Shown one piece after another: positions 1 to 64,000 of a stretch of 64,000 nucleotides of DNA; positions within the stretch are counted from its first letter, which is position 1, and every line of letters starts with the position of its first letter. The stretch lies in NCBI GenBank assembly GCA_002842735.1, contig PHEB01000020.1, positions 579 to 64,578 of the forward strand, read 5' to 3'. Origin of the DNA: Alphaproteobacteria bacterium HGW-Alphaproteobacteria-7. Lineage in GTDB: Bacteria; Pseudomonadota; Alphaproteobacteria; Sphingomonadales; Sphingomonadaceae. The notes under the pieces were generated by a model that was given only the letters and a program-made list of their open reading frames with translations, was not told the DNA's origin and searched no databases. Both the position numbers and the translations under genes were made by a program.

Positions 1-362
1 CACAAAAGGTCGCCGATGCCGCGCGCGAATGGCACGCCGACCGCGTCGTGGCAGAGGCCAATCAGGGCGGGGCGATGGTCGAAAGCGTGCTGCGCGCCGC
101 CGATCAGGCGCTGCCGATCAGGCTGGTGCACGCTGCCCGCGGCAAGGTTGCCCGCGCCGAACCCATCGCCGCGCTCTACGCTGCAGGGCGGGTGCGCCAC
201 GTGGGGATGTTCGCACGGCTCGAAGACCAATTGTGCGGGCTGCTGGTGGGCGGAACCTATGCCGGCCCCGGCCGCAGCCCAGACCGCGCCGACGCGCTGG
301 TGTGGGGATTGAGCGAATTGATGCTGGGGCGAAACAACCGCCCCAGCGTGCGGCCAATCTGA
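1..362 (+). CDS. GTA/phage terminase large subunit, C-terminal end (5' partial, continues upstream of window); RcGTA g2-like
   Basis: Frame 3 is open from base 3. Peptide ADRVVAEANQGGAMVESVLR...RGKVARAEPIAALYAAGRVRHVG...SPDRADALVWGL looks like the conserved TerL C-terminus of GTA clusters. The portal gene follows 30 nt later. Confidence 0.85.
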   Translation, partial: QKVADAAREWHADRVVAEANQGGAMVESVLRAADQALPIRLVHAARGKVARAEPIAALYAAGRVRHVGMFARLEDQLCGLLVGGTYAGPGRSPDRADALVWGLSELMLGRNNRPSVRPI

Positions 363-391
363 CGCGCCGCGACCAAGACAAAGGAAATCCG

Positions 392-1561
392 ATGGCATTG
401 CTCGACACTCTCCTCTCCGCCTTCAAGGGCGGGGAGCACACCCGCGTGCCGCTGGCGCCCGGCATGATGCAGGGGTGGCACCCGGCGTTTGCGGCTGGGC
501 CGGGGCCGCGCAGCTATGATTATACCCGTGCGATTGGTGAAGGTTTTCTGGCCAACCCGATTGCCCAGCGATCGGTCAGGATCGTGGCCGAGGCGGTGGG
601 GCAGGCCCCGCTGGCCTGCAACGATCCGCGCCTCGCCGCGCTGGTCACCGCTACCAGCGCCGGGCAATCGCTGATCGAAACGCTGGCCGCGCAATTGCTG
701 CTGCATGGCAATGGCTATGTGCAGATCCTGAAAGATGCGAGCGGCACGCCGGTGGAACTGTTCGCGCTGCGGCCCGAACGGGTGAAGGTGGCAACCGGGC
801 CGGATGGCTGGCCGTGCGGCTATGATTACACGGTGAATAATCGCACCGCGCGCATCGCGGTAGAGGATGAGGATGGCTGGCCGGGGATCATCGCGATCCG
901 GACGATGCATCCGCTTGACGATCACTGCGGCGCGGGCGCGCTGGAGGCGGCGTGGCAGGCGGTGCTGATCCACAATGCCGCGACCCATTGGAACCGCGCG
1001 CTGCTGGAAAACGCGGCGCGGCCATCGGGCGCGCTGGTTTACGAGCCGGGGGACGGCGCGAGCCTCGCGCATGAACAGTTCGAACGGTTGAAGCGCGAGC
1101 TGGATATCGCCTTTTCGGGCGCGGCCAATGCGGGGCGTCCGATGCTGCTCGACGGCGGGCTGAAATGGCAGAGCATGGCGCTGACCCCGGCGGACATGGA
1201 CTTCGCGACGCTCAAAAGCGCGGCGGCGCGCGATATCGCGCTGGCGTTCGGGGTGCCGCCGATGCTGCTCGGCCTGCCGGGCGACAACACCTATGCCAAT
1301 TACCGTGAGGCCAACCGCGCGCTGTGGCGGCTGACGCTGCTGCCGCTGGCGGAGAAACTGTTTTCCGCGCTGCGTCAGGGCCTCGCCCCGTGGTTCCCCG
1401 ATGCTGAAATCGGGGTCGATCTCGACCGGGTCACGGCGCTGTCGGAAGACCGCGAGCGGTTGTGGTCGCAGGTGTCCGACGCCGATTTCCTGACCCGCGC
1501 GGAAAAACGCCAGATGCTGGGCCTGAACCCTGAAGAACAGCCAGAGGAGAATACCGCATGA
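392..1561 (+). CDS. HK97-family phage/GTA portal protein (RcGTA g3-like)
   Basis: ATG 392 is in frame with track ORF 29..1561 and preceded by AAGGAAA. Portal-like motifs: HGNGYVQIL, FGVPPMLLGLPGDNTYANYREANRALW. The upstream 121 codons are Arg/Pro-rich junk overlapping TerL. Confidence 0.9.
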   Translation: MALLDTLLSAFKGGEHTRVPLAPGMMQGWHPAFAAGPGPRSYDYTRAIGEGFLANPIAQRSVRIVAEAVGQAPLACNDPRLAALVTATSAGQSLIETLAAQLLLHGNGYVQILKDASGTPVELFALRPERVKVATGPDGWPCGYDYTVNNRTARIAVEDEDGWPGIIAIRTMHPLDDHCGAGALEAAWQAVLIHNAATHWNRALLENAARPSGALVYEPGDGASLAHEQFERLKRELDIAFSGAANAGRPMLLDGGLKWQSMALTPADMDFATLKSAAARDIALAFGVPPMLLGLPGDNTYANYREANRALWRLTLLPLAEKLFSALRQGLAPWFPDAEIGVDLDRVTALSEDRERLWSQVSDADFLTRAEKRQMLGLNPEEQPEENTA

Positions 1562-1863
1562 GCCGCGCAGATGTGCTTGCCAGCCTGATGGTGCAGGCCC
1601 GCAATGATGGGGCAGCGCTGGTTACTTTACGCGCTATCGTCGAGGAATCGAGCGCGCTCGCCACCGACCGGGTGCTCGAACGGCTCGGGCTGGGCGATGC
1701 CGGGGCCGAGAGCGATCTGGTCGAACTGCGCGAACTGCTACGGGCGTGGCGCGATACCAAGGCCAGCGCGTGGAAGGCGTTGATGGAATGGATCATCCGC
1801 GGCGCGCTGGCGCTGCTGCTGATCGGGATCGCGGTGCGCCTTGGCGTGTGGGACCAGCTATGA
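1558..1863 (+). CDS. small GTA-cluster protein with C-terminal membrane helix (position of RcGTA g3.5)
   Basis: 101-aa ORF. Its ATG overlaps the portal stop (ATGA) and its stop overlaps the protease ATG. Hydrophobic helix ALALLLIGIAVRLGVW. Confidence 0.6.
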   Translation: MSRADVLASLMVQARNDGAALVTLRAIVEESSALATDRVLERLGLGDAGAESDLVELRELLRAWRDTKASAWKALMEWIIRGALALLLIGIAVRLGVWDQL

Positions 1864-2264
1864 GCGCGCGGGCCATGCGTTTTGCCGGCTATGCCGCGCT
1901 GTTCGACATTCCCGATGCAGCGCGCGACACAATCCGGCGCGGGGCGTTTGCCAAGACGCTGGCGAGCCAGAATACGCCCTTGCCACTATACTGGCAGCAC
2001 CGCCCCGATCAGCCGATCGGCGTGATCGAGCAGGTGTCAGAGGATGCGCGCGGATTACGGGTGATCGCCCGGATCGACCGGCCCGATAGCCGCGCGGCGA
2101 TGTTGCTGGCGCAAGGCGCGGTGAGCGGCCTCAGCTTCGGCTTCCGCACCCGCGCGGCGCGGCAATCCGATCAGGGGCGCGAACTGATCGAGATTGACCT
2201 GTTCGAAGTCAGCCTTGTCACCCACCCGCTGCAACACGGGGCCAGAGTGCATTTTGTGAATTAG
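1860..2264 (+). CDS. HK97-family prohead protease (RcGTA g4-like)
   Basis: ATG 1860 lies inside track ORF 1746..2264 and overlaps the preceding stop. Motifs: FAGYAALFDIPD, LPLYWQHRPDQPIGV, VSGLSFGF, LFEVSLVTHPLQ. Confidence 0.88.
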   Translation: MSARAMRFAGYAALFDIPDAARDTIRRGAFAKTLASQNTPLPLYWQHRPDQPIGVIEQVSEDARGLRVIARIDRPDSRAAMLLAQGAVSGLSFGFRTRAARQSDQGRELIEIDLFEVSLVTHPLQHGARVHFVN

Positions 2265-2390
2265 CCTCAAGCGCCGGGCGGGGCCGTCCGCCCCCTTGGC
2301 TTTCCTCGCTCCCTCCGGTCGCTGCGGGCGGCCGGTCGGCCTTGCGGTCGCTGCGCGACCGAATCCCGCACATCCTTACCACCGCCGATT

Positions 2391-2415
2391 GGCCGCCATT
2401 GGGGCGGCCTTTTTT
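2391..2415 (+). terminator. intrinsic-terminator-like hairpin inside the GTA operon, just upstream of the capsid gene
   Basis: GGCCGCC(2391-2397)-attgg-GGCGGCC(2403-2409) followed by TTTTTT (2410-2415). Capsid ATG is at 2442. Confidence 0.55.
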
Positions 2416-2441
2416 CTGCCCAACCGAAAGGCCAATGCCCC

Positions 2442-3593
2442 ATGGAACATACCCAACCTGCGATGACCACCACCGATCCGCTGGACGCCAGCTTTGACAT
2501 CATTGCCCGTCAGGATCAGGCCGATGCGGCCATCACCGGCCTGCGCACCGATGTTGACGAGGTGAAAGCGCGGCTCGACAAGGTCGCCCGCGCCGCCACC
2601 CGCCCGGCGATGGGCGGCACCCCGGTAAACGACGCTCCTGAAGTCAAAGGCTTCGTCGATGGCTATCTGCGCCGTGGACGTGAAACCGAACTCAAGTCGA
2701 TCAGTGGCACCGCCCCCGGCGATGGCGGCTATGCCGTGCCGCGCCAGATCGACGCGGTGATTGCCGCTGAACTGGCTGAAATCAGCCCGATCCGCGCGAT
2801 TGCTCAGGTGGTGCAGACCGGCACCTCTGGCTATCGCAAGCTGGTTGCGACCGGCGGCACCGCGTCAGGCTGGGTCAGCGAAGCCGCCCCGCGCCCGGAA
2901 ACCGCACCCCCGCAATTTGCCGAAATCGCCCCGCCTTCGGGCGATCTCTACGCCAACCCGGCGGCGAGCCAGGGGATGCTGGATGACGCCGCTTTCGACA
3001 TCGAAACCTGGCTGGCCAGCGAGATTGCGCTGGAATTCGCGCGCGCCGAAGGAACGGCATTCGTTAACGGAACCGGCATCAACCAGCCCGAAGGCTTCCT
3101 CACCGCACCAACCGCCACTGCCGAAGACGGCGTGCGGGCATTCGGGACGATGCAATATATCGGATCGGGCAGCGCCGCCGGGTTCGACGCGGCGCCCGAT
3201 GCGCGGCTGATTGACCTGATCCACTCGCTCAAATCGGGGCACCGTCAGGGCGCGGTGTTCGTGATGAATTCGTCAACGCTGGCGACGGTACGCAAGCTCA
3301 AGACCGCCGATGGTGCGTTCCTGTGGCAGCCGGGCATGGTCGAAGGCCAGCCTGACCGCCTGCTGGGCTATCCGGTGATCGAGGCTGAGGATATGCCCGA
3401 TGTCGCAGGTGGGGCCTTCCCGATCGCGTTCGGCAATTTCCGCCACGGCTATCTGATCGCAGAAAACGGCGCGACCCGGGTGCTGCGCGATCCGTTCACC
3501 AACAAGCCCTTCGTGCACTTCTACGCCACCAAGCGGGTGGGCGGCAAAGTGCTCGATTCCAACGCGATCAAGCTGCTGAAGATCGAAGCCTAG
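2442..3593 (+). CDS. HK97-family major capsid protein (RcGTA g5-like)
   Basis: 383-aa ORF with an N-terminal scaffold-like coiled segment (ITGLRTDVDEVKARLDKV). Capsid body motifs: GDGGYAVPRQID, GTSGYRKLV, NGTGINQPEGFL, FGNFRHGYLIAE. Confidence 0.92.
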   Translation: MEHTQPAMTTTDPLDASFDIIARQDQADAAITGLRTDVDEVKARLDKVARAATRPAMGGTPVNDAPEVKGFVDGYLRRGRETELKSISGTAPGDGGYAVPRQIDAVIAAELAEISPIRAIAQVVQTGTSGYRKLVATGGTASGWVSEAAPRPETAPPQFAEIAPPSGDLYANPAASQGMLDDAAFDIETWLASEIALEFARAEGTAFVNGTGINQPEGFLTAPTATAEDGVRAFGTMQYIGSGSAAGFDAAPDARLIDLIHSLKSGHRQGAVFVMNSSTLATVRKLKTADGAFLWQPGMVEGQPDRLLGYPVIEAEDMPDVAGGAFPIAFGNFRHGYLIAENGATRVLRDPFTNKPFVHFYATKRVGGKVLDSNAIKLLKIEA

Positions 3594-3661
3594 ACGTTAA
3601 AACTTAGGCTTCGTCTCTCCGGCAAGGTCGAGTCCCCCCCTTGCTCCCTTGCCGGTGTCTC

Positions 3662-3724
3662 GCGCCCGCATCGCTTCAGGCCCCCTTCCCGCCTGACCCA
3701 GCGATGCGGGCGCATTTTGTTTCG
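3662..3724 (+). terminator. strong intrinsic terminator directly after the capsid gene
   Basis: Perfect 14-bp stem GCGCCCGCATCGCT(3662-3675)/AGCGATGCGGGCGC(3700-3713), extended by TCAGG/CCTGA, then ATTTTGTTTCG. A second hairpin CCGGCAAGG(3619-3627)/CCTTGCCGG(3647-3655) lies upstream. Confidence 0.7.
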
Positions 3725-3747
3725 AACACAGAATTGGAGAACCCGCG

Positions 3748-4299
3748 ATGGAGCGGACTATCTTGCAGCCAGCAGCGCTTGACGGCGCGGCGCTGGCGGA
3801 GCTCAAACACTGGCTCGGGATCAGCCGCCCCAATGACGATGCGGCCCTGATCGGGCTGATCGATGCCAGTCTGGCCATCTGCGAAGCCTTCACCGGCAAG
3901 ATGCCGCTGGCGCAGACGGTCGAGGAAATCATCGCGCCGCACGCGGGGTGGCAGGAACTGGTATCGCGCCCGGTGCGCGAAATCACCGGCGCGGCATGGA
4001 TCGCCGCCGATGGCACGCGTGAAGCATTGCTGCTGCCAACCGACGCGCTGGAGTGGCGCATCGCGGTCAGCGCCTGCGTGCAATTGCTGCGCCCGTTCGA
4101 CGGGCGCGGGATCGCCTTGCAGCTGGTGGTCGGGATTGCCGATGACTGGGACAGCCTGCCCGCATCGCTGCGGCACGGGGTCATCCGGCTGGCCGCGCAT
4201 CTCTATCGAGAGCGTGACCGCGATGGCAAGGCGGGCGCAGCGGTGCCCGCCAGCGTTACCGCGCTGTGGCGGCCATGGCGCAGCACGAGGCTGGCATGA
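3748..4299 (+). CDS. phage head-tail connector (gp6-like; RcGTA g6 position)
   Basis: 183-aa ORF preceded by GGAGAA. LAELKHWLGISRPNDDAALIGLIDASLAICEAFTG is typical of gp6-like connector N-termini. Confidence 0.75.
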   Translation: MERTILQPAALDGAALAELKHWLGISRPNDDAALIGLIDASLAICEAFTGKMPLAQTVEEIIAPHAGWQELVSRPVREITGAAWIAADGTREALLLPTDALEWRIAVSACVQLLRPFDGRGIALQLVVGIADDWDSLPASLRHGVIRLAAHLYRERDRDGKAGAAVPASVTALWRPWRSTRLA

Positions 4300-4487
4300 T
4301 CCGCGCCGCCGCAGCCAGCGCCCGGCTGGTGCAGCGCCTGCGTGCGCGGGCCGAACAGATCGCCGCCAGCCGCGCAGTTGATCGCCGCAGGGAGCGCCGC
4401 GCGCCGGGTGCGGAGTGGCGTTCTGCCACCGCGCTGTGGCCCGATTTCACCGCCGATATCGCTTCAACAAACAGAACAGGGAATTGA
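4296..4487 (+). CDS. short head-tail adaptor-like protein (RcGTA g7 position, about half length)
   Basis: 63 codons from ATG 4296 (ATGA overlap with the previous stop). EWRSATALWPDF resembles the W..vatvWAe core of the phage head-tail joining family. The ORF stops at 4487, 5 nt before the next gene. Confidence 0.45.
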   Translation: MIRAAAASARLVQRLRARAEQIAASRAVDRRRERRAPGAEWRSATALWPDFTADIASTNRTGN

Positions 4488-4492
4488 CCACC

Positions 4493-4882
4493 ATGGAAAA
4501 TGACCTGCGCGCCGCGCTGATCGCCTGGCTCAGGGCCGATCCCGCGCTCGCCGCGATCAACGCGATCGAGGAAGAATCCCCGCTCAGCGTCAGCCCGCCA
4601 TGGCTCGGCATCGCGGCAAGCGCTTCGATCGATTGGGGCACCAAAGACCGGCAGGGCCGCGAAACGCGGATCGCGCTGGAGCTGGAAACCCGCACCGATC
4701 TTACCGCCGCCGACGCCCCCTTGCTCGCCGCGATTGAACGTCGGGTGCTCGACCTGCCGCCGTTTCAACCCGGTTTCGAACTCGCCTCAATCCGGTTTCT
4801 GCGTTCGCGCAGCGAAGCCCGCGCCGACAATCGCCGGGCGGCGCTCATCGAATTTCGTTTCCGCATCCTTGAACAAAATTAG
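4493..4882 (+). CDS. DUF3168-type tail completion/terminator protein (RcGTA g8-like)
   Basis: ATG 4493 lies inside track ORF 4415..4882. MENDLRAALIAWLRADPALAA...PPWLGI...RIALELETR pattern and position in the cluster. Confidence 0.7.
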   Translation: MENDLRAALIAWLRADPALAAINAIEEESPLSVSPPWLGIAASASIDWGTKDRQGRETRIALELETRTDLTAADAPLLAAIERRVLDLPPFQPGFELASIRFLRSRSEARADNRRAALIEFRFRILEQN

Positions 4883-4893
4883 GAGTTACGCCC

Positions 4894-5301
4894 ATGCCCG
4901 CCCAATCCGGCGCCGCCTTCCTGCTCAAGATCACCGATGGGGCCTCACCCCCCGCCTATCAGACCGTCGCAGGCCTTCGCACCACACAAATGTCGATCAA
5001 TGGCGACACGGTGGTCATCACCCACAAGGATTCAGGCGGGTGGCGCGACCTTTTGTCCGGCGCGGGCACCCGATCAGTGTCAGTCAGCGCTGCGGGAATC
5101 TTCCTTGGCAGTGCAGCGGAAAGCGCGGTGCGTGGCCATGCGCTGGCCGGAACGCTCGCCGATTATGAATTGTCATTCGAGGATGGCGAGCGGCTGCGCG
5201 GACGATTTCTGGTGCAACGGCTCGATTATGCCGGGGATTTCAATGGGGAGCGCAATTACACGCTCCAGCTCGAAAGCTCCGGGCCGGTCGTGCCGGCATG
5301 A
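4894..5301 (+). CDS. major tail protein, TP901-1 family (RcGTA g9-like)
   Basis: 135-aa ORF with AGGAG 8 nt upstream. GAAFLLKI...YQTVAGLRTTQMSINGDTV...FLVQRLDYAGDFNGERNYTLQLESSG. Confidence 0.85.
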   Translation: MPAQSGAAFLLKITDGASPPAYQTVAGLRTTQMSINGDTVVITHKDSGGWRDLLSGAGTRSVSVSAAGIFLGSAAESAVRGHALAGTLADYELSFEDGERLRGRFLVQRLDYAGDFNGERNYTLQLESSGPVVPA

Positions 5302-5612
5302 CCGCCGCCGCCAATCCCCTGCGCGGGGAAAGCGTGCTGATGGTGGCGGGGGTCAGCTATGTGCTGCGCCCGACCTTTGAAAGCCTAGTGCTGGCTGAAG
5401 CCGATCTGGGATCGCTGTTCGCGCTGGTCGAACGCGCGGCGGCGGGCGCGCTGACCTTGACCGAGATGACCGCGTTGCTGTGGCATTGCTTGCCGCCCGA
5501 ATCGCGGCCTGACCGTGCAGCCGTGGGTAAGGCAGTGCTGGCAATGGGGCTGGTGGCCGCCACCCAGCCGGTGCGCGCAGTGCTGGCGCAGGTGCTTCAG
5601 GGTGAGACGTGA
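5298..5612 (+). CDS. GTA tail assembly chaperone-like protein (RcGTA g10-like)
   Basis: 104-aa ORF with ATGA overlap. NPLRGESVLMVAGVSYVLRPTFESLVLAE...LTEMTALLWHCL is the conserved GTA-family pattern. Confidence 0.7.
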   Translation: MTAAANPLRGESVLMVAGVSYVLRPTFESLVLAEADLGSLFALVERAAAGALTLTEMTALLWHCLPPESRPDRAAVGKAVLAMGLVAATQPVRAVLAQVLQGET

Positions 5613-5812
5613 CCTCGACCTTCGCCGCCTGCGCCGCGCGCTGGTGCAGCCTCTCGGCCCGGCTGCTCGGCTGGCGTCCGGGTGAATTCTGGAGCGCCAC
5701 CCCGGCCGAATTGGCGATGGCCTTGGCCGCGCCTGATGATCCCGCCTGCCCACCCCCACCCAGCCGCGAGATGATCGCCCGCATGATGGAGCGCGACGCT
5801 GATGAACGATAA
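5609..5812 (+). CDS. phage tail assembly chaperone-like small protein (RcGTA g10.1 position)
   Basis: 67-aa ORF whose GTG overlaps the preceding stop. LGWRPGEFWSATPAEL motif. Confidence 0.6.
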   Translation: MTSTFAACAARWCSLSARLLGWRPGEFWSATPAELAMALAAPDDPACPPPPSREMIARMMERDADER

Positions 5813-6377
5813 TTTCGAAGAACTGGTGATCGACGTGCGCGCCCGCACCGATGGCTTTGCCACCGATCTCGAAACCATGCGCCGCTCGCTCGACACGTCT
5901 TTGCTCGATGGGTTCGGGCGGGCGGGCAATGTGCTTGAAAACGGACTGCTATCAGCGCTGCGGCGCGGCAGTCTGGGATTTGATGACCTGAAGCGCACAG
6001 CGTTCAATGCGCTCAACGAAATCGCCGCCCATGCCCTGCAATCGGGCATCAGCAACCTGTTCGGCGGTGCGAGCGGCGGGGGCGGAGGTCTGGGGGGACT
6101 GATCAGCCAGTCACTCGGCGCGCTGTTCGGCTTGCCCGGCCGCGCGACCGGCGGCCCGGTCAGCCCCGGGCGGGCGTTTCTGGTGGGTGAGCGCGGGCCG
6201 GAAGTGTTCGTCCCCACTTCATCGGGCCGGATCGACAACGGCATCGCCGCACAGGGCCGCGATGTGCGGGTCGCCATTCAACTCGCCGTTCCGCGCGGGG
6301 TGGCCGCGCCCACCGCGATGCAACGTTCATCCCGGCAAATCGCCAGCGCGGTGCGCCGCTCCTTGCAACAGGCCTGA
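5802..6377 (+). CDS. short tail tape measure protein (RcGTA g11-like)
   Basis: 191 aa with a Gly-rich centre GGASGGGGGLGGL and the C-terminal motif GGPVSPGRAFLVGERGPEVFVP typical of GTA tape measures. Confidence 0.75.
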   Translation: MNDNFEELVIDVRARTDGFATDLETMRRSLDTSLLDGFGRAGNVLENGLLSALRRGSLGFDDLKRTAFNALNEIAAHALQSGISNLFGGASGGGGGLGGLISQSLGALFGLPGRATGGPVSPGRAFLVGERGPEVFVPTSSGRIDNGIAAQGRDVRVAIQLAVPRGVAAPTAMQRSSRQIASAVRRSLQQA

Positions 6378-6391
6378 TCGGGGGAATTATC

Positions 6392-8713
6392 ATGGCATTC
6401 TGGCTCGCACGCGAACGCCGCGCGCAGGAAAGCAGCTTTATTCAGCGGTTCGACCCGCGGTTCTGGACGGTCAATTTCCCCCGGCCTGCGATGGCTTCGG
6501 TGGTGACGATTGCGCCTGATGCGCTGCGGGTCGAGGTTGAACTGCACCATGCGGGTGAGCTGGTCGGACTGATCTGGGACAGCGCCGATACGCTCGATCA
6601 CCCGCTACTCGCCTACGAAACCGATCGCGATTACGCGCACACCACGCTGAGCTTTCGCTGGCAGTCCGAAGGCGTGATCGCGCTCGATCTGCCCAACGGG
6701 CCAACGCTGACGATCGAAGGGCGCGATGCCGCTGGCACGCCCCGGACGTGGTTTGTAAGGCTGTGGAATTATGCGCAAGGCACGCCCACCGATGCCCGCA
6801 TAACCCTGCCGTTCTCCAATCTTCAAGCGGGATTTGGCCTGCCGGGTGAGCCTGTCCACCCAAGCGACATCGACCGCATGTTCATCTCGCTGGTCGCACC
6901 CGGCCACGTTCCTGGCAGCGCCGCGCCGCTGCCTGCGCGTTTCAATGGCGCGGTGACTGTGTCCGATATCGTCGCCGATGGTGCCCGCGCCATGCTTGAA
7001 GTCGGCGATGTGCTGCTGCCGCCGCATGGCACGAGAATCGCTACCGCCTACGACGATGCCTTCAACCAGACCCCGGCCCGCCTGCTGCGCGCGGTGACCA
7101 GTCTCGGCTATCGTCAGGATCTGATCCATTATGTCGGCATGAGCCATTTCATGCGGCTCACCCAGCAGCCGACTGGCAAGGTCAAGGTGACAACCGCAGC
7201 GGAGCTTAGTGCGCCAGCGGTTGTCTGGCACCGCAATTACTTCGAGCTAGCGCGGGCCGGAGCCTTCGAAGTCATCGCCTCGCTCTCGTATGAATTGTTC
7301 GATGCCTATTGCCCGGATGCCTGGAAGCAGCGCACCGCAAGCGGTGCCCCTGCATTAACCGGCTGGGTGCCACCATCGACCTTGCTGTCTCCGGCCAACG
7401 CGGAGGCAATGGCATGGCTGATGGACGTGGCCCGCGACTTCGTGGCGCTGCTTAGGCAGGCAGGTCTGCCGGTGCGCTTCCAGATCGGCGAGCCGTGGTG
7501 GTGGGTGACATCGGCAGGAGAAATCTGCCTGTATGATGACGCTGCAAAGGCAGCATTCGGCGGCACCCCACCGATAATCACCGATGTCGGCGGCCCGCTG
7601 ACCTTCGCGCAAACCTCGTTGCTCGATGATGCAGGCCTGCTGCTGGCACAATCGACGGCAAACCTGACCGTAACCGTTCGCGATGCCGCGCAGGGGCCGT
7701 CAGAGGTGTTGCTGCTGACATTCACGCCGACCATTCTCGATCCCGCCCGGCCCGAACTGTTTCGGGCGAACCTGCCATCCGGCTGGGCGGCACCGGCGTT
7801 CGACCGGCTGCAAATCGAAGACTACGACTGGCTCACCGGCGGAGCGGATGCGGCGCGGCGGGCGGCCTATGCCTTTGTCGATACCTGGCTCGGCTACCCG
7901 TCTGCCCTTCAGGATTATCTCGCCGGTTTCGTGCTCGATCCTGCCGATGCCGAACTTTTCTGGCTGCGGATCGACAATGGGATCGATGAAGCAGCCGAGC
8001 GCAACATCGCCCGCCGCTATGTCTGGGCGCTGCCGCAGGTCAACCGCGATGGCTACACCCGCCTCGCCCCATCCCCGGAGCAAGCCATGGATCCGTTCGA
8101 CAACGTGCTTTACCCCTTTGCGCTGGGGCGTGATGCCTCGGTCGCACCAGAATTCTCGACCTCGATTGCGGTGACCGCATCGGGGCATGAACGGCGCAAT
8201 TCACTGTGGTCGGATGCGCGGCTGCATTTTGATGTCGGCCCCGGTATCCGGTCAGAAGCGGAGTTGTCCGAGCTCGTCGCCTTCTTCCGCGCCCGGCGCG
8301 GCCCGGCCCGCGGGTTCCGCATCATGGATCCGTTCGATAACAGCTCCAACGCGATGACCCGCTCACCAACCATGTTCGATCAGTTGATCGGCATTGGCGA
8401 CGGCGCCACGGCGGATTTCCAGCTGATCAAGTCCTATGGGGCGGTCGAGCCGCAAGTGCGCCCAATCACCCGGCCTCGGCCGGAAACGCTGCTGGTCAGC
8501 ATCGGCGGCGGTGCGACCACTGGCTGGACACTGAGCGAGAAAGGCGTGCTGCGGTTCCTCGCCGCACCGCCCGCCGGGGCAGAGGTGCGAGCCGGGTTCC
8601 TGTTCGATGTTCCGGTACGGTTTGCCGAAGACCGGCTGGACGTGTCGGCGGTCAATTTTGCAGCCGGGGAGGCACCATCAATCCCGCTGATCGAACTGCG
8701 GGAGACAGCCTGA
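6392..8713 (+). CDS. fusion protein: 565-aa uncharacterised N-terminal region + DUF2460/TIGR02217 distal tail domain (RcGTA g12-like)
   Basis: Single 773-aa ORF with GGGGGA 7 nt upstream of the ATG. Residues 566-773 (FDNVLYPFALGRDASVAPEFSTSIAVTASGHERRNSLWSDARLHFDVG...FLFDVPVRF) match the g12 family. Residues 1-565 I could not assign to a named family. Confidence 0.8.
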   Translation: MAFWLARERRAQESSFIQRFDPRFWTVNFPRPAMASVVTIAPDALRVEVELHHAGELVGLIWDSADTLDHPLLAYETDRDYAHTTLSFRWQSEGVIALDLPNGPTLTIEGRDAAGTPRTWFVRLWNYAQGTPTDARITLPFSNLQAGFGLPGEPVHPSDIDRMFISLVAPGHVPGSAAPLPARFNGAVTVSDIVADGARAMLEVGDVLLPPHGTRIATAYDDAFNQTPARLLRAVTSLGYRQDLIHYVGMSHFMRLTQQPTGKVKVTTAAELSAPAVVWHRNYFELARAGAFEVIASLSYELFDAYCPDAWKQRTASGAPALTGWVPPSTLLSPANAEAMAWLMDVARDFVALLRQAGLPVRFQIGEPWWWVTSAGEICLYDDAAKAAFGGTPPIITDVGGPLTFAQTSLLDDAGLLLAQSTANLTVTVRDAAQGPSEVLLLTFTPTILDPARPELFRANLPSGWAAPAFDRLQIEDYDWLTGGADAARRAAYAFVDTWLGYPSALQDYLAGFVLDPADAELFWLRIDNGIDEAAERNIARRYVWALPQVNRDGYTRLAPSPEQAMDPFDNVLYPFALGRDASVAPEFSTSIAVTASGHERRNSLWSDARLHFDVGPGIRSEAELSELVAFFRARRGPARGFRIMDPFDNSSNAMTRSPTMFDQLIGIGDGATADFQLIKSYGAVEPQVRPITRPRPETLLVSIGGGATTGWTLSEKGVLRFLAAPPAGAEVRAGFLFDVPVRFAEDRLDVSAVNFAAGEAPSIPLIELRETA

Positions 8714-9522
8714 TGCGGGCGTTTTTCGACCGTGAGCTTGATACGGTCGCGACCTTCTGGCGCATTTATCGCCGTGATGGGGCCGCACTCGCCTTTACCA
8801 GCCACGACCGCGATCTGACCTTCGGCGGCATAACCCACCGCGCCGCGCCCGGCATGATCCCTGCCGCGATCCGCCTCACGGTTGAACTCAGCAACGACAG
8901 CGCCGAAGCACAAGGTGCGCTGCACCATGATTCGATCCGCGAAGAAGAACTTGCCGCGGGCCTGTTCGATGAAGCCGCGATCGAGATCGGCGCGGTCGAT
9001 TGGATCACGCTTGATCATTCCACGCTCTATTCTGGGCAAATTGGCCGGATCGGGGACAATCAGACTCAGTTCACCGCCGAACTGCGATCAAACAAAAGCC
9101 TGCTCGAACGCGACCTTGTTCCGCGCACCAGCCCGACCTGCCGGGCCGAGTTCTGCGGCCGGGGCTGCGGGCTTTCGGCGGTGCGTTTCACTACCTTCCG
9201 CTTGCTTGATGCGATTGACCCCGAAACGAACCGGGTGCGCTTTGGTGGCCTGATCGGGGAAAATTACGTCGACGGCAGATTGCGATTCCTGTCTGGGCCG
9301 CAGACTGGCCTGGATTTCGGTATCATCGATGCGGACGCGGACTGGCTCACACTCGATCGTCCGCTGCTGGCGGGAACCGTTACCGGCACCCGCGCTGAAC
9401 TGCGCGAAGGATGCGACCATACCTTTGCTACCTGCGCGGGCCGGTTTGCCAATAGCATCAACTTCCGCGGTGAACCGTTCCTGCCGGGCAATGATCTGCT
9501 GTCGCGTTACGGCCAACCATGA
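8713..9522 (+). CDS. DUF2163 / BR0599-type tail hub protein (RcGTA g13-like)
   Basis: 269 aa, ATG overlaps the previous stop. LDTVATFWRIYRRDGAALAFTSHDRDLTFGG, PTCRAEFCGRGCGL, CDHTFATCAGRFAN. Confidence 0.88.
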   Translation: MRAFFDRELDTVATFWRIYRRDGAALAFTSHDRDLTFGGITHRAAPGMIPAAIRLTVELSNDSAEAQGALHHDSIREEELAAGLFDEAAIEIGAVDWITLDHSTLYSGQIGRIGDNQTQFTAELRSNKSLLERDLVPRTSPTCRAEFCGRGCGLSAVRFTTFRLLDAIDPETNRVRFGGLIGENYVDGRLRFLSGPQTGLDFGIIDADADWLTLDRPLLAGTVTGTRAELREGCDHTFATCAGRFANSINFRGEPFLPGNDLLSRYGQP

Positions 9523-9953
9523 CTGGCGCGGGCGCACCAAATCCGGGCGTTGCGCTGGCCGAGGCAGCGGCAACGCTGATCGGCAGCCCGTTCCGGCTTC
9601 ACGGACGCGACCCTGCAACCGGCCTCGATTGCGTCGGGCTGGTGGTCGCAGCGCTATCCGCGACCGGAGCAACTCCGCGTGCGCCCAGCGGTTACGGCTT
9701 GCGCAACCTGTCGGTGGATCATTGGCTGCATTTTGCCGACCGATCAGGACTGGCAGCGTCGCCTGGCCCAATCCGCGCGGGCGATGTGCTGTTGATCGCG
9801 CTCAGCCATTGCCAGCATCATCTGGCCATCGCCGCGAGCGCGGCCAGCATCATTCATGCCCATGCCGGGCTGCGACAAGTGGTGCGACAACCGCTTGATC
9901 CCGCTTGGCGGCTCCACATCAAGTGGCACGTCGCACAACAAATGGAAGGCTGA
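9519..9953 (+). CDS. NlpC/P60-family cell-wall peptidase (RcGTA g14-like)
   Basis: 144 aa with ATGA overlap. LIGSPFRLHGRDPATGLDCVGLV (catalytic Cys context) and HLAIA...IIHAHAG (His). Confidence 0.85.
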   Translation: MTGAGAPNPGVALAEAAATLIGSPFRLHGRDPATGLDCVGLVVAALSATGATPRAPSGYGLRNLSVDHWLHFADRSGLAASPGPIRAGDVLLIALSHCQHHLAIAASAASIIHAHAGLRQVVRQPLDPAWRLHIKWHVAQQMEG

Positions 9954-9957
9954 TTTC

Positions 9958-12034
9958 ATGGCAACATTGGTGCTTACAGCCATCGGCACCGCCGTTGGTG
10001 GGCCGATTGGCGGAGCGATTGGCGCGTTGGTCGGTCAGCAGGTCGATGGGCTCATTTTCGGCGGCGGCACCCGCCAAGGGCCTCGTCTGCGCGAAGTGAC
10101 GATCAGCACGTCGAGCTATGGCCAGCCAATCGCGCGCCACTTCGGGCGGATGCGGGTGCCCGGTTCGGTGATCTGGTCGACCGACCTGATTGAAAACAGA
10201 CGCAAGGAAAAGGGGCGCAAGGGCCAGCCATCGACTGTCACCTTCTCCTACACAGCCTCCTTCGCGGTCGCATTGTCCAGCACCCCGATTGCGCGGCTCG
10301 GGCGGGTCTGGGCCGATGGCAACCTGCTGCGCGGAAGCCTTGGCGACCTCAAGGTAGGCGGGAGCCTGCGCATCTACTGTGGCCACGGCGACGACCCGGT
10401 TGATCCCCTGATCGCTGCCGCCAAAAGCGGTCAGGCACCAGCCTTCCGGGACTGTGCCTATGTGGTGTTCGAAGATCTTGAACTGGGAGATTTTGGCAAC
10501 CGCATCCCGGCGCTCAGCTTCGAAATCTTCGCCGAAGGGGGCGATGACACTGTCTCCCTGGAACGGTTGGTGCCTGGGGCGGTTCCGGCTGCGACGCCGG
10601 TCATGCTGGCCCATGCCCGGGGCTTTGCCGATGAAGGCGGACCGCTTGCCGCAAGTTTGGCAGCGATTGATCAGGTCATCCCGCTGATCTGCACATCAGG
10701 CAAAGATGGCCCGATCATTGCCGACCCAGGAACCGGCGGCCCTGCGCTATTACGACGAAGATCGCGATTACCAGCCGGGCGTGCAGCGCGCGATTGGCAC
10801 GCGGCAGGTGGGCCGCGAATTGATGGTTGATCTGCCCGCCACCATGAACGCGAGCGGAGCGCGGCAGCTGGCCAATGACAGTGCGAATCGTGCACGCTGG
10901 CAGCACGAAACGGTGCTTTGGCGCACCAGCGAAATCGACCCGCGCCTATTCCCCGGCACCATCGTGCGCATTCCCGATGCTCCCGGATACTGGTTGTTGC
11001 GCAGTTGGGAATGGCTCGACCGCGGGATTGAGCTCGAACTGGAAAGGCTCGCGCCCGGCCTTACAACGGCCCGCATCAGCGATCCCGGCGAACCCTTGCC
11101 GCCGTCAGATCTGGTGATCCCGGATACGAGGTTGGCCGCAATAGAAGTTCCGGCAGACGGCAATGCCAATCCCGCTGCATCTCTGATTTTCGCAGTCGTT
11201 TCGGCCGAAAACAATGCTTGGCGCGGCGCGGCGCTGTTTGCCGTTCAAGGCACAGCGATGGTCGATCTGGGCACCAGCGGATCGCAGCGCGCCATTATTG
11301 GCACACTTTTTGAACCCCTGCCCCCTTCGCGGGCTTTGCTGTTCGAGCCGGAAGCCAAGGCCGTAATCGAACTCGTCGCAGACGACATCGCTTTAACCGA
11401 AACTAGCATTGATGGCCTTGCCGCAGGAGCCAACCGTTTGCTGGTCGGCAGCGAGGTCATCCAGTTTGTGCGGGCCGCCCCCTTGGGCAACCGCCGGTGG
11501 GAATTGTCTGGATTGCTTCGCGGACGCGGCGGCACCGAACACAGCGCGGCGCAGGGCCATCCTGCGCAGACCCTTGCCGTCCTGCTCGATGACAGTCTGG
11601 TAGCGCTCGATCAGGAGCTTGTTCCACCGCTGCCGACCACGCGAATCGCGGCAATCGGGAGAGGCGATAGCGAAGCGGTGCTCGCCCCGCTCGTCAATCC
11701 CGGTCTCTCGCGCCGCCCACCGTGCCCGGTTCACCCGCGTCAACGGATCGATCCGGACCAGAGCCGGCATTTCAGCTGGACCCGGCGTGCACGCGGGCAA
11801 TGGCGCTGGGACAATGCGGTCGAGGTGCCACTGGTCGAAGAACGCGAACTTTATCAAATCGGCTACGGCCCGACCGCCGCGCCGCACGTCACATGGACGC
11901 GCAGCGAACCGCAGCTGTCGCTGACTCAGCCAGAAATTGCGAGCCTGCGGGACACGCACGGCAATGCCGATCTGTGGGTCATGCAGGTCGGAACATTCGA
12001 CCGCTCACCAGCGCTGTTGCTCGCATTGATTTAA
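9958..12034 (+). pseudogene. GTA host-specificity/baseplate protein (RcGTA g15-like), reading frame broken near 10720-10745
   Basis: The N-terminal part (MATLVLTAIGTAVGGPIGGAIGALVG...FEDLELGDFGNRIPALSFEI) is in frame 1 (track ORF 9856..10830). It continues (LRYYDEDRDYQPGVQRA...IVRIPDAPGYWLLRSWEW...) in frame 2 (track ORF 10706..12034). After about 10745, frame 1 uses rare codons (cta tta cga cga aga). Confidence 0.8.
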
Positions 12035-12053
12035 CCCAGCTCAGGAGTTCTGC

Positions 12054-12518
12054 ATGTCCGAACCTTTTACCTTCACCTCCTCCACGCCGAACATCGGTTT
12101 GCCATTGCTGATCGCAGGCCAGGCACAAAAGGAATTCTTTCTCAATCAGTCGCTTGTTATCGTTGATTCGCTTCATCGCCGCTCTGTGATAGCCTCGCAG
12201 CCTGCACCGCCGACGAATGCCGACGAAGGCGACTGCTTCCGGATCACTGCCCCTGCAACGCAGGAGTGGGAAGGTTGCGAAGGCCATATCACCATTCGAA
12301 TTGGCGGCAGTTGGCACTTCATCGCACCGCGCGAAGGCATATTCATGTTTGACAGCGCGGCGGATCAGTTCCTGCTTTATCAATCAGGTTGGCGAGTCGC
12401 TTCTACACCTGCAATCCCGGCGTCCGGCGCCGTAATTGATGCCGAAGCGCGCGCCGCGATTAGTGAGTTGATCGATGCTCTGCGCGACATCGGGATATTT
12501 GCGCCGGTGACTAATTGA
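12054..12518 (+). CDS. DUF2793-like protein (tail-fibre/receptor-binding candidate)
   Basis: 154 aa with AGGAG 7 nt upstream. NIGLPLLIAGQAQKEFFLNQSL and the C-terminal VIDAEARAAISELIDALRDIGIF are as I remember for DUF2793. Visibly lower GC than the preceding genes. Confidence 0.6.
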   Translation: MSEPFTFTSSTPNIGLPLLIAGQAQKEFFLNQSLVIVDSLHRRSVIASQPAPPTNADEGDCFRITAPATQEWEGCEGHITIRIGGSWHFIAPREGIFMFDSAADQFLLYQSGWRVASTPAIPASGAVIDAEARAAISELIDALRDIGIFAPVTN

Positions 12519-12680
12519 AATGGGAACATATCGCCCGACCAGCATAGCAACATTTTTTGGGTAGAGCCTGCCATCGCGACATTCTTGCAACACCCTGCGT
12601 GATTGATGGCTTGCCTCTAGCATAGGGAAAAGATAGAGACAGTCTGTGCCTCAAGTCTAATATAAAAGGGGAATCTGAGT

Positions 12681-13817
12681 ATGCGCAAACTCGTCATTGG
12701 AATGGCGATGGCTTCGACCGCGCTGACAACGCCTGCCATGGCCCGCGACGGCCAATGGTACATTCAGGGCGACGGCGGCGTCATGATCGTCGAAGACCAG
12801 AATGTGGATGTCAACGGCGTCGCCAACGATGCCTCGGCTGCTTACGACACCGGTTTTGATTTCGGTGCGGCAGTTGGCCACGACTTTGGTGCCTTCCGCC
12901 TCGAAGCCGAAACCAGCTATCGTGCTGCTATCGATCCCGATTTTGTTGTCGGCGGTAGTCAAGGTCTCGTCCTTAACCCTCCCAACACCAACACCTTCAG
13001 TGGTCAGCGAAGCGCGTTCGGCGAACTGAACGCCCTGAGCTTCATGCTGAATGCTCTGTTCGATTTCGGTGACGATGACGGCATTCAAGCATTCGCTGGT
13101 GGCGGTGTCGGCATTGCTCGCGTCGACATGGACGCCAGCGTTGACGACCGCGGTCCGGGAGTTTGGAACGATTCCGACACTGGTTTTGCTTGGCAGATTC
13201 TTGCCGGGGTTCGTGCTCCGATCAGCAAGGCGTTGGATGTCGGCCTGAAGTACCGTTACTTCAATGTACCCGAAGTTAATCTGGTCGATGGGCTAGGGCG
13301 GTCGCTTGAAGCTGATTTCAACTCGCACTCGTTGATGGGTTCGATCACCTATAACTTTGGTGGTGAAGAACCTGTTGTGGCACCGGTGGCACCGCCGCCT
13401 CCGCCTCCACCACCACCACCGCCACCACCGCCGCCACCTCCGCCGCCGCCACCTCCGCCGGTGCCGTGCAACACGGGTCCGTACATCGTGTTCTTCGACT
13501 TTGATAAGTCGGACATCACGGCTGAGGCTGCGACCATCCTCAACAGCGCCGTCACTGCCTACGCCAATTGTGGTTCGGCAAACGTGATGTTGGCGGGTCA
13601 CACTGACCGTGCGGGTAGCGTCAAGTACAACATCGGCTTGGCTGAACGCCGTAACGCATCGGTTCGCAGCTACCTGAACGGTCGCGGCATCCCTGATGGC
13701 CGCATTACAGGTGAAGCGTTTGGCGAATCTCAGCCGCGCGTCCCGACCGCCGACGGTGTTCGCGAAGCGCAGAACCGCCGCGTGGAAGTGACCTATGGTC
13801 CGGGTTCGGGCATGTAA
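12681..13817 (+). CDS. OmpA-family outer-membrane protein: N-terminal beta-barrel, polyproline hinge, C-terminal OmpA peptidoglycan-binding domain
   Basis: Signal peptide MRKLVIGMAMASTALTTPAMA. C-terminal motifs: FFDFDKSDIT, LAGHTDRAGSVKYNIGLAERRNASV, NRRVEV. Confidence 0.88.
   Translation: MRKLVIGMAMASTALTTPAMARDGQWYIQGDGGVMIVEDQNVDVNGVANDASAAYDTGFDFGAAVGHDFGAFRLEAETSYRAAIDPDFVVGGSQGLVLNPPNTNTFSGQRSAFGELNALSFMLNALFDFGDDDGIQAFAGGGVGIARVDMDASVDDRGPGVWNDSDTGFAWQILAGVRAPISKALDVGLKYRYFNVPEVNLVDGLGRSLEADFNSHSLMGSITYNFGGEEPVVAPVAPPPPPPPPPPPPPPPPPPPPPPPVPCNTGPYIVFFDFDKSDITAEAATILNSAVTAYANCGSANVMLAGHTDRAGSVKYNIGLAERRNASVRSYLNGRGIPDGRITGEAFGESQPRVPTADGVREAQNRRVEVTYGPGSGM
13392..13460 (+). repeat. 23 consecutive proline codons (CCN)23 inside the OmpA-family gene
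   Basis: Hand parse of codons 13392-13460: a mixture of ccg/cct/cca, in frame with ATG 12681. Confidence 0.95.
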
Positions 13818-13842
13818 GTCACCCTACTAAGGGTATTGAAGA

Positions 13843-13870
13843 GGGGCCGGAGCAATCCGGCCCCTTTTTT
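13843..13870 (+). terminator. intrinsic terminator of the OmpA-family gene
   Basis: GGGGCCGGA-gcaa-TCCGGCCCC followed by TTTTTT, 26 nt after the stop. Confidence 0.85.
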
Positions 13871-14350
13871 GTTGGGGTCTCGTCAAATGAGTGTCGTTGA
13901 AGTGGCGAGACCTTGCGCACTCAGGGTCGCCATAGCGAGATCCTGCCTTGTGCTGACATCACAAGTTCGATCGGGGATCCACCGCACGGTTAAGTCGCCG
14001 ACAGCGGCTCCACTCCGGCCAAGATCACATGATTGGCGCGTCATCTGCTCGGCGCTCTTGCTTCCTAACCTCGAGCATATTTCAGCCAAGTGGAAGCAGC
14101 TGGCTACGCAGAAAACGCAGTGCTTCAGAGACATGAAGTGTTGATTTCGATGAGGTCAGCATAGAATCTTTTCCGCAGGCCCGGTCATCCCGGTTCACTG
14201 TTTCTGTGACGGTAAGCCCGATGGCAAGGCACGCGAAGTGAAGTCTTATGCTAGCCAACGCCGCAACGCAGTCTAGCAGGGCCCCCAGATACAACCGCTT
14301 GGTTGAGAGCAGAATCCGCCATCCGTAACATCTTGGTCTGCACCTGATTG

Positions 14351-15955
14351 CTATACCCCGGAACGATCGGGAAACACTCCCCGTTCTGGTGTCTGCACTG
14401 ACTCGCCCATTGCTGCCCGGGCGCGCTGCCCGATGGTCGCTTCGGCAACTGGTAGCGCGCGGTAAGCGTAGATCAGCAGAATGAGCGATATCGGTGCCAC
14501 CGCGATCAGCGAAAGAACGCCCATCCGCATGCTTCCGGTCAACTCTGAAATCTGTCCGACCATGTAAGGCCCAATCGCGAGGCCAACCAACGTGGTCGCA
14601 AGAAAGAATGAGGCCGTCGCAGTACCTCGCATCCGCGGGAGAACCAGATCCTGCGTGGTCGCCGCCGCCGCGCCCAGAGCGGTCGCAGCGAATAGGCCAG
14701 CAAGGAAATTCATTACATAGAACAGCGCCGCGTTCTCTGTGGTGAAGCCAACCCATATCGGGATCACCGGGGCGATGATGCCGAACATGATGACGAGAAT
14801 GCGTCCCGATGGATTTCGGACCCGCAGCCAGTCAGACATGCGCCCGCCCAGGATCACTCCGAGGAAGCCGGACACCGCGCCACTGCCGCCGAGCACGAAG
14901 GCGAGTTCTTCCTTCGGCAGCTTGAGCACAGTCTCCGCATAGGGCGCGGCCCAGAACGCCAGCGCATAGGCGCCGAGCGATACGAGCCCATATCCCAGAG
15001 CCGTGCAAATGAAGGCAGGCGTACCCCAGATCAGGCTGAAGGTAGCAGGATCGTGGCGCCGGAGCGTCGCAGCCCAGGAAAACACCGCATAATAGCCGAA
15101 CGCCATGGCCGACCATTGTGGCAAATTGTTAGTCAGCTTGGTCATGATTACCGCAAGGATGACCATGGCAGCCGCCATCGCCAGATTGATCAGCACCGCC
15201 ATGGGGCCACGGCGCATGGCATGGATCAATGTAAACGGCGGGAGTAGCATCGAAAGGTCGGTGAAGAAATCAACCAACGGATGGCGGCCACTCGCATTTT
15301 CTGCGGGCGGTCGAACAGGTTCGCGCAGCGACGCCACCCACAGCGCAAGCAGCAAGCCAGGCAGGCCTACCGCCATGAAGGCGGCCTGCCAGCCAACCAA
15401 CCCACCGATTCCGCCGCCCGGATAGGCCGCGTCCCAGACCTGTGAAATCTTGGCGCCAATAAAAAGGGAGACCCCTCCGCCAAGATACAGGCCGGAGGAA
15501 TAGATTGCCAATGCGGTAGCGCGCTGGCGGGTGGGAAAATAGTCCGAAATTAGCGAATAAGCAGTCGGGCTCGCGGTTGCTTCGCCAACCCCCACCCCCA
15601 TCCGTGCCAGTGACAGCGTAAAATAATTGCGCGCAAGCCCGGATAGCGCGGTCATGGTTGACCACAAGACCAAGCCGATGGTCAGCAGACGCACGCGATG
15701 CCAACGGTCCGCCAGCCGACCCAACGGCACACCGAACAACGCATAGAACACCGCAAAGGCAGCCCCACCCAGGAAACCCAGCTGTCCATCGGTCAGGTCG
15801 AGGTCGCGCTTGATATCGACAGCGAGGATCGAGAGGATCTGCCGATCGATGAAATTGAGGATATAGACCACAACCAACACGCCCAGGACATACCAGCTAT
15901 ATGCGGACGCTGGCGCATCCTCACGGGCCTGCGCCGCAGTTGCTTCCTCGTTCAA
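14351..15955 (-). CDS. MFS transporter (spinster-like subfamily)
   Basis: 534 aa. YILNFIDRQILSILAVDIKRDL, FGVPLGRLADRWHR, multiple TM segments. The start is TTG 15955 with AGGGGA 6 nt upstream; no in-frame ATG is nearby. Confidence 0.85.
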   Translation of the reverse strand: MNEEATAAQAREDAPASAYSWYVLGVLVVVYILNFIDRQILSILAVDIKRDLDLTDGQLGFLGGAAFAVFYALFGVPLGRLADRWHRVRLLTIGLVLWSTMTALSGLARNYFTLSLARMGVGVGEATASPTAYSLISDYFPTRQRATALAIYSSGLYLGGGVSLFIGAKISQVWDAAYPGGGIGGLVGWQAAFMAVGLPGLLLALWVASLREPVRPPAENASGRHPLVDFFTDLSMLLPPFTLIHAMRRGPMAVLINLAMAAAMVILAVIMTKLTNNLPQWSAMAFGYYAVFSWAATLRRHDPATFSLIWGTPAFICTALGYGLVSLGAYALAFWAAPYAETVLKLPKEELAFVLGGSGAVSGFLGVILGGRMSDWLRVRNPSGRILVIMFGIIAPVIPIWVGFTTENAALFYVMNFLAGLFAATALGAAAATTQDLVLPRMRGTATASFFLATTLVGLAIGPYMVGQISELTGSMRMGVLSLIAVAPISLILLIYAYRALPVAEATIGQRARAAMGESVQTPERGVFPDRSGV

Positions 15956-16007
15956 GAATGATCCCCTATCGGTATGGTCTGGTAAAAGATCAGCCAGAAG
16001 GCTGCCG

Positions 16008-16706
16008 TCAGGCGTTATAGGCTGTGCTATCGACTATTCCGGCTTCGGCAAAACCCTTTTTCCGTAAACGGCACGAATCGCACAATCCGCACGCCGCACC
16101 ATCGGGCGTCGGATCGTAGCACGACCAGCTCCACGCCGGGTCAAGCCCAAGCCGTGCGCATTCGCGGGCGATGTCAGCCTTGGTCATGTGCTGGAGCGGG
16201 GCGTGGATCGCGAAGGGCGCGCCCTCAACCCCGGCCTTGGTGCCAAGCCGCGCGGTTTCGGTAAAGCTGGCGATGAATTCAGGCCGGCAATCGGGATAGC
16301 CCGAATAATCAAGCGCATTGACCCCGATGAACACGTCGCGCGCACCCGCCGCTTCGGCGCAGGCTGTGGTTAGCGCGAGAAACACGAGATTGCGCGCAGG
16401 CACATAGGTGACCGGAATATCGTGTCCCACCCCGCCTTTGGGCACATCAATGGCAGCGGTCAGCGCCGATCCGCCGAATGCCCGCAGATCAAGCGATATG
16501 CACGTTTTCCGGGCCAATCCCAGCCGCTCGGCTATCCGCGCCGCGGATTCCAGTTCCAAACGATGACGCTGGCCATAATCCACCGACAGCGCGTGAACCG
16601 CAAAGCCGCGTTCCTGCGCCAGTGCGGCGGTCACCATCGAATCCAGCCCGCCGGATAACAGCACCACAGCAATCGGCTGCACCGAATTGTCTTGAGAACC
16701 AGTCAT
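16008..16706 (-). CDS. queC: 7-cyano-7-deazaguanine synthase
   Basis: VVLLSGGLDSMV, YGQRH, VPARNLVFL, and the C-terminal zinc motif CYDP...CGLCDSCRLR. Confidence 0.93.
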   Translation of the reverse strand: MTGSQDNSVQPIAVVLLSGGLDSMVTAALAQERGFAVHALSVDYGQRHRLELESAARIAERLGLARKTCISLDLRAFGGSALTAAIDVPKGGVGHDIPVTYVPARNLVFLALTTACAEAAGARDVFIGVNALDYSGYPDCRPEFIASFTETARLGTKAGVEGAPFAIHAPLQHMTKADIARECARLGLDPAWSWSCYDPTPDGAACGLCDSCRLRKKGFAEAGIVDSTAYNA

Positions 16707-16751
16707 GCCGCGCGCCCTAACATGGGTGCGCGCAAACGCAATCCGGCCCGC

Positions 16752-17171
16752 TCAACAGCTGCCGGTGCGGCGCGCCTCAGCGACCAGCTGAAACGGCATT
16801 CCATCATGAATGCCCTGGCTTTCGATCTGCACCAGCGCCCCGGTTTCGCGGCGAATGCTGGTGCGGCCATAGCCATTGCCCGGACAGGTGTATTGCACCG
16901 TGACACGCGCGGCGCCATCTTCCACCACGAATTGATTGCAGCCATTTTCCTGGTGCATGATCTGAATCAACTCCGCCCCTGACCGTAGGCAGATTTTGCG
17001 ATCAGGCGCACCATCGCGCTGCTTGATCGTCCATTCGCCCTTGGTCAGGGCACCCAGCATGGCCAGACCCTTGCCCTGCGCCAGCCCCGGCGCGGCCAGC
17101 CACAGCGCCGCTCCAGCCGCGAGACTGCCAAGCGCAAACGCGCGCATCCGGCTGATCGAAATGAGATTCAT
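16752..17171 (-). CDS. hypothetical secreted protein, 4 Cys
   Basis: ATG 17171 with GAGGGAAG upstream. Signal peptide MNLISISRMRAFALGSLAAGAALWLAAPGLAQG. No family recognised. Confidence 0.55.
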   Translation of the reverse strand: MNLISISRMRAFALGSLAAGAALWLAAPGLAQGKGLAMLGALTKGEWTIKQRDGAPDRKICLRSGAELIQIMHQENGCNQFVVEDGAARVTVQYTCPGNGYGRTSIRRETGALVQIESQGIHDGMPFQLVAEARRTGSC

Positions 17172-17257
17172 ACTTCCCTCAATATCCGCTGTTAGCTTAA
17201 CCACGGATGGCACAATTTAGGCATTGGCGCACAATATAGCGAATTTATGACTGGCTG

Positions 17258-18157
17258 TCAGACGGCCAGCGAAAAGGTGCGCGAACAAAACGCGCAGTCG
17301 ACCACGATAATGCCGTCGTCATTGCGCATCTCCTGCTGCTCCTCGGGAGGAAAGCGCGCTATGATTGATGCGTAATGTTCGCTGCTGCACCGGCACCCGC
17401 GCGACAGCGCCGCCCCGGTCTGCACACGCACTTCGTCTTCCTCGTGGAATAATCTCCAGATAATCGCTTCGAGCGACAGCGCGGAATCGAGAAGTTCGTC
17501 ATGGCTGATGGTTCCGGCCAGCACCGCGACATGTTCCCAATCGGGATGGTCAAGCCGAACGTGCAGCCGCTCGCGCCCTTCCTCGCCATCGGCCAGATGC
17601 TGCACCAACAGCCCGGCGGCAGCACGCCCCTTGGCCCCGGCACGGCTGGCCACGCGAATCAGCGTCGGGATCTGTTCGGACTGGCTGAAATAGCTCTCGC
17701 ATGCTTCGGCAAGGCTCGCACCTTCCAGCGGCACAATCCCCTGATACCGCTGATTGCCCTCAGTCTCGAAGGTGATGGCAAGGTAGCCTTCGCCAAACAG
17801 AGCCTCAAGCGTGGGGTTAGCCCCAAGGCGTTCAAGCCGCTCTCCATCGAAATCGACGTAGCCGCGCACCGCGCCCGCGCGGTAATCGCACACCAGCAGT
17901 TTCACGATCCCGCCGCTGGTCTGCGCCTGGATCGTCATCTGCGCGGTTTCGCCTTTGAGCAATCCGCCCATCAGCGCGCCCAGCACCAGCGCTTCGCCGA
18001 GCAGATGCGTGATCGGCGCAGGGTAATCATGCGCCGACAGCACCGCATCGAGCACGCTGTCCATCCGCACCACCCGCCCGCGCGCACTGCGGCCAGGAAG
18101 GGTGAAGCCCATCAGCTTGTCGGAAAAAGTCTCGGTCATTGCGGTCATATCAGCCAT
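17258..18157 (-). CDS. hslO: Hsp33-family redox-regulated chaperone
   Basis: GEALVLGALMGGLLK, YQGIVPLEG, and the C-terminal zinc centre CRCS...CAFC. The start is uncertain (ATG at 18157, 18148 or 18139). The longer track start overlaps argF. Confidence 0.85.
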   Translation of the reverse strand: MADMTAMTETFSDKLMGFTLPGRSARGRVVRMDSVLDAVLSAHDYPAPITHLLGEALVLGALMGGLLKGETAQMTIQAQTSGGIVKLLVCDYRAGAVRGYVDFDGERLERLGANPTLEALFGEGYLAITFETEGNQRYQGIVPLEGASLAEACESYFSQSEQIPTLIRVASRAGAKGRAAAGLLVQHLADGEEGRERLHVRLDHPDWEHVAVLAGTISHDELLDSALSLEAIIWRLFHEEDEVRVQTGAALSRGCRCSSEHYASIIARFPPEEQQEMRNDDGIIVVDCAFCSRTFSLAV

Positions 18158-18210
18158 GGCGGCGCATATGGGGATTGCGGGCAGCCGGGCCAAGACCCCC
18201 GCCGACAGGC

Positions 18211-19161
18211 TCAACTGCCGCCGATGCGTCCGAAACTCCACAGCAACACCGATTTTTGCGCGTGGATGCGGTTTTCCGCTTCATCGAACACGACCGATTG
18301 CGGGCCCTCGAACACATCCTCGCTAACTTCATCGCCAACATGCGCGGGCAGGCAGTGGAGGAACACCGCGTCGGGCTTTGCGGCAGCCATCAGCGCGGCG
18401 TTGATCTGAAACGGCACCATCGCGGACTTCTTTTCCGCAGCATCAGCCTGCCCCATCGAAATCCACGTATCGGTGATCAATACATCGGCCCCGCGCGCCG
18501 CTGCTTGCGCATCCTGCGTCAGCGTCACCGTCGCCCCGCCTGCCCGCGCCAACGCGACGAAGGCCGGATCGGGTTCATACCCCGCAGGCGTTGCCACCCG
18601 CACGTTGAACTTGAACAGGCCTGCGGCTTCGAGGATCGAATGCAGCACGTTGTTGCCATCGCCAAACCATGCGACCTCCAGCCCGGGCAGCGCCTTGCCA
18701 TGTTCGATCATGGTCAGCAGATCGGCGACGATCTGGCAGGGATGCGATTTGTCGGTCAGGCCGTTGATCACCGGAACGGTCGCGTGGCGCGCCATTTCCT
18801 CGATCTTGGCATGATCGTCGGTGCGCAGCATGATGGCATCGACCATCCGGCTCAACACGCGGGCGGTATCGGCGATGCTCTCGCCGCGGCCCAGCTGGCT
18901 GGAGGCCGAATCGAGGATCAGCACGCTGCCGCCCAGCTGCCGCATCGCGATGTCAAAGCTGACACGGGTGCGGGTCGAATTCTTCTCGAACACCAGCGCC
19001 AGCACATGGCCCGCCAGCGGCGCATCGGCATCGGCTGCGCCTTTGGGGCGCCCCGCGCGCGCGGCTTTGCGGTCGATCGCATCGGCAATCATCGCGGCGA
19101 CGTCATCCGCCCCGGCATCCGTCAGATCGAGAAAGTGACGGGCCTGTTTGCCTGTCCCCAT
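18211..19161 (-). CDS. argF: ornithine carbamoyltransferase
   Basis: [39 protein letters not shown] 19161 overlaps the argD stop (TGATG); GTG 19164 is also possible. Confidence 0.92.
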
Positions 19162-20360
19162 CACGCGGGCTCCGGCACTGTAAAGCTGGCAGCACCTGCC
19201 GACAACTTGTCGAAGAATTCGTCAATCTCGGCATCACCAACCACTAGCGGCGGGATGATGCGGATGGTGTTGTCGCCCGCCGCCACGGTCAGCAGCTGGT
19301 GATGATCGCGCAGGTGGACAAAGAACGGGCGGCTTTCGACGGTCATCTTGAGGCCGAGCATCAGCCCCTTTCCGCGCACCAGTTCGAACAGGTTAGGATA
19401 GTTGCCGATAAACTGTTCGAGCCGGGTGCGTAGCCGCTCGCCCTTTTCGCGCACTGAAGCGAGGAATGCTTCATTGGCGACCGCTTCCATCACCGCCGTC
19501 CCCGCCGCCATCGCCAGCGGATTGCCGCCATAGGTCGATCCGTGAGTGCCCAGGGTCATGCCGCGCGCCGCCTTTTCGGTGGCGATGCAAGCGCCTAGCG
19601 GGAACCCGCCGCCGATGCCCTTGGCGGTCGCCATGATGTCGGGCGTAATCCCGTAATGTTCGTGGGCATAAAGCTTGCCGGTGCGCGCGACGCCGCATTG
19701 CACTTCGTCGAGGATCAGCATCAGATCATGCTCATCCGCCAGCGCGCGCAGGCCCGCCATGAATTCCTGCGATGCGGGACGAATCCCGCCCTCACCCTGA
19801 ATTGGTTCGACCATGAAGCCCGCAGTGTGCGGCCCGATCAGCGCCCTTGCCGCGTCAAGATCGTCGAACGGGGCATATTTGAACCCTTCGAGCAGCGGAG
19901 AAAATCCGTGGTGCATCTTGGTCTGGTTGGATGCACTGATGGTCGCCATCGTGCGACCGTGGAAAGCGTTGTGGAAGGTGATGATCTCAAACCGGCTGGC
20001 ATCGCCCTCATCACCAGCATTCTGGTGATAGGCGCGCGCGGTCTTGATCGCGGTCTCCACCGCCTCGGCACCCGAATTGGTGAAGAACACCGTGTCACCA
20101 AAGGTATTGTCGACCAGCATCTGCGCCAGCCGCTCACCCTGCGGGCTGCCATACAGGTTCGACACATGCATCAGTGTGGCGGCTTGTTGCTGGATCGCAC
20201 CAATCAGCCCTTCGTGCGAGTGGCCGAGCAGGTTGACCGCGATGCCGCTCGCAAAATCAAGGTAACGCGTGCCGTCCTCGTCAATCAGGTGGCAATGCTC
20301 CCCTCGCACGGGCCGCACGCCGCAACGCGGATAGACGGGCATGAGCGGGGTGATCGACAT
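19161..20360 (-). CDS. argD: acetylornithine aminotransferase (class III PLP aminotransferase)
   Basis: [37 protein letters not shown] 20360 has AGGAA 7 nt upstream; the track start 20366 is TTG. Confidence 0.9.
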
Positions 20361-20391
20361 GGGCAAATTCCTGAATTGAGAAACAACAAGG

Positions 20392-20428
20392 TCTGAAACA
20401 CAAATGGCGGCCCTCGAAGAGCCGCCAT
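20392..20428 (-). terminator. candidate intrinsic terminator downstream of the cold-shock gene
   Basis: Minus strand reads ATGGCGGC-tcttcgagg-GCCGCCAT followed by TTGTGTTTC. It lies between the csp-like stop (20491) and the argD start. Confidence 0.5.
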
Positions 20429-20490
20429 CTGCAATCGATTAGTCCTGTGCGAACCCGCGGTCAAACCGGGCGGGGCGCAAGGCGTTTTGG

Positions 20491-21237
20491 TCAGCCTTCG
20501 TGCGGCGAAAGGTTGACGGCCGAGTGCTTGCCCCGTCGGTCAACTTCAAGATCGAACTGATAGCGTTCGCCTTCGTTCAGGGCTGAAAGTCCCGAACGCT
20601 CCACCGCGCTGATGTGCACAAACGCATCGGGCTGGCCATCATCGCGGACGAGGAAGCCGAAGCCCTTCATCGCGTTGAAGAACTTGACCGTGCCGGTCAC
20701 ACGTTCACCCGTCAACTCCCGCGAAGGAGCTGCAGGCTTGGCCGCCACGGCAATGACATCGCCAACAACCTGAAGATCCTGAGCGGAAACCTTTCCGCCG
20801 CGATCCACGAGGTTGTATTGCAGTTCCTGCCCTTCGGCGAGGCCTTCAAGCCCGGCACGTTCCACCGCGCTGATGTGGACGAAGATGTCTTCGCCGCCAC
20901 CTTCCTGCTGGATGAAGCCAAAGCCTTTCTGGACGTTAAAGAACTTCACGATGCCCTTGCCAGTGCCGACGATCTGGGCTGGCATACGGGTAAAACCGCC
21001 GCCGCCTGCACCGCCGCCCGCGCCGCCGCCAGGGCCACCGGGGCCACGCGGCCCACCGCCCGAACGTGGCGCACCGCCGCCTCCACCAAACCTGTCACCG
21101 CCGCCACCGAAGCGGTCTCCTCCGAATTCGCGCGGCGGCGAAAAACCATCGCCATTGCCGCCAAACGGATCGAAGCTTTCTTCGCCAAAGCCGTCGCGCT
21201 TGTCGCGGCCGCGCCGGCGTCCCCTATCGTAACCCAT
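20491..21237 (-). CDS. tandem cold-shock-domain protein with an N-terminal Arg/Gly-rich low-complexity region
   Basis: Two CSDs (GIVKFFNVQKGFGFIQQ...IFVHISAV and GTVKFFNAMKGFGFLVR...AFVHISAV). About 85 N-terminal residues are rich in RGG/FGG (GDRFGGGGDRFGGGGG). An alternative start MPAQIVG at 20985 would remove the extension. Confidence 0.8.
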   Translation of the reverse strand: MGYDRGRRRGRDKRDGFGEESFDPFGGNGDGFSPPREFGGDRFGGGGDRFGGGGGAPRSGGGPRGPGGPGGGAGGGAGGGGFTRMPAQIVGTGKGIVKFFNVQKGFGFIQQEGGGEDIFVHISAVERAGLEGLAEGQELQYNLVDRGGKVSAQDLQVVGDVIAVAAKPAAPSRELTGERVTGTVKFFNAMKGFGFLVRDDGQPDAFVHISAVERSGLSALNEGERYQFDLEVDRRGKHSAVNLSPHEG

Positions 21238-21519
21238 AGATCAGTACGTACCTTGTCACACCGCCCGTCCTCATATGTGCCGGTGACGTGGACAGCGAGC
21301 CGCACCGGACACAGACGCGCCGAGCTTGATACCCGATGCGCACGTAGAGCGCGGTATAGCGCACAAAAAGTCGATTTGCGAACGATTTTACCGGCCTGCG
21401 AGGCGGTGTCGCCTCGCGTTTGCCACAAGGGCGGTCAAGCTGACTGCACGAACGCTTGTGCGCAGGCGCGTGCTTGGGCATGACACGAGCCGGACACGCA
21501 CCGGAAAGCAGCAATAGCC

Positions 21520-21951
21520 ATGAGCAATTTTCGCAAATTAACTGAAAATATTATGGTTAGTCAACAACTTGTACTCTCAGATGTGGCGGCCGCAGCGGGG
21601 TTGGGAGTCGCGCTGATCATCAATAATCGTCCCGATGGCGAAGACCCGGATGCCCCCCAGGGAGACGATATTGCTGCTGCTGCCGCCGCCGCTGGCCTCA
21701 ATTACGCCGCGATTCCGATCGGCCATTCGGGCTTCAGCGAACCGCAAATCGATGCAATGATCGCCGCGCTGGAGCAGGCCGAAGGGCCGATTCTCGCCTA
21801 TTGCCGGTCGGGCACGCGGTCGACTTTTCTGTGGGCGTTGGCCGAAGCGAAGCAGGGCGGCGATCCGGCGACCATCGCACACACTGCAGCGCAGGCGGGC
21901 TATGACGTCAGCCCGATTCGCGCGATGATCGATATGCTCGCCGCGCGCTGA
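21520..21951 (+). CDS. TIGR01244/DUF442 family protein (PTP-like fold, sulfur-transferase/phosphatase-like)
   Basis: IINNRPDGEDPDAPQ, AAIPIGHSG, ILAYCRSGTRST (CX5R loop). Confidence 0.75.
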   Translation: MSNFRKLTENIMVSQQLVLSDVAAAAGLGVALIINNRPDGEDPDAPQGDDIAAAAAAAGLNYAAIPIGHSGFSEPQIDAMIAALEQAEGPILAYCRSGTRSTFLWALAEAKQGGDPATIAHTAAQAGYDVSPIRAMIDMLAAR

Positions 21952-21960
21952 GGTGCTGTG

Positions 21961-22377
21961 ATGGATATTCCCCCGCTGATGCTCCAGACTGCTGGATCGC
22001 TGGCCGCGATCCTTGCGCTGGCGGGTCTTGCATGGTGGCTCAAGCTGGGCGGCGCTCCGGTGCTGGTCGGGGACAGCGACATTCGCCGGGTGGCAGGTGA
22101 AGTTGAGGATGGCTTTGAGCCGCTGGATTGGGCTGTATCGCAGGATCATACCGCCGCACTCGCACGCGATGCCGAGGGGCGAATCATGCTGATCCGGCTT
22201 CACGGCAACCGTTTCGCTGGGCGAATACTTGGCGCCAAAGCTGGCGCACAGGCCGCCGGGGACATACTGACAGTGGGTTGCGGTGAAACTTGGTTCGGCA
22301 AAACCCGCCTCATCATCGCTAATCCAAACCCTTGGGCAGAGGCGATCAACCGGATAAGCGAGCCCTGCCATGCCTGA
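21961..22377 (+). CDS. hypothetical membrane-anchored protein
   Basis: ATG 21961 has AGGTG 5 nt upstream. N-terminal TM segment TAGSLAAILALAGLAWWL. The stop overlaps the next ATG by 8 nt. No family recognised. Confidence 0.5.
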   Translation: MDIPPLMLQTAGSLAAILALAGLAWWLKLGGAPVLVGDSDIRRVAGEVEDGFEPLDWAVSQDHTAALARDAEGRIMLIRLHGNRFAGRILGAKAGAQAAGDILTVGCGETWFGKTRLIIANPNPWAEAINRISEPCHA

Positions 22378-23347
22378 TTTCAACCCCACCCAATATGCCG
22401 TGCCGCTATTCGTGGTCGCGGTGCTGGTTGAAATGATCTGGGCCAAACTGCGCGCGCCCGAAGCCTACGAGCCCAAAGATACGCTGATCAGCCTGTCTTT
22501 CGGGCTGGGTTCGACCATCGCTGGCGCGCTGCTGGGCGGGTTCGCGCTCGCTGCATTTATCGAAGCCTACCAGTATCGCCTGTTCGATTTCGGCCCGCAG
22601 TGGTGGGCGGTTTGGTGGGCGTGGCCGGTTTGCTTCGTGCTCGATGATCTCGCCTATTACTGGGTTCACCGCGCCGGACACCGCATCCGCTGGATGTGGG
22701 CTGCCCACGTCAACCACCATTCTTCGCAGCACTACAACCTGTCGACCGCGCTGCGACAAAGCTGGACTGGCGCGCTGACCTTTGGGTTTCTGTTCGCGGT
22801 GCCGCTGGTGCTGCTGGGCTTTCACCCGGCGATGATCGCGATCTGTAGCGGGTTCAACCTCATCTATCAGTTCTGGATCCATACTGAGGCGATCAAGCGG
22901 ATGCCGCGCTGGTTCGAAGCGGTGATGAACACGCCGAGCCACCACCGCGTCCACCACGCCACCAACCCGCGCTATCTTGACCGCAATTACGCGGGCGTGT
23001 TCATCATCTGGGACAAGCTTTTCGGCACCTTTGAACCCGAAGTGGATGACGAGGCGATCCGTTACGGCATCGTCAAACAGCTCGGCAGTTTCAACCTGTT
23101 GTGGGCGGTGTTCCACGAATGGATCGGGATGCTGTCCGACATCTGGCGTAGCCCCTGGCGGCATAAGCTTAGTTACCTGCTGCGCGAACCCGGCTGGAGC
23201 CATGATGGCAGCCGCGAAACATCGGACATGATCCGCGCGCGGTGGAAATCACGCATGGGGCAGGCCCACATCGGGGATGAGGCCGCACCTGCCACAGCAT
23301 CAGTTGCGACTCGAAACCCGATTGCAGCGGGCAGCGAACCTGCCTAG
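22370..23347 (+). CDS. fatty acid hydroxylase / sterol desaturase superfamily membrane protein
   Basis: Histidine boxes HRAGH, HVNHHSSQH, HHRVHH. Several TM segments. Confidence 0.85.
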   Translation: MPDFNPTQYAVPLFVVAVLVEMIWAKLRAPEAYEPKDTLISLSFGLGSTIAGALLGGFALAAFIEAYQYRLFDFGPQWWAVWWAWPVCFVLDDLAYYWVHRAGHRIRWMWAAHVNHHSSQHYNLSTALRQSWTGALTFGFLFAVPLVLLGFHPAMIAICSGFNLIYQFWIHTEAIKRMPRWFEAVMNTPSHHRVHHATNPRYLDRNYAGVFIIWDKLFGTFEPEVDDEAIRYGIVKQLGSFNLLWAVFHEWIGMLSDIWRSPWRHKLSYLLREPGWSHDGSRETSDMIRARWKSRMGQAHIGDEAAPATASVATRNPIAAGSEPA

Positions 23348-23371
23348 TCTCCCCCGCCAAAGGGAGAGATC

Positions 23372-24961
23372 ATGGAAAGTTTCGATTACATCGTCATTGG
23401 CGGTGGCAGCGCGGGCAGTGCCGTTGCAGGACGGCTGGCGGTGGATGGCACACGCCGGGTGTGTCTGATCGAGGCGGGCGGGCGCAACGACAATGTCTGG
23501 ATCAAGACGCCGGGCTTCATGCCCTTCATCCCCGAAAAATCGAACTACCGCTATGAAACCGTGCCGCAAAAAGGCCTGAACGGGCGCACCGGGTATCAAC
23601 CGCGCGGGCGCGGACTTGGCGGATCGTCAGCGATCAATGCGATGGTTTATATCCGCGGGGGCCGCTGGGATTACGACAATTGGGCGGCACAGGGCTGCAC
23701 CGGCTGGGCCTATGACGATGTGCTGCCATACTTCAAACGCGCAGAAGCGAACGAACGCGGCGGCGATGATTATCACGGCGCGGGCGGGCCGCTGTTCGTG
23801 TCTGACCAGACCGCCGCCAACCCGGCAAGCCACGCCTTTGTCGAAGCCGCCGCCGCGCTGCAATTGCGCACCAGTGCCGATTTCAATGGCGAACGGCAGG
23901 ATGGGTTCGGCCTGTATCAGGTCACGCAGCGCAAGGGCGAACGCTGGTCAGCCGCGCGCGCTTACGTTGAACCGATCCGCGAACAGGGCAATTTCGCGGT
24001 GCGCACCGATACGCTGGTTGAAAAGCTGGTGATCGAAGGCGGGCGCGTGACCGGGGTGCAGGTGCGGCGCGGAGGCCAACCCGAAACGCTGCTGGCGCGG
24101 CGCGGGGTGGTGCTTTCAGCAGGCGCGTTCAACAGCCCGCAGATCCTGATGCTGTCAGGCATCGGCCCGGCAGATCACCTGAAAGCCCACGGGATCGACG
24201 TGGTGCTGGATCGCGCAGGCGTAGGCCGCAACCTGCAGGATCATATCGACTATGTCTCCGGCTGGGAGACGGTCAGCAATGTGCCGATTGGCAGCACTTT
24301 GAAGGGCAGCCTGCGGATGGTGGCGGCGATGATCGAGCATCGGCGCAAGCGCACCGGGGTGATGACCACCCCCTATGCCGAAGCCGGCGGTTTCTGGACG
24401 GTAATACCCGATAGCCCCGCGCCCGATGTGCAGTGGCACTTTGTCCCCGCCGTGCTGGAAGATCACGGGCGCGAAAAGGTGAAGGCGCACGGCTTTTCGC
24501 TCCACGCCTGCGTGCTGCGCCCTGAAAGCCGGGGAACGGTGCGCTTGGGCAGCGCGGATGCGGCGGCGGCGCCGGTGATTGATCCCAACTTCCTTGATGA
24601 TGAACGCGATATGGCAACCTTGCGCGCTGGGGTGCGCCTGTCGCACCGCATTGCCGAAGCGCCGCCGTTGCAGGCATTCGGCCCAACTGATCGCCACCCG
24701 GTTGATCTGAACGATGACGCCGCGCTCGATGCGCTGATCCGCAGCCGCGCTGACACGGTCTACCACCCGGTCGGCACCTGCCGGATGGGCGCAGACGCCG
24801 ATGCGGTGGTCGACCCGTCGCTTAGGCTGAACGGGCTGGGCGGGCTGTGGGTGGCGGACGCCAGTGTGATGCCCAAGATCGTCAGCGGCAACACCAACGC
24901 GCCCAGCATCATGATCGGTGAACGTTGCGCGGACTTCGTGATGCAAGCCGAGCAGAACTAA
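23372..24961 (+). CDS. GMC-family FAD oxidoreductase (choline/alcohol dehydrogenase-like)
   Basis: DYIVIGGGSAGSAVAGRL, GGSSAINAMVY, HPVGTCRMG, ADASVMP. Confidence 0.9.
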   Translation: MESFDYIVIGGGSAGSAVAGRLAVDGTRRVCLIEAGGRNDNVWIKTPGFMPFIPEKSNYRYETVPQKGLNGRTGYQPRGRGLGGSSAINAMVYIRGGRWDYDNWAAQGCTGWAYDDVLPYFKRAEANERGGDDYHGAGGPLFVSDQTAANPASHAFVEAAAALQLRTSADFNGERQDGFGLYQVTQRKGERWSAARAYVEPIREQGNFAVRTDTLVEKLVIEGGRVTGVQVRRGGQPETLLARRGVVLSAGAFNSPQILMLSGIGPADHLKAHGIDVVLDRAGVGRNLQDHIDYVSGWETVSNVPIGSTLKGSLRMVAAMIEHRRKRTGVMTTPYAEAGGFWTVIPDSPAPDVQWHFVPAVLEDHGREKVKAHGFSLHACVLRPESRGTVRLGSADAAAAPVIDPNFLDDERDMATLRAGVRLSHRIAEAPPLQAFGPTDRHPVDLNDDAALDALIRSRADTVYHPVGTCRMGADADAVVDPSLRLNGLGGLWVADASVMPKIVSGNTNAPSIMIGERCADFVMQAEQN

Positions 24962-25090
24962 CCTCCCAACCGATTGGGAAGCGCTATAACGGCCCGCAGG
25001 GCCGCAAGCGCGACCGCGCGCCCGCAGGCGCTCTGGCGCGCAGCGCCAGAAACCGCGCCGAGGATGCTCGCCCGGACGGGCGAGCGAAAC

Positions 25091-25124
25091 AAAAAAAGGC
25101 CGGAGGGTTTTCACCGCTCCGGCC
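25091..25124 (-). terminator. intrinsic terminator of glnK-amtB (could also stop the convergent GMC gene)
   Basis: Minus strand reads GGCCGGAG-cggtgaaaacc-CTCCGGCC followed by TTTTTTT (A7 at 25091-25097 on plus). Confidence 0.75.
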
Positions 25125-25161
25125 ATTATAAGTTTGTTCGTTCGCAGGAGGAACGTGGTGA

Positions 25162-25201
25162 GGCGGGGGGAGAGGAGAGGGAGAGAGAGTCTCCCCCCGC
25201 C
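25162..25201 (-). repeat. perfect 12-bp inverted repeat with a 16-nt all-purine (plus strand) loop, just after the amtB stop
   Basis: GGCGGGGGGAGA(25162-25173) ... TCTCCCCCCGCC(25190-25201), loop GGAGAGGGAGAGAGAG. Confidence 0.8.
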
Positions 25202-25221
25202 AAGCTTGGTTGAGAAGGTGC

Positions 25222-26580
25222 CTAGTTGTAGGCGCGCTCCCCGTGTTCGGAGATGTCGAGCCCGTTGACTTCGGCTTCTTCATCGACCCGCAGGCCAATA
25301 GTCAGCTTGACGAGGACGGCGGCGATCAAGGTGCCGATCCCGGCCCAGCCGATGGTGATCAGAACGCTTTTGATCTGGATGCCGAGCTGCACACCGAGCG
25401 CGGTCGAACCATCGCCGGGGCCGCCGAGGAACGGCTGGTACACCACCGCCGTGCCAATCGCGCCGATGATGCCGCCAATCCCGTGGATACCGAAAGCATC
25501 GAGCGAATCGTCGTAGCCAAACTTGGCCTTCACCTTGGCGACGAAGACATAGCAAACCGCCGAGGCAACAATGCCGAGCAGGATCGCACCAAACGGGCCA
25601 GAGTTACCCGCCGCCGGAGTGACCGCCACAAGCCCGGCAATCACGCCCGAGCAAAAGCCCAGCGCCGAACCCTTGTGGCCCGCAGCGCGCTCAATCACCA
25701 TCCAGGTCAGCGCGCCCGCTGCGGTGGCAACGAAGGTGTTGATCATGGCAAGGCCCGCCGAACCATCAGCCTCAAGCGCCGACCCTGCGTTGAACCCGAA
25801 CCAGCCCACCCACAACAGGCCGGTGCCGATCATCGTCATCACCAAGCTGTGCGGCGGCATTGGTTCCGACGGATAGCCGCGACGCTTGCCCAGCAGGTAG
25901 GCCAGCACCAAACCCGAAACACCGGCGTTGATGTGCACCACGGTGCCGCCCGCGAAATCGAGCGCGCCGTCTTCGAACATCAGCCCGCCGCCTGCCCACA
26001 CCATGTGCGCGATCGGGAAATAAACGATCGTCAGCCAAATCGGCACGAAGGCCATCACCGCGCTGAACTTCATCCGCTCCGCCGTCGCACCAAGGATCAG
26101 CGCAGCGGTGATCGCGGCAAAGGTCATCTGGAAACTGATGAAGACATATTTGCTGATGACTTCATCGGTGAAAGTCGCCGCCGTGCTGCTGGCGTCAGTG
26201 CCAGACAGGAAATAGCTCCCCCCGCTGATAAACAGGCCCAACGTGCCTTCGTAAACCGTATCGCCAAACGCTAGGCTGTAACCCCACATCACCCAGATCA
26301 GCATGGCGAGACAGGCAGTCGCGCCGATTTGCGTCATGGTCGACAGCATGTTCTTCGACCGTGTGAGCCCGCCGTAGAACAGCGCGAGGCCCGGCAGGAT
26401 CATCAGCAGCACGAGGATGGTCGCGGTCATCATCCAGGCATTATTGCCCGGATTGGGAACGGCAGGCGCGGCTTCGGCAGCGACTGCGGCGGCCTCCGCC
26501 ACTGGAGCGGCAAGCGCCGGTGCGGCCAGCACGACTGCACCGGTCAGCAACGCCGCCAAATTGAAGAAAATACGCTTCAT
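25222..26580 (-). CDS. amtB: ammonium transporter
   Basis: 452 aa with a signal peptide. DFAGGTVVHINAGVSGL, GWFGFNAGSA, LDAFGIHGIGGIIG. Confidence 0.93.
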   Translation of the reverse strand: MKRIFFNLAALLTGAVVLAAPALAAPVAEAAAVAAEAAPAVPNPGNNAWMMTATILVLLMILPGLALFYGGLTRSKNMLSTMTQIGATACLAMLIWVMWGYSLAFGDTVYEGTLGLFISGGSYFLSGTDASSTAATFTDEVISKYVFISFQMTFAAITAALILGATAERMKFSAVMAFVPIWLTIVYFPIAHMVWAGGGLMFEDGALDFAGGTVVHINAGVSGLVLAYLLGKRRGYPSEPMPPHSLVMTMIGTGLLWVGWFGFNAGSALEADGSAGLAMINTFVATAAGALTWMVIERAAGHKGSALGFCSGVIAGLVAVTPAAGNSGPFGAILLGIVASAVCYVFVAKVKAKFGYDDSLDAFGIHGIGGIIGAIGTAVVYQPFLGGPGDGSTALGVQLGIQIKSVLITIGWAGIGTLIAAVLVKLTIGLRVDEEAEVNGLDISEHGERAYN

Positions 26581-26592
26581 CGCTTGGTCCCT

Positions 26593-27021
<429 letters not shown>

Positions 27022-27106
27022 TCAGCAGGTTTCTTCGCACCTGCGGAAAAATATCTGCCTAAGATTTAATCGCGTGTTTATTTATTAGGCAAAAATTATG
27101 AAGCGA

Positions 27107-27988
27107 TCACAAAAAATCGCGCAAGGTGGCGATGAAGCGGTCAAATTGGTCGTGGTGGAGCCAGTGCCCGGCCTTGTCGAACTCGATCACTTTGGCCGTC
27201 TTGAAATGGGCGATGCGCCCGTCCTTCTCGGGGTTCGAGGCCCAGCTGTCCGCGCCATACAGCAGCAGCGTCGGGCAGGAGATCGCGCGCCACAGTGCCT
27301 CGACGAATTCATCTCCCACTTCCTCGACCGGCCAGACATTGAGATGCGGGTCGAATTTCCAGCTATAGGTGCCGTCCTCGTTGCGGTTGACGCCGTGGAC
27401 GGTCAGATGTCGCGCCTGTTCCTCTGTGAGGTAGGCGTTTTCCTCGATCATGCGGGCAAACGCCGCTTCGATGCTGACGTATTTGCGCGGGGATCGCCCG
27501 GCGGCCTTGCGTTTCTTTTCGATCCATTCGGCGAGGCGCTCGGGATAGGGCACGCTGCGCTGCTCGGCCCGCATTTCCGGCGAGGGGCCAAGCCCTTCGA
27601 TCGCCACCAGCTTGCTCACCATATCGGGGAAGGCACCAGCATAACGTAGCGCGACATTGCCGCCCATCGAATGCGCCACCATCCGCACCGGGCCGACACC
27701 CAGCTGATGGATCAACTGCGCCAGATCATAGACCATGTCAGCCGCTGAATAGACCCCGTCGGACACCCAATCGCTATCACCGTGCCCGCGATGATCCATC
27801 GCGATGACGTGGTAATCCTCGCGCAGCGCCTCCGCCGTCCAGTCCCACGAACGCGCATGATCGCGCCCCCCATGCACCAGCACCAAGGGAGGTTTCCCCC
27901 TGCCGCCCCAATCGAGGTAATTCAACCGAAGGCGCTGAGAGATGAAGGTCTGCGATGTTGGGCCAGTGTGGTGCATGTCATGCGCCAT
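27107..27988 (-). CDS. alpha/beta-fold hydrolase
   Basis: LVLVHGGRDHARSW, HRGHGDS, nucleophile elbow AHSMGG, C-terminal GHWLHHDQ. ATG 27988 was chosen because the longer track ORF overlaps prfC. Confidence 0.8.
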   Translation of the reverse strand: MAHDMHHTGPTSQTFISQRLRLNYLDWGGRGKPPLVLVHGGRDHARSWDWTAEALREDYHVIAMDHRGHGDSDWVSDGVYSAADMVYDLAQLIHQLGVGPVRMVAHSMGGNVALRYAGAFPDMVSKLVAIEGLGPSPEMRAEQRSVPYPERLAEWIEKKRKAAGRSPRKYVSIEAAFARMIEENAYLTEEQARHLTVHGVNRNEDGTYSWKFDPHLNVWPVEEVGDEFVEALWRAISCPTLLLYGADSWASNPEKDGRIAHFKTAKVIEFDKAGHWLHHDQFDRFIATLRDFL

Positions 27989-28014
27989 GCCGCGAACCCG
28001 ATCCTCCCGCAACC

Positions 28015-29538
28015 CTAACGCTCCTTCGTGGCCGAAAAGGTCAGCTCGGGGTTCTTTTCGACCTGATAGCTGACGTCCCACGGGCTTTTCGCCATGAACA
28101 CGTAATCACCATCGCGATCCCGCGCGAGGTTGGCGCGGTTGAACCCGGCGAATTCCTCCAAGGCCTTTTCATCGCCCTTGATCCATCGCGCGGTGGCAAA
28201 CGGCGATGGTTCGAGCACGGCTTCGACCTTGTATTCCGCCTCAAGCCGCGAAATCAGCACTTCCAATTGCAACTGCCCGACCACGCCGACAATGTGTTGC
28301 GATCCGATGTCGGGGTGAAACACCTGGATCACGCCTTCTTCGGAAAGATCGTCCAACGCTTTGCGCAATTGCTTGGTCTTGGTCGGATCGCGCAATTGCA
28401 CGCGGCGCAGAATTTCAGGCGCAAAATTGGGCAGGCCGGTAAAGCGCACCTGATTGCGTTCGGACAGCGTATCACCCACCCGCAAGGTGCCGTGGTTGGG
28501 GATGCCGATGATGTCGCCCGCCTCTGCGGTATCGGCAATTTCACGGTCCTGCGCGAAGAACAGGATGGGCGAATGCACCGCAATCGGTTTGCCCAGCCCT
28601 GACGGGGTCAGCTTCATCCCGCGTTTGAAGGTGCCCGAAACCTGCCGCATAAAGGCGATGCGGTCGCGGTGGTTGGGGTCCATATTGGCCTGCACCTTGA
28701 AAATGAAGCCGGTGACTTCATCGCGATCCGGGCTGATCTGCTCTTCCCCCGCAGGCTGAGGGCGCGGCGGCGGGGCATAGCGGGCGATCGCATCGATCAA
28801 TTCGATGATGCCAAAATCCTTGAGCGCCGATCCGAAATAGACCGGAGTCAAGTCGCCGTGGCGAAACGCCTCAAGGTCAAATTCGGGATAGCCGCCGCGC
28901 GCCAGCTCGATCTCATCGGCAAAACGCTGCGGGATCGCAGCGTCCGCCTCACGCTTGCCCAGAAACTCACGCGAAGGGCCTTCGGGACGGCTGACTTCAC
29001 CACTGGCGAAATCGAGAATGCCCTCAAATTCGCCGCCCATCCCGATTGGCCACATCTGCGGGGAGACATCGAGCGCGAGCATATCGGCCACTTCGTCGAG
29101 CGTTTCGAACGGATCGCGGCCTTCGCGGTCAACCTTATTGACGAAGGTGATGATCGGCACGCTCCGCAATCGGCACACCTCGAACAGCTTGCGGGTCTGC
29201 GGTTCGATCCCCTTGGCCGCGTCGATCACCATCACGGCGGAATCCACTGCGGTCAGCGTGCGGTAGGTATCTTCCGAGAAATCCTCGTGCCCCGGCGTGT
29301 CGAGCAGGTTGAAGACGATCCCGTCGCGCTCGAACGTCATCACGCTGGACGTGACCGAGATGCCGCGCTGCTGTTCGATCTTCATCCAGTCCGACCGCGC
29401 CCGCCGTGCCGCGCCGCGCGCCTTGACCTCACCCGCAAGATGGATCGCGCCGCCCTGCAGCAGCAGCTTTTCAGTAAGCGTGGTCTTCCCGGCGTCAGGG
29501 TGCGAAATGATCGCGAAAGTGCGGCGGTTTGAGGTCAT
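28015..29538 (-). CDS. prfC: peptide chain release factor 3
   Basis: RRTFAIISHPDAGKTTLTEKLL, DTPGHEDF, NKVDR. ATG 29538 overlaps the upstream stop (ATGA). Confidence 0.93.
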   Translation of the reverse strand: MTSNRRTFAIISHPDAGKTTLTEKLLLQGGAIHLAGEVKARGAARRARSDWMKIEQQRGISVTSSVMTFERDGIVFNLLDTPGHEDFSEDTYRTLTAVDSAVMVIDAAKGIEPQTRKLFEVCRLRSVPIITFVNKVDREGRDPFETLDEVADMLALDVSPQMWPIGMGGEFEGILDFASGEVSRPEGPSREFLGKREADAAIPQRFADEIELARGGYPEFDLEAFRHGDLTPVYFGSALKDFGIIELIDAIARYAPPPRPQPAGEEQISPDRDEVTGFIFKVQANMDPNHRDRIAFMRQVSGTFKRGMKLTPSGLGKPIAVHSPILFFAQDREIADTAEAGDIIGIPNHGTLRVGDTLSERNQVRFTGLPNFAPEILRRVQLRDPTKTKQLRKALDDLSEEGVIQVFHPDIGSQHIVGVVGQLQLEVLISRLEAEYKVEAVLEPSPFATARWIKGDEKALEEFAGFNRANLARDRDGDYVFMAKSPWDVSYQVEKNPELTFSATKER

Positions 29539-30308
29539 ACGGGATCGCGTGCGACGCGGAAGCCCGCGAAGTCCTGATTGACCGGCATCAGCTCGATCCG
29601 GTTGATGTTGAGATGCGGCGGCAGGTTTGCGATCCACAGAATCGTGTCGGCGATGTCCTGCCCGGTCATCGGATTGGCCCCGCGATAAAGGCTGTCCGAA
29701 GCCTCCTGACTGCCGGTGCGCACCACGGTGAATTCGGTCTCGACCATCCCCGGCTCGATGCTGGTGACGCGCACCCCGGTGCCGTGGAGGTCAGCCCGCA
29801 GGGCGAGCGTGAAGTGGTTGGCGAAGGCCTTTGACCCGGCGTAGACATTGCCGCCCGGATAGACGTAACTCCCCGCAACCGAACCGATCGCGATGATCGC
29901 ACCCTTGCGCGCGATCAGACCGGGCAGCAGCTTGCGGGTCAGCACCACCATCGCGGTGATGTTGGTGTCGATCATCGTATGCCAGTCACTCAGATCGGCA
30001 TTCTGCGCAGGCGACAGGCCTTGCGCGAGACCGGCGTTGTTCACCAGCAGATCAATATCGCGAAAGCCATCAGGCAGGTTCGCCAGTGCGGCGTCGAGCG
30101 CGGCGGTATCGCGCACGTCAAAGCAGGCGGGGTGGACCTTGTCAGCCCCCAACTCTGCCACCAACGCATCCAGTCGCTCCTTCCGCCGACCGGTCGCGAC
30201 GCAGCGCCAGCCGTTGGCGACCAGCGTGCGGACGGTGGCGAGGCCGATTCCGGCGGTGGCGCCGGTGACGAAAGCGGTTCTTTCGACTGAGCTCAAGACA
30301 GGCTTCAT
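29535..30308 (-). CDS. SDR-family NAD(P)-dependent oxidoreductase (YdfG-like)
   Basis: AFVTGATAGIGLA, NNAG, YAGSKAF. ATG overlaps the pheT stop. Confidence 0.85.
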   Translation of the reverse strand: MKPVLSSVERTAFVTGATAGIGLATVRTLVANGWRCVATGRRKERLDALVAELGADKVHPACFDVRDTAALDAALANLPDGFRDIDLLVNNAGLAQGLSPAQNADLSDWHTMIDTNITAMVVLTRKLLPGLIARKGAIIAIGSVAGSYVYPGGNVYAGSKAFANHFTLALRADLHGTGVRVTSIEPGMVETEFTVVRTGSQEASDSLYRGANPMTGQDIADTILWIANLPPHLNINRIELMPVNQDFAGFRVARDPV

Positions 30309-32707
30309 CCGCGCAACTCCCCGCCCAGCTTGGCGGCGGCAGCGATCACCTTTTCGGCGATGGCTTTCAGTTCCGCATCCTTGAAGCTGGTCTCACCCGG
30401 TTGCAGCGTGACTTCGATGGCAAGCGACTTGTGGCCTTCGGGCACGCCCGCCCCTGCGAACACATCGAACACCCGCACGGCTGTAATTGCCGCCTTGTCC
30501 GCGCCCTGTACGGCGCGGACGAGATCGCCAGCCGCCAGTGTTGCAGGAACCAGAAACGCGAAGTCGCGGGTCACGGCTTGCAATGCAGGCGGGGTAAATT
30601 GGGCCCGCGCAAAGGCTGCGCCCTTCTTGGCCGGGATCGCATCGAGGAACAGTTCGACTGCCGCAATCGGCCCGTCGACATCGAAGGCCTTGAGCGTGGC
30701 GGGATGCACCATTCCGAAGCGCGCCAGCACCGTCTTGGGCCCGAGCCGCAGAGTGCCCGATTGGCCGGGATGGAACTGCGCGCCAGCGTCTCCCATCACC
30801 ATCAGATTGGCGGTAGGAGCGCCCGCCGCTTCGAGCAATTCGAGCGCCAGTGCCTTGGCGTCAAAGGCGTCAAAGCTCTGCGCCTTGCCCGTCTTCCATC
30901 CGCGCGGCGTTTTCTCGCCCGCCAGCACGATGCCCAGCGTCGGCTTTTCATCGCTGAGGCCATCCTGCGCCCGGAAATAGCGTCGCCCGATTTCGAACAG
31001 GCGCGAGCCGGGCGCGCCGCGATCGGCGTTGCGCTTGGCCGCGATCAGCAGGCCGGGCAGCAAGGATGGGCGCATCGCTTTCAGGTCTTCGCTGATCGGA
31101 TTGGCGAGCACCCACAGCGCCTCGCCTTCGGCAGCGAAGTGCTCTGCCGCCCATTCGGGCAGGAAGCTCCACGTGATCGCTTCATTGAGGCCGCTCGCCG
31201 CCGCGGCTCGCCGCAACCCGCGCTCCAGCTTTTGCTGCGGCGTCGCGGTCGGTCTTGCCACGCCCTCGGTGCGCGGTAGGGGCACGCTTGCCACTGTGTC
31301 GAGCCCGTGGATGCGCACCACTTCTTCGACCAGATCGGCAGCGCCTTCGATATCGTGACGGCGCAGCGGGCAGGTGACTTTGGGGTTCTTTGGCCAGCCC
31401 GCGCTGACAGTAAAGCCGAGCCTTTCGAGGATGCGGCGTTGTTCGCCCTCATCCACATCCACCCCGCCAAGGCGCAGTGTCAGGCCCGGATCGAAGGCGA
31501 TCACCTTCGCGGCGCTCGGCGGTGAACCGGCGCGGACGGTCTCGGTTGGAGTTCCGCCCGCCAGTTCGACGATCAACCCGGTGAGCAGGTCAAGCCCATC
31601 GTCCAGAAAATCCGGGTCCACCCCGCGCTCAAACCGGATGCGCGCGTCCGACGCCAGCCCCAGCTTGCGCCCCGTCGCCCCGATGCGCACCGGATCGAAA
31701 TAAGCGATTTCGAGCAGCACATCAGTGGTCGTTTCCGATACACCCGAATCCTCGCCGCCCATGATCCCGGCGACATCGTGGACTTGGGCATCGTCAGCGA
31801 TCACCACCATGCTGTCATCAAGCGTGTAGGTTTTCTCGTTGAGCGCCAGCACCTGTTCGCCCGCGCGGGCGCGCCGCGCCACCACCGCGCCCGAAAGCTT
31901 GGCAAGATCATAGATGTGCGCCGGACGGCCAAAGCCGAGCATCAGGTAGTTGGTGAGGTCAACCAGCAGCGAAATCGGGCGCTGGCCTGCGCTTTTCAGG
32001 CGCGCCTGCAACCAATCGGGCGAGGTGCCATTGGTGACGCCGGTAATCACCCGGCCATAGAACGCCGGGCAGCCTTCCGGATCGTCAGTGCGGATTTCCA
32101 CCGGACAATCGCCGCGCTCGGCAAACGCGGGGATCGCAATCGGCTTCAGCGTCCCCAGCCCCTTCGCCGCCAGATCGCGAGCGATACCATACACGCCCAT
32201 GCAGTCCGGGCGGTTCGGCGTCACCGCGACCTCGATCACCGGGTCGGCACCGTGGTAATCGGCAAAGCTCGCCCCCACCGGCGCGTCGTCCGGCAATTCG
32301 ATGATCCCGTCGTGATCCTCGCCCAGTTCCAACTCGCGGACCGAGCACATCATGCCGTTGGATTCGACCCCGCGGATCGCGCTCTTGCGCAGCACCATGC
32401 CGTTGGCCGGAACAACCGCCCCGGGCAGGCCCAGCACGCCCTTCATGCCCGCGCGGGCATTGGGCGCGCCGCACACGACCTGCAACGGATCGCCCTCTCC
32501 GGTATCGACGGTGAGCACCTGCAGCTTGTCAGCATCGGGGTGGCGCGCGGCGGTCAGCACGTGGGCGACGCGGAAACCGGCGAGCTTGTCCGCCGGGTCT
32601 TCGACGCCTTCGACCTCAAGCCCGATGGCGTTCAACGCATCGCAGATTTCGGCCACGGTGCCGGTGGTTTCGAGATGATCCTTGAGCCAGGTGAGCGAGA
32701 ACTTCAT
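30305..32707 (-). CDS. pheT: phenylalanine--tRNA ligase beta subunit
   Basis: [14 protein letters not shown]..., tRNA-binding, B3/4 and B5 domain pattern, 800 aa. ATG 32707 overlaps the pheS stop. Confidence 0.93.
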
Positions 32708-33804
32708 GCCTTCGCTCCCACGCCAGCGGCGAGGGTCGGCTGATCGAACGGCGAGAAGCCGTAATGCTGCAGCCACCGCGGGTCGCCATCGAAGAAGGCG
32801 CGCAGATCATTCATCCCGTATTTGAGCATCGCAATCCGATCGATCCCGAGGCCGAAGGCAAAGCCCTGATATTCATCGGGATCAATTCCGGCAAATTCGA
32901 GCACACGGCGGTTCACCATCCCGCTGCCGCCCAATTCCATCCACGCGTGGCCCGGCGCATCGCCGTGCCCACCGACCACGCGGCGACCTCCTTCGGTGGA
33001 GTAACCGACATCAACCTCGACGCTTGGCTCGGTGAAGGGGAAATATGACGGGCGCAGCCGCAGCACGATATCCTCGCGCTCAAAGAAGGCTTTGAAAAAG
33101 GTCTCCAGCGTCCATTTGAGGTGGCCCAAGTGAATGTCGCGGCCCACGACCAGCCCTTCGACCTGATGGAACATCGGCGTGTGGGTGGCATCGCTGTCGC
33201 TGCGATAGACCCGCCCCGGTGCAATCAGGCGGATCGGCGCGCCCTGCGCCAGCATTGAACGGATCTGCACCGGCGAGGTGTGGGTCCTGAGGAGAATGTC
33301 CTTCCCGTCACCCGATTTGTCCGGGAAATAGAACGTATCGTGCATCGCCCGTGCCGGGTGGGTTTCATCCATGTTGAGCGCGGTGAAATTGTGCCAGTCG
33401 TCCTCGATTTCCGGCCCGGTGGCGACCGCGAAGCCCAGATCAGCGAAGATTTCCGCCAGTTCGTCCATCACCTGGCTAACCGGATGCACCGAACCGCGCG
33501 GCGCAGGCGCGGCGGGCAGGGTCAGGTCGATTGTCTCGCGCGCCAGCCGCGCTTCAAGCTCCGCAGTCTCCAACGCCGCCTTGCGCGCATCCAGCGCCGC
33601 AGCAATGTCCGCACGCGCGGTCTGGATCGCAGGCGCGGCGGCGGCGCGCTGCTCCGGGCTCATCCCACCCAGCGTCTTGAGCGCAAGGCTGACCCAGCCC
33701 TTTTTGCCAAGCGTGTCGAGCCGCTGCGCCTCAAGCGCGTTAAGGCTCGTCGCTGCAGCAATCGCGGCCAGCGCGGCCTGTGTCTGGTTGGTGATGTCGG
33801 TCAT
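32704..33804 (-). CDS. pheS: phenylalanine--tRNA ligase alpha subunit
   Basis: [58 protein letters not shown]. Confidence 0.93.
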
Positions 33805-33884
33805 GGCCTTAAGAGTTTTCGCAAGCGGAGTTTTCCCCCGGCGCGCTAGCCGCAAATGGTGCGTTTTGCAAAGCGCCTGTCAGG

Positions 33885-34807
33885 TCAGGCTGCTTCCTTC
33901 GCTGCAGTCGAAGTGACAACGCGGCCTGCGGGGTCATGCAGCCCCTGCATCGCATGGCCCACCACTGCCATCCGCGCCCGTGCCGCCGCCGCCAGCAGCG
34001 GCTTGTCCTTGCGGGCATAATCGGAAGGGTTCATCCCCATAAACCGCCGGAAATCGCGCACGAAATGCGACTGGTCGTGATAGTGGCAATCCAGCGCGCC
34101 CAGCCATGACAGGTCGGGATCAAGCATGAAACGTTCAAGACTGCGCAGAAATCGCTGGCGGCGCAGCAACAGCTTGGGCGCAAAGCCGAATGCCCGGCGC
34201 GACAAGCGCTCGACACTGCGCACCGCCACGCCCAGCCGCGCGGCAAGGTCTGCCACCGTCACCGTGTCGGGATCGACCAGCGCGGCGTTGAGCGCAGCAA
34301 TCGCCGGATCAATGGGCGGCGCGGCGGCGCACAGCTGCGCCATGTGCGATTGGATCACCGCCAATTCGCCAGCGTAATCGCCGCCGCTCGCGGCCAGCGC
34401 GTCGGCGAGCGAGGTGAACGGCGCAAAGGCCGGATCGGCGCGCCCGTCCACCGAACGGTCGGCATAATCCGCCGCCGACACGCCAGTCAGCAGGCCCAGC
34501 CCGCCGGCATCAGCCCGATCCCCCAGCTGCGCCCCGAACCGATGCGAAACCGCATCGCGCGGCTGGTCGGCCCGGTCACCGCAAAGTCCGGGCTGGGGCT
34601 GACTTCGTCCACCCCAATCACTGTCTGCACCGAAGTCGCATCCAGAAAACGCAGATTGGCCCATTCTGGCATAAGATAGTCTTCCAGCCAGGGTTGCGGC
34701 ATCGAACAATTCACGTCGGTGCAGTAAAGGGTTGTAATAAAAGGCCGCAGTGCCTCGTCCGGAAGGCAGAAGCGAATTGTTGCTGAGTTGTTTGTTCTGG
34801 CGTGCAT
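33885..34807 (-). pseudogene. AraC-family transcriptional regulator, frame broken by a single-base indel near 34490-34496
   Basis: The N-terminal half is in track ORF 34487..34924 (from ATG 34807) and the C-terminal HTH half in track ORF 33885..34877. Both halves align with the intact paralogue 35814..36731 (GIGLMPAGWA / GVGFLPLGWA, then FGFAPKLLLRRQRFLRSL / FGFSPKLLMRRQRFMRSL). Confidence 0.75.
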
Positions 34808-34917
34808 GGTCGTCGTCGTCCCCCCTGACGAACGCCCCGGGCCGGGTCGTGTTATTACAATGTGAAGCATTGGGCACATCTTACAATCCCTTTTCGACGG
34901 TTTTGGGGGAGTAAACC

Positions 34918-35799
34918 ATGACAAAAGTTGTTAGATTTTCATTCGGGATCGCCGCTGCTGCCGTGATCGCTGCACCGCTGCACGCCAAGGATGACAAGGG
35001 CACGCCCGAACTGGTGCGGTGCAGCCAGAGCATCGGTTCGATCGCACTGGTCGAAGGCGATCAGGCCGGGTGGACGGATTGGGGGTTGGGTTCCCCGCGT
35101 GCGCTGATCAACGCACTGGCAACGGAATCCGGCTGTTTCACCATCGACAATCCGAACGATACCGCTCCGGCACGGTTTCTGGTGACCGCGATTGCCGGAT
35201 CTGCCGAGGAAGTCGATCAAGGCATGGAAGTGGCCAAAGGCGCCGCGACCGAGGCCTTGGTGCGATCCGGCGCAGCCAGCGGTCTGCTGCGCGGAGTGCC
35301 GGGGGCAGGCGCAATGCTCGGCATGTTCGGCGGGCTGGGTGGCAAGAAAAAAACTGTCGCCGCGGACCTGCGGGTGGTCAGCCCGGCGAATGGTATGACA
35401 GTCGCTTTGGGGCAAGGCACGGTCAAAAAATCGTCGATCAATTTCGGCAATGCCTCGTATGGCTGGGCGGGCACAGCGGCCAATGCCTCAGGCTATCAGG
35501 GCAACAAGAACGGCGAGATGCTGACCGAAGCCTTTGTGATCGCCTTCAACCAGTTGGTCGCCCAGCGCGAGTTGATGGCATCGGCGCCCGAGGCTGCAGG
35601 CGCAGCCGCGGCGGAACCAGCGGCGGTGGTCGCGGTGGATACCGTGATGCGCTCTGCTGCTGCTGCCGATGCCAGCGCGGTGCGATCCTTGCGGGCAGGT
35701 ACCGAGCTTGATCCGACCGGCAACCGCGCCGGCCTGTTCATCGAGGTGAAGGACAATTTCGGCACCACCGGCTGGGTCTCGGTCGAAGACCTGCGTTAA
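34918..35799 (+). CDS. secreted CsgG/HfaB-like domain protein with C-terminal bacterial SH3 domain
   Basis: Signal peptide MTKVVRFSFGIAAAAVIAAPLHA. SIALVEGDQ...ALINALATESGCFTI, GGLGGKKKTVAADLRVVSPANGMTV resembles CsgG (AVNLRVVNVSTGEIL). The C-terminal VRSLRAGTELDPTGNRAGLFIEVKDNFGTTGWVSVEDL is SH3b-like. GGGGGA RBS. Confidence 0.5.
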   Translation: MTKVVRFSFGIAAAAVIAAPLHAKDDKGTPELVRCSQSIGSIALVEGDQAGWTDWGLGSPRALINALATESGCFTIDNPNDTAPARFLVTAIAGSAEEVDQGMEVAKGAATEALVRSGAASGLLRGVPGAGAMLGMFGGLGGKKKTVAADLRVVSPANGMTVALGQGTVKKSSINFGNASYGWAGTAANASGYQGNKNGEMLTEAFVIAFNQLVAQRELMASAPEAAGAAAAEPAAVVAVDTVMRSAAAADASAVRSLRAGTELDPTGNRAGLFIEVKDNFGTTGWVSVEDLR

Positions 35800-35813
35800 G
35801 CCTGCAATCGGGT

Positions 35814-36731
35814 TCAGCGCGGTGTATCCAGCGTTTGCGCAGCGCTGCCCCACATCCGCGCGCGGGCTTCCATGAACGATTTCAGAATCGGGTGGTCCAG
35901 CGCGGCATATTCACTTGGGTTCATGGTCATGAATTCGTGGAACTCGCGGGTGAATTGCGCCTGATCGTGGTAATGTGCATCCATTGCCTCGGTCCAGTGG
36001 CTATCGTGATGGAGCATATACGTGGTGAGGCTGCGCATGAACCGCTGGCGGCGCATCAGCAGCTTGGGCGAAAAGCCGAAATATTTCGTCGACAACCGTT
36101 CCAGCATGCGAATACTCATCGCGCAGGAATCGGCCAGATCGCGCACGGAGGCGTGCTCGCTATTGACCAACTCGCGGTGCACGCGGGCAATGCGGGCATC
36201 GTCGCGGGTGGGGCGCATCATCTGCGTCATGGCGTTGACGATCGCATCGAACTGTTCGTCCATGCTGGCCTGTGGATTGCATAGCGTATCGGCCAGTCCG
36301 GCAAAGTGCTGAAAGGCGGAATGCGCCGCGCCATCGCAGATGATGTTGGCGCAGCTGCGCGCATCGGATCGCATGAACCGCGCCCATCCCAGCGGAAGGA
36401 AGCCCACACCCCACATCCGCAGCGGCCCCAGCGTAAACCGGCATGGCAGCGCGCTTGGCCCCGTCGCGACGAAGGGCGCGCCGCTGACGCGAATTGCACC
36501 AATCTCTGCATCAGGTGCACTGCCACAGAAGAAACGGATATTGCCCCATTCGGGCTGGAGGTAATCGGTAACCCGCGAAGCCGGATCATCCAAATCCAAC
36601 GCCACGTGATAGAAGGTGGTAAAGCACCCTGCGAACTGCGCAGGCGGTTCGCGGAATTCCGCGTGGAGCCGGTAGCCACCAAGCGGCAGAAGGCCACCTA
36701 TCACGCGTGTATCAACCCTATCCCCCATCAT
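35814..36731 (-). CDS. AraC-family transcriptional regulator (intact paralogue)
   Basis: 305 aa. The C-terminal HTH region VRDLADSCAMSIRMLERLSTKYFGFSPKLLMRRQRFMRSL...HYHDQAQFTREFHEFMTMNPSEY. Confidence 0.85.
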   Translation of the reverse strand: MMGDRVDTRVIGGLLPLGGYRLHAEFREPPAQFAGCFTTFYHVALDLDDPASRVTDYLQPEWGNIRFFCGSAPDAEIGAIRVSGAPFVATGPSALPCRFTLGPLRMWGVGFLPLGWARFMRSDARSCANIICDGAAHSAFQHFAGLADTLCNPQASMDEQFDAIVNAMTQMMRPTRDDARIARVHRELVNSEHASVRDLADSCAMSIRMLERLSTKYFGFSPKLLMRRQRFMRSLTTYMLHHDSHWTEAMDAHYHDQAQFTREFHEFMTMNPSEYAALDHPILKSFMEARARMWGSAAQTLDTPR

Positions 36732-36790
36732 TTGCAGATTGGGCGAAAAGACACAGCCTTACAAGGCTGGCGGCACATTCTTCCAAATGG

Positions 36791-36824
36791 CCACGAAAAA
36801 GGCGAGCCTTTTCAGGGGCTCGCC
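36791..36824 (-). terminator. intrinsic terminator of rpmI-rplT
   Basis: Minus strand reads GGCGAGCC-cctgaaaa-GGCTCGCC followed by TTTTT, 50 nt after the rplT stop. Confidence 0.75.
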
Positions 36825-36873
36825 ATAATTCGATTCTACCCCAGGCGGGCCAGTCAGTCCGTCTTGCGACCAA

Positions 36874-37233
36874 TCAGGCGGGCAGCGCGGCCTTGGCCTG
36901 CTGGATCACGGCCTTGAACGCGCCGCCTTCGTTCATAGCGAGATCGGCCATCGCCTTGCGGTCGAGTTCGATCCCGGCCAGCTTGATGCCGTGCATGAAC
37001 TGCGAATAGGTCAGGCCTTCCATGCGGACGGCGGCATTGATGCGCTGGATCCACAGGGCGCGGAACGTGCGCTTCTTAACCTTGCGGTCGCGGTAGGCGT
37101 ATTGCCCGGCCTTTTCGACCGCCTGACGGGCGATGCGGATAGTGTTCTTGCGGCGACCGCGATAGCCCTTGGCCTGATCGAGAATCCGCTTGTGTTTGGC
37201 GCGGGTGGTAACACCGCGTTTGATGCGAGACAT
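36874..37233 (-). CDS. rplT: 50S ribosomal protein L20
   Basis: [30 protein letters not shown]... Confidence 0.95.
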
Positions 37234-37282
37234 ATCAGTATATCCTTATCTTGAGGACGCGCTGGCCATCAGGCCTGCTGCA

Positions 37283-37486
37283 TCAATCCAGCCCGTAGGG
37301 CGCCCATTTCTTGATCGTCGGCGTGTCGTGCGACGACAGTACCGATGTCCCGCGATTCTGGCGGATATACTTCGCATTGTGGCTGATCAGACGGTGACGC
37401 TTGCCAGCGACGCCGTGCTTGACCTTGCCGGTGGCGGTGATTTTGAAACGTTTCTTCACACCGCTCTTGGTCTTCAGCTTGGGCAT
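37283..37486 (-). CDS. rpmI: 50S ribosomal protein L35
   Basis: [24 protein letters not shown]..., 67 aa, AGGAGAT 4 nt upstream. The longer track ORF is spurious. Confidence 0.93.
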
Positions 37487-37918
37487 TTTCATCTCCTGTA
37501 AGAGACACGTCGGAACCGGCCATGGCAGCCCTTGTCGCCAGGCTGGCTGATTGATTCGTGTCAGTGAAGTGCGCGCGGATAGGCGGGAAGGGGTGGAAAG
37601 GCAAGGGCAAGGGTGTTGAGGCAGAATCAAACCCGCCCTTGAAGCCGCGCCTATATTCCACGCCGAACGCGATGCAGCTTTTGCAAATCGCGCGTGGACG
37701 CCGGCGTTGTAACCTATTGCCGGTTTATAACGAACGTTCCAGTTAACCAGCAGCTCCCCCCCCAACCCCTGCTGCTGGTCGGGGCCGCGCCGCTTACAAG
37801 ATCGCAAGATCGGGCGGCGCGGCACCATTATTGTTCGGTATCAGCGCACTCAGCGAATTGCCGGACGCGGCGCTGTCGTAGCGGGCACGGGGTCGCATGA
37901 CGAAGGCCCGTTGACAGC

Positions 37919-38689
37919 CTACCCCATCGCCTCAAGCACATCTTCCAGCCGCGCCGGATCGCCCAATGCGATCACCGTGCCGTCACTTGCCGCATCCAAG
38001 GGATTGCCCTGCCAGTCGGCCATTATCCCGCCTGCGCCTTCGACCACCGGAACGAGCGCGGCATAGTCATACAGCTTCAGCCCAGCCTCGATCACCGCGT
38101 CGATATGACCGGATGCGACGAGGCCGTAATTGTAGCAGTCCCCGCCGTAGATAATCTTCTTTTCCGCCACCTGCTTGGCCACGCTCATGAAAGCGTCAGC
38201 CTCCTCATTGGTGAACAGGTGCGGGCTGGTGGTGGCGAGCACCGCGTCGGACAGTTCTTTCAGCGGGCGGGCCTGAGCGGGCTTGCCGTTGAACAGAGTC
38301 GGCTGGCCGATCCTCCCGACCCAGCGTTCACCCGCAATCGGCTGGTCAATGATTCCCAGCACCGGCCAACCATCCTGCAACATCGCGATCAGCGTGCCGA
38401 AGATCGGGCGTCCGGCGATGAAGCTGGTGGTGCCGTCAATCGGATCGAGCACCCATTGACGGCCTGCGCCTTCGTTGCGGGTGCCATATTCCTCGCCGAT
38501 GATGCCGTCGCGGGGGAATTCGGCCTCGATCAGCCGCCGCATCGCGGCTTCGGCAGCGCGGTCGGCTTCGGTGACAAAGGAGCGGTCGGCTTTGCGCTCC
38601 TCGCTCCACTGGCCGCGAAACAGCGGACGGATCGCCGCCCCGGCAAGATCGGCGAGGCGCAGGGCGAGGGCGAGGTCTTTATCGGTCAT
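37919..38689 (-). CDS. inositol monophosphatase family protein (possibly a histidinol-phosphatase type)
   Basis: FVTEADRAAE, WVLDPIDGTTSF, YGGDCYNY. Confidence 0.8.
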   Translation of the reverse strand: MTDKDLALALRLADLAGAAIRPLFRGQWSEERKADRSFVTEADRAAEAAMRRLIEAEFPRDGIIGEEYGTRNEGAGRQWVLDPIDGTTSFIAGRPIFGTLIAMLQDGWPVLGIIDQPIAGERWVGRIGQPTLFNGKPAQARPLKELSDAVLATTSPHLFTNEEADAFMSVAKQVAEKKIIYGGDCYNYGLVASGHIDAVIEAGLKLYDYAALVPVVEGAGGIMADWQGNPLDAASDGTVIALGDPARLEDVLEAMG

Positions 38690-38718
38690 TTACAATGTCA
38701 GCCATGGGGCTCCCTATC

Positions 38719-38819
38719 CGTCATTGCGAGGAGCGAAGCGACGCGGCAATCCATTAACCGCCGCCGCATCTGCCGCGATGTCTGGCCATGGATTGCTTCG
38801 CCTTCGGCTCGCAATGACG
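38719..38819. repeat. palindromic intergenic element, copy 1 (12-nt perfect termini CGTCATTGCGAG/CTCGCAATGACG)
   Basis: The arms CGTCATTGCGAGGAGCGAAGCGACGCGGCAATCCAT and ATGGATTGCTTCGCCTTCGGCTCGCAATGACG fill the prs-IMPase spacer. It matches the reverse complement of 44305-44406 in both arms; the central ~30 nt differ. Confidence 0.85.
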
Positions 38820-38821
38820 AA

Positions 38822-39757
38822 CTAATCAAATAGGCTCGACACGCTGCTCTCATCCGCAATACGCCGGATCGCTTCGCCCACCAGCGGGGCAATCGGAAGG
38901 ATGCGGATGCGGCCTGATACTTCGGCGGCTTCAGTCGGGCGGATCGAATCGGTGATCACCAGCTCTTTAAGGCGCGACCCGTTGATCCGCGCCACCGCTC
39001 CGCCCGACAACACCCCGTGGGTGATATAGGCCGCGACCGACTTTGCGCCGTTTTCCAGCAGCGCCTCGGCCGCGTTGCACAGGGTTCCGCCTGAATCGAC
39101 CATATCGTCGATCAGGATGCAGTGCCGGCCCGAAACGTCGCCGATGATGTTCATCACCTCGCTTTCGCCCGGCCGGTCACGGCGCTTGTCGACGATCGCC
39201 AGCGGCGCGTTGTCGAGCCGTTTGGCAAGCGATCGCGCGCGCACCACCCCGCCAACGTCGGGCGACACCACCATCAGATCCTGATCGCCATACCGCGCCT
39301 GAATATCCGCAGCCATGACCGGCGCGGCATAAAGATTATCGGTCGGAATATCGAAAAAACCCTGAATCTGCCCCGCGTGCAGGTCCACCGCCAGCATCCG
39401 GTCTGCCCCCGCCTCGGTAATCAGGTTGGCCACCAACTTGGCCGAAATCGGCGTGCGTGGCCCCGGCTTGCGATCCTGCCGGGCGTAACCGAAATAGGGC
39501 ACCACCGCAGTGATCCGCTTGGCCGAGGCGCGGCGCAGCGCGTCGATGCAAATCAGCAATTCCATCAGATTGTCGTTGGCCGGAAAACTGGTCGGCTGGA
39601 CGACAAACACGTCTTCACCGCGCACGTTTTCGTGGATTTCGACGAATATTTCTTCGTCGGAGAATCGCCGCACACTGGCATCGGTGAGCGGCATTTCGAG
39701 ATAGGCCGCGATGGCCCGGGCGAGCGGCAGGTTCGAATTGCCGGACATGATCTTCAT
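38822..39757 (-). CDS. prs: ribose-phosphate pyrophosphokinase
   Basis: [49 protein letters not shown]. Confidence 0.93.
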
Positions 39758-39896
39758 GGCGCGCGAATCCCCGATGGCAGGTGATCCGCTTCGCCTAGCG
39801 ACACGTCATAGGAATGCAACAGACTGAGCAGCGGTTGTCGTCAGGTGTGAACGAAAGCGCTTGCGTGGGTGCGCTGTATTGCGCAAGTAAACCACC

Positions 39897-40415
39897 ATGG
39901 ATAAATCATCTGCGCCAACCCCTGTCGATCAGCCGTCCGATGACGAGGGCGAGCTTACCAGACTGCACCCCAATTACGCTCACGCGCTGCGGGTGCAGGC
40001 GGCACTGACCGCGATTCCGTTTCTGATAGGATCGCTGGTGCTGGAGACGGCCTTTCGCGATCAGGCGGCCTTCCCCAGCGGGATCATTGCCGGGCCGGTG
40101 CTGCTGATTGCACTGGCGTTGATCATCCGCATCCCGGCGCGGCGTTACCATGCGCGCGGGTATCAGATCAGCGCTGACCGGCTGCGGGTGGTGCGCGGCT
40201 TGCTGTGGCGTTCGGACACGGTGGTGCCGTTCAGCCGGGTGCAGCATATCGATGTGCATCAAGGCCCGCTCGAACGGTTTTTCGGCATCGCCACGCTGAC
40301 GCTGCACACTGCGGGCAATCACAATGCGAGTGTGGCATTGCCCGGACTGGAAGAGGCGCTCGCAAGGGAAATGCGCGAAGAGATTCGCGCCCATATCCGG
40401 CGGGAGAGCCTGTGA
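39897..40415 (+). CDS. membrane protein with bacterial PH domain (bPH_2; YdbS-like)
   Basis: Two TM segments, then RGLLWRSDTVVPFSRVQHIDVHQGPLERFFGIATLTLHTAG. Confidence 0.75.
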   Translation: MDKSSAPTPVDQPSDDEGELTRLHPNYAHALRVQAALTAIPFLIGSLVLETAFRDQAAFPSGIIAGPVLLIALALIIRIPARRYHARGYQISADRLRVVRGLLWRSDTVVPFSRVQHIDVHQGPLERFFGIATLTLHTAGNHNASVALPGLEEALAREMREEIRAHIRRESL

Positions 40416-41974
40416 TCCAGCCGCAGAGAACCGCGCCGATCAGCGTTGTTTTGGGCGCAATCGGCAGCATCCGCAGCGCGATCATTCCGGCTATTGCGGT
40501 TGCGTTTTCCGGGATTGGCGGTGCGGGCCGGATGCTGGTCGCCATCGGGGTTGTTGTGGCGGCGGCGATTATCGGCACGCTGTTCAGCTATATCGCCTGG
40601 CGGCGGCTGACCTATACCATCGGCGAACAGGATATCCGGGTGGAAAGCGGCGTGCTGAGCCGTTCGGCGCGTTCGGTTCCCTATGAGCGGATTCAGGATG
40701 TCAGCCTGGAAGCCAAGCTGCTTCCACGTCTGCTGGGCCTGGTCGCGGTCAAATTTGAAACCGGGGCGGGCGGGGGTGAAGACCTCGCGCTGACATACCT
40801 CACCGCCGCCGAGGGCGAGCGCCTGCGCCGATTGGTGCGCGAACGCCGCGATGATGGGCAACAGGCTGCTACGAGCACCGATCCAGCGGCACCCTCCACA
40901 TCGGGTGACGCGGATGAAGGCGACGTGCTGTTCGCAATGGGGCCAAGGCGGTTATTGCGCTTTGGATTGTTTGAATTCTCGCTCGCGGTGTTCGCGGTGC
41001 TGGGCGGCCTGCTGCAATATGTCGACATGGTCACCGATATTGACATCTGGAACGGCGATCTGTGGCGCGGTTGGCTGGAGGAACAGGGCACCATCATTGC
41101 CAGCCTTGGCCCTTACGCGCAGGCAGCGGGCGCGACCGCTGGGCTGTTCGGATTGGCGCTGATCGGTCTGGCAACCGGAATCCTGCGGACCTTTGCGCGC
41201 GATTGGGGGTTCACTCTTACCCGCAGCGCCCGCGGATTCCGACGGCAGCGCGGGCTTTTTACCCGCACCGATGTGGTAATGCCAGCGCACCGGGTGCAGG
41301 CGCTGGTGATTGGCACCGGGTTTATGCGCTATCGGTTTGGCTGGCACGGTTTGAGCTTCGTGAGCCTGGCGCAGGATGCCGGCAATGAAAGCCACGTCGT
41401 CGCCCCGTTTGCGCAGATGGACGAGATCGCGCCAATCGTGGCGGCGGCGGGGTTCCACCTGCCAGATGAGCGGATCAACTGGCACCGCGCCAGCCGGCGC
41501 CACCGCGATGACACGGCGATCATCAGCGCGCTGCCGTTTGTCGTGGCGGCGATTCTAGGGGCGGTCTTGGCGCCTCTTGGTGTGGCCTTGATCCCGCTTG
41601 GCCTGGCAGTAGTGATGGCCGGGGCGCAACTTTATGCGTGGGAGTTCCGGCGTCATGCGATTGATCCAGAACAGATTTTCTCCACCACCGGGCTGATGTC
41701 ACCCACCAGCCGGATTGCAACCCGGCAAAAACTGCACTCGGTGGAAATCGCGCAGGGGCCGCTGGCCCGCTGGCGTGGCTATGCCACGGTGCATCTGGGA
41801 CTGGCTGGCGGCAGTTTTTCAATTCCCGGCATACCATTGAAAACGGCTCGAATATTGCGAGTCAGCATTCTCGATACCATCGCCGCGACTGATTATTCGC
41901 AGATCGATGCGCCGCTTGATCAGGCTTTCAACACGGACCAATCGGGGTTGGCGGCAAATTTAGCGGCGACATAG
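40412..41974 (+). CDS. membrane protein with repeated bacterial PH domains (YdbT-like)
   Basis: GTG 40412 overlaps the upstream stop (GTGA). Three repeats of the pattern (V/L)LSRSARSVPYERIQDVS..., GLFTRTDVVMPAHRVQAL..., RIATRQKLHSVEIAQGPLARWRGYATVHL. Confidence 0.75.
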   Translation: MIQPQRTAPISVVLGAIGSIRSAIIPAIAVAFSGIGGAGRMLVAIGVVVAAAIIGTLFSYIAWRRLTYTIGEQDIRVESGVLSRSARSVPYERIQDVSLEAKLLPRLLGLVAVKFETGAGGGEDLALTYLTAAEGERLRRLVRERRDDGQQAATSTDPAAPSTSGDADEGDVLFAMGPRRLLRFGLFEFSLAVFAVLGGLLQYVDMVTDIDIWNGDLWRGWLEEQGTIIASLGPYAQAAGATAGLFGLALIGLATGILRTFARDWGFTLTRSARGFRRQRGLFTRTDVVMPAHRVQALVIGTGFMRYRFGWHGLSFVSLAQDAGNESHVVAPFAQMDEIAPIVAAAGFHLPDERINWHRASRRHRDDTAIISALPFVVAAILGAVLAPLGVALIPLGLAVVMAGAQLYAWEFRRHAIDPEQIFSTTGLMSPTSRIATRQKLHSVEIAQGPLARWRGYATVHLGLAGGSFSIPGIPLKTARILRVSILDTIAATDYSQIDAPLDQAFNTDQSGLAANLAAT

Positions 41975-42285
41975 GAACAATCCGGACGGATCAGGAAACC
42001 CTGCCGCCGTGCATCCGCGACCATTCGCATCACCAGCGCAGCCGCCACCCCGCGCCCGCCGATCGCGCGCGGCACCACGGTATGCGCGGCAATGCGCACT
42101 TCCTTGCCCGCCTGCATGCCGCCCGGTTCCCACTGAAGATAGGCCTCGTGCGAAGAATTGCGCACCACCGCTAAATAGCATCCACCCTGCCCCTGAACAT
42201 GGTGGGTGATGGTGAGTTCTGTGGTTTCCTCGCCCACTGGCCGTTTCTCCCGCTTGCGTTGACCGTATGTTTGGCCGCTTGCCAT
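41920..42285 (-). CDS. small GNAT-like N-acetyltransferase (YjdJ type)
   Basis: The last 121 codons of track ORF 41920..43161. RIAAHTVVPRAIGGRGVAAALVMRMVADARRQGFLIRPDCSYV. The start is ATG 42285 or 42300. The 3' end overlaps the ydbT-like 3' end by 55 nt. Confidence 0.6.
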   Translation of the reverse strand: MASGQTYGQRKREKRPVGEETTELTITHHVQGQGGCYLAVVRNSSHEAYLQWEPGGMQAGKEVRIAAHTVVPRAIGGRGVAAALVMRMVADARRQGFLIRPDCSYVAAKFAANPDWSVLKA

Positions 42286-42315
42286 GGCTGCGTGGCGCAT
42301 TAGAGGCGTTGTTCC

Positions 42316-43335
42316 ATGACCCTTGCCAAGCCCTTCCTGTCGGACAATGCCGCCGCCGTCCACCCCCGACTGTGGGAAGCGATGCGCGCAGCCGACCATC
42401 CGGATAATCCCTATGATGGCGATTCGCTTTCGGGGGAACTGGACGCACGCTTTACCGCATTGTTCGGGCGCGAATGCGCCGCGCTGTGGGTGGCGACCGG
42501 GACGGCAGCCAACTGCCTTGCACTGGCGACGATGTGCGCCCCCCACGGCGGGGTAGTGTGCCACCATGAGGCGCATATCGAGGTCGACGAAGGCGGCGCG
42601 TCGGGGTTTTTCCTCCACGGTGCCAAGCTGATGCTGGCAGACGGCGATGGCGCAAAGCTGACGCCGGAAGGCATAGCCGCGCTGATCGATCCGATCCGCA
42701 ATGATGTGCATCAAGTGCAGCCGCACGCCATCGCGATCACGCAGGCGAGTGAATATGGCCGCACCTACACGGCGGTCGAGCTGGCGGCGCTGGGTGCCTT
42801 TGCCAAGCAACGGCGGCTGGGTCTGCACATGGACGGAGCGCGCTTTGCCAATGCGGCAGCTTTCCTTGGCGGCAGCGCAAAGGATGCGGCACGCGCGGCG
42901 AGCGGCTCGGTCGACAGTCTTTCCTTCGGGTTCATCAAGAACGGCGGCATGGGCGCGGAGGCGGTGGTGCTGTTCGAACCCGAAGCCGCCATGCAAGTCC
43001 GATATCGCCGCAAGCGCGCGGGGCACCTGCAATGCAAGGGCCGCTATCTTGCCGCGCAGATTCTTGCGATGCTGGATGGCGACTTGTGGCTCGCCAATGC
43101 CGTGCACGCCAATGCCGCTGCACAGGAAGTGGCGGCAGGTTGCGGCGACCGATTGCTTCACCCGGTTGAGGCCAACGAATTGTTCGTGCGGTTGAGCGAG
43201 GCTGAACGCGCTTCGTTACGCGCGCAAGATTTCGCCTTTTACGATTGGGGCACCAACGCCGCCCGCTTCGTCACCGCGTGGAGCACTCGTGCAGAGGACG
43301 CCCAGACGCTTGGCAAGGCCATCGCCGCACTATGA
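42316..43335 (+). CDS. low-specificity threonine aldolase / beta-eliminating lyase family, PLP-dependent
   Basis: FLSDNAAAVHP, TGTAANCLAL, HMDGARFANA, SFGFIKNGG. Confidence 0.85.
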   Translation: MTLAKPFLSDNAAAVHPRLWEAMRAADHPDNPYDGDSLSGELDARFTALFGRECAALWVATGTAANCLALATMCAPHGGVVCHHEAHIEVDEGGASGFFLHGAKLMLADGDGAKLTPEGIAALIDPIRNDVHQVQPHAIAITQASEYGRTYTAVELAALGAFAKQRRLGLHMDGARFANAAAFLGGSAKDAARAASGSVDSLSFGFIKNGGMGAEAVVLFEPEAAMQVRYRRKRAGHLQCKGRYLAAQILAMLDGDLWLANAVHANAAAQEVAAGCGDRLLHPVEANELFVRLSEAERASLRAQDFAFYDWGTNAARFVTAWSTRAEDAQTLGKAIAAL

Positions 43336-44294
43336 CGTCAGCCCCCGCGCCGACGACTTTCGGCCCCTCAATGCTCAGCCCCAAGGTGCTGGTCCCGTTC
43401 ATGCTGACTGGCACGATCTGGGGGTCAACCTGGTTTGTGATTACGGGACAGATCGACGGAGTGCCTGCGGCGTGGAGCGTCTTCTACCGCTTCCTGCTGG
43501 CGACACCGGCGCTGTTTTTGCTGGCTGTGATGATGGGCAATCGATTGAGGCTGGGCCGGGCCGAACATCTGTTGGCGCTCGGTGTCGGCATCGCGCAGTT
43601 CAGCGGCAATTTCCTGTTCGTCTATCATGCGGAAAGCCACATCACCTCGGGCATCGTCGCGGTAATGTTCGCGCTGCTGATGGTGCCTAATGCATTGTTC
43701 GCGAAGGTGTTCATCGGCGAAAAAGTGCAAGGCGGCTTCATCGGCGGGAGCCTTGTGGCGATTGCCGGCGTGACGATGTTACTGGTGCACGAATGGCGCG
43801 TGGCTCCGCTGGACGGTAATGTCGGGCTGGGGATTGCGCTGGCGATTGGAGGGATGTTGGCGGCGTCGATTGCCAATGTGGTGCAGGCCAACCCCACCGG
43901 ACGCGCGGTGCCGATGGTCAGCTTGCTGGCATGGGCAATGCTGTATGGCACGATCTTCGATCTCGGATTTGCGCTGCTGACCGCTGGCCCTCCGGCGGTG
44001 CCGAGCGGCTGGCAGTTCTGGGCGGGGACGGCTTATCTCGCCATCATCGGATCGGTTGTGACCTTCCCGCTGCACTACAATCTGGTGCGTCAGATCGGCG
44101 CTGGAAAAACGGCCTATAACGGGATCGTGACGGTTTGCGTGGCGATGCTGTTGTCGACTTTGTTCGAAGGCTATCGTTGGACGTGGCTAACCGCGAGCGG
44201 CGCGGCACTGGCGTTGTTGGGCATGGGTTTGGCTCTCAGAGCGCGGCGGGTGAAGGCAGTCCAGGTGCAGCAGAGCGGGGCGCTGCGGCGCTAA
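43332..44294 (+). CDS. DMT-superfamily (EamA-like) transporter
   Basis: ATG 43332 overlaps the upstream stop (ATGA). About 10 TM segments. WGSTWFVI, FPLHYNLVRQIGAGKTAY. Confidence 0.8.
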   Translation: MTSAPAPTTFGPSMLSPKVLVPFMLTGTIWGSTWFVITGQIDGVPAAWSVFYRFLLATPALFLLAVMMGNRLRLGRAEHLLALGVGIAQFSGNFLFVYHAESHITSGIVAVMFALLMVPNALFAKVFIGEKVQGGFIGGSLVAIAGVTMLLVHEWRVAPLDGNVGLGIALAIGGMLAASIANVVQANPTGRAVPMVSLLAWAMLYGTIFDLGFALLTAGPPAVPSGWQFWAGTAYLAIIGSVVTFPLHYNLVRQIGAGKTAYNGIVTVCVAMLLSTLFEGYRWTWLTASGAALALLGMGLALRARRVKAVQVQQSGALRR

Positions 44295-44304
44295 GCCCAC
44301 CTCT

Positions 44305-44406
44305 CGTCATTGCGAGCGAAGCGAAGCAATCCATGGCCTGACGTTGCGTCAACAGGTACCGGCCGATCATGGATTGCCGCGTCGCCTCCGGCTCCTCGCA
44401 ATGACG
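44305..44406. repeat. palindromic intergenic element, copy 2 (opposite orientation to 38719-38819)
   Basis: CGTCATTGCGAGCGAAGCGAAGCAATCCAT ... ATGGATTGCCGCGTCGCCTCCGGCTCCTCGCAATGACG. It occupies the spacer between convergent stops 44294 and 44409. Confidence 0.85.
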
Positions 44407-44408
44407 AG

Positions 44409-45203
44409 TTAGAGTAGGCCCGCTAGCCCCTCCACATAGGTCGGAAATCGCGGTCGCCAGCCGAGCACCCGCTTGGCCTTGCCGTTGGCGACCCGGCGGT
44501 TTTCAGCATAGAACCCGCGCGCCATTTCCGACAGGTTGGCCTCCTCAAGGCTTTCGAGCGGTGGCGGCGCCACGCCCAGCAAACGGCAGGCGTGTTCGGT
44601 CACTTCATTGCCGCTGCACGGCAGGTCATCGCCAATATTATAGGCACCTGGCGGTGCGTCCTGTGTCAGAGCGGCGACGACGGCGCTGGCAATGTCATCG
44701 ACATGGACGCGGCTGAACACCTGCCCCTGCAAATCGATCCGCCGCGCCTTCCTTTCGCGCACTCGATCAAGCGCGCTGCGCCCCGGCCCGTAGATCCCCG
44801 GCAGCCGGAACACCCGCGCGCCGATGTTCAGCCATGCGAGGTCAGCCTCGGCGCGAGCGTTTCTTCTTCCCTCTCCTGATTGCGCAATGGTGGGCGTCGC
44901 CTCGTCCACCCACGCGCCTTGCCGGTCGCCGTAAACTCCGGTCGACGAGAGGTAGAACAGCGGCTTGCCCGCGAGCGCATCGCCATAGCTATCCAGCACC
45001 GGATCGCCGCCGGTCGCGCGGTCTGGCGGGACGGAGGAGAGAATGTGGCTCGCCTCCCCCAACGCTGCGATCACAGCCTCACGATTGGCAAAGGCGATGT
45101 TGCCCGCGCTGCCGGTTGCGCTGACCTGCCAGCCGCGCGCCCGCATCACCCCAGCAATGCGCCCAGCAGTGTAACCCAACCCGAAAATCAGCAATCTGCT
45201 CAT
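44409..45203 (-). CDS. NAD(P)-binding Rossmann-fold protein (atypical SDR / epimerase-like)
   Basis: LLIFGLGYTAGRI, YLSSTGVYG, FRLPGIYGPGR, HVDDIA. Confidence 0.75.
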   Translation of the reverse strand: MSRLLIFGLGYTAGRIAGVMRARGWQVSATGSAGNIAFANREAVIAALGEASHILSSVPPDRATGGDPVLDSYGDALAGKPLFYLSSTGVYGDRQGAWVDEATPTIAQSGEGRRNARAEADLAWLNIGARVFRLPGIYGPGRSALDRVRERKARRIDLQGQVFSRVHVDDIASAVVAALTQDAPPGAYNIGDDLPCSGNEVTEHACRLLGVAPPPLESLEEANLSEMARGFYAENRRVANGKAKRVLGWRPRFPTYVEGLAGLL

Positions 45204-45297
45204 GCACCAACCTTGCCGTTCGCCTCATGCGAAGTCGAGAGGCTTTGGCGCAATGGTGTCTCGACTTCGCGCGGCACGAACGGGTAAAGGGCTCGGC

Positions 45298-47961
45298 ATG
45301 GATATCGCAACCACCCCCACCACCCCTGACGGCAACCCCGAACTCGCGGATGCCGCCCCCGCCCCGCGCGATCCCCCGGTGATCCGGCGCGAGGATTACC
45401 GACCATACCCGTGGCGCGTGCCGACGACACATCTCGACTTCCAGCTGGGGCTTGAGGCGACGCAGGTCACCGCGACCCTGACGGTCGAACGCAACCCCGC
45501 CGCCGAACCCAGCCGCGAACTGCGCCTCAACGGCGACAGCCTCACCGCGCTAAGCGTCACCATCGACGGCACGCCTGCGGACTGGCGCATGGACGGCTCC
45601 GATCTCGTTCTCACCCTGCCCGGCGACAAGCACACGGTCGCAATCGTCACCACCATCGACCCTGCCGCCAACACCCAGCTGATGGGCCTCTATGCCTCGA
45701 ACGGAATGCTCTGCACCCAGTGCGAGGCCGAGGGCTTCCGCCGCATCACGTTCTTCCCTGACCGGCCCGATGTGCTGTCGACCTACACCGTGCGGATGGC
45801 GGGCGACACATCGGCATTCCCGGTATTGCTGTGCAACGGCAACCGCGTGGCCGAGGGTGTGAACGGCGATGGCACCCATTGGGCTGAATGGCACGATCCC
45901 TGGCCCAAGCCGTCCTATCTGTTCGCGCTGGTGGCGGGCGATCTGGTGGCCAATTCCAAACCCTTCACCACCACATCCGGGCGCTCAGTCGAATGCAACA
46001 TCTGGGTGCGGGCCGATGACCTCGCGCGCACCGACCATGCGCTCGAATCGCTTCATCGCGCGATGAAGTGGGACGAGGACGTGTTCGGGCGCGAATATGA
46101 CCTTGATCTCTACAACATCGTCGCCGTGTCCGATTTCAACATGGGAGCGATGGAGAACAAGGGGCTCAACGTCTTCAACACCAAATATGTGCTGGCCGAC
46201 CCCGATACCGCGACCGATGGCGACTTTGATGCAGTCGAAGGCGTGATTGCGCACGAATATTTCCACAACTGGTCGGGCAACCGCGTGACCTGCCGCGACT
46301 GGTTCCAGCTTTCGCTGAAAGAAGGCTTCACCGTGCTGCGCGACCAATTGTTCTCGCAGGATATGCAGGGTGAGGCGGTCAAACGGATCGAGGATGTGCG
46401 CATCCTTCGCGGCGCGCAGTTCCCCGAGGATGCCGGGCCGCTTGCCCACCCGATCCGGCCCGACTCTTATCGCGAAATCAGCAATTTCTACACCGCCACT
46501 GTCTATAACAAGGGCGCCGAAGTCATCCGCATGATGCGTTCGATGGCGGGGTTGGAGCGGTTCCGCCAAGGCACCGATCTCTACTTCGATCGCCACGATG
46601 GCGAGGCGGCGACCTGTGAGGATTTCGTGCGCGCGATCGAAGACGGAGCGGGGCTTGATCTCACCCAGTTCCGGCGCTGGTATTCGCAGGCCGGAACGCC
46701 GCGTGTGGTAGTGTCGCAGGCGGCAAGCGGCGACACACTGACACTGACGCTGAAACAAACCATCCCCGCCACCCCCGGCCAGCCCGACAAACACCCAATG
46801 CCGATCCCGCTGCGGGTGGCGGTGCATTCGCGGAGCACCGGCGTGCTGGGTGCAGAACAGTTGATCGTGCTCGCCAACGCGCAGCAGAGCTTTACCTTGC
46901 CGCTGGCTGGCCCCGATCCGGTGGTGTCGATCAACCGCGGCTTCACCGCCCCGGTGGTGATTGATCGAGCTTTGGTGCGCGAAGACCTCGTGTTCCTCGC
47001 CGCGCAGGATGACGATCCTTTCGCCCGTTCCGAAGCTTTGCAGGAACTCGCCGTCAGCCATCTTGTCGGCACCGCGAGCGGTGAATTGTCGGTCGACGAA
47101 ATGGCCGCAGGTGAGGCGGCGATCATCGGCGCATTCCGGTCGAGCTTGGCTGATGCTGCGCTCGACGATGCAATGCGCGGTGAATTGATGGTGCTGCCGT
47201 CAGAAAACTACCTGTTCGAAGTCATGGCCACAGGCGACCGGTTGGCCGACCCCGGCGCGATCCACGCTGCACGCGAAGGGTTGAAGGCCGCCATCGGCGC
47301 CGCGTTGGCAGATGATGTGCTGGCGCTTCACGCGCGCGCTTCGGCGGTCACGCTCGATGATCCGGCGGGACGCGGTGCGCGCAAGGTTAAGACTGCGGCG
47401 CTCGCGCTGATCGCGGCCGCCGATCCGGCCCGCGCCGCCACGCTGGCCGCGCAGCAATATGACGCGGCGGACAACATGACCGACCGGCAAGGCGCGCTGA
47501 TGGTGCTGTGCGGGCTGGATTGTCCCGAACGTGAAGACCGGCTGGCGGCGTTCTATGATCGCTACCAGCACAACCCGTTGGTGGTGGACAAGTGGTTCAC
47601 TTTGCAAGCACTCTCGCTCCACCCCGATGTGATCGCGCAGGTTCGCGAGTTGGCCAAACACCCGGACTTCACCATGAAGAACCCCAACCGGGTGCGCTCT
47701 CTGCACATGGCGTTCGCGGGCAATCCCAAGGGTTTCCATGCAGCCAACGGCGAAGGCTACCGGATGGTGGCTGACGTGATTCTCGCGCTTGATCCGATCA
47801 ACCCGCAGACCGCAGCGCGGTTTGTCCCGTCACTCGGGCGCTGGCGGCGGATCGAGCCGGTGCGCGCGGCATTAATGAAGGGCGAGCTTGAGCGGATCGC
47901 GGCGGCAGGAAACCTCTCACGCGATACGTTTGAACAGGTCAGCCGCAGCCTCGATGGCTGA
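45298..47961 (+). CDS. pepN: aminopeptidase N
   Basis: GAMENKGLNVFN, HEYFHNWSGNRVTCRDWFQLSLKEGFT (HEXXH-E), 887 aa from ATG 45298. Confidence 0.93.
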   Translation: MDIATTPTTPDGNPELADAAPAPRDPPVIRREDYRPYPWRVPTTHLDFQLGLEATQVTATLTVERNPAAEPSRELRLNGDSLTALSVTIDGTPADWRMDGSDLVLTLPGDKHTVAIVTTIDPAANTQLMGLYASNGMLCTQCEAEGFRRITFFPDRPDVLSTYTVRMAGDTSAFPVLLCNGNRVAEGVNGDGTHWAEWHDPWPKPSYLFALVAGDLVANSKPFTTTSGRSVECNIWVRADDLARTDHALESLHRAMKWDEDVFGREYDLDLYNIVAVSDFNMGAMENKGLNVFNTKYVLADPDTATDGDFDAVEGVIAHEYFHNWSGNRVTCRDWFQLSLKEGFTVLRDQLFSQDMQGEAVKRIEDVRILRGAQFPEDAGPLAHPIRPDSYREISNFYTATVYNKGAEVIRMMRSMAGLERFRQGTDLYFDRHDGEAATCEDFVRAIEDGAGLDLTQFRRWYSQAGTPRVVVSQAASGDTLTLTLKQTIPATPGQPDKHPMPIPLRVAVHSRSTGVLGAEQLIVLANAQQSFTLPLAGPDPVVSINRGFTAPVVIDRALVREDLVFLAAQDDDPFARSEALQELAVSHLVGTASGELSVDEMAAGEAAIIGAFRSSLADAALDDAMRGELMVLPSENYLFEVMATGDRLADPGAIHAAREGLKAAIGAALADDVLALHARASAVTLDDPAGRGARKVKTAALALIAAADPARAATLAAQQYDAADNMTDRQGALMVLCGLDCPEREDRLAAFYDRYQHNPLVVDKWFTLQALSLHPDVIAQVRELAKHPDFTMKNPNRVRSLHMAFAGNPKGFHAANGEGYRMVADVILALDPINPQTAARFVPSLGRWRRIEPVRAALMKGELERIAAAGNLSRDTFEQVSRSLDG

Positions 47962-48715
47962 GATGCCCCCCTTTGCCATCGAGCGTTCAGTGGTGCTGGA
48001 CGGCATCCCGCACGGCTTTTTCGGCAGTGCAGGCGGCGCGCATCAATTCGGCTTTGGCGGGCCGGGCGATGCTGCGGATGTAAGGACGCTGCGAGCGGAA
48101 GCGGCAAATGCGATCCTGCCTGGCGGGCGGCTGGCCGCGCCGCATCAGGTGCATTCGCCCGATGTTGTGGTGGTGGATAATGCCTGGGATGATGCTGCCC
48201 AAGGTCGCCCGGTGGCCGATGCGGTTGTAACTGCCAAGCCCGGCATCGTGCTGGGCATCGTGACCGCTGATTGTGCGCCCATCTTGCTGGCTGACCGCGC
48301 GGCAGGGGTGATTGGCGCGGCCCATGCCGGGTGGCGCGGCGCGGTGGGCGGCGTGCTCAAAAATACTGTCGCCGCGATGGAGCGCCTTGGCGCACGGCGA
48401 AGCGCAATCACGGCAGTGATCGGGCCGACCATCGCGCAGGCCAGCTACGAAGTGGACGCGGCCTTCCGCGCGCAATTCGATACCGCCGCGAACCGCTTTT
48501 TTGCGCCCGCACCGGAGCGTGAAGGCATTGTGCGCTGGTATTTTGATCTTGCTGGCTACATCGTCGCAAAATTGGCCGATGCTGGCATTGCTGAAATTGC
48601 TGATATCGGCAGAGATACGTTCTGCGACGTTGCACATTACCATTCCTACCGCCGCTCGGCCCAAGTGGGCGAAGGTAATTATGGACGACAAATCAGCATG
48701 ATAGCGCTTCCCTGA
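47954..48715 (+). CDS. pgeF: peptidoglycan editing factor PgeF (YfiH/laccase-domain family)
   Basis: QVHSPDVVVV, TADCAPILL, AAHAGWRG, CDVAHYHSYRR. The ATG overlaps the pepN 3' end. Confidence 0.88.
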   Translation: MAEMPPFAIERSVVLDGIPHGFFGSAGGAHQFGFGGPGDAADVRTLRAEAANAILPGGRLAAPHQVHSPDVVVVDNAWDDAAQGRPVADAVVTAKPGIVLGIVTADCAPILLADRAAGVIGAAHAGWRGAVGGVLKNTVAAMERLGARRSAITAVIGPTIAQASYEVDAAFRAQFDTAANRFFAPAPEREGIVRWYFDLAGYIVAKLADAGIAEIADIGRDTFCDVAHYHSYRRSAQVGEGNYGRQISMIALP

Positions 48716-48946
48716 CGCGGGTTTTCACACTGACGAACAGGCCTTGAATAAAACACAGTTGGATTTTTGAGCGATTGCCGTTAATTGCCCCCGCGAGTTC
48801 CGGGTGGGTTGGGTAGCAAACGCTCATGCTGTCCGGAGCAGGGATCAATAAGGCGTATCACGTCGGAGGCATCAGCCTTCGAAACTGGAACACCACGCTG
48901 CGCAAGGCATCAGATCCGCGCGGCAACACGAGCAGGGTATTTAACG

Positions 48947-49528
48947 ATGGCTGAAATGAGCGGTGCGACCACTCCCGCAGGTGCCTCGGAAATGACGGAA
49001 GGCGCAGATGGCATCCGTCGTCGCGACTGGATTCACATCGCTGCATTGAGCACAGCGGGCGTAGGCGGGGCATCGTTGCTGTTCCCGCTGGTGAGCCAGA
49101 TGAGCCCCTCGGCCGATGTGTTGGCGCAGGGCAGCACCGAAGTCGATGTGAGTGCGATCGAGGCGGGGCAGGCCATCAAGACGATGTTCCGCAAGCAGCC
49201 GCTGTTTGTTCGCCGCCTCACGGCGGAAGAGATAGACGAGGCCAATGCTGTTGATATTTCAACCCTGCGCGATCCGCAGACCCTGGCTGAGCGCACCAAG
49301 GAAGGGCATGGAGACATGCTCATTACAATGGGCGTTTGCACCCACCTAGGCTGCGTGCCGTTAGGTGCTGGCGAAGGTGAAAACCGCGGCGAATATGGTG
49401 GCTACTTCTGTCCCTGCCATGGTTCGCATTACGACACCGCAGCGCGCATCCGCAAAGGCCCGGCACCGCTCAATCTGGTAGTGCCCGAATACGAGTTCAC
49501 GTCCGATACCGTAGTCCGCGTCGGCTGA
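48947..49528 (+). CDS. petA: ubiquinol-cytochrome c reductase Rieske iron-sulfur subunit
   Basis: Tat-like RRRDW, CTHLGCVP, CPCHGSHYD. Confidence 0.93.
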   Translation: MAEMSGATTPAGASEMTEGADGIRRRDWIHIAALSTAGVGGASLLFPLVSQMSPSADVLAQGSTEVDVSAIEAGQAIKTMFRKQPLFVRRLTAEEIDEANAVDISTLRDPQTLAERTKEGHGDMLITMGVCTHLGCVPLGAGEGENRGEYGGYFCPCHGSHYDTAARIRKGPAPLNLVVPEYEFTSDTVVRVG

Positions 49529-49595
49529 TCCCGCATAATTGAATGACAATGGCCACCTATCCGATCCGTAACATCGATCAATTCGAGAGAACGCT

Positions 49596-50885
49596 ATGAG
49601 TTTCGCCTGGGCAAAGCAGTACGAGCCGCAATCCGCTTTCACCAAGTGGCTTGATGAGAAATTGCCGCTTCCGCGTCTCGTCTACAATGCGGTTGGCGCC
49701 GGTTATCCGGTGCCGCGCAACCTTAACTACATGTGGAATTTCGGCGTGCTCGCCGGGTTCTTCCTGATGGTGCAGATTGTTACCGGGGTTGTTCTGGCGA
49801 TGCATTATGCCGCCAATTCCGAGGTCGCATTCGGAACGGTCGAACACATTATGCGCAACGTCAACTACGGCTGGATGTTGCGTTACGCCCACGCCAACGG
49901 CGCGAGCTTCTTCTTCATTGTGATCTACCTGCACATTTTCCGCGGGTTCTTCTATTCATCTTACAAAGCCCCGCGCGAGATGATCTGGCTGCTGGGCGTG
50001 GTGATCTTCCTGCTGATGATGGCAACCGCCTTCATGGGCTACGTGCTTCCGTGGGGCCAGATGAGCTTCTGGGGCGCGCAGGTGATCACCGGCCTGTTCA
50101 GCGCCATCCCGATGGTGGGTGAGCCGCTGCAGGTGTGGCTGCTGGGCGGGTTTGCTCCTGATAACGCCGCGCTCAACCGTTTCTTCTCACTGCACTTCCT
50201 GCTGCCGTTTGTGATTGCGGGGGTTGTGATCCTCCACATCTGGGCGCTGCACATCCCCGGTTCGTCAAATCCTACCGGCGTGGAAGTGAAGCAGGAATCG
50301 GACACCGTGCCGTTCCACCCCTACTACACGGCGAAGGATGGTTTCGGACTGGGCGTGGTCCTTATCCTCTTTACAGCATTGGTGTTTTTTCTGCCCAACG
50401 CGCTGGGCCATCCCGATAACTATATCGAGGCCAACCCGCTCTCGACCCCGGCACACATCGTTCCCGAATGGTATTTCTGGCCGTTTTACGCGATCTTACG
50501 TGCCTTCACTGGCGATCTTGCTATCCCGTTCACCAGCATTGTTTTGATCCCGGCAAAGCTGCTGGGGGTGATTGCGATGTTCGGTTCCATCCTGATGTGG
50601 TTCTTCCTGCCGTGGCTGGATAAAAGCCCGGTGCGTTCGGGTCATTATCGCCCACTGTTCCGCAAATTCTTCTGGTTCGGTTTGATCCCAACTATGGCGG
50701 TGTTGTTCTATTGCGGCGGCGCGCCAGCAGAAGAGCCGTTCGTCATTCTCAGCCAGATCGCGACAGCATATTACTTCCTGCACTTCCTCGTGATCCTGCC
50801 GATTGTAAGCCAGATCGAAGTGCCTAAGCCGCTGCCCTTCTCGATCACCGAAGCGGTGACGGGCAAGGATAAGCCGGCCGAGTAA
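49596..50885 (+). CDS. petB: cytochrome b
   Basis: [42 protein letters not shown]. Confidence 0.93.
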
Positions 50886-50939
50886 TCGGTCGGGGCAGTT
50901 CTCACGCAATTTGATCCGATAACCAGAAAGAGTTCGGTC

Positions 50940-51797
50940 ATGACTATTCGCCTCGGAGGTATCATCGCCGGCCTCGCCATCACTGCGGTGCTGGTGCTGT
51001 GGTCGCTGGTGCCAGGTTTCATGAACTTCGCATTCGGCCCCGCACCGGAACAGCAGCCTTCCTATGCCTTCTATGAACATGGAGGCGGGCCTGAAGGCGG
51101 CTTCTCGTTTGACGGCCCGCTTGGCACTTGGGACGTTGCCCAACTGCAGCGCGGATATCAGGTTTACAAAGAAGTCTGTTCGGCGTGCCACAGCCTGAAG
51201 TTCGTGGCGTTCCGCAACCTGCGGCAGCTCAGCTACACCGAAGCGGAAGTGGACGCCGAAGCGAAAAGCTGGACGGTGCCGGGGATCGATCCGAACACTG
51301 GTGAAAACACCACCCGTCCGGGTAATCCGACCGATCATTTCCCGATGCCATACCCCAATGCGATCGCCGCAGCAGCAGCGAACAACAATGCCATCCCGCC
51401 CGACCTTTCGCTGATTACCAAGGCGCGGCATGACGGATCGAACTACGTCTATGATCTGTTGACCGGTTATGGAGAGCCTGATGCTGCAAAGGCGGCCAAG
51501 GTCGGTTTTGAAACCCCGGCTGGCCTGCACTTCAACAAGCACTTCCCCAACGTCAATATCGCGATGGCTCCGCCGCTCGCGATTGACGGCCAGGTAACCT
51601 ATGCTGATGGAACCGAAGCGACCATTCCGCAGATGGCGACCGACGTTGCGGCGTTCCTGACCTGGACGGCAGAGCCTTCGTTGGTCGAGCGCAAGCAGAC
51701 CGGCTGGTTCGTGCTTGGCTTCCTGCTGTTCGCCACCGCGCTGGCATTCCTGTCGTACAAGCAGATCTGGGCCGGGATGAAGCCCAAGAAAAAGTAA
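50940..51797 (+). CDS. petC: cytochrome c1
   Basis: Haem motif CSACHSL, PPDLSLITKAR, C-terminal TM anchor. Confidence 0.9.
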   Translation: MTIRLGGIIAGLAITAVLVLWSLVPGFMNFAFGPAPEQQPSYAFYEHGGGPEGGFSFDGPLGTWDVAQLQRGYQVYKEVCSACHSLKFVAFRNLRQLSYTEAEVDAEAKSWTVPGIDPNTGENTTRPGNPTDHFPMPYPNAIAAAAANNNAIPPDLSLITKARHDGSNYVYDLLTGYGEPDAAKAAKVGFETPAGLHFNKHFPNVNIAMAPPLAIDGQVTYADGTEATIPQMATDVAAFLTWTAEPSLVERKQTGWFVLGFLLFATALAFLSYKQIWAGMKPKKK

Positions 51798-51823
51798 GTC
51801 TTCCCGTTCAATGCAAACGCCAA

Positions 51824-51867
51824 GAGCGCCCCATCGTCCCCTGCGGATTGTGGGGCGCTCCGCTTTT
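51824..51867 (+). terminator. intrinsic terminator of petABC
   Basis: Perfect 10-bp stem GAGCGCCCCA(51824-51833)/TGGGGCGCTC(51851-51860), followed by CGCTTTT. Confidence 0.7.
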
Positions 51868-51894
51868 AACGTGCCGCAAAGGGGCCTTTTTGAC

Positions 51895-52446
51895 ATGACA
51901 CCTCCGCATCTCTCTCCCGCAGAGCTAAAGACGCTGGTGCGCACGGTTCCCGATTTCCCCCAGCCTGGCATCCTGTTTCGCGATATCACCACGCTGATCG
52001 GCCACCCCCAGGGCATGGCGGCGAGCGTGCATCATCTTGCCGAGTGGGCTGATGTGGCAGGCGCGCACAAGATTGCGGGGATGGAAGCGCGCGGATTCAT
52101 TTTCGGCGCGGCGGTGGCGGTGCAGCTAGGTGTCGGCTTCGTGCCTGTGCGAAAGCCGGGCAAACTGCCGATCGCGACCATCGGTATCGACTACGCGCTT
52201 GAATACGGCATCGATCGGCTGGAAATGGATCCGGGCGCGATTGAGCCAGGGCAGAAAGTGGTGATTGTCGATGATCTGATCGCGACCGGAGGCACAGCGT
52301 TGGCCTCAGCGCAGCTGCTGCGCAAGGCGGGCGCGGTGATCGAAGCGGCGCTGTTCGTGATCGACCTGCCTGACCTTGGCGGTGCAGCGCGGCTACGCGA
52401 TGCCGGGATTGCGGTCAGTGCGCTGATGGAATTCGAAGGCGACTGA
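51895..52446 (+). CDS. apt: adenine phosphoribosyltransferase
   Basis: FPQPGILFRDITTL, EARGFIFG, VVIVDDLIATGGT. Confidence 0.92.
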   Translation: MTPPHLSPAELKTLVRTVPDFPQPGILFRDITTLIGHPQGMAASVHHLAEWADVAGAHKIAGMEARGFIFGAAVAVQLGVGFVPVRKPGKLPIATIGIDYALEYGIDRLEMDPGAIEPGQKVVIVDDLIATGGTALASAQLLRKAGAVIEAALFVIDLPDLGGAARLRDAGIAVSALMEFEGD

Positions 52447-53199
52447 TCAGCTGAGCTTGGCCACTTCAGCCAGCACCTTCTGCGCCCATTCGGGGCGACA
52501 GATTAGCAGATCGGGCATGTAGGTATCGGCTTGATTGTAAACCAGCGGCGATCCGTCGATCCGCGAACAATGCAGCCCGTGTGCCCGCGCCACTGCCACT
52601 GGCGCGCAGCTGTCCCATTCGTATTGTCCGCCCGAATGCAGATAGACCTCGGCCTCGCCGCGCACCACCGCCATCGCCTTGGCCCCCGCGCTGCCCATCG
52701 GCACCAGCGTTCCGCCAAGCACACTAGCCACCGCCTCAGCTTCGCGCGCGGGCCGGGTGCGGCTGACGACAAAGCGCGGTTGGGGGGCCATCGGAGCAAG
52801 CGGCGTCGGCGCGTCCGAGCGTAGCACCACCCCGCCATCCAGTCCGGGAAGCGCCACCGCACCCAGCACCGCGATCCCATCAACCGCAAGCGCGACATGG
52901 ACCGCCCAATCGGCGCGGGCCTCGCCATATTCGCGGGTGCCATCGACCGGATCGATAATCCACACCCGGCTTTGGGTCAGGCGTGCGGCGTTGTCCTTTT
53001 CCTCTTCCGACAGCAGGCCATCATCGGGCCGGGCGGCGCGGATCGCGTGGCACAAAAACTGGTTGGCCGCCGCATCGCCTGCCGCGCCAAGCGCTTTGCC
53101 TGCAAGCAGCCCGCTGGCCCGCACATCCACCAGCAATCGCCCCGCAGCCTGCGCCAGCCGCGCTGCCAATTCGCCGTCACTCAATCCCGGCGTATTCAT
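52447..53199 (-). CDS. cysQ: 3'(2'),5'-bisphosphate nucleotidase
   Basis: [26 protein letters not shown]. The ATG overlaps the cysNC stop. Confidence 0.85.
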
Positions 53200-55118
53200 T
53201 TGAGCGGCAGGATCTGCTGGATGATGAACCGTGCCGCTTCGTCTGGCGTCATATCCACCGTGTTGACCCGGATTTCGGGATTTTCGGGCGCTTCGTAGGG
53301 GCTGTCGATCCCGGTGAAGTTCTTGAGCCTCCCGGCACGCGCTTTCTTGTAGAGGCCCTTCACATCGCGGCTTTCGGCCACTTCCAGCGGCGTATCGACG
53401 AAGATTTCGATGAATTCGCCAGGTTCCAGCATGTCGCGCACCATCTGGCGTTCAGCGCGGAACGGCGAGATAAACGCGGTGAGCACGATCAGCCCAGCGT
53501 CCGCCATCAGTTTGGCAACTTCGCCCACGCGGCGGATATTTTCGATCCGGTCGGCCTCGGTAAAGCCCAGATCGCGGTTGAGACCGTGGCGGACATTGTC
53601 GCCATCCAGAAGGAAGGTGTGGCGGTTCATCACAAACAGCTGTTTTTCGACTTCGTTGGCGATAGTCGATTTGCCGCTACCCGAAAGCCCGGTGAACCAC
53701 AGCACACGCGCGCGCTGGTTCTTCATGCTCGCGTGATCATCGCGGGTGATCGCGGTCGGCTGCCAATGGACATTATCGGCGCGGCGCAGGCTGAAGGCGA
53801 TCATCCCCGCAGCCACGGTCGCGTTGGTGAACTTGTCGATCAGGATGAACCCACCCAGCTGGCGACTTTCCGCATAGGGCTCAAACACGATCGGGCGATC
53901 GGTGGCAAATTCAGCCACGCCGATGGCGTTCAGCCCCAGCGTCTTGGCCGCCAGATGTTCGAGGCTATTGACGTCTATCTCGTATTTTGGTGGCTGCACG
54001 GTCGCGGTGACGGTTTGCGTGCCAAGTTTGAGCCAATAGCCGCGCCCGGGCTTCAACGCCTCTTCGTCCATCCACACCAGAGTCGCGCTGAATTGATCGG
54101 ACGCCTGCGGCGGATCGCCCGCAACCGCGATCACATCGCCGCGGCTGCAATCGACCTCGTCTGTCAGTGTCAGCGTGACCGACTGGCCCGCGACCGCTTC
54201 GTCCAGTTCGCCCGCAAAGGTAACGATTGATTTGACCGTGCTGGTCTTGCCCGACGGAACGATCCGCACCGCATCGCCAGCGCGGATGGTGCCGCTGGCA
54301 ATCAATCCGGCGAAACCGCGAAAATCGAGATTGGGGCGGTTGACCCACTGCACCGGCATCCGGAACGGCTGACTTTGCGCGGCAGCGGCATCCACCTCCA
54401 CCGATTCAAGGTGCTCGATCAGCGCCGGGCCATCATACCATGGGGTGTTGGCCGAGGGCGAAGCCGTGATATTGTCGCCTTTGAACCCCGAAATCGGGAT
54501 CGCGGTGAAGGCGCCTATCCCGATGCTGGTCGCAAACGCGCGGTAATCAGCCACGATTGCGTCAAACACTGCCTGATCATAGCCGACCAGATCCATCTTG
54601 TTCACCGCCAGCACCACGTTCCGGATGCCGAGCAGGTGGACGAGAAAAGAGTGCCGCCGCGTCTGCTGCAACACCCCCTTGCGCGCATCAATCAGGATCA
54701 CCGCAAGATCAGCGGTCGATGCGCCGGTCACCATATTGCGGGTATATTGTTCGTGCCCCGGCGTATCGGCGACGATGAACTTGCGCTTTTCGGTGGCGAA
54801 AAAGCGGTAGGCGACATCAATCGTGATGCCCTGTTCGCGCTCCGCCGCAAGGCCATCGACCAGCAGCGCGAAGTCAATCTCTTCGCCTTGGGTGCCGTGG
54901 CGTTTGCTGTCGCTTTCGAGCGCGGCGAGCTGATCTTCGAAGATCATCTTGGAATCATACAATAGCCGCCCGATCAGGGTGGACTTGCCATCATCCACGC
55001 TGCCGCAGGTGATAAACCGCAGCAGGCTCTTGTGCTGATGCGCGGCAAGATAGGCGTCGATATCCTCTGCGATCAGTGCATCGGTCTGGAAGCTTGGGGT
55101 GGTGGTTTGATCGGTCAT
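53196..55118 (-). CDS. cysNC: bifunctional sulfate adenylyltransferase subunit 1 / adenylylsulfate kinase
   Basis: GTPase motifs [22 protein letters not shown]-terminal APS kinase [11 protein letters not shown]. Confidence 0.92.
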
Positions 55119-55128
55119 AACTCAAAAT

Positions 55129-55219
55129 CCGTTCGTGCTGAGCCTGTCGAAGCACTGCACTTCTTTGTGCTCGGCATCCGAAAGAAAGGACAGCCCTTCG
55201 ACAAGCTCAGGGCGAACGG
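55129..55219. repeat. palindromic intergenic element inside the cysD-cysNC spacer (24-nt imperfect arms)
   Basis: CCGTTCGTGCTGAGCCTGTCGAAG(55129-55152) pairs with CTTCGACAAGCTCAGGGCGAACGG(55196-55219), 21/24 complementary. An inner AGCAC/GTGCT hairpin is also present. Confidence 0.8.
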
Positions 55220-55228
55220 AGCTTGGCA

Positions 55229-55251
55229 AACCCCGGATCAAGTCCGGGGTT
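55229..55251. repeat. second short hairpin element in the cysD-cysNC spacer
   Basis: AACCCCGGA-tcaag-TCCGGGGTT, 9-bp perfect stem. Confidence 0.8.
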
Positions 55252-55288
55252 GACCTTTCATCAGCCGCTGCGCGTCCGGCGTGGCAGG

Positions 55289-56200
55289 TCAAAAATACCC
55301 CTCCTGCTTTTTCTTCTCCATGCTGGCGTCGCCGCCGTCTTTGTCGATCACCCGGCCCTGGCGTTCGCTGGTGGTGGTGAGCAACATTTCCTGCACGACT
55401 TCGGACAAGGTGGAGGCGGTGCTTTCAACCGCGCCGGTCAGCGGGAAGCAGCCGAGCGTGCGAAACCGGATGGATCGCGTGGTGATTTCGGGCTTGCAAC
55501 CCATTGCCTGCTCCAACCGGGGCAGATCATCAGCCATGAACAGCCCGCCTTCATATTCGTAAGTCGGGCGCGGGGCGGCGAAATAGAGCGGCACGATCTC
55601 GATATTTTCGGCCATGATATATTGCCAGATGTCGAGTTCGGTCCAGTTGGAGATCGGGAACACCCGGATGCTTTCGCCCTTCTTTTTGCGGGTGTTGTAA
55701 AGGTTCCAGAGTTCCGGGCGCTGATTTTTCGGATCCCAGCCGTGGTGTGCTGTGCGGAAACTGAACACGCGTTCCTTGGCGCGGCTTTTTTCCTCATCAC
55801 GCCGCGCGCCGCCGAAGGCAACATCAAATCCGTGAAGGTCGAGCGCCTGTTTCAGCCCTTGCGTCTTCCACATGTCGGTGTGCAGCGGGCCGTGTTCGAA
55901 CGGGTTGATCCCGCGCGCTTTGGCTTCGGGGTTGTGATAGACTAGCAGCTCCATCCCGGCATCGCGCGCAGCCTTTTCGCGCAAGGCATACATGTCCTTG
56001 AACTTCCAGGTGGTGTCGACATGCAGTAGCGGAAACGGCGGAGGCGCGGGGTAGAATGCCTTTTTGGCAAGATGCAGCATCACCGCTGAATCCTTACCCA
56101 CCGAATAAAGCATAACCGGCTTTTCCGCCTCGGCCACGACTTCACGCAAGATATGGATGCTTTCGGCTTCGAGCCGTTCGAGATGGGTCAGGCTGCGCAT
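55289..56200 (-). CDS. cysD: sulfate adenylyltransferase subunit 2
   Basis: [54 protein letters not shown]. Confidence 0.93.
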
Positions 56201-56407
56201 AATTTGCAGCTACACGCAGAACCGCGCAAGACAAGCACAGTTTTGGTTGGGGCAGGCCAAGCGCAGGCATTGGATAGGGGGAACGCCAGCGGGCCGATAG
56301 GTGACAAACAAGATGGGTTATCCTTGCGCCATGTTTGTCGCGAGGCTACGCGCAAACGACACGATCGCGAACGTATTTTTCGGACGGAAGGACCACCGGG
56401 GCCGCCA

Positions 56408-59254
56408 ATGGCGATACCATTGACGCTTATTACGCTGGTGGCGCTGCCGTTCCTTGCTGCGCTGATGATTGCGCTGCTGCACGACGCTTCGCGCGCGGTG
56501 CATTCGGGCATTGCAGGCGGGGCCAGTGCGCTTGGCCTCGGCCTGTTGGTGATGCTGGCTGGGCCGGTGATCGGTGGAGATGTGCCGTCTGCATCGTGGC
56601 AATGGGTGCCGTCGCTGGGGCTGGATCTGACGCTGATGGTCGATCCGCTCGGGCTGCTGTTTGGCGGGTTGATCCTGGGCATTGGCCTGCTGGTGGTGAT
56701 CTTCGCCCATTTCTATCTCTATGCGGGTGAGGCGACCGGGCGGTTCTTTGCCAGCCTTATGCTGTTTCAGGGCGCGATGCTGGGCATTGTGATCGCGGGC
56801 AATGTATTGTTACTGCTGGTGTTCTGGGAGCTGACCAGCCTGTCTTCGTTCCTGCTGATCGGGTTCTGGCAGCACAAAGCCGAAGCGCGGCAGGGCGCGC
56901 GCATGGCGCTGGCGATTACTGGCGGCGGGGGTTTGGCGCTGATTGGCGGCATGGTGCTGCTGGGGCTGATCGCGGGATCGTTTGATCTGGCCACGATCCT
57001 TGAGCGCGGCGATTTGGTGCGTGCTTCGCCACTTTACCCGGTAATGCTGGGGCTGATCCTGATCGGATGTTTCACCAAATCAGCGCAGTTCCCGTTTCAT
57101 TTCTGGCTGCCCCACGCGATGGCAGCGCCTACCCCGGTCAGCGCTTACCTGCATTCTGCAACGATGGTGAAAGCGGGCGTGTTCCTGTTGGCGCGGTTGT
57201 GGCCGGTGTTGGCGGGGACCGAAGCTTTCACCGTGATCGTCAGCAGCGTCGGCCTCGTCACGATGGTGTTTGGCGCGGGCGTGGCGTTATTCCGGCATGA
57301 CCTGAAAAGCATCCTCGCCTATTCGACCATCAGCCAGCTGGGCCTGCTGGTGATGTTGCTGGGGTTCTCGCTGGAGATGGCGGCGCTGGCTGCGGTGTTG
57401 CACATCCTCAACCACGCCGCATTCAAAGCCGCGCTGTTCATGAGCGCCGGGATCGTCGAGCATGAAACCGGCACACGCGATATCCGGCGACTGGGCGGGC
57501 TCGCCAAGGTGATGCCGATCACGGCGCTGATCGCCACCCTTGCCGCCGCATCAATGGCCGGGCTGCCGCCGCTGGGCGGGTTCATATCAAAAGAACTGAT
57601 GCTCTATCAGACGCCCGACCTGGTGCTCCTAGGCCTGCCATGGCTGGTGCCGGCGCTGGCAACCATCGGGGCAACGCTTTCGGTCGGCTATTCGCTGCGG
57701 CTCGCCCGACATCTGTTTTTCGGCCACCCGCGCGAGGCCGAGCCTCACGCGCGCGCGCATGATCCGGGCTTTGGCATGTGGGCTGCACCTGCTGTCTTGA
57801 CGCTGCTGGCGGTTTTGCTGGGACTGATCCCGATGTTGCTGGCCGGGCCGCTGGTGGGTGCAGTGACAGGGGCCGTGATCGGCGGCGCGGCGCCTGAATT
57901 TGATCTGGCGCTGTGGCACGGGGTGAACCTTGCGCTGATCCTCAGCCTCATCGCAGTCGCGGGCGGTGTGCTCCTGTTGTGGCAGCACGCACGGCTGCTG
58001 ACCCTGTGGGAGCGCGCGGGGCTGCCGGATGCCAAGCAGATGTATGAACGCACAATTGGCTTTGCCGACACATGGGTGCGCAAAGCCATTGTCGCAACGC
58101 ACACGCCATCGTTGCAGCGGATGCTGTTGGCGAGCTTTGCCGTTATCGTCGCACTGGTGATTGATGGCGCGCTGGTGGGTGGCGGGGTGTTCACTGGCAC
58201 GCGCCTGGGCCTGCCCGCCTCGCCCCCGGCAATCATTGCCTGGGTGCTGTTGATCGCGGCAACGGCCGCAGTGGTGAACGATTCGCGCAACCGTTTCCGG
58301 GTGTTGATTTACATCAGCGCCATCGGCCTGATCGTCAGCCTTGCCTTCGTGCGGTTTTCCGCGCCTGATCTCGCGCTGACGCAGATTTCGGTAGAGGTCG
58401 TTACCATCCTGCTGTTGTTGCTGGCGCTCAACCTGTTGCCCAAAGATCCGCCACTGCTGTCGGCTGCGCCGCGCAAATGGCGCGATGGCGCATTGGCGAT
58501 TGTGGGCGGTGTGCTGATCGGCGGGGTGGCATGGGCGATGCTGACCCGCGATCCGGGCGCGAGCATTGCGGCCTATCACCTCGCCAATGCCAAGCCCGGC
58601 GGGGGCGGCACCAATGTCGTCAACGTCATCCTTGTCGATTTCCGCGCGTTTGATACGCTGGGCGAAATCATTGTGCTCGGCATCGCTGGCTTGGGCATTT
58701 TTGCGCTGCTGGATACCACAGCAGTCGGCGCAGCAGGCGCGCGATTGCGGCGCTGGCGCGAAGACATGCCGCATTCGCCCGAACGCCACCCGATGATGCT
58801 GCTCATGGCCAGCCGCATCGTCCTGCCTTTGACGCTGACGGTGGGGATATTCCTGTTCTTGCGTGGCCATAACCAGCCTGGCGGCGGCTTTATCGCGGCG
58901 CTGGTGGTGGCGATTGCGTTCCTGGTGCAATATCTCGCAGCCGGGTTTGACTGGTCGGATGCACGGCGGCGGTTCAGCGAGCATCGCCTGATCGCGTGGG
59001 GCGTGCTGACTGCGATGGCGACCGGGTTGGGCGCAGTGGTGTTTGGCGCGAACTTCCTTACATCAACCTTCGATTATTTCACGCTGCCGCTGATTGGCGA
59101 GTTTGAATTGGCCAGCGCGATGCTGTTTGATGTCGGCGTGTTCCTGACCGTATTCGGCGCGGTGATGCTGGCGCTCGCACAACTCAGCCATATCGCGCAG
59201 CGCGCCGCCCGGGCCCATGCCGCGACGCTGGCGGACGAAAAGGACGCGCCATGA
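56408..59254 (+). CDS. mrpA: monovalent cation/H+ antiporter subunit A (fused MrpA/MrpB type)
   Basis: ATG 56408 lies inside the longer track ORF. 948 aa, polytopic, NuoL-like ([26 protein letters not shown]). The C-terminal MrpB-like part has [18 protein letters not shown]. Confidence 0.88.
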
Positions 59255-59637
59255 CCTATGAATTTCTGGTGGCGAGCGCGATTGGGGTGCTGGTGGCGGG
59301 CGGCATCTTTCTGGCTCTGCGTGCGCGCACGTTTCAGGTGGTGCTGGGCCTCACGCTGCTGTCCTATGCGGTCAATCTGTTCCTGTTTGCGTCAGGACGG
59401 CTGGTGCTGAACCGTCCGCCAATCTGGGACAAGGCTGTGACCGAATATACCGATCCGCTACCGCAAGCGCTGGTCCTAACCGCGATTGTCATAACCTTTG
59501 GCATGACCGCGTTCGTGGTGATCCTCGCGCTGCGCAGCTTCCTTGAAAGCGGCAGCGACCATGTTGATGGTGACACGGTGACAGGCGATGCGCAGGACAG
59601 CCTCGCCAGTGATGACACGCATGGGGAGCGCCCGTGA
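59251..59637 (+). CDS. mrpC: cation/H+ antiporter subunit C
   Basis: 128 aa with ATGA overlap, NuoK-like. PLPQALVLTAIVI. Confidence 0.85.
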   Translation: MTYEFLVASAIGVLVAGGIFLALRARTFQVVLGLTLLSYAVNLFLFASGRLVLNRPPIWDKAVTEYTDPLPQALVLTAIVITFGMTAFVVILALRSFLESGSDHVDGDTVTGDAQDSLASDDTHGERP

Positions 59638-61154
59638 CGCTCGCCGATCATCTACCGATCCTGCCGGTTGCGATCCCTGCGCTTGCCGCGCCGTTCGCGC
59701 TGCTGGTGATGCGGCGGCGGCGAGCGCTGGGAATCAACATTTCGCTGGTGTCGTGCCTCGCCATGCTGGCATCCGCGATCGCCCTGATGACACAGGTCAG
59801 CGACGGGACGATCCTCGCCTACGAATTGGGCAATTGGCCTGCACCATTCGGCATTGTGTTGGTGGCAGACCGGCTGGCGGCGATGATGCTGGTGCTGGCG
59901 GCTACCCTCGCGCTGATCGCACTGCTGCACGCGGTGGTCACGCGCGCTGACCGTAAGGGCTGGCATTTCCACCCGCTGTTCCAGTTTCAGATGATGGGAT
60001 TGAACGGCGCGTTCCTGACCGGTGACCTGTTCAACCTGTTTGTTTTTTTCGAGGTTCTGCTGATCGCCTCCTACGGGCTGATGCTGCACGGCCAAGGCCC
60101 GGCACGGTTGAAGGCCGGGTTGCAATATGTGGTCGTCAACCTTGTCGGGTCATCGCTGTTTCTGATCGCGCTGGGGCTGCTTTATGCGCTGACCGGGACG
60201 CTCAACATGGCCGACATGGGGCTACGAGTGGCAGCATTGGCGCCCGAGGATCAGGGCCTGCTGCGCATTGCCGCGCTGCTATTGGTCAGCGTGTTTGCAC
60301 TGAAAGCGGCGGTCGCGCCGCTGCATCTGTGGCTGGTGCGGACCTACGCCGTATCAACCCCCGCAGTGGCGGCGCTGTTTGCGATTATGACCAAGGTCGG
60401 TGTCTATTCGCTGATCCGGGTTGTGCCGCAGGTGTTTGGCGATGGCGCGGGCGCTGCGGCTTGGGTTCCGGCACCTTATCTACTTCCGGCGGCGATGGTA
60501 AGCGCAGGTATCGGGTTTGCAGGCGTGTTCGTGGCCCGCAGCCTGTCCGAACAGGCTGCCTATCTGGTGATCGGATCAACCGGCACGTTGTTGATCGCGG
60601 TGGCGGGCTGGCAGACGGCAACATTGGGAGCGGCGCTCTATTATCTCGTCCATTCGACAATCGCGGCGGCGGCGCTGTTTCTGGTGGCCGCCGTGGTGGC
60701 GAGACGGCGAGGCGGGTTTGCTGATAATGCCAGCCCCGGCCCAGATTTTGCCGACCGTAGCGCAGTAGGACTGATGTTCATGCTCGCGGCAATCGCGGCA
60801 ACCGGTCTGCCACCGTTATCAGGTTTCATCGGCAAGCTGATGATCCTGAAATCGGTGGCTGCCCTGCCCGATTGGGGTTGGGCGTGGGGGGTGATTCTGG
60901 TTACGACTTTGTTCGGAATTATCGGTTTCGCCCGCGTGGGCAGCACGCTGTTCTGGAAGCGGGCACTAAGCGGCGAGGCGACTGCGCCTGCCGCCACGCG
61001 CGCCGATCTTGTCGCACCTGCGATTGCGCTGGCACTGCTGGCAGCGCTATCCGCCGGAGCGGGTTGGGCCAGTGCCTATGCCAACGCCGCCGCGGCGCAG
61101 GTGCTCGACCCGGCATTGTCCGCCCGCGCAGTGCTGGGTGAGGTTGCGCAATGA
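59634..61154 (+). CDS. mrpD: cation/H+ antiporter subunit D
   Basis: 506 aa with GTGA overlap, NuoN/M-like. FNLFVFFEVLLIASY, KAAVAPLHLWL. Confidence 0.88.
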   Translation: MTLADHLPILPVAIPALAAPFALLVMRRRRALGINISLVSCLAMLASAIALMTQVSDGTILAYELGNWPAPFGIVLVADRLAAMMLVLAATLALIALLHAVVTRADRKGWHFHPLFQFQMMGLNGAFLTGDLFNLFVFFEVLLIASYGLMLHGQGPARLKAGLQYVVVNLVGSSLFLIALGLLYALTGTLNMADMGLRVAALAPEDQGLLRIAALLLVSVFALKAAVAPLHLWLVRTYAVSTPAVAALFAIMTKVGVYSLIRVVPQVFGDGAGAAAWVPAPYLLPAAMVSAGIGFAGVFVARSLSEQAAYLVIGSTGTLLIAVAGWQTATLGAALYYLVHSTIAAAALFLVAAVVARRRGGFADNASPGPDFADRSAVGLMFMLAAIAATGLPPLSGFIGKLMILKSVAALPDWGWAWGVILVTTLFGIIGFARVGSTLFWKRALSGEATAPAATRADLVAPAIALALLAALSAGAGWASAYANAAAAQVLDPALSARAVLGEVAQ

Positions 61155-61636
61155 GCCGTCTGTTGCCGCATCCAGGCCTCAGCGTATTGCTGGTGGTGAT
61201 GTGGATGGTGATGGTGGGCGACCTCACCTTTGGCACATTGTTCCTGGGGTTGGTCCTGGGTTTTGCCATCCCGTTGTTCACCGCGCCGTGGTGGCCGGGA
61301 CGCCCGAAGGTGCGTTACCTGTCCGCACTTGGCTATTGCGGGCTTGTGGTGTGGGACATCATCATCGCCAATTTCGAAGTTGCAGCGATCATTTTGTTCA
61401 AGCCCAATCGCGACCTGCGCCCGGCGTGGCTGGCGATACCGCTCGAACTGACCTCACCTGAGGCGATTACCGTATTCGCCGGGACGATCAGCCTCACGCC
61501 CGGAACGGTGTCGAGCGATATCTCGGCCTGCGGCAAATATCTGCTCGTCCACGCGCTCCACGCGCCCGACCCGGCGAGTGAGATCGCCAAGGTCAAAGCG
61601 CGCTACGAGGCACGGCTTATGAGGATTTTCGTATGA
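61151..61636 (+). CDS. mrpE: cation/H+ antiporter subunit E
   Basis: 161 aa with ATGA overlap. VVWDIIIANFEVA, ITLTPGTVS. Confidence 0.82.
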   Translation: MSRLLPHPGLSVLLVVMWMVMVGDLTFGTLFLGLVLGFAIPLFTAPWWPGRPKVRYLSALGYCGLVVWDIIIANFEVAAIILFKPNRDLRPAWLAIPLELTSPEAITVFAGTISLTPGTVSSDISACGKYLLVHALHAPDPASEIAKVKARYEARLMRIFV

Positions 61637-61902
61637 TCGAATATGCCCTCGGCTTTGGTTTTGTGGCGCTTGGCCTGGCGCTGGCGCTGAACCTTTGGCG
61701 ATTGCTCAAAGGGCCGGGCGTCACCGATCGCATCCTTGCGCTTGATACGATGGTGATCAACATCATCGGCATTATCGTGCTCGCCGGAATTGCTGGCGGC
61801 AGCGGCTCATCGTTCGAAGCCGCGCTCCTGCTGGCAATGGTCGGTTTTGTCGGCACCGTCGCCTATGCCAAGTTCCTGCTGCGCGGGGATATCATCGAAT
61901 GA
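61633..61902 (+). CDS. mrpF: cation/H+ antiporter subunit F
   Basis: 89 aa with ATGA overlap. GPGVTDRILALDT. Confidence 0.82.
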   Translation: MIEYALGFGFVALGLALALNLWRLLKGPGVTDRILALDTMVINIIGIIVLAGIAGGSGSSFEAALLLAMVGFVGTVAYAKFLLRGDIIE

Positions 61903-62321
61903 GCGTGCCGCTGCCCCTCGCCGAGGTTATTGTCAGTTTGCTGATCGTGATCGGCGGCAGTTTTGCGTTGATTGGAAGCTGGGGGCTGGTGCGCCTGCCT
62001 TCGCTGATGGAGCGGCTGCACGGCCCGACCAAGGCGACAACCCTGGGGCTGGGCGGAATGCTGCTCGGTTCGGTGGCCTATTTTCAGTTGGTGCGCGGTG
62101 AGTGGACCACGCACGAACTTCTGGTTTCGGTTTTCCTGTTTGTGACCGCGCCGATTTCAGCGAACTTGATCGCCAAGGTGCACCTCCACCGCCTGCGCTT
62201 GGGTGAAGCGTCTGAAGCGGCGGGCCCGGCCGGTCGGCCCGCACCACCGACAGCCGATACCGATTGGGCCACGCATGAAGCCCCCCATCTGGGTACGCCG
62301 GGCGATATGGCAGGGGACTGA
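61899..62321 (+). CDS. mrpG: cation/H+ antiporter subunit G
   Basis: 140 aa with ATGA overlap. ERLHGPTKATTLG, TAPISANLIAK. Confidence 0.82.
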   Translation: MSVPLPLAEVIVSLLIVIGGSFALIGSWGLVRLPSLMERLHGPTKATTLGLGGMLLGSVAYFQLVRGEWTTHELLVSVFLFVTAPISANLIAKVHLHRLRLGEASEAAGPAGRPAPPTADTDWATHEAPHLGTPGDMAGD

Positions 62322-62359
62322 ATTCGCTGTCAGCGCGCCCGCAAATTGCCTTCGTCAAT

Positions 62360-62815
62360 TCAAGGGGTCGATTGCCACTTCAGAGACCCTAACCTCGTAA
62401 TGGAGGTGGGGGCCAGATCAACCCCTGCATGGGGCTGATAGCGTCCGGAAAGCGGATGGAACCGATAGCCGAAACCGCTGGAGAGTCGGCCATTGTTCAA
62501 TGGAAGCCCCGCCGGATAGCCGATCAATGGCATTCCGCTGGCGTTCCGGCGCGGCCGAGTTCTTGAAAATGACACAACGCTTGCACCTGCCGCGCTACTC
62601 CTGGCCTCAAACCGCCGCTCACCCAGTTCGTCGCCAGCCTTTGCGAGGCTTATTTTCCCTACCGGTGTGGCAATGCTGATCGGTGAATAGGTTGGACTGA
62701 TCGCGTCTGCTCGTTCGCTGCCGGCAGACGCCGCACTACTCACGGAGGCTGGAGCATCCTCCGCGAACAGGTAAGCCGGGAACCACAGCGCGATGATCGC
62801 ACCTGTCCGCGCCAT
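62360..62815 (-). pseudogene. secreted M23-peptidase-like protein truncated just after the HxxxD motif
   Basis: ATG 62815 and signal-like MARTGAIIALWFPAYLFA. SSGFGYRFHPLSGRYQPHAGVDLA is the start of an M23 domain. Only 17 unrelated residues follow before the stop, with no HxH motif and no continuation in another frame. Confidence 0.5.
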
Positions 62816-62844
62816 CTGGCGCAATCCGTGGAAGAGGAGATGCT

Positions 62845-63297
62845 TTACCAAACCTGCTGCCCAAGCGCGACCAGCGCCCCCATGCCAATCGCAACGCCAT
62901 AGGGCACACCCCTTGTGTCCTTGCGAAACAGGCGCCCTCGGGATTTTATCAACATGACGATCAGCATTGCCAAACCAACCATCGAGATCGCGAAAATCAA
63001 ATTGAAAAACAGGCTGATCGGGAACCATGCTGCGACCGCTGCATAGAACTTTCCGTCACCCCCGCCCCAGACACCACCGGCAAAGAGCGCCAGCCCAATC
63101 GCCAAAGCGACGGCGAAATGCCCAAGATGGCTCAGGAAATCGGAAGGCGTTCCGCCTATTGCGGCAAACACCAATCCGGCCACCAATGTCGCAAGGCTAA
63201 GCCAGTTGGAAAGGTGCCGGTTGGCAATATCAGTCCAGGCCCCAAACCCTGCGAGGCCGGCGAACAGCAGAAAGGCAAAGATCTCAAAAGGAGGCAC
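62845..63297 (-). CDS. cpaA: A24-family prepilin peptidase (CpaA/TadV type)
   Basis: 150 aa, GTG start, polytopic. AWTDIANRHLSN, WGGGDGKFYAAVAAWF. Confidence 0.8.
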   Translation of the reverse strand: MPPFEIFAFLLFAGLAGFGAWTDIANRHLSNWLSLATLVAGLVFAAIGGTPSDFLSHLGHFAVALAIGLALFAGGVWGGGDGKFYAAVAAWFPISLFFNLIFAISMVGLAMLIVMLIKSRGRLFRKDTRGVPYGVAIGMGALVALGQQVW

Positions 63298-63314
63298 GGG
63301 TCAGCCGATCAACT

Positions 63315-64000
63315 TCAATTTTTGTTGAGGAAGATGCGGATTGGCAGCGATGTTGTGCCTTCGGTCTGCCGCGATGCGGCAGCAATCTTGCGAGTCGGCG
63401 TCACGTTGACCCGGATCGGATAATTGGATCGCGGCCTCGGCGCGGTTACCAAAATAGCTGATCTGACGATTGCGCCTTCCAGCTTCTTTTCCGGAACCTT
63501 GGCCCCCGAAGCCTGGCTGGCCGGGAGTGTGCGGATGAACACTTCCTTGGCCTTGGCCATTCTCAATGGGCGCGCCTGCGGCGCATCGTCTTCTTCCGCC
63601 GCCGCCGTAGCAGTTGGAGCAACCACCGTAGCTTCAGCTGCGGGGGGTGCTAATCGCGGGGTCTGCTTGGCCAGCATGATCCGCTCGTCCACCCGCGCAA
63701 GGTTCCGCCAATAGCGTTGATCGGTCGGGTCAAGATCGGCCGCCCGTGCAAACAGATCCCGGGCGACATCGTCACGGCCCAGCGTGGAATAGGCCACTGC
63801 CATCCCATTGAATGCCTCGGGTGCCAGCGCATTGTTGTAGGAAGCCTGCCGGAAGGCTTCGATCGCCTTGGTCGGGCGACCAGCCGCCAGATGGGCGCGG
63901 CCAACCTCAAGGCGTTCAGCAAAATATGCGCTCATATCGGTCTGCTGCGCGGTCTTGGATCGCGGGGTGAAATCAAGTGATGCACATCCCGCAGTTGCCA
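63315..64000 (-). CDS. TPR-repeat lipoprotein of a Tad/Cpa pilus locus (TadD-like), 5' partial at the window edge
   Basis: TPR motifs (AIEAFRQASYNN..., AFNGMAVAYSTLGRDDVARDLFARAADLDP). The frame stays open upstream of track ATG 63935 to the window end and encodes ATAGCASLDF, a lipobox-like Cys, so the true start is probably beyond 64000. Confidence 0.7.
   Translation of the reverse strand, partial: ATAGCASLDFTPRSKTAQQTDMSAYFAERLEVGRAHLAAGRPTKAIEAFRQASYNNALAPEAFNGMAVAYSTLGRDDVARDLFARAADLDPTDQRYWRNLARVDERIMLAKQTPRLAPPAAEATVVAPTATAAAEEDDAPQARPLRMAKAKEVFIRTLPASQASGAKVPEKKLEGAIVRSAILVTAPRPRSNYPIRVNVTPTRKIAAASRQTEGTTSLPIRIFLNKN

Follow-up and report, generated by a model that had tools for sequence, protein, structure and literature searches.

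The g12 gene of an RcGTA-type cluster, located in a window of 64,000 nucleotides (the whole stretch of DNA analysed here), encodes a distal tail protein (Dit) that is preceded in the same reading frame by 565 residues. This raises the question of what these residues are, whether they were taken over from another baseplate gene, and how a tail-tip ring could be assembled from subunits of this kind. GTAs rank among the main routes by which Alphaproteobacteria exchange genes, under the control of the host, and their choice of recipient is poorly understood outside Rhodobacter. The reading that we favor, and regard as probable, is that g12 encodes a decorated Dit: a canonical tail-tip ring protein linked to a module of the coliphage N4 sheath type, which is placed at the baseplate periphery, likely acts on glycans and is accompanied by a short form starting at Met566. 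The conserved start signal at Met566 and the broken g15 gene of the window are new, the module families and the N4 structures were already known, and the fusion itself is a variant of known parts.

The fused gene, its cluster and its distribution

The coordinates of the features discussed here are collected in Table 1. The g12 ORF starts with ATG and runs for 773 aa without interruption (ORF list and translation), and the Dit domain is confined to residues ~569-770, at the C-terminal end of a single ORF, as the preliminary description had stated. This region matches DUF2460 (PF09343, residues 571-770, E 2.5e-69, 233 bits versus a cutoff of 30.4), TIGR02217 (residues 569-770, 185.7 bits versus a cutoff of 136.65, model positions 2-209/210) and the RcGTA Dit Rcc01695 (210 aa, PDB 6tba, residues 569-770, E 2e-42). 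The preliminary description gave stand-alone Dits as about 200 aa long, and their lengths do fall in that range (210 in RcGTA, 214 in phage R4C, 208 in RcKvothe and 208 in prophage L174); at 773 aa, g12 is not a single-domain Dit of ~210 aa. The GC3 of residues 1-565 (0.727) is in line with that of the Dit part (0.742) and of 25 other long ORFs of the window (0.735 +/- 0.046), and is thus host-like, as originally proposed. The linker between both parts is predicted to be disordered, with pLDDT <50 at residues 561-567 in the full-length AlphaFold model, and its sequences are unrelated between families.

Table 1. Positions, within the window, of the g12 gene, its parts and the neighboring cluster genes.
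Feature	Coordinates	Strand	Basis or description
g11 tape measure, 191 aa	5802..6377	+	weak RcGTA_tape match, phrog_30701 and tape-measure PHROGs, cluster position
g12 fused gene, N4-sheath-type module and RcGTA-type distal tail protein	6392..8713	+	773 aa, three Pfam domains
NCTSP_N domain, all-beta sandwich, residues 17-205	6440..7006	+	PF23844
TIM-barrel_NCTSP domain, glycoside-hydrolase-like (beta/alpha)8 barrel, residues 210-555	7019..8056	+	PF23845
Linker	8057..8086	+	short, variable in sequence, predicted flexible
GGAG Shine-Dalgarno-like motif, 6 nt upstream of internal ATG	8077..8080	+	homologue conservation
Putative nested short product, Dit alone, 208 aa, start Met566	8087..8713	+	start-codon conservation
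g13 baseplate hub	8713..9522	+	PF09931 and PF09356; TIGR02218 E 1.8e-50
g14 NlpC/P60 peptidase	9519..9953	+	PF00877; TIGR02219
g15 megatron N-terminal fragment, iris and adhesin-like domains	9958..10830	+	NF048004 positions 1-216; tblastn versus intact 726/727-aa relatives
g15 megatron C-terminal fragment, central Phage-tail_3 and Rcc01698_C fibre-binding	10706..12034	+	NF048004 positions 859-1286; PF13550 and PF23666

The gene comes straight after the tape-measure gene and abuts the hub gene, and this position between g11 and g13 corresponds to the RcGTA-type order, which is also seen in loci L001, L004 and L168-L170. The cluster as a whole is collinear from g2 to g15 and carries RcGTA-specific families (megatron, hub, Dit, g10). 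It is chromosomal and vertically inherited, with no phage replication or integration genes and with conserved host flanks (PP-binding/aminotransferase upstream; MFS, QueC and Hsp33 downstream) that are the same in L001 and L004 at 80-95% identity. Relative to these two loci, the g15 gene of the window has lost 104 bp between 10720 and 10721 and is thereby split; the ORF of the N-terminal fragment is out of frame after 10720, and the C-terminal fragment has no peripheral GTA_TIM domain. Since g15 is frameshifted in the window, this particular cluster may not be functional.

The fusion was detected in 80/80 best species genomes (the best 80 of at least 592 matches, a sample that does not reach Sphingomonas, Sphingobium, Zymomonas or any carriers outside the Sphingomonadales), in 80/80 IMG/VR contigs and in 240/240 best database proteins. 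Its carriers span Erythrobacteraceae, Novosphingobium and Sphingosinicellaceae, the closest genome among the matches listed being Porphyrobacter sp. MBR-155 (96% identity), and the IMG/VR contigs, nominally 'viral', are only 4-17 kb long, which is the size of a GTA cluster. The fusion is an old lineage trait across much of the Sphingomonadales. The notion that the long ORF was created by an assembly or annotation error, or by a recent phage insertion private to one genome, could appeal to the 104-bp deletion in the nearby g15, a lesion private to the window, but its probability is negligible: the same architecture, with a length of 771-790 aa, recurs in hundreds of independent assemblies and isolates, GC3 is uniform, and the flanking host genes are syntenic in relatives. 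The assembly error that had been named at the outset as a possible source of the fusion is contradicted by an uninterrupted fused ORF in 160/160 related loci examined and in the 240 best protein matches.

A search for an ancestral unfused order, a module gene followed by a Dit gene, found no example: where the module protein stands alone (P0125 and P0136), the neighboring genes are head-tail adaptor and fibre-like genes rather than Dit. The siphophages vB_AbaS_D0 and Pavpe01 show the reverse order, with the gene of the module protein immediately behind that of Dit. A further protein (P0124, phage contig L173) that occupies the Dit position and carries the module at its N-terminus was not accepted as a Dit; its C-terminal part corresponds to phrog_1082, not DUF2460, and a Dit-like N-terminal motif appears only at a BLASTP E of 2.9.

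Identity and possible role of the N-terminal module

The preliminary description had considered residues 1-565 uncharacterised, a label that does not hold, as they are covered by two curated Pfam families and by solved N4 structures. In order along the protein, these families are NCTSP_N (PF23844, E 1.9e-91, 304.9 bits) and TIM-barrel_NCTSP (PF23845, E 3.9e-160, 533 bits), each with a gathering cutoff of 27. The AlphaFold model of the module (pLDDT 94.8, pTM 0.94) consists of a β-sandwich, with the NCTSP_N region all-beta at pLDDT >90, and a glycoside-hydrolase-like TIM barrel. Foldseek ranks N4 gp64 first, followed by N4 gp65, GH31, the C-terminal GH153 domain of PgaB and GH35. The match to N4 gp64 has an E-value of 1e-43 by sequence and of 2e-24 by Foldseek (rmsd 2.8 A); gp65 is matched by Foldseek at E 2e-20, and residues 12-92 of g12 align with its residues 51-131 (E 2.6e-14). 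As judged from sequence and predicted fold, residues 1-565 are the module of the coliphage N4 sheath proteins gp65 and gp64, and the initial guess of a TIM barrel of carbohydrate-active type is borne out. The module is widely spread among phages; the phi92 structure paper does not mention gp142.

It had also been proposed that g12, instead of g15, carries the module, and the genomes agree with this. A fused g12 goes together with a g15 of ~725 aa without GTA_TIM in 80/80 genome loci and in three Sphingosinicellaceae clusters (Polymorphobacter, Thermaurantiacus and Sandaracinobacter), and no GTA_TIM sequence lies within +/-10 kb in any of the 80 loci; conversely, unfused Dits of ~208 aa pair with GTA_TIM megatrons in RcGTA, R4C, RcKvothe and prophage L174. 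The half-length g15 noticed in the window is hence a lineage-wide feature (~725 aa versus 1304 in RcGTA), to which the window adds a split into two ORFs that is its own. The difference in length between g12 and g15 has so far appeared only as a technical remark (Kogay 2020) and been handled only by alignment trimming (PMC7360931); comparative studies should take into account that neither gene has the same length in Sphingomonadales as in the Rhodobacter references. Two proteins with the module at residues ~230-790 (P0144 and P0148), suspected of bearing it where the megatron peripheral domain would lie, were rejected as megatrons, since sequence and Pfam/NCBIfam scans revealed fibre-like proteins with unrelated ends, as was a Sphingomonas protein (P0272) without a megatron HMM match.

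A literal relocation, in which the megatron GTA_TIM domain would have moved from g15 to g12, would fit the nearly compensating lengths (+565 aa on g12 versus about -580 aa on g15) and the presumed placement of both TIM barrels at the baseplate periphery. We nevertheless consider it very improbable. The GTA_TIM family (PF13547), which the preliminary description had suggested for this region, has no match on g12 at E <= 0.01 in the Pfam search; BLASTP of the module against the full megatron, peripheral domain included, returns E >= 1; and profile-profile comparison (hhalign) gives a probability of 0.2% and E 0.3. In addition, none of the top 50 Foldseek matches, which N4 gp64 and gp65 lead, is a megatron structure, and the module has a wide phage distribution of its own. 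Given the absence of both a PF13547 match and detectable homology to the megatron peripheral domain, the comparison of sequences identifies the g12 module as a replacement by a different TIM-barrel family and not as a relocated g15 domain. Because the two are not homologous, it is the complementary distribution alone that argues for a replacement in function.

Since AlphaFold shows no defined interface between module and Dit, and none is confident in the full-length model, we infer the position of the module on the particle: the megatron of the same clusters has no peripheral TIM barrel, and the Dit-borne module is therefore most likely found at the baseplate periphery. The Dit part (residues ~566-773) would form the last ring of the tail tube, with the module taking the peripheral position. 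The Sphingomonadales baseplate is organised differently, the peripheral TIM barrel of the megatron being gone and an unrelated glycoside-hydrolase-like module of the N4 sheath type being covalently attached to Dit.

With regard to function, residues Q364, G366, E367, W370, W371, E476 and Y478 are invariant in 35 sequences, down to 28% identity, and so is, at the same depth, an acidic and aromatic cluster formed by E301, E367, W370, W371, E476, Y478 and D553. The invariant E301, E367 and E476 lie in or immediately beside predicted barrel strands. The motifs FQIGEPWWWV and LQIEDYDWL, picked out in the first reading of the sequence, are both present and hold the most conserved residues of the module family. 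Foldseek matches to characterised glycoside hydrolases have E-values of about 1e-8 to 5e-6 at an identity of only 9-14%, with target TM-scores of 0.54-0.61 for structures of the PgaB/BpsB C-terminal domain only, 0.38-0.39 for a longer PgaB construct (42-655) and 0.32-0.40 for GH35-type beta-galactosidases. The earlier Phyre2 label of N4 Gp64 as 'poly-GlcNAc deacetylase' is explained by the fold matching the hydrolase domain of PgaB alone (4p7n, 4p7o, 6au1).

The module probably binds, and possibly cleaves or modifies, a surface polysaccharide of the recipient cell; it would be the integral equivalent of what RcGTA has in its peripheral TIM barrel and its detachable tailspike. In RcGTA, the tailspike TspA docks on the Dit OB domain and on the megatron peripheral domain, and it is absent outside Rhodobacterales (bioRxiv 10.64898/2026.07.19.739414); in lineages without TspA, the g12 module is a candidate component for recipient recognition or capsule processing. 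Alternatively, the module could serve architecture alone, forming a sheath or collar that lends stability to the baseplate or tail tip, without any glycan-binding or enzymatic role, its conserved residues serving folding or protein contacts. The homologous parts of N4 are indeed a structural sheath, whose receptor contacts are attributed to NfrA and to domains D9-D10 in the distal part of gp65 (PMC13434306), and the TIM-barrel_NCTSP family, N4 gp64 and gp65 included, has no demonstrated activity. This alternative is nonetheless unlikely, since three Glu, one Asp and several Trp/Tyr residues invariant at predicted barrel strands are a classic sugar-binding or active-site signature, the invariant pattern spans fibres, hub-like fusions and stand-alone proteins, and the nearest non-phage folds are all glycoside hydrolases. 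Furthermore, the domain is common to N4 Gp64 and a Vequintavirinae fibre protein and has been tied to ECA/NGR glycan dependence, and the phages that share it also share a WecB-derived glycan dependence (PMC8594841, PMC8669472).

A conserved putative internal start at Met566

Met566 aligns with the start of the stand-alone Rcc01695, and across 148 unique homologous genes this column is ATG or GTG in 99.3% and preceded by a Shine-Dalgarno (SD)-like motif in 96%, against an SD background of 7.7%; these genes are phylogenetically related, and naive statistics overstate their independence. The sole other column combining a start codon with an SD signal is the annotated start (99% and 84%, respectively), and everywhere else in the gene, including six further columns where 80% or more of the sequences have a start-capable codon, the SD frequency is never above 17%. 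Where column 566 encodes Val, the codon is GTG in 24/24 cases, although GTG makes up 44% of Val codons. The combined signal is also found in Sphingosinicellaceae, at ~50% identity and with unrelated linkers. Acidic linkers favor DNA rich in GAG and GGA, a possible source of SD-like motifs at Met566.

This pattern of conservation suggests that g12 probably gives rise to both a long Dit (773 aa) and a short Dit (208 aa), the latter through Met566 as the ancestral Dit start. A hexameric ring mixing decorated and plain subunits could still dock on the three-fold hub and megatron complex; in RcGTA, the Dit N-terminus (Ala2) touches both of these proteins, and Dit subunits differ between odd and even positions (PMC7296036). 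We tentatively put forward, with confidence somewhat short of even, that two isoforms are produced by initiation at Met566 and co-assembled, for instance alternating 3+3, in a ring that matches the three-fold baseplate. If this is the case, a 3+3 ring would give each particle three peripheral TIM barrels again, in place of those lost from the megatron, and would amount to an undescribed solution to the six-fold/three-fold mismatch, together with the grafting of an N4-sheath-type, glycan-processing module onto a siphophage-like GTA tail throughout a whole bacterial order.

A less likely arrangement is that only the long form is made, with six modules per ring in an N4-like six-fold collar and with the SD motif and ATG at Met566 surviving as a relic of a former boundary between a module gene and g12, or arising as a by-product of the acidic linker. 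A relic of this kind is just what a fusion by stop-codon loss would leave behind, linkers rich in E, D and G favor purine-rich DNA, the N4 sheath is six-fold around the tube (PMC13434306), and a flexible linker might permit six modules despite the three-fold baseplate. A relic would be expected to decay, yet start codon and SD motif persist at the frequencies given above, in contrast to the unconserved amino acids of the linker. Families at ~50% identity still share the signal, Met is replaced always by GTG-encoded Val, and the annotated start aside, no other g12 column approaches its SD frequency. The g12 gene makes it possible to test whether a nested internal start yields decorated and undecorated ring subunits.

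Comparison with known systems

The N4 sheath is the closest relative of the module. Its major, receptor-binding subunit gp65 and its minor subunit gp64 (PDB 9lc0, 9yf4, 9yf5) display the same NCTSP_N beta-sandwich and TIM barrel as g12, gp65 having the module at its N-terminus and gp64 consisting mostly of its TIM barrel, and the FQIGEPWWW and QIEDYDW motifs are common to both systems. By analogy with this sheath, a location at the tail periphery of the virion is plausible for the g12 module. N4, however, is a podophage, in which the module is the N-terminal part of a ten-domain gp65 of 1382 aa that is paired with gp64 around the tube, whereas g12 carries a single copy on a siphophage-type Dit, without the distal gp65 domains. 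No second PF23845 gene that could encode a gp64-like partner was found among the called genes of the cluster, so that g12 does not represent an N4-type sheath made of a multi-domain gp65-like protein and its gp64-like partner. Through this module, GTA baseplates are linked to N4-like podophages, rV5/phi92-like myophages and Loki-like siphophages.

With respect to GTA components, the RcGTA Dit Rcc01695 (PDB 6tba/6teh) and its R4C homologue (8gtc) match the C-terminal 208 residues of g12 over their full length, insertion/OB region included. Compared with stand-alone Dits (208-214 aa), g12 has 565 preceding residues and keeps the ancestral start as an internal start signal. The GTA_TIM domain (PF13547) of the RcGTA megatron Rcc01698 (g15) is likewise a TIM barrel that protrudes from an RcGTA-type baseplate, with a distribution complementary to that of the g12 module, and is modular as well, occurring on megatron or hub-like proteins; it belongs to a different Pfam family and its carrier is trimeric (3 copies), in contrast to the hexameric Dit. 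Among enzymes, PgaB/BpsB GH153, GH31 and GH35 share the (beta/alpha)8 barrel, and GH31 also has the order of beta-sandwich then barrel.

Two further precedents concern the display of extra domains on tail rings. The 'evolved' Dits of Gram-positive siphophages (for example Lactobacillus phage J-1 and lactococcal phages) carry small carbohydrate-binding modules inside a C-terminal galectin-like domain. They share with g12 the concept of the Dit ring as a platform for additional carbohydrate-recognising domains, but g12 has instead a large glycoside-hydrolase-like TIM-barrel module at the N-terminus of a Gram-negative, GTA-type Dit. The tail tube protein of SPP1 is made in decorated and plain forms (gp17.1* and gp17.1) from one gene, a frameshift adding a C-terminal domain. 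The arrangement proposed for g12 would similarly draw plain and decorated subunits from one gene and co-assemble them in one ring, by internal initiation that omits the N-terminal module rather than by a frameshift.

The NCTSP module at the N-terminus of g12

The g12 reading frame, identified from the ORF listing and its translation, encodes an uninterrupted 773-aa protein with an ATG start and lies within a collinear head-tail cluster of the Rhodobacter gene transfer agent (RcGTA) type. The distal tail protein (Dit) domain is confined to its C-terminus, where PF09343 spans residues 571-770 (E 2.5e-69) and residues 569-770 match both TIGR02217 (185.7 bits, cutoff 136.65) and the RcGTA Dit, Rcc01695 (210 aa, PDB 6tba; E 2e-42). 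Stand-alone Dit homologs measure 208-214 aa. GC3 is 0.727 for residues 1-565 versus 0.742 for the Dit part, and averages 0.735 +/- 0.046 over 25 other long ORFs in the window. The preliminary description was right in all these checkable respects (ORF, C-terminal Dit domain, GC3); its "uncharacterised" N-terminal region, in turn, is covered by two Pfam families with solved relatives in coliphage N4.

Pfam assigns residues 17-205 to NCTSP_N (PF23844, E 1.9e-91) and residues 210-555 to TIM-barrel_NCTSP (PF23845, E 3.9e-160), NCTSP denoting non-contractile tail sheath protein. At the sequence level, residues 269-560 match N4 gp64 (417 aa, E 1e-43) and residues 12-92 match N4 gp65 (1382 aa, E 2.6e-14); the solved N4 relatives are PDB 9lc0, 9yf4 and 9yf5. 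The short tail of N4 is enclosed by a non-contractile sheath of six gp64-gp65 heterodimers, in which gp65 acts as the receptor-binding protein (PMC13434306).

AlphaFold2, given an alignment of 35 sequences, models the module with very high confidence (pLDDT 94.8, pTM 0.94): residues ~1-205 form an all-beta domain and residues ~215-557 an alternating beta/alpha barrel. The top Foldseek match of the model in the PDB is N4 gp64 (E 2e-24, rmsd 2.8 A), followed by gp65 over its first ~600 residues (E 2e-20) and then by glycoside hydrolases, namely GH31 enzymes, in which a beta-sandwich likewise precedes the barrel, the C-terminal GH153 domain of PgaB/BpsB (TM 0.54-0.61 for entries containing this hydrolase domain alone), and GH35 beta-galactosidases. 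These matches bear out the TIM-barrel-like fold originally guessed, and the motifs singled out with it, FQIGEPWWWV and LQIEDYDWL, form the core of the module family. Within the 35-sequence alignment, Q364, G366, E367, W370 and W371 of the first (FQIGEPWWW), E476 and Y478 of the second (QIEDYDW), and also E301 and D553, are invariant down to 28% identity, and this conservation marks them as a candidate sugar site.

Maffei et al. aligned N4 Gp64 with the conserved lateral fibre protein of the Vequintavirinae, the domain common to both being a predicted (Phyre2) poly-GlcNAc deacetylase (PMC8594841 S5F; PMC8669472), and tied this domain to dependence on WecB-derived glycans (PMC8594841; PMC8669472). 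Because the PgaB structures matched by our model (4p7n, 4p7o, 4p7q, 6au1) contain the hydrolase domain only, the published label probably reflects the C-terminal GH153 domain of PgaB and not the CE4 deacetylase domain.

Coordinates of g12, its cluster and the compared loci
Feature	Locus	Coordinates
Capsid	window	2442-3593
Tail tube	window	4894-5301
g10	window	5298-5612
Tape measure	window	5802-6377
g12 (fused, + strand)	window	6392..8713
Hub g13	window	8713-9522
g14 NlpC/P60	window	9519-9953
Megatron g15 (after g14), first ORF	window	9958..10830
Megatron g15, second ORF	window	10706..12034
Post-DUF2793 gene	window	12681-13817
Post-DUF2793 gene	L168 (Sphingosinicellaceae)	15442-16620
Post-DUF2793 gene	L169 (Sphingosinicellaceae)	15395-16567
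Post-DUF2793 gene	L170 (Sphingosinicellaceae)	15317-16477
Post-DUF2793 gene	L001 (relative)	16388-17527
911-936-aa ORF	L168	2283-5018
911-936-aa ORF	L169	2705-5509
911-936-aa ORF	L170	2774-5584
Tail-module region with module gene directly after Dit gene	L003 (Acinetobacter phage vB_AbaS_D0)	5346-8661
Tail-module region with module gene directly after Dit gene	L166 (Pseudomonas phage Pavpe01)	5341-8742
1005-aa module protein	L173 (JGI 3300078837)	8001-11018
GTA_TIM-hub fusion	L175 (phage contig)	7001-9508

Distribution of the fusion and the putative internal start at Met566

The g12 fusion is a trait of the lineage. The 120 highest-ranking database proteins, which come from Porphyrobacter, Erythrobacter and Erythromicrobium, share 78-97% identity and all three domains with the window protein, measure 767-775 aa (two partial sequences excepted) and are named only as "DUF2460 domain-containing" or "TIGR02217 family" proteins. 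With each GTDB species represented by one genome, at least 592 genomes had a relative. In the best 80, residues 1-771/773 are covered at 61-96% identity, save for two contig-truncated copies, across Porphyrobacter (MBR-155, 96%), Erythrobacter, Qipengyuania, Pelagerythrobacter, Pontixanthobacter, Altererythrobacter, Croceibacterium, Citromicrobium and Novosphingobium. When a 48%-identical Thermaurantiacus copy was used as query, all 120 best matches again had the three domains, and they included the Sphingosinicellaceae genera Sandaracinobacter, Sandarakinorhabdus and Polymorphobacter. No stop codon was found at the module-Dit junction in any locus examined (80 genome loci; 148 unique genes), and the related loci point neither to separate genes nor to an assembly error, the other ways in which the fusion might have proved spurious.

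None of the IMG/VR "viral" contigs bearing the fusion exceeds 17 kb, a length that fits a GTA cluster. Those at 4-17 kb (L086-L165) are fragments of Sphingomonadales-type GTA clusters with fused g12 and short g15, as is GenBank MT840053.1, a 5.4-kb "Bacteriophage sp." from human faeces; these are GTA clusters filed as viruses, not phage genomes. At the cluster end in Erythrobacteraceae and Sphingosinicellaceae, a gene of ~375-392 aa directly follows the DUF2793 gene, and in the window and in L168 it encodes OmpA-family beta-barrel outer-membrane domains (OMP_b-brl + OmpA); since this synteny is conserved across two families, it suggests a functional link with the GTA, e.g. as an envelope or receptor protein. 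Sphingosinicellaceae clusters also carry, between the capsid and head-tail connector genes, a 911-936-aa ORF without any Pfam match that is absent from the cluster of the window.

Met566 of g12 aligns with the initiator methionine of stand-alone Dit (RcGTA M.FHEVRFP vs MDPFDNVLYPF), and in the window GGAG (8077-8080) lies upstream of its ATG (8087-8089). The 148 unique fusion genes were aligned and each column was scored for a codon able to start translation and for an SD-like motif 4-17 nt before it. Only two columns combined both in most sequences: the annotated start (start codon 99%, SD-like motif 84%) and column 566 (99.3% and 96%), in genes that are related and whose acidic linkers bias composition. 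The mean SD-like frequency per column was 7.7%; in six further columns >=80% of sequences had a start-capable codon, with the motif in 0-17%. Valine occupies column 566 in 24 genes, where it is encoded by GTG in 24/24, though GTG makes up 44% of their Val codons. Polymorphobacter, Thermaurantiacus and Sandaracinobacter, at ~50% identity, keep an ATG after GAGG, GAGGAGG or GGAGG despite unrelated linker peptides (EIIGEDS, GSLEEEA, PAPGAEDV).

The simplest reading of these sequence patterns is that g12 would yield two products, the 773-aa protein and a Dit of 208 aa. Such dual products would be structurally sensible, because the RcGTA Dit N-terminus touches hub and megatron (the g15 product), and odd and even Dit subunits differ in conformation, bridging six-fold and three-fold symmetry (PMC7296036). 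A mixed ring of long and short Dit could provide room for the bulky module. In the full-length AlphaFold model the linker is predicted disordered (pLDDT <50 at 561-567), with no fixed module-Dit interface.

Complementary distribution of the fused g12 and the GTA_TIM megatron

Of the 1299 positions in the NCBIfam megatron model, the g15 of the window matches 1-216 and 859-1286 only. In RcGTA the stretch that is missing here is the domain termed "peripheral" (residues 230-744; PMC7296036), described as a TIM barrel in contact with the detachable tailspike TspA (bioRxiv 10.64898/2026.07.19.739414). In intact relatives g15 is one gene (703-735 aa) whose product includes Phage-tail_3 and Rcc01698_C and lacks this barrel (GTA_TIM, PF13547). 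Module and Dit share one ORF in 80/80 genome loci (the best 80 of at least 592), and g15 measures ~725 aa in those that extend to it; two contigs stop ahead of g15, two truncate it, and in L035 it is split. No GTA_TIM-like sequence was found within +/-10 kb of the fused g12 in these 80 loci. Conversely, an unfused ~208-aa Dit is paired with a GTA_TIM megatron in RcGTA, phages R4C and RcKvothe, and one prophage. The two arrangements are complementary in distribution.

Compared with L004 (a close relative whose g12 is 95% identical) and Porphyrobacter HT-58-2, where g15 is intact at 726 and 727 aa, respectively, the window lacks 104 bp between 10720 and 10721, and this deletion divides its g15 into two overlapping ORFs that lie in different frames. 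The copy could be a pseudogene; alternatively, the deletion could come from misassembly.

The proposal that the module sits on g12 instead of g15 thus stands as to placement, and the shortness of the neighbouring g15 extends to its relatives, but the suggested identity with GTA_TIM does not: PF13547 had no match to g12 in the Pfam scan, BLASTP of g12 against a 1319-aa megatron found nothing, and hhalign gave a probability of 0.2% between a 35-sequence NCTSP and a 23-sequence GTA_TIM profile. By sequence comparison, the two barrels are different families. GTA_TIM is itself modular, being fused to hub-protein domains (PF09356/PF09931) in proteins of ~835-852 aa (P0323-P0335, P0389); in one phage contig with such a fusion (L175) the Phage-tail_3 protein is short, at 651 aa. 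These proteins are a second example of a peripheral TIM barrel changing baseplate protein. Complementary distribution, two families and the modularity of GTA_TIM therefore together define a pattern of one peripheral TIM barrel per baseplate, from either family and with any baseplate protein as carrier.

Mobility of the module and its proposed role

The NCTSP module is mobile. Among 1.84 billion cluster representatives, 601 clusters contained it at E <= 1e-3 and 248 at E <= 1e-30, as stand-alone proteins of ~560-615 aa, ahead of other ~200-aa domains, after Phage-tail_3, in the middle of long fibre-like proteins, or with a glycine-rich domain or DUF2460. Annotated phage proteins with the module include phi92 gp142, rV5-like "tail fibre" proteins and N4-like gp64, and it also occurs in Loki-like siphophages of Acinetobacter and Pseudomonas. 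In two of these, vB_AbaS_D0 and Pavpe01, the module protein (903-927 aa) goes under the name "putative capsid and scaffold protein", which is probably wrong because its gene comes directly after the Dit gene within the tail module. In L173, a 37-kb phage-like contig, the gene in the place of Dit, flanked by those for a 1325-aa tape measure and a g13-like hub, encodes a protein with an N-terminal module. The last 460 aa of this protein match phrog_1082 ("tail assembly protein"), and their likeness to the Dit N-terminus does not go beyond a motif. This protein may be a phage counterpart of the g12 fusion.

We propose that long and short Dit would co-assemble, and that the module would project from the Dit ring at the edge of the baseplate and would recognise, and perhaps depolymerise or modify, a surface polysaccharide of the recipient cell. 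In the Sphingomonadales the module would substitute for the peripheral barrel of the megatron and perhaps also for TspA, which in RcGTA docks onto the Dit OB domain and is reported absent outside Rhodobacterales (bioRxiv 10.64898/2026.07.19.739414). The domain architecture of g12 is already visible in public annotation as precomputed Pfam hits, and a technical remark in Kogay et al. (2020) mentions the unequal lengths of g12 and g15. No description of the identity of the extra sequence, its relationship to the N4 sheath, the complementary loss in g15 or the putative internal start was found in the literature searched. The newest element is the idea of a dual product.
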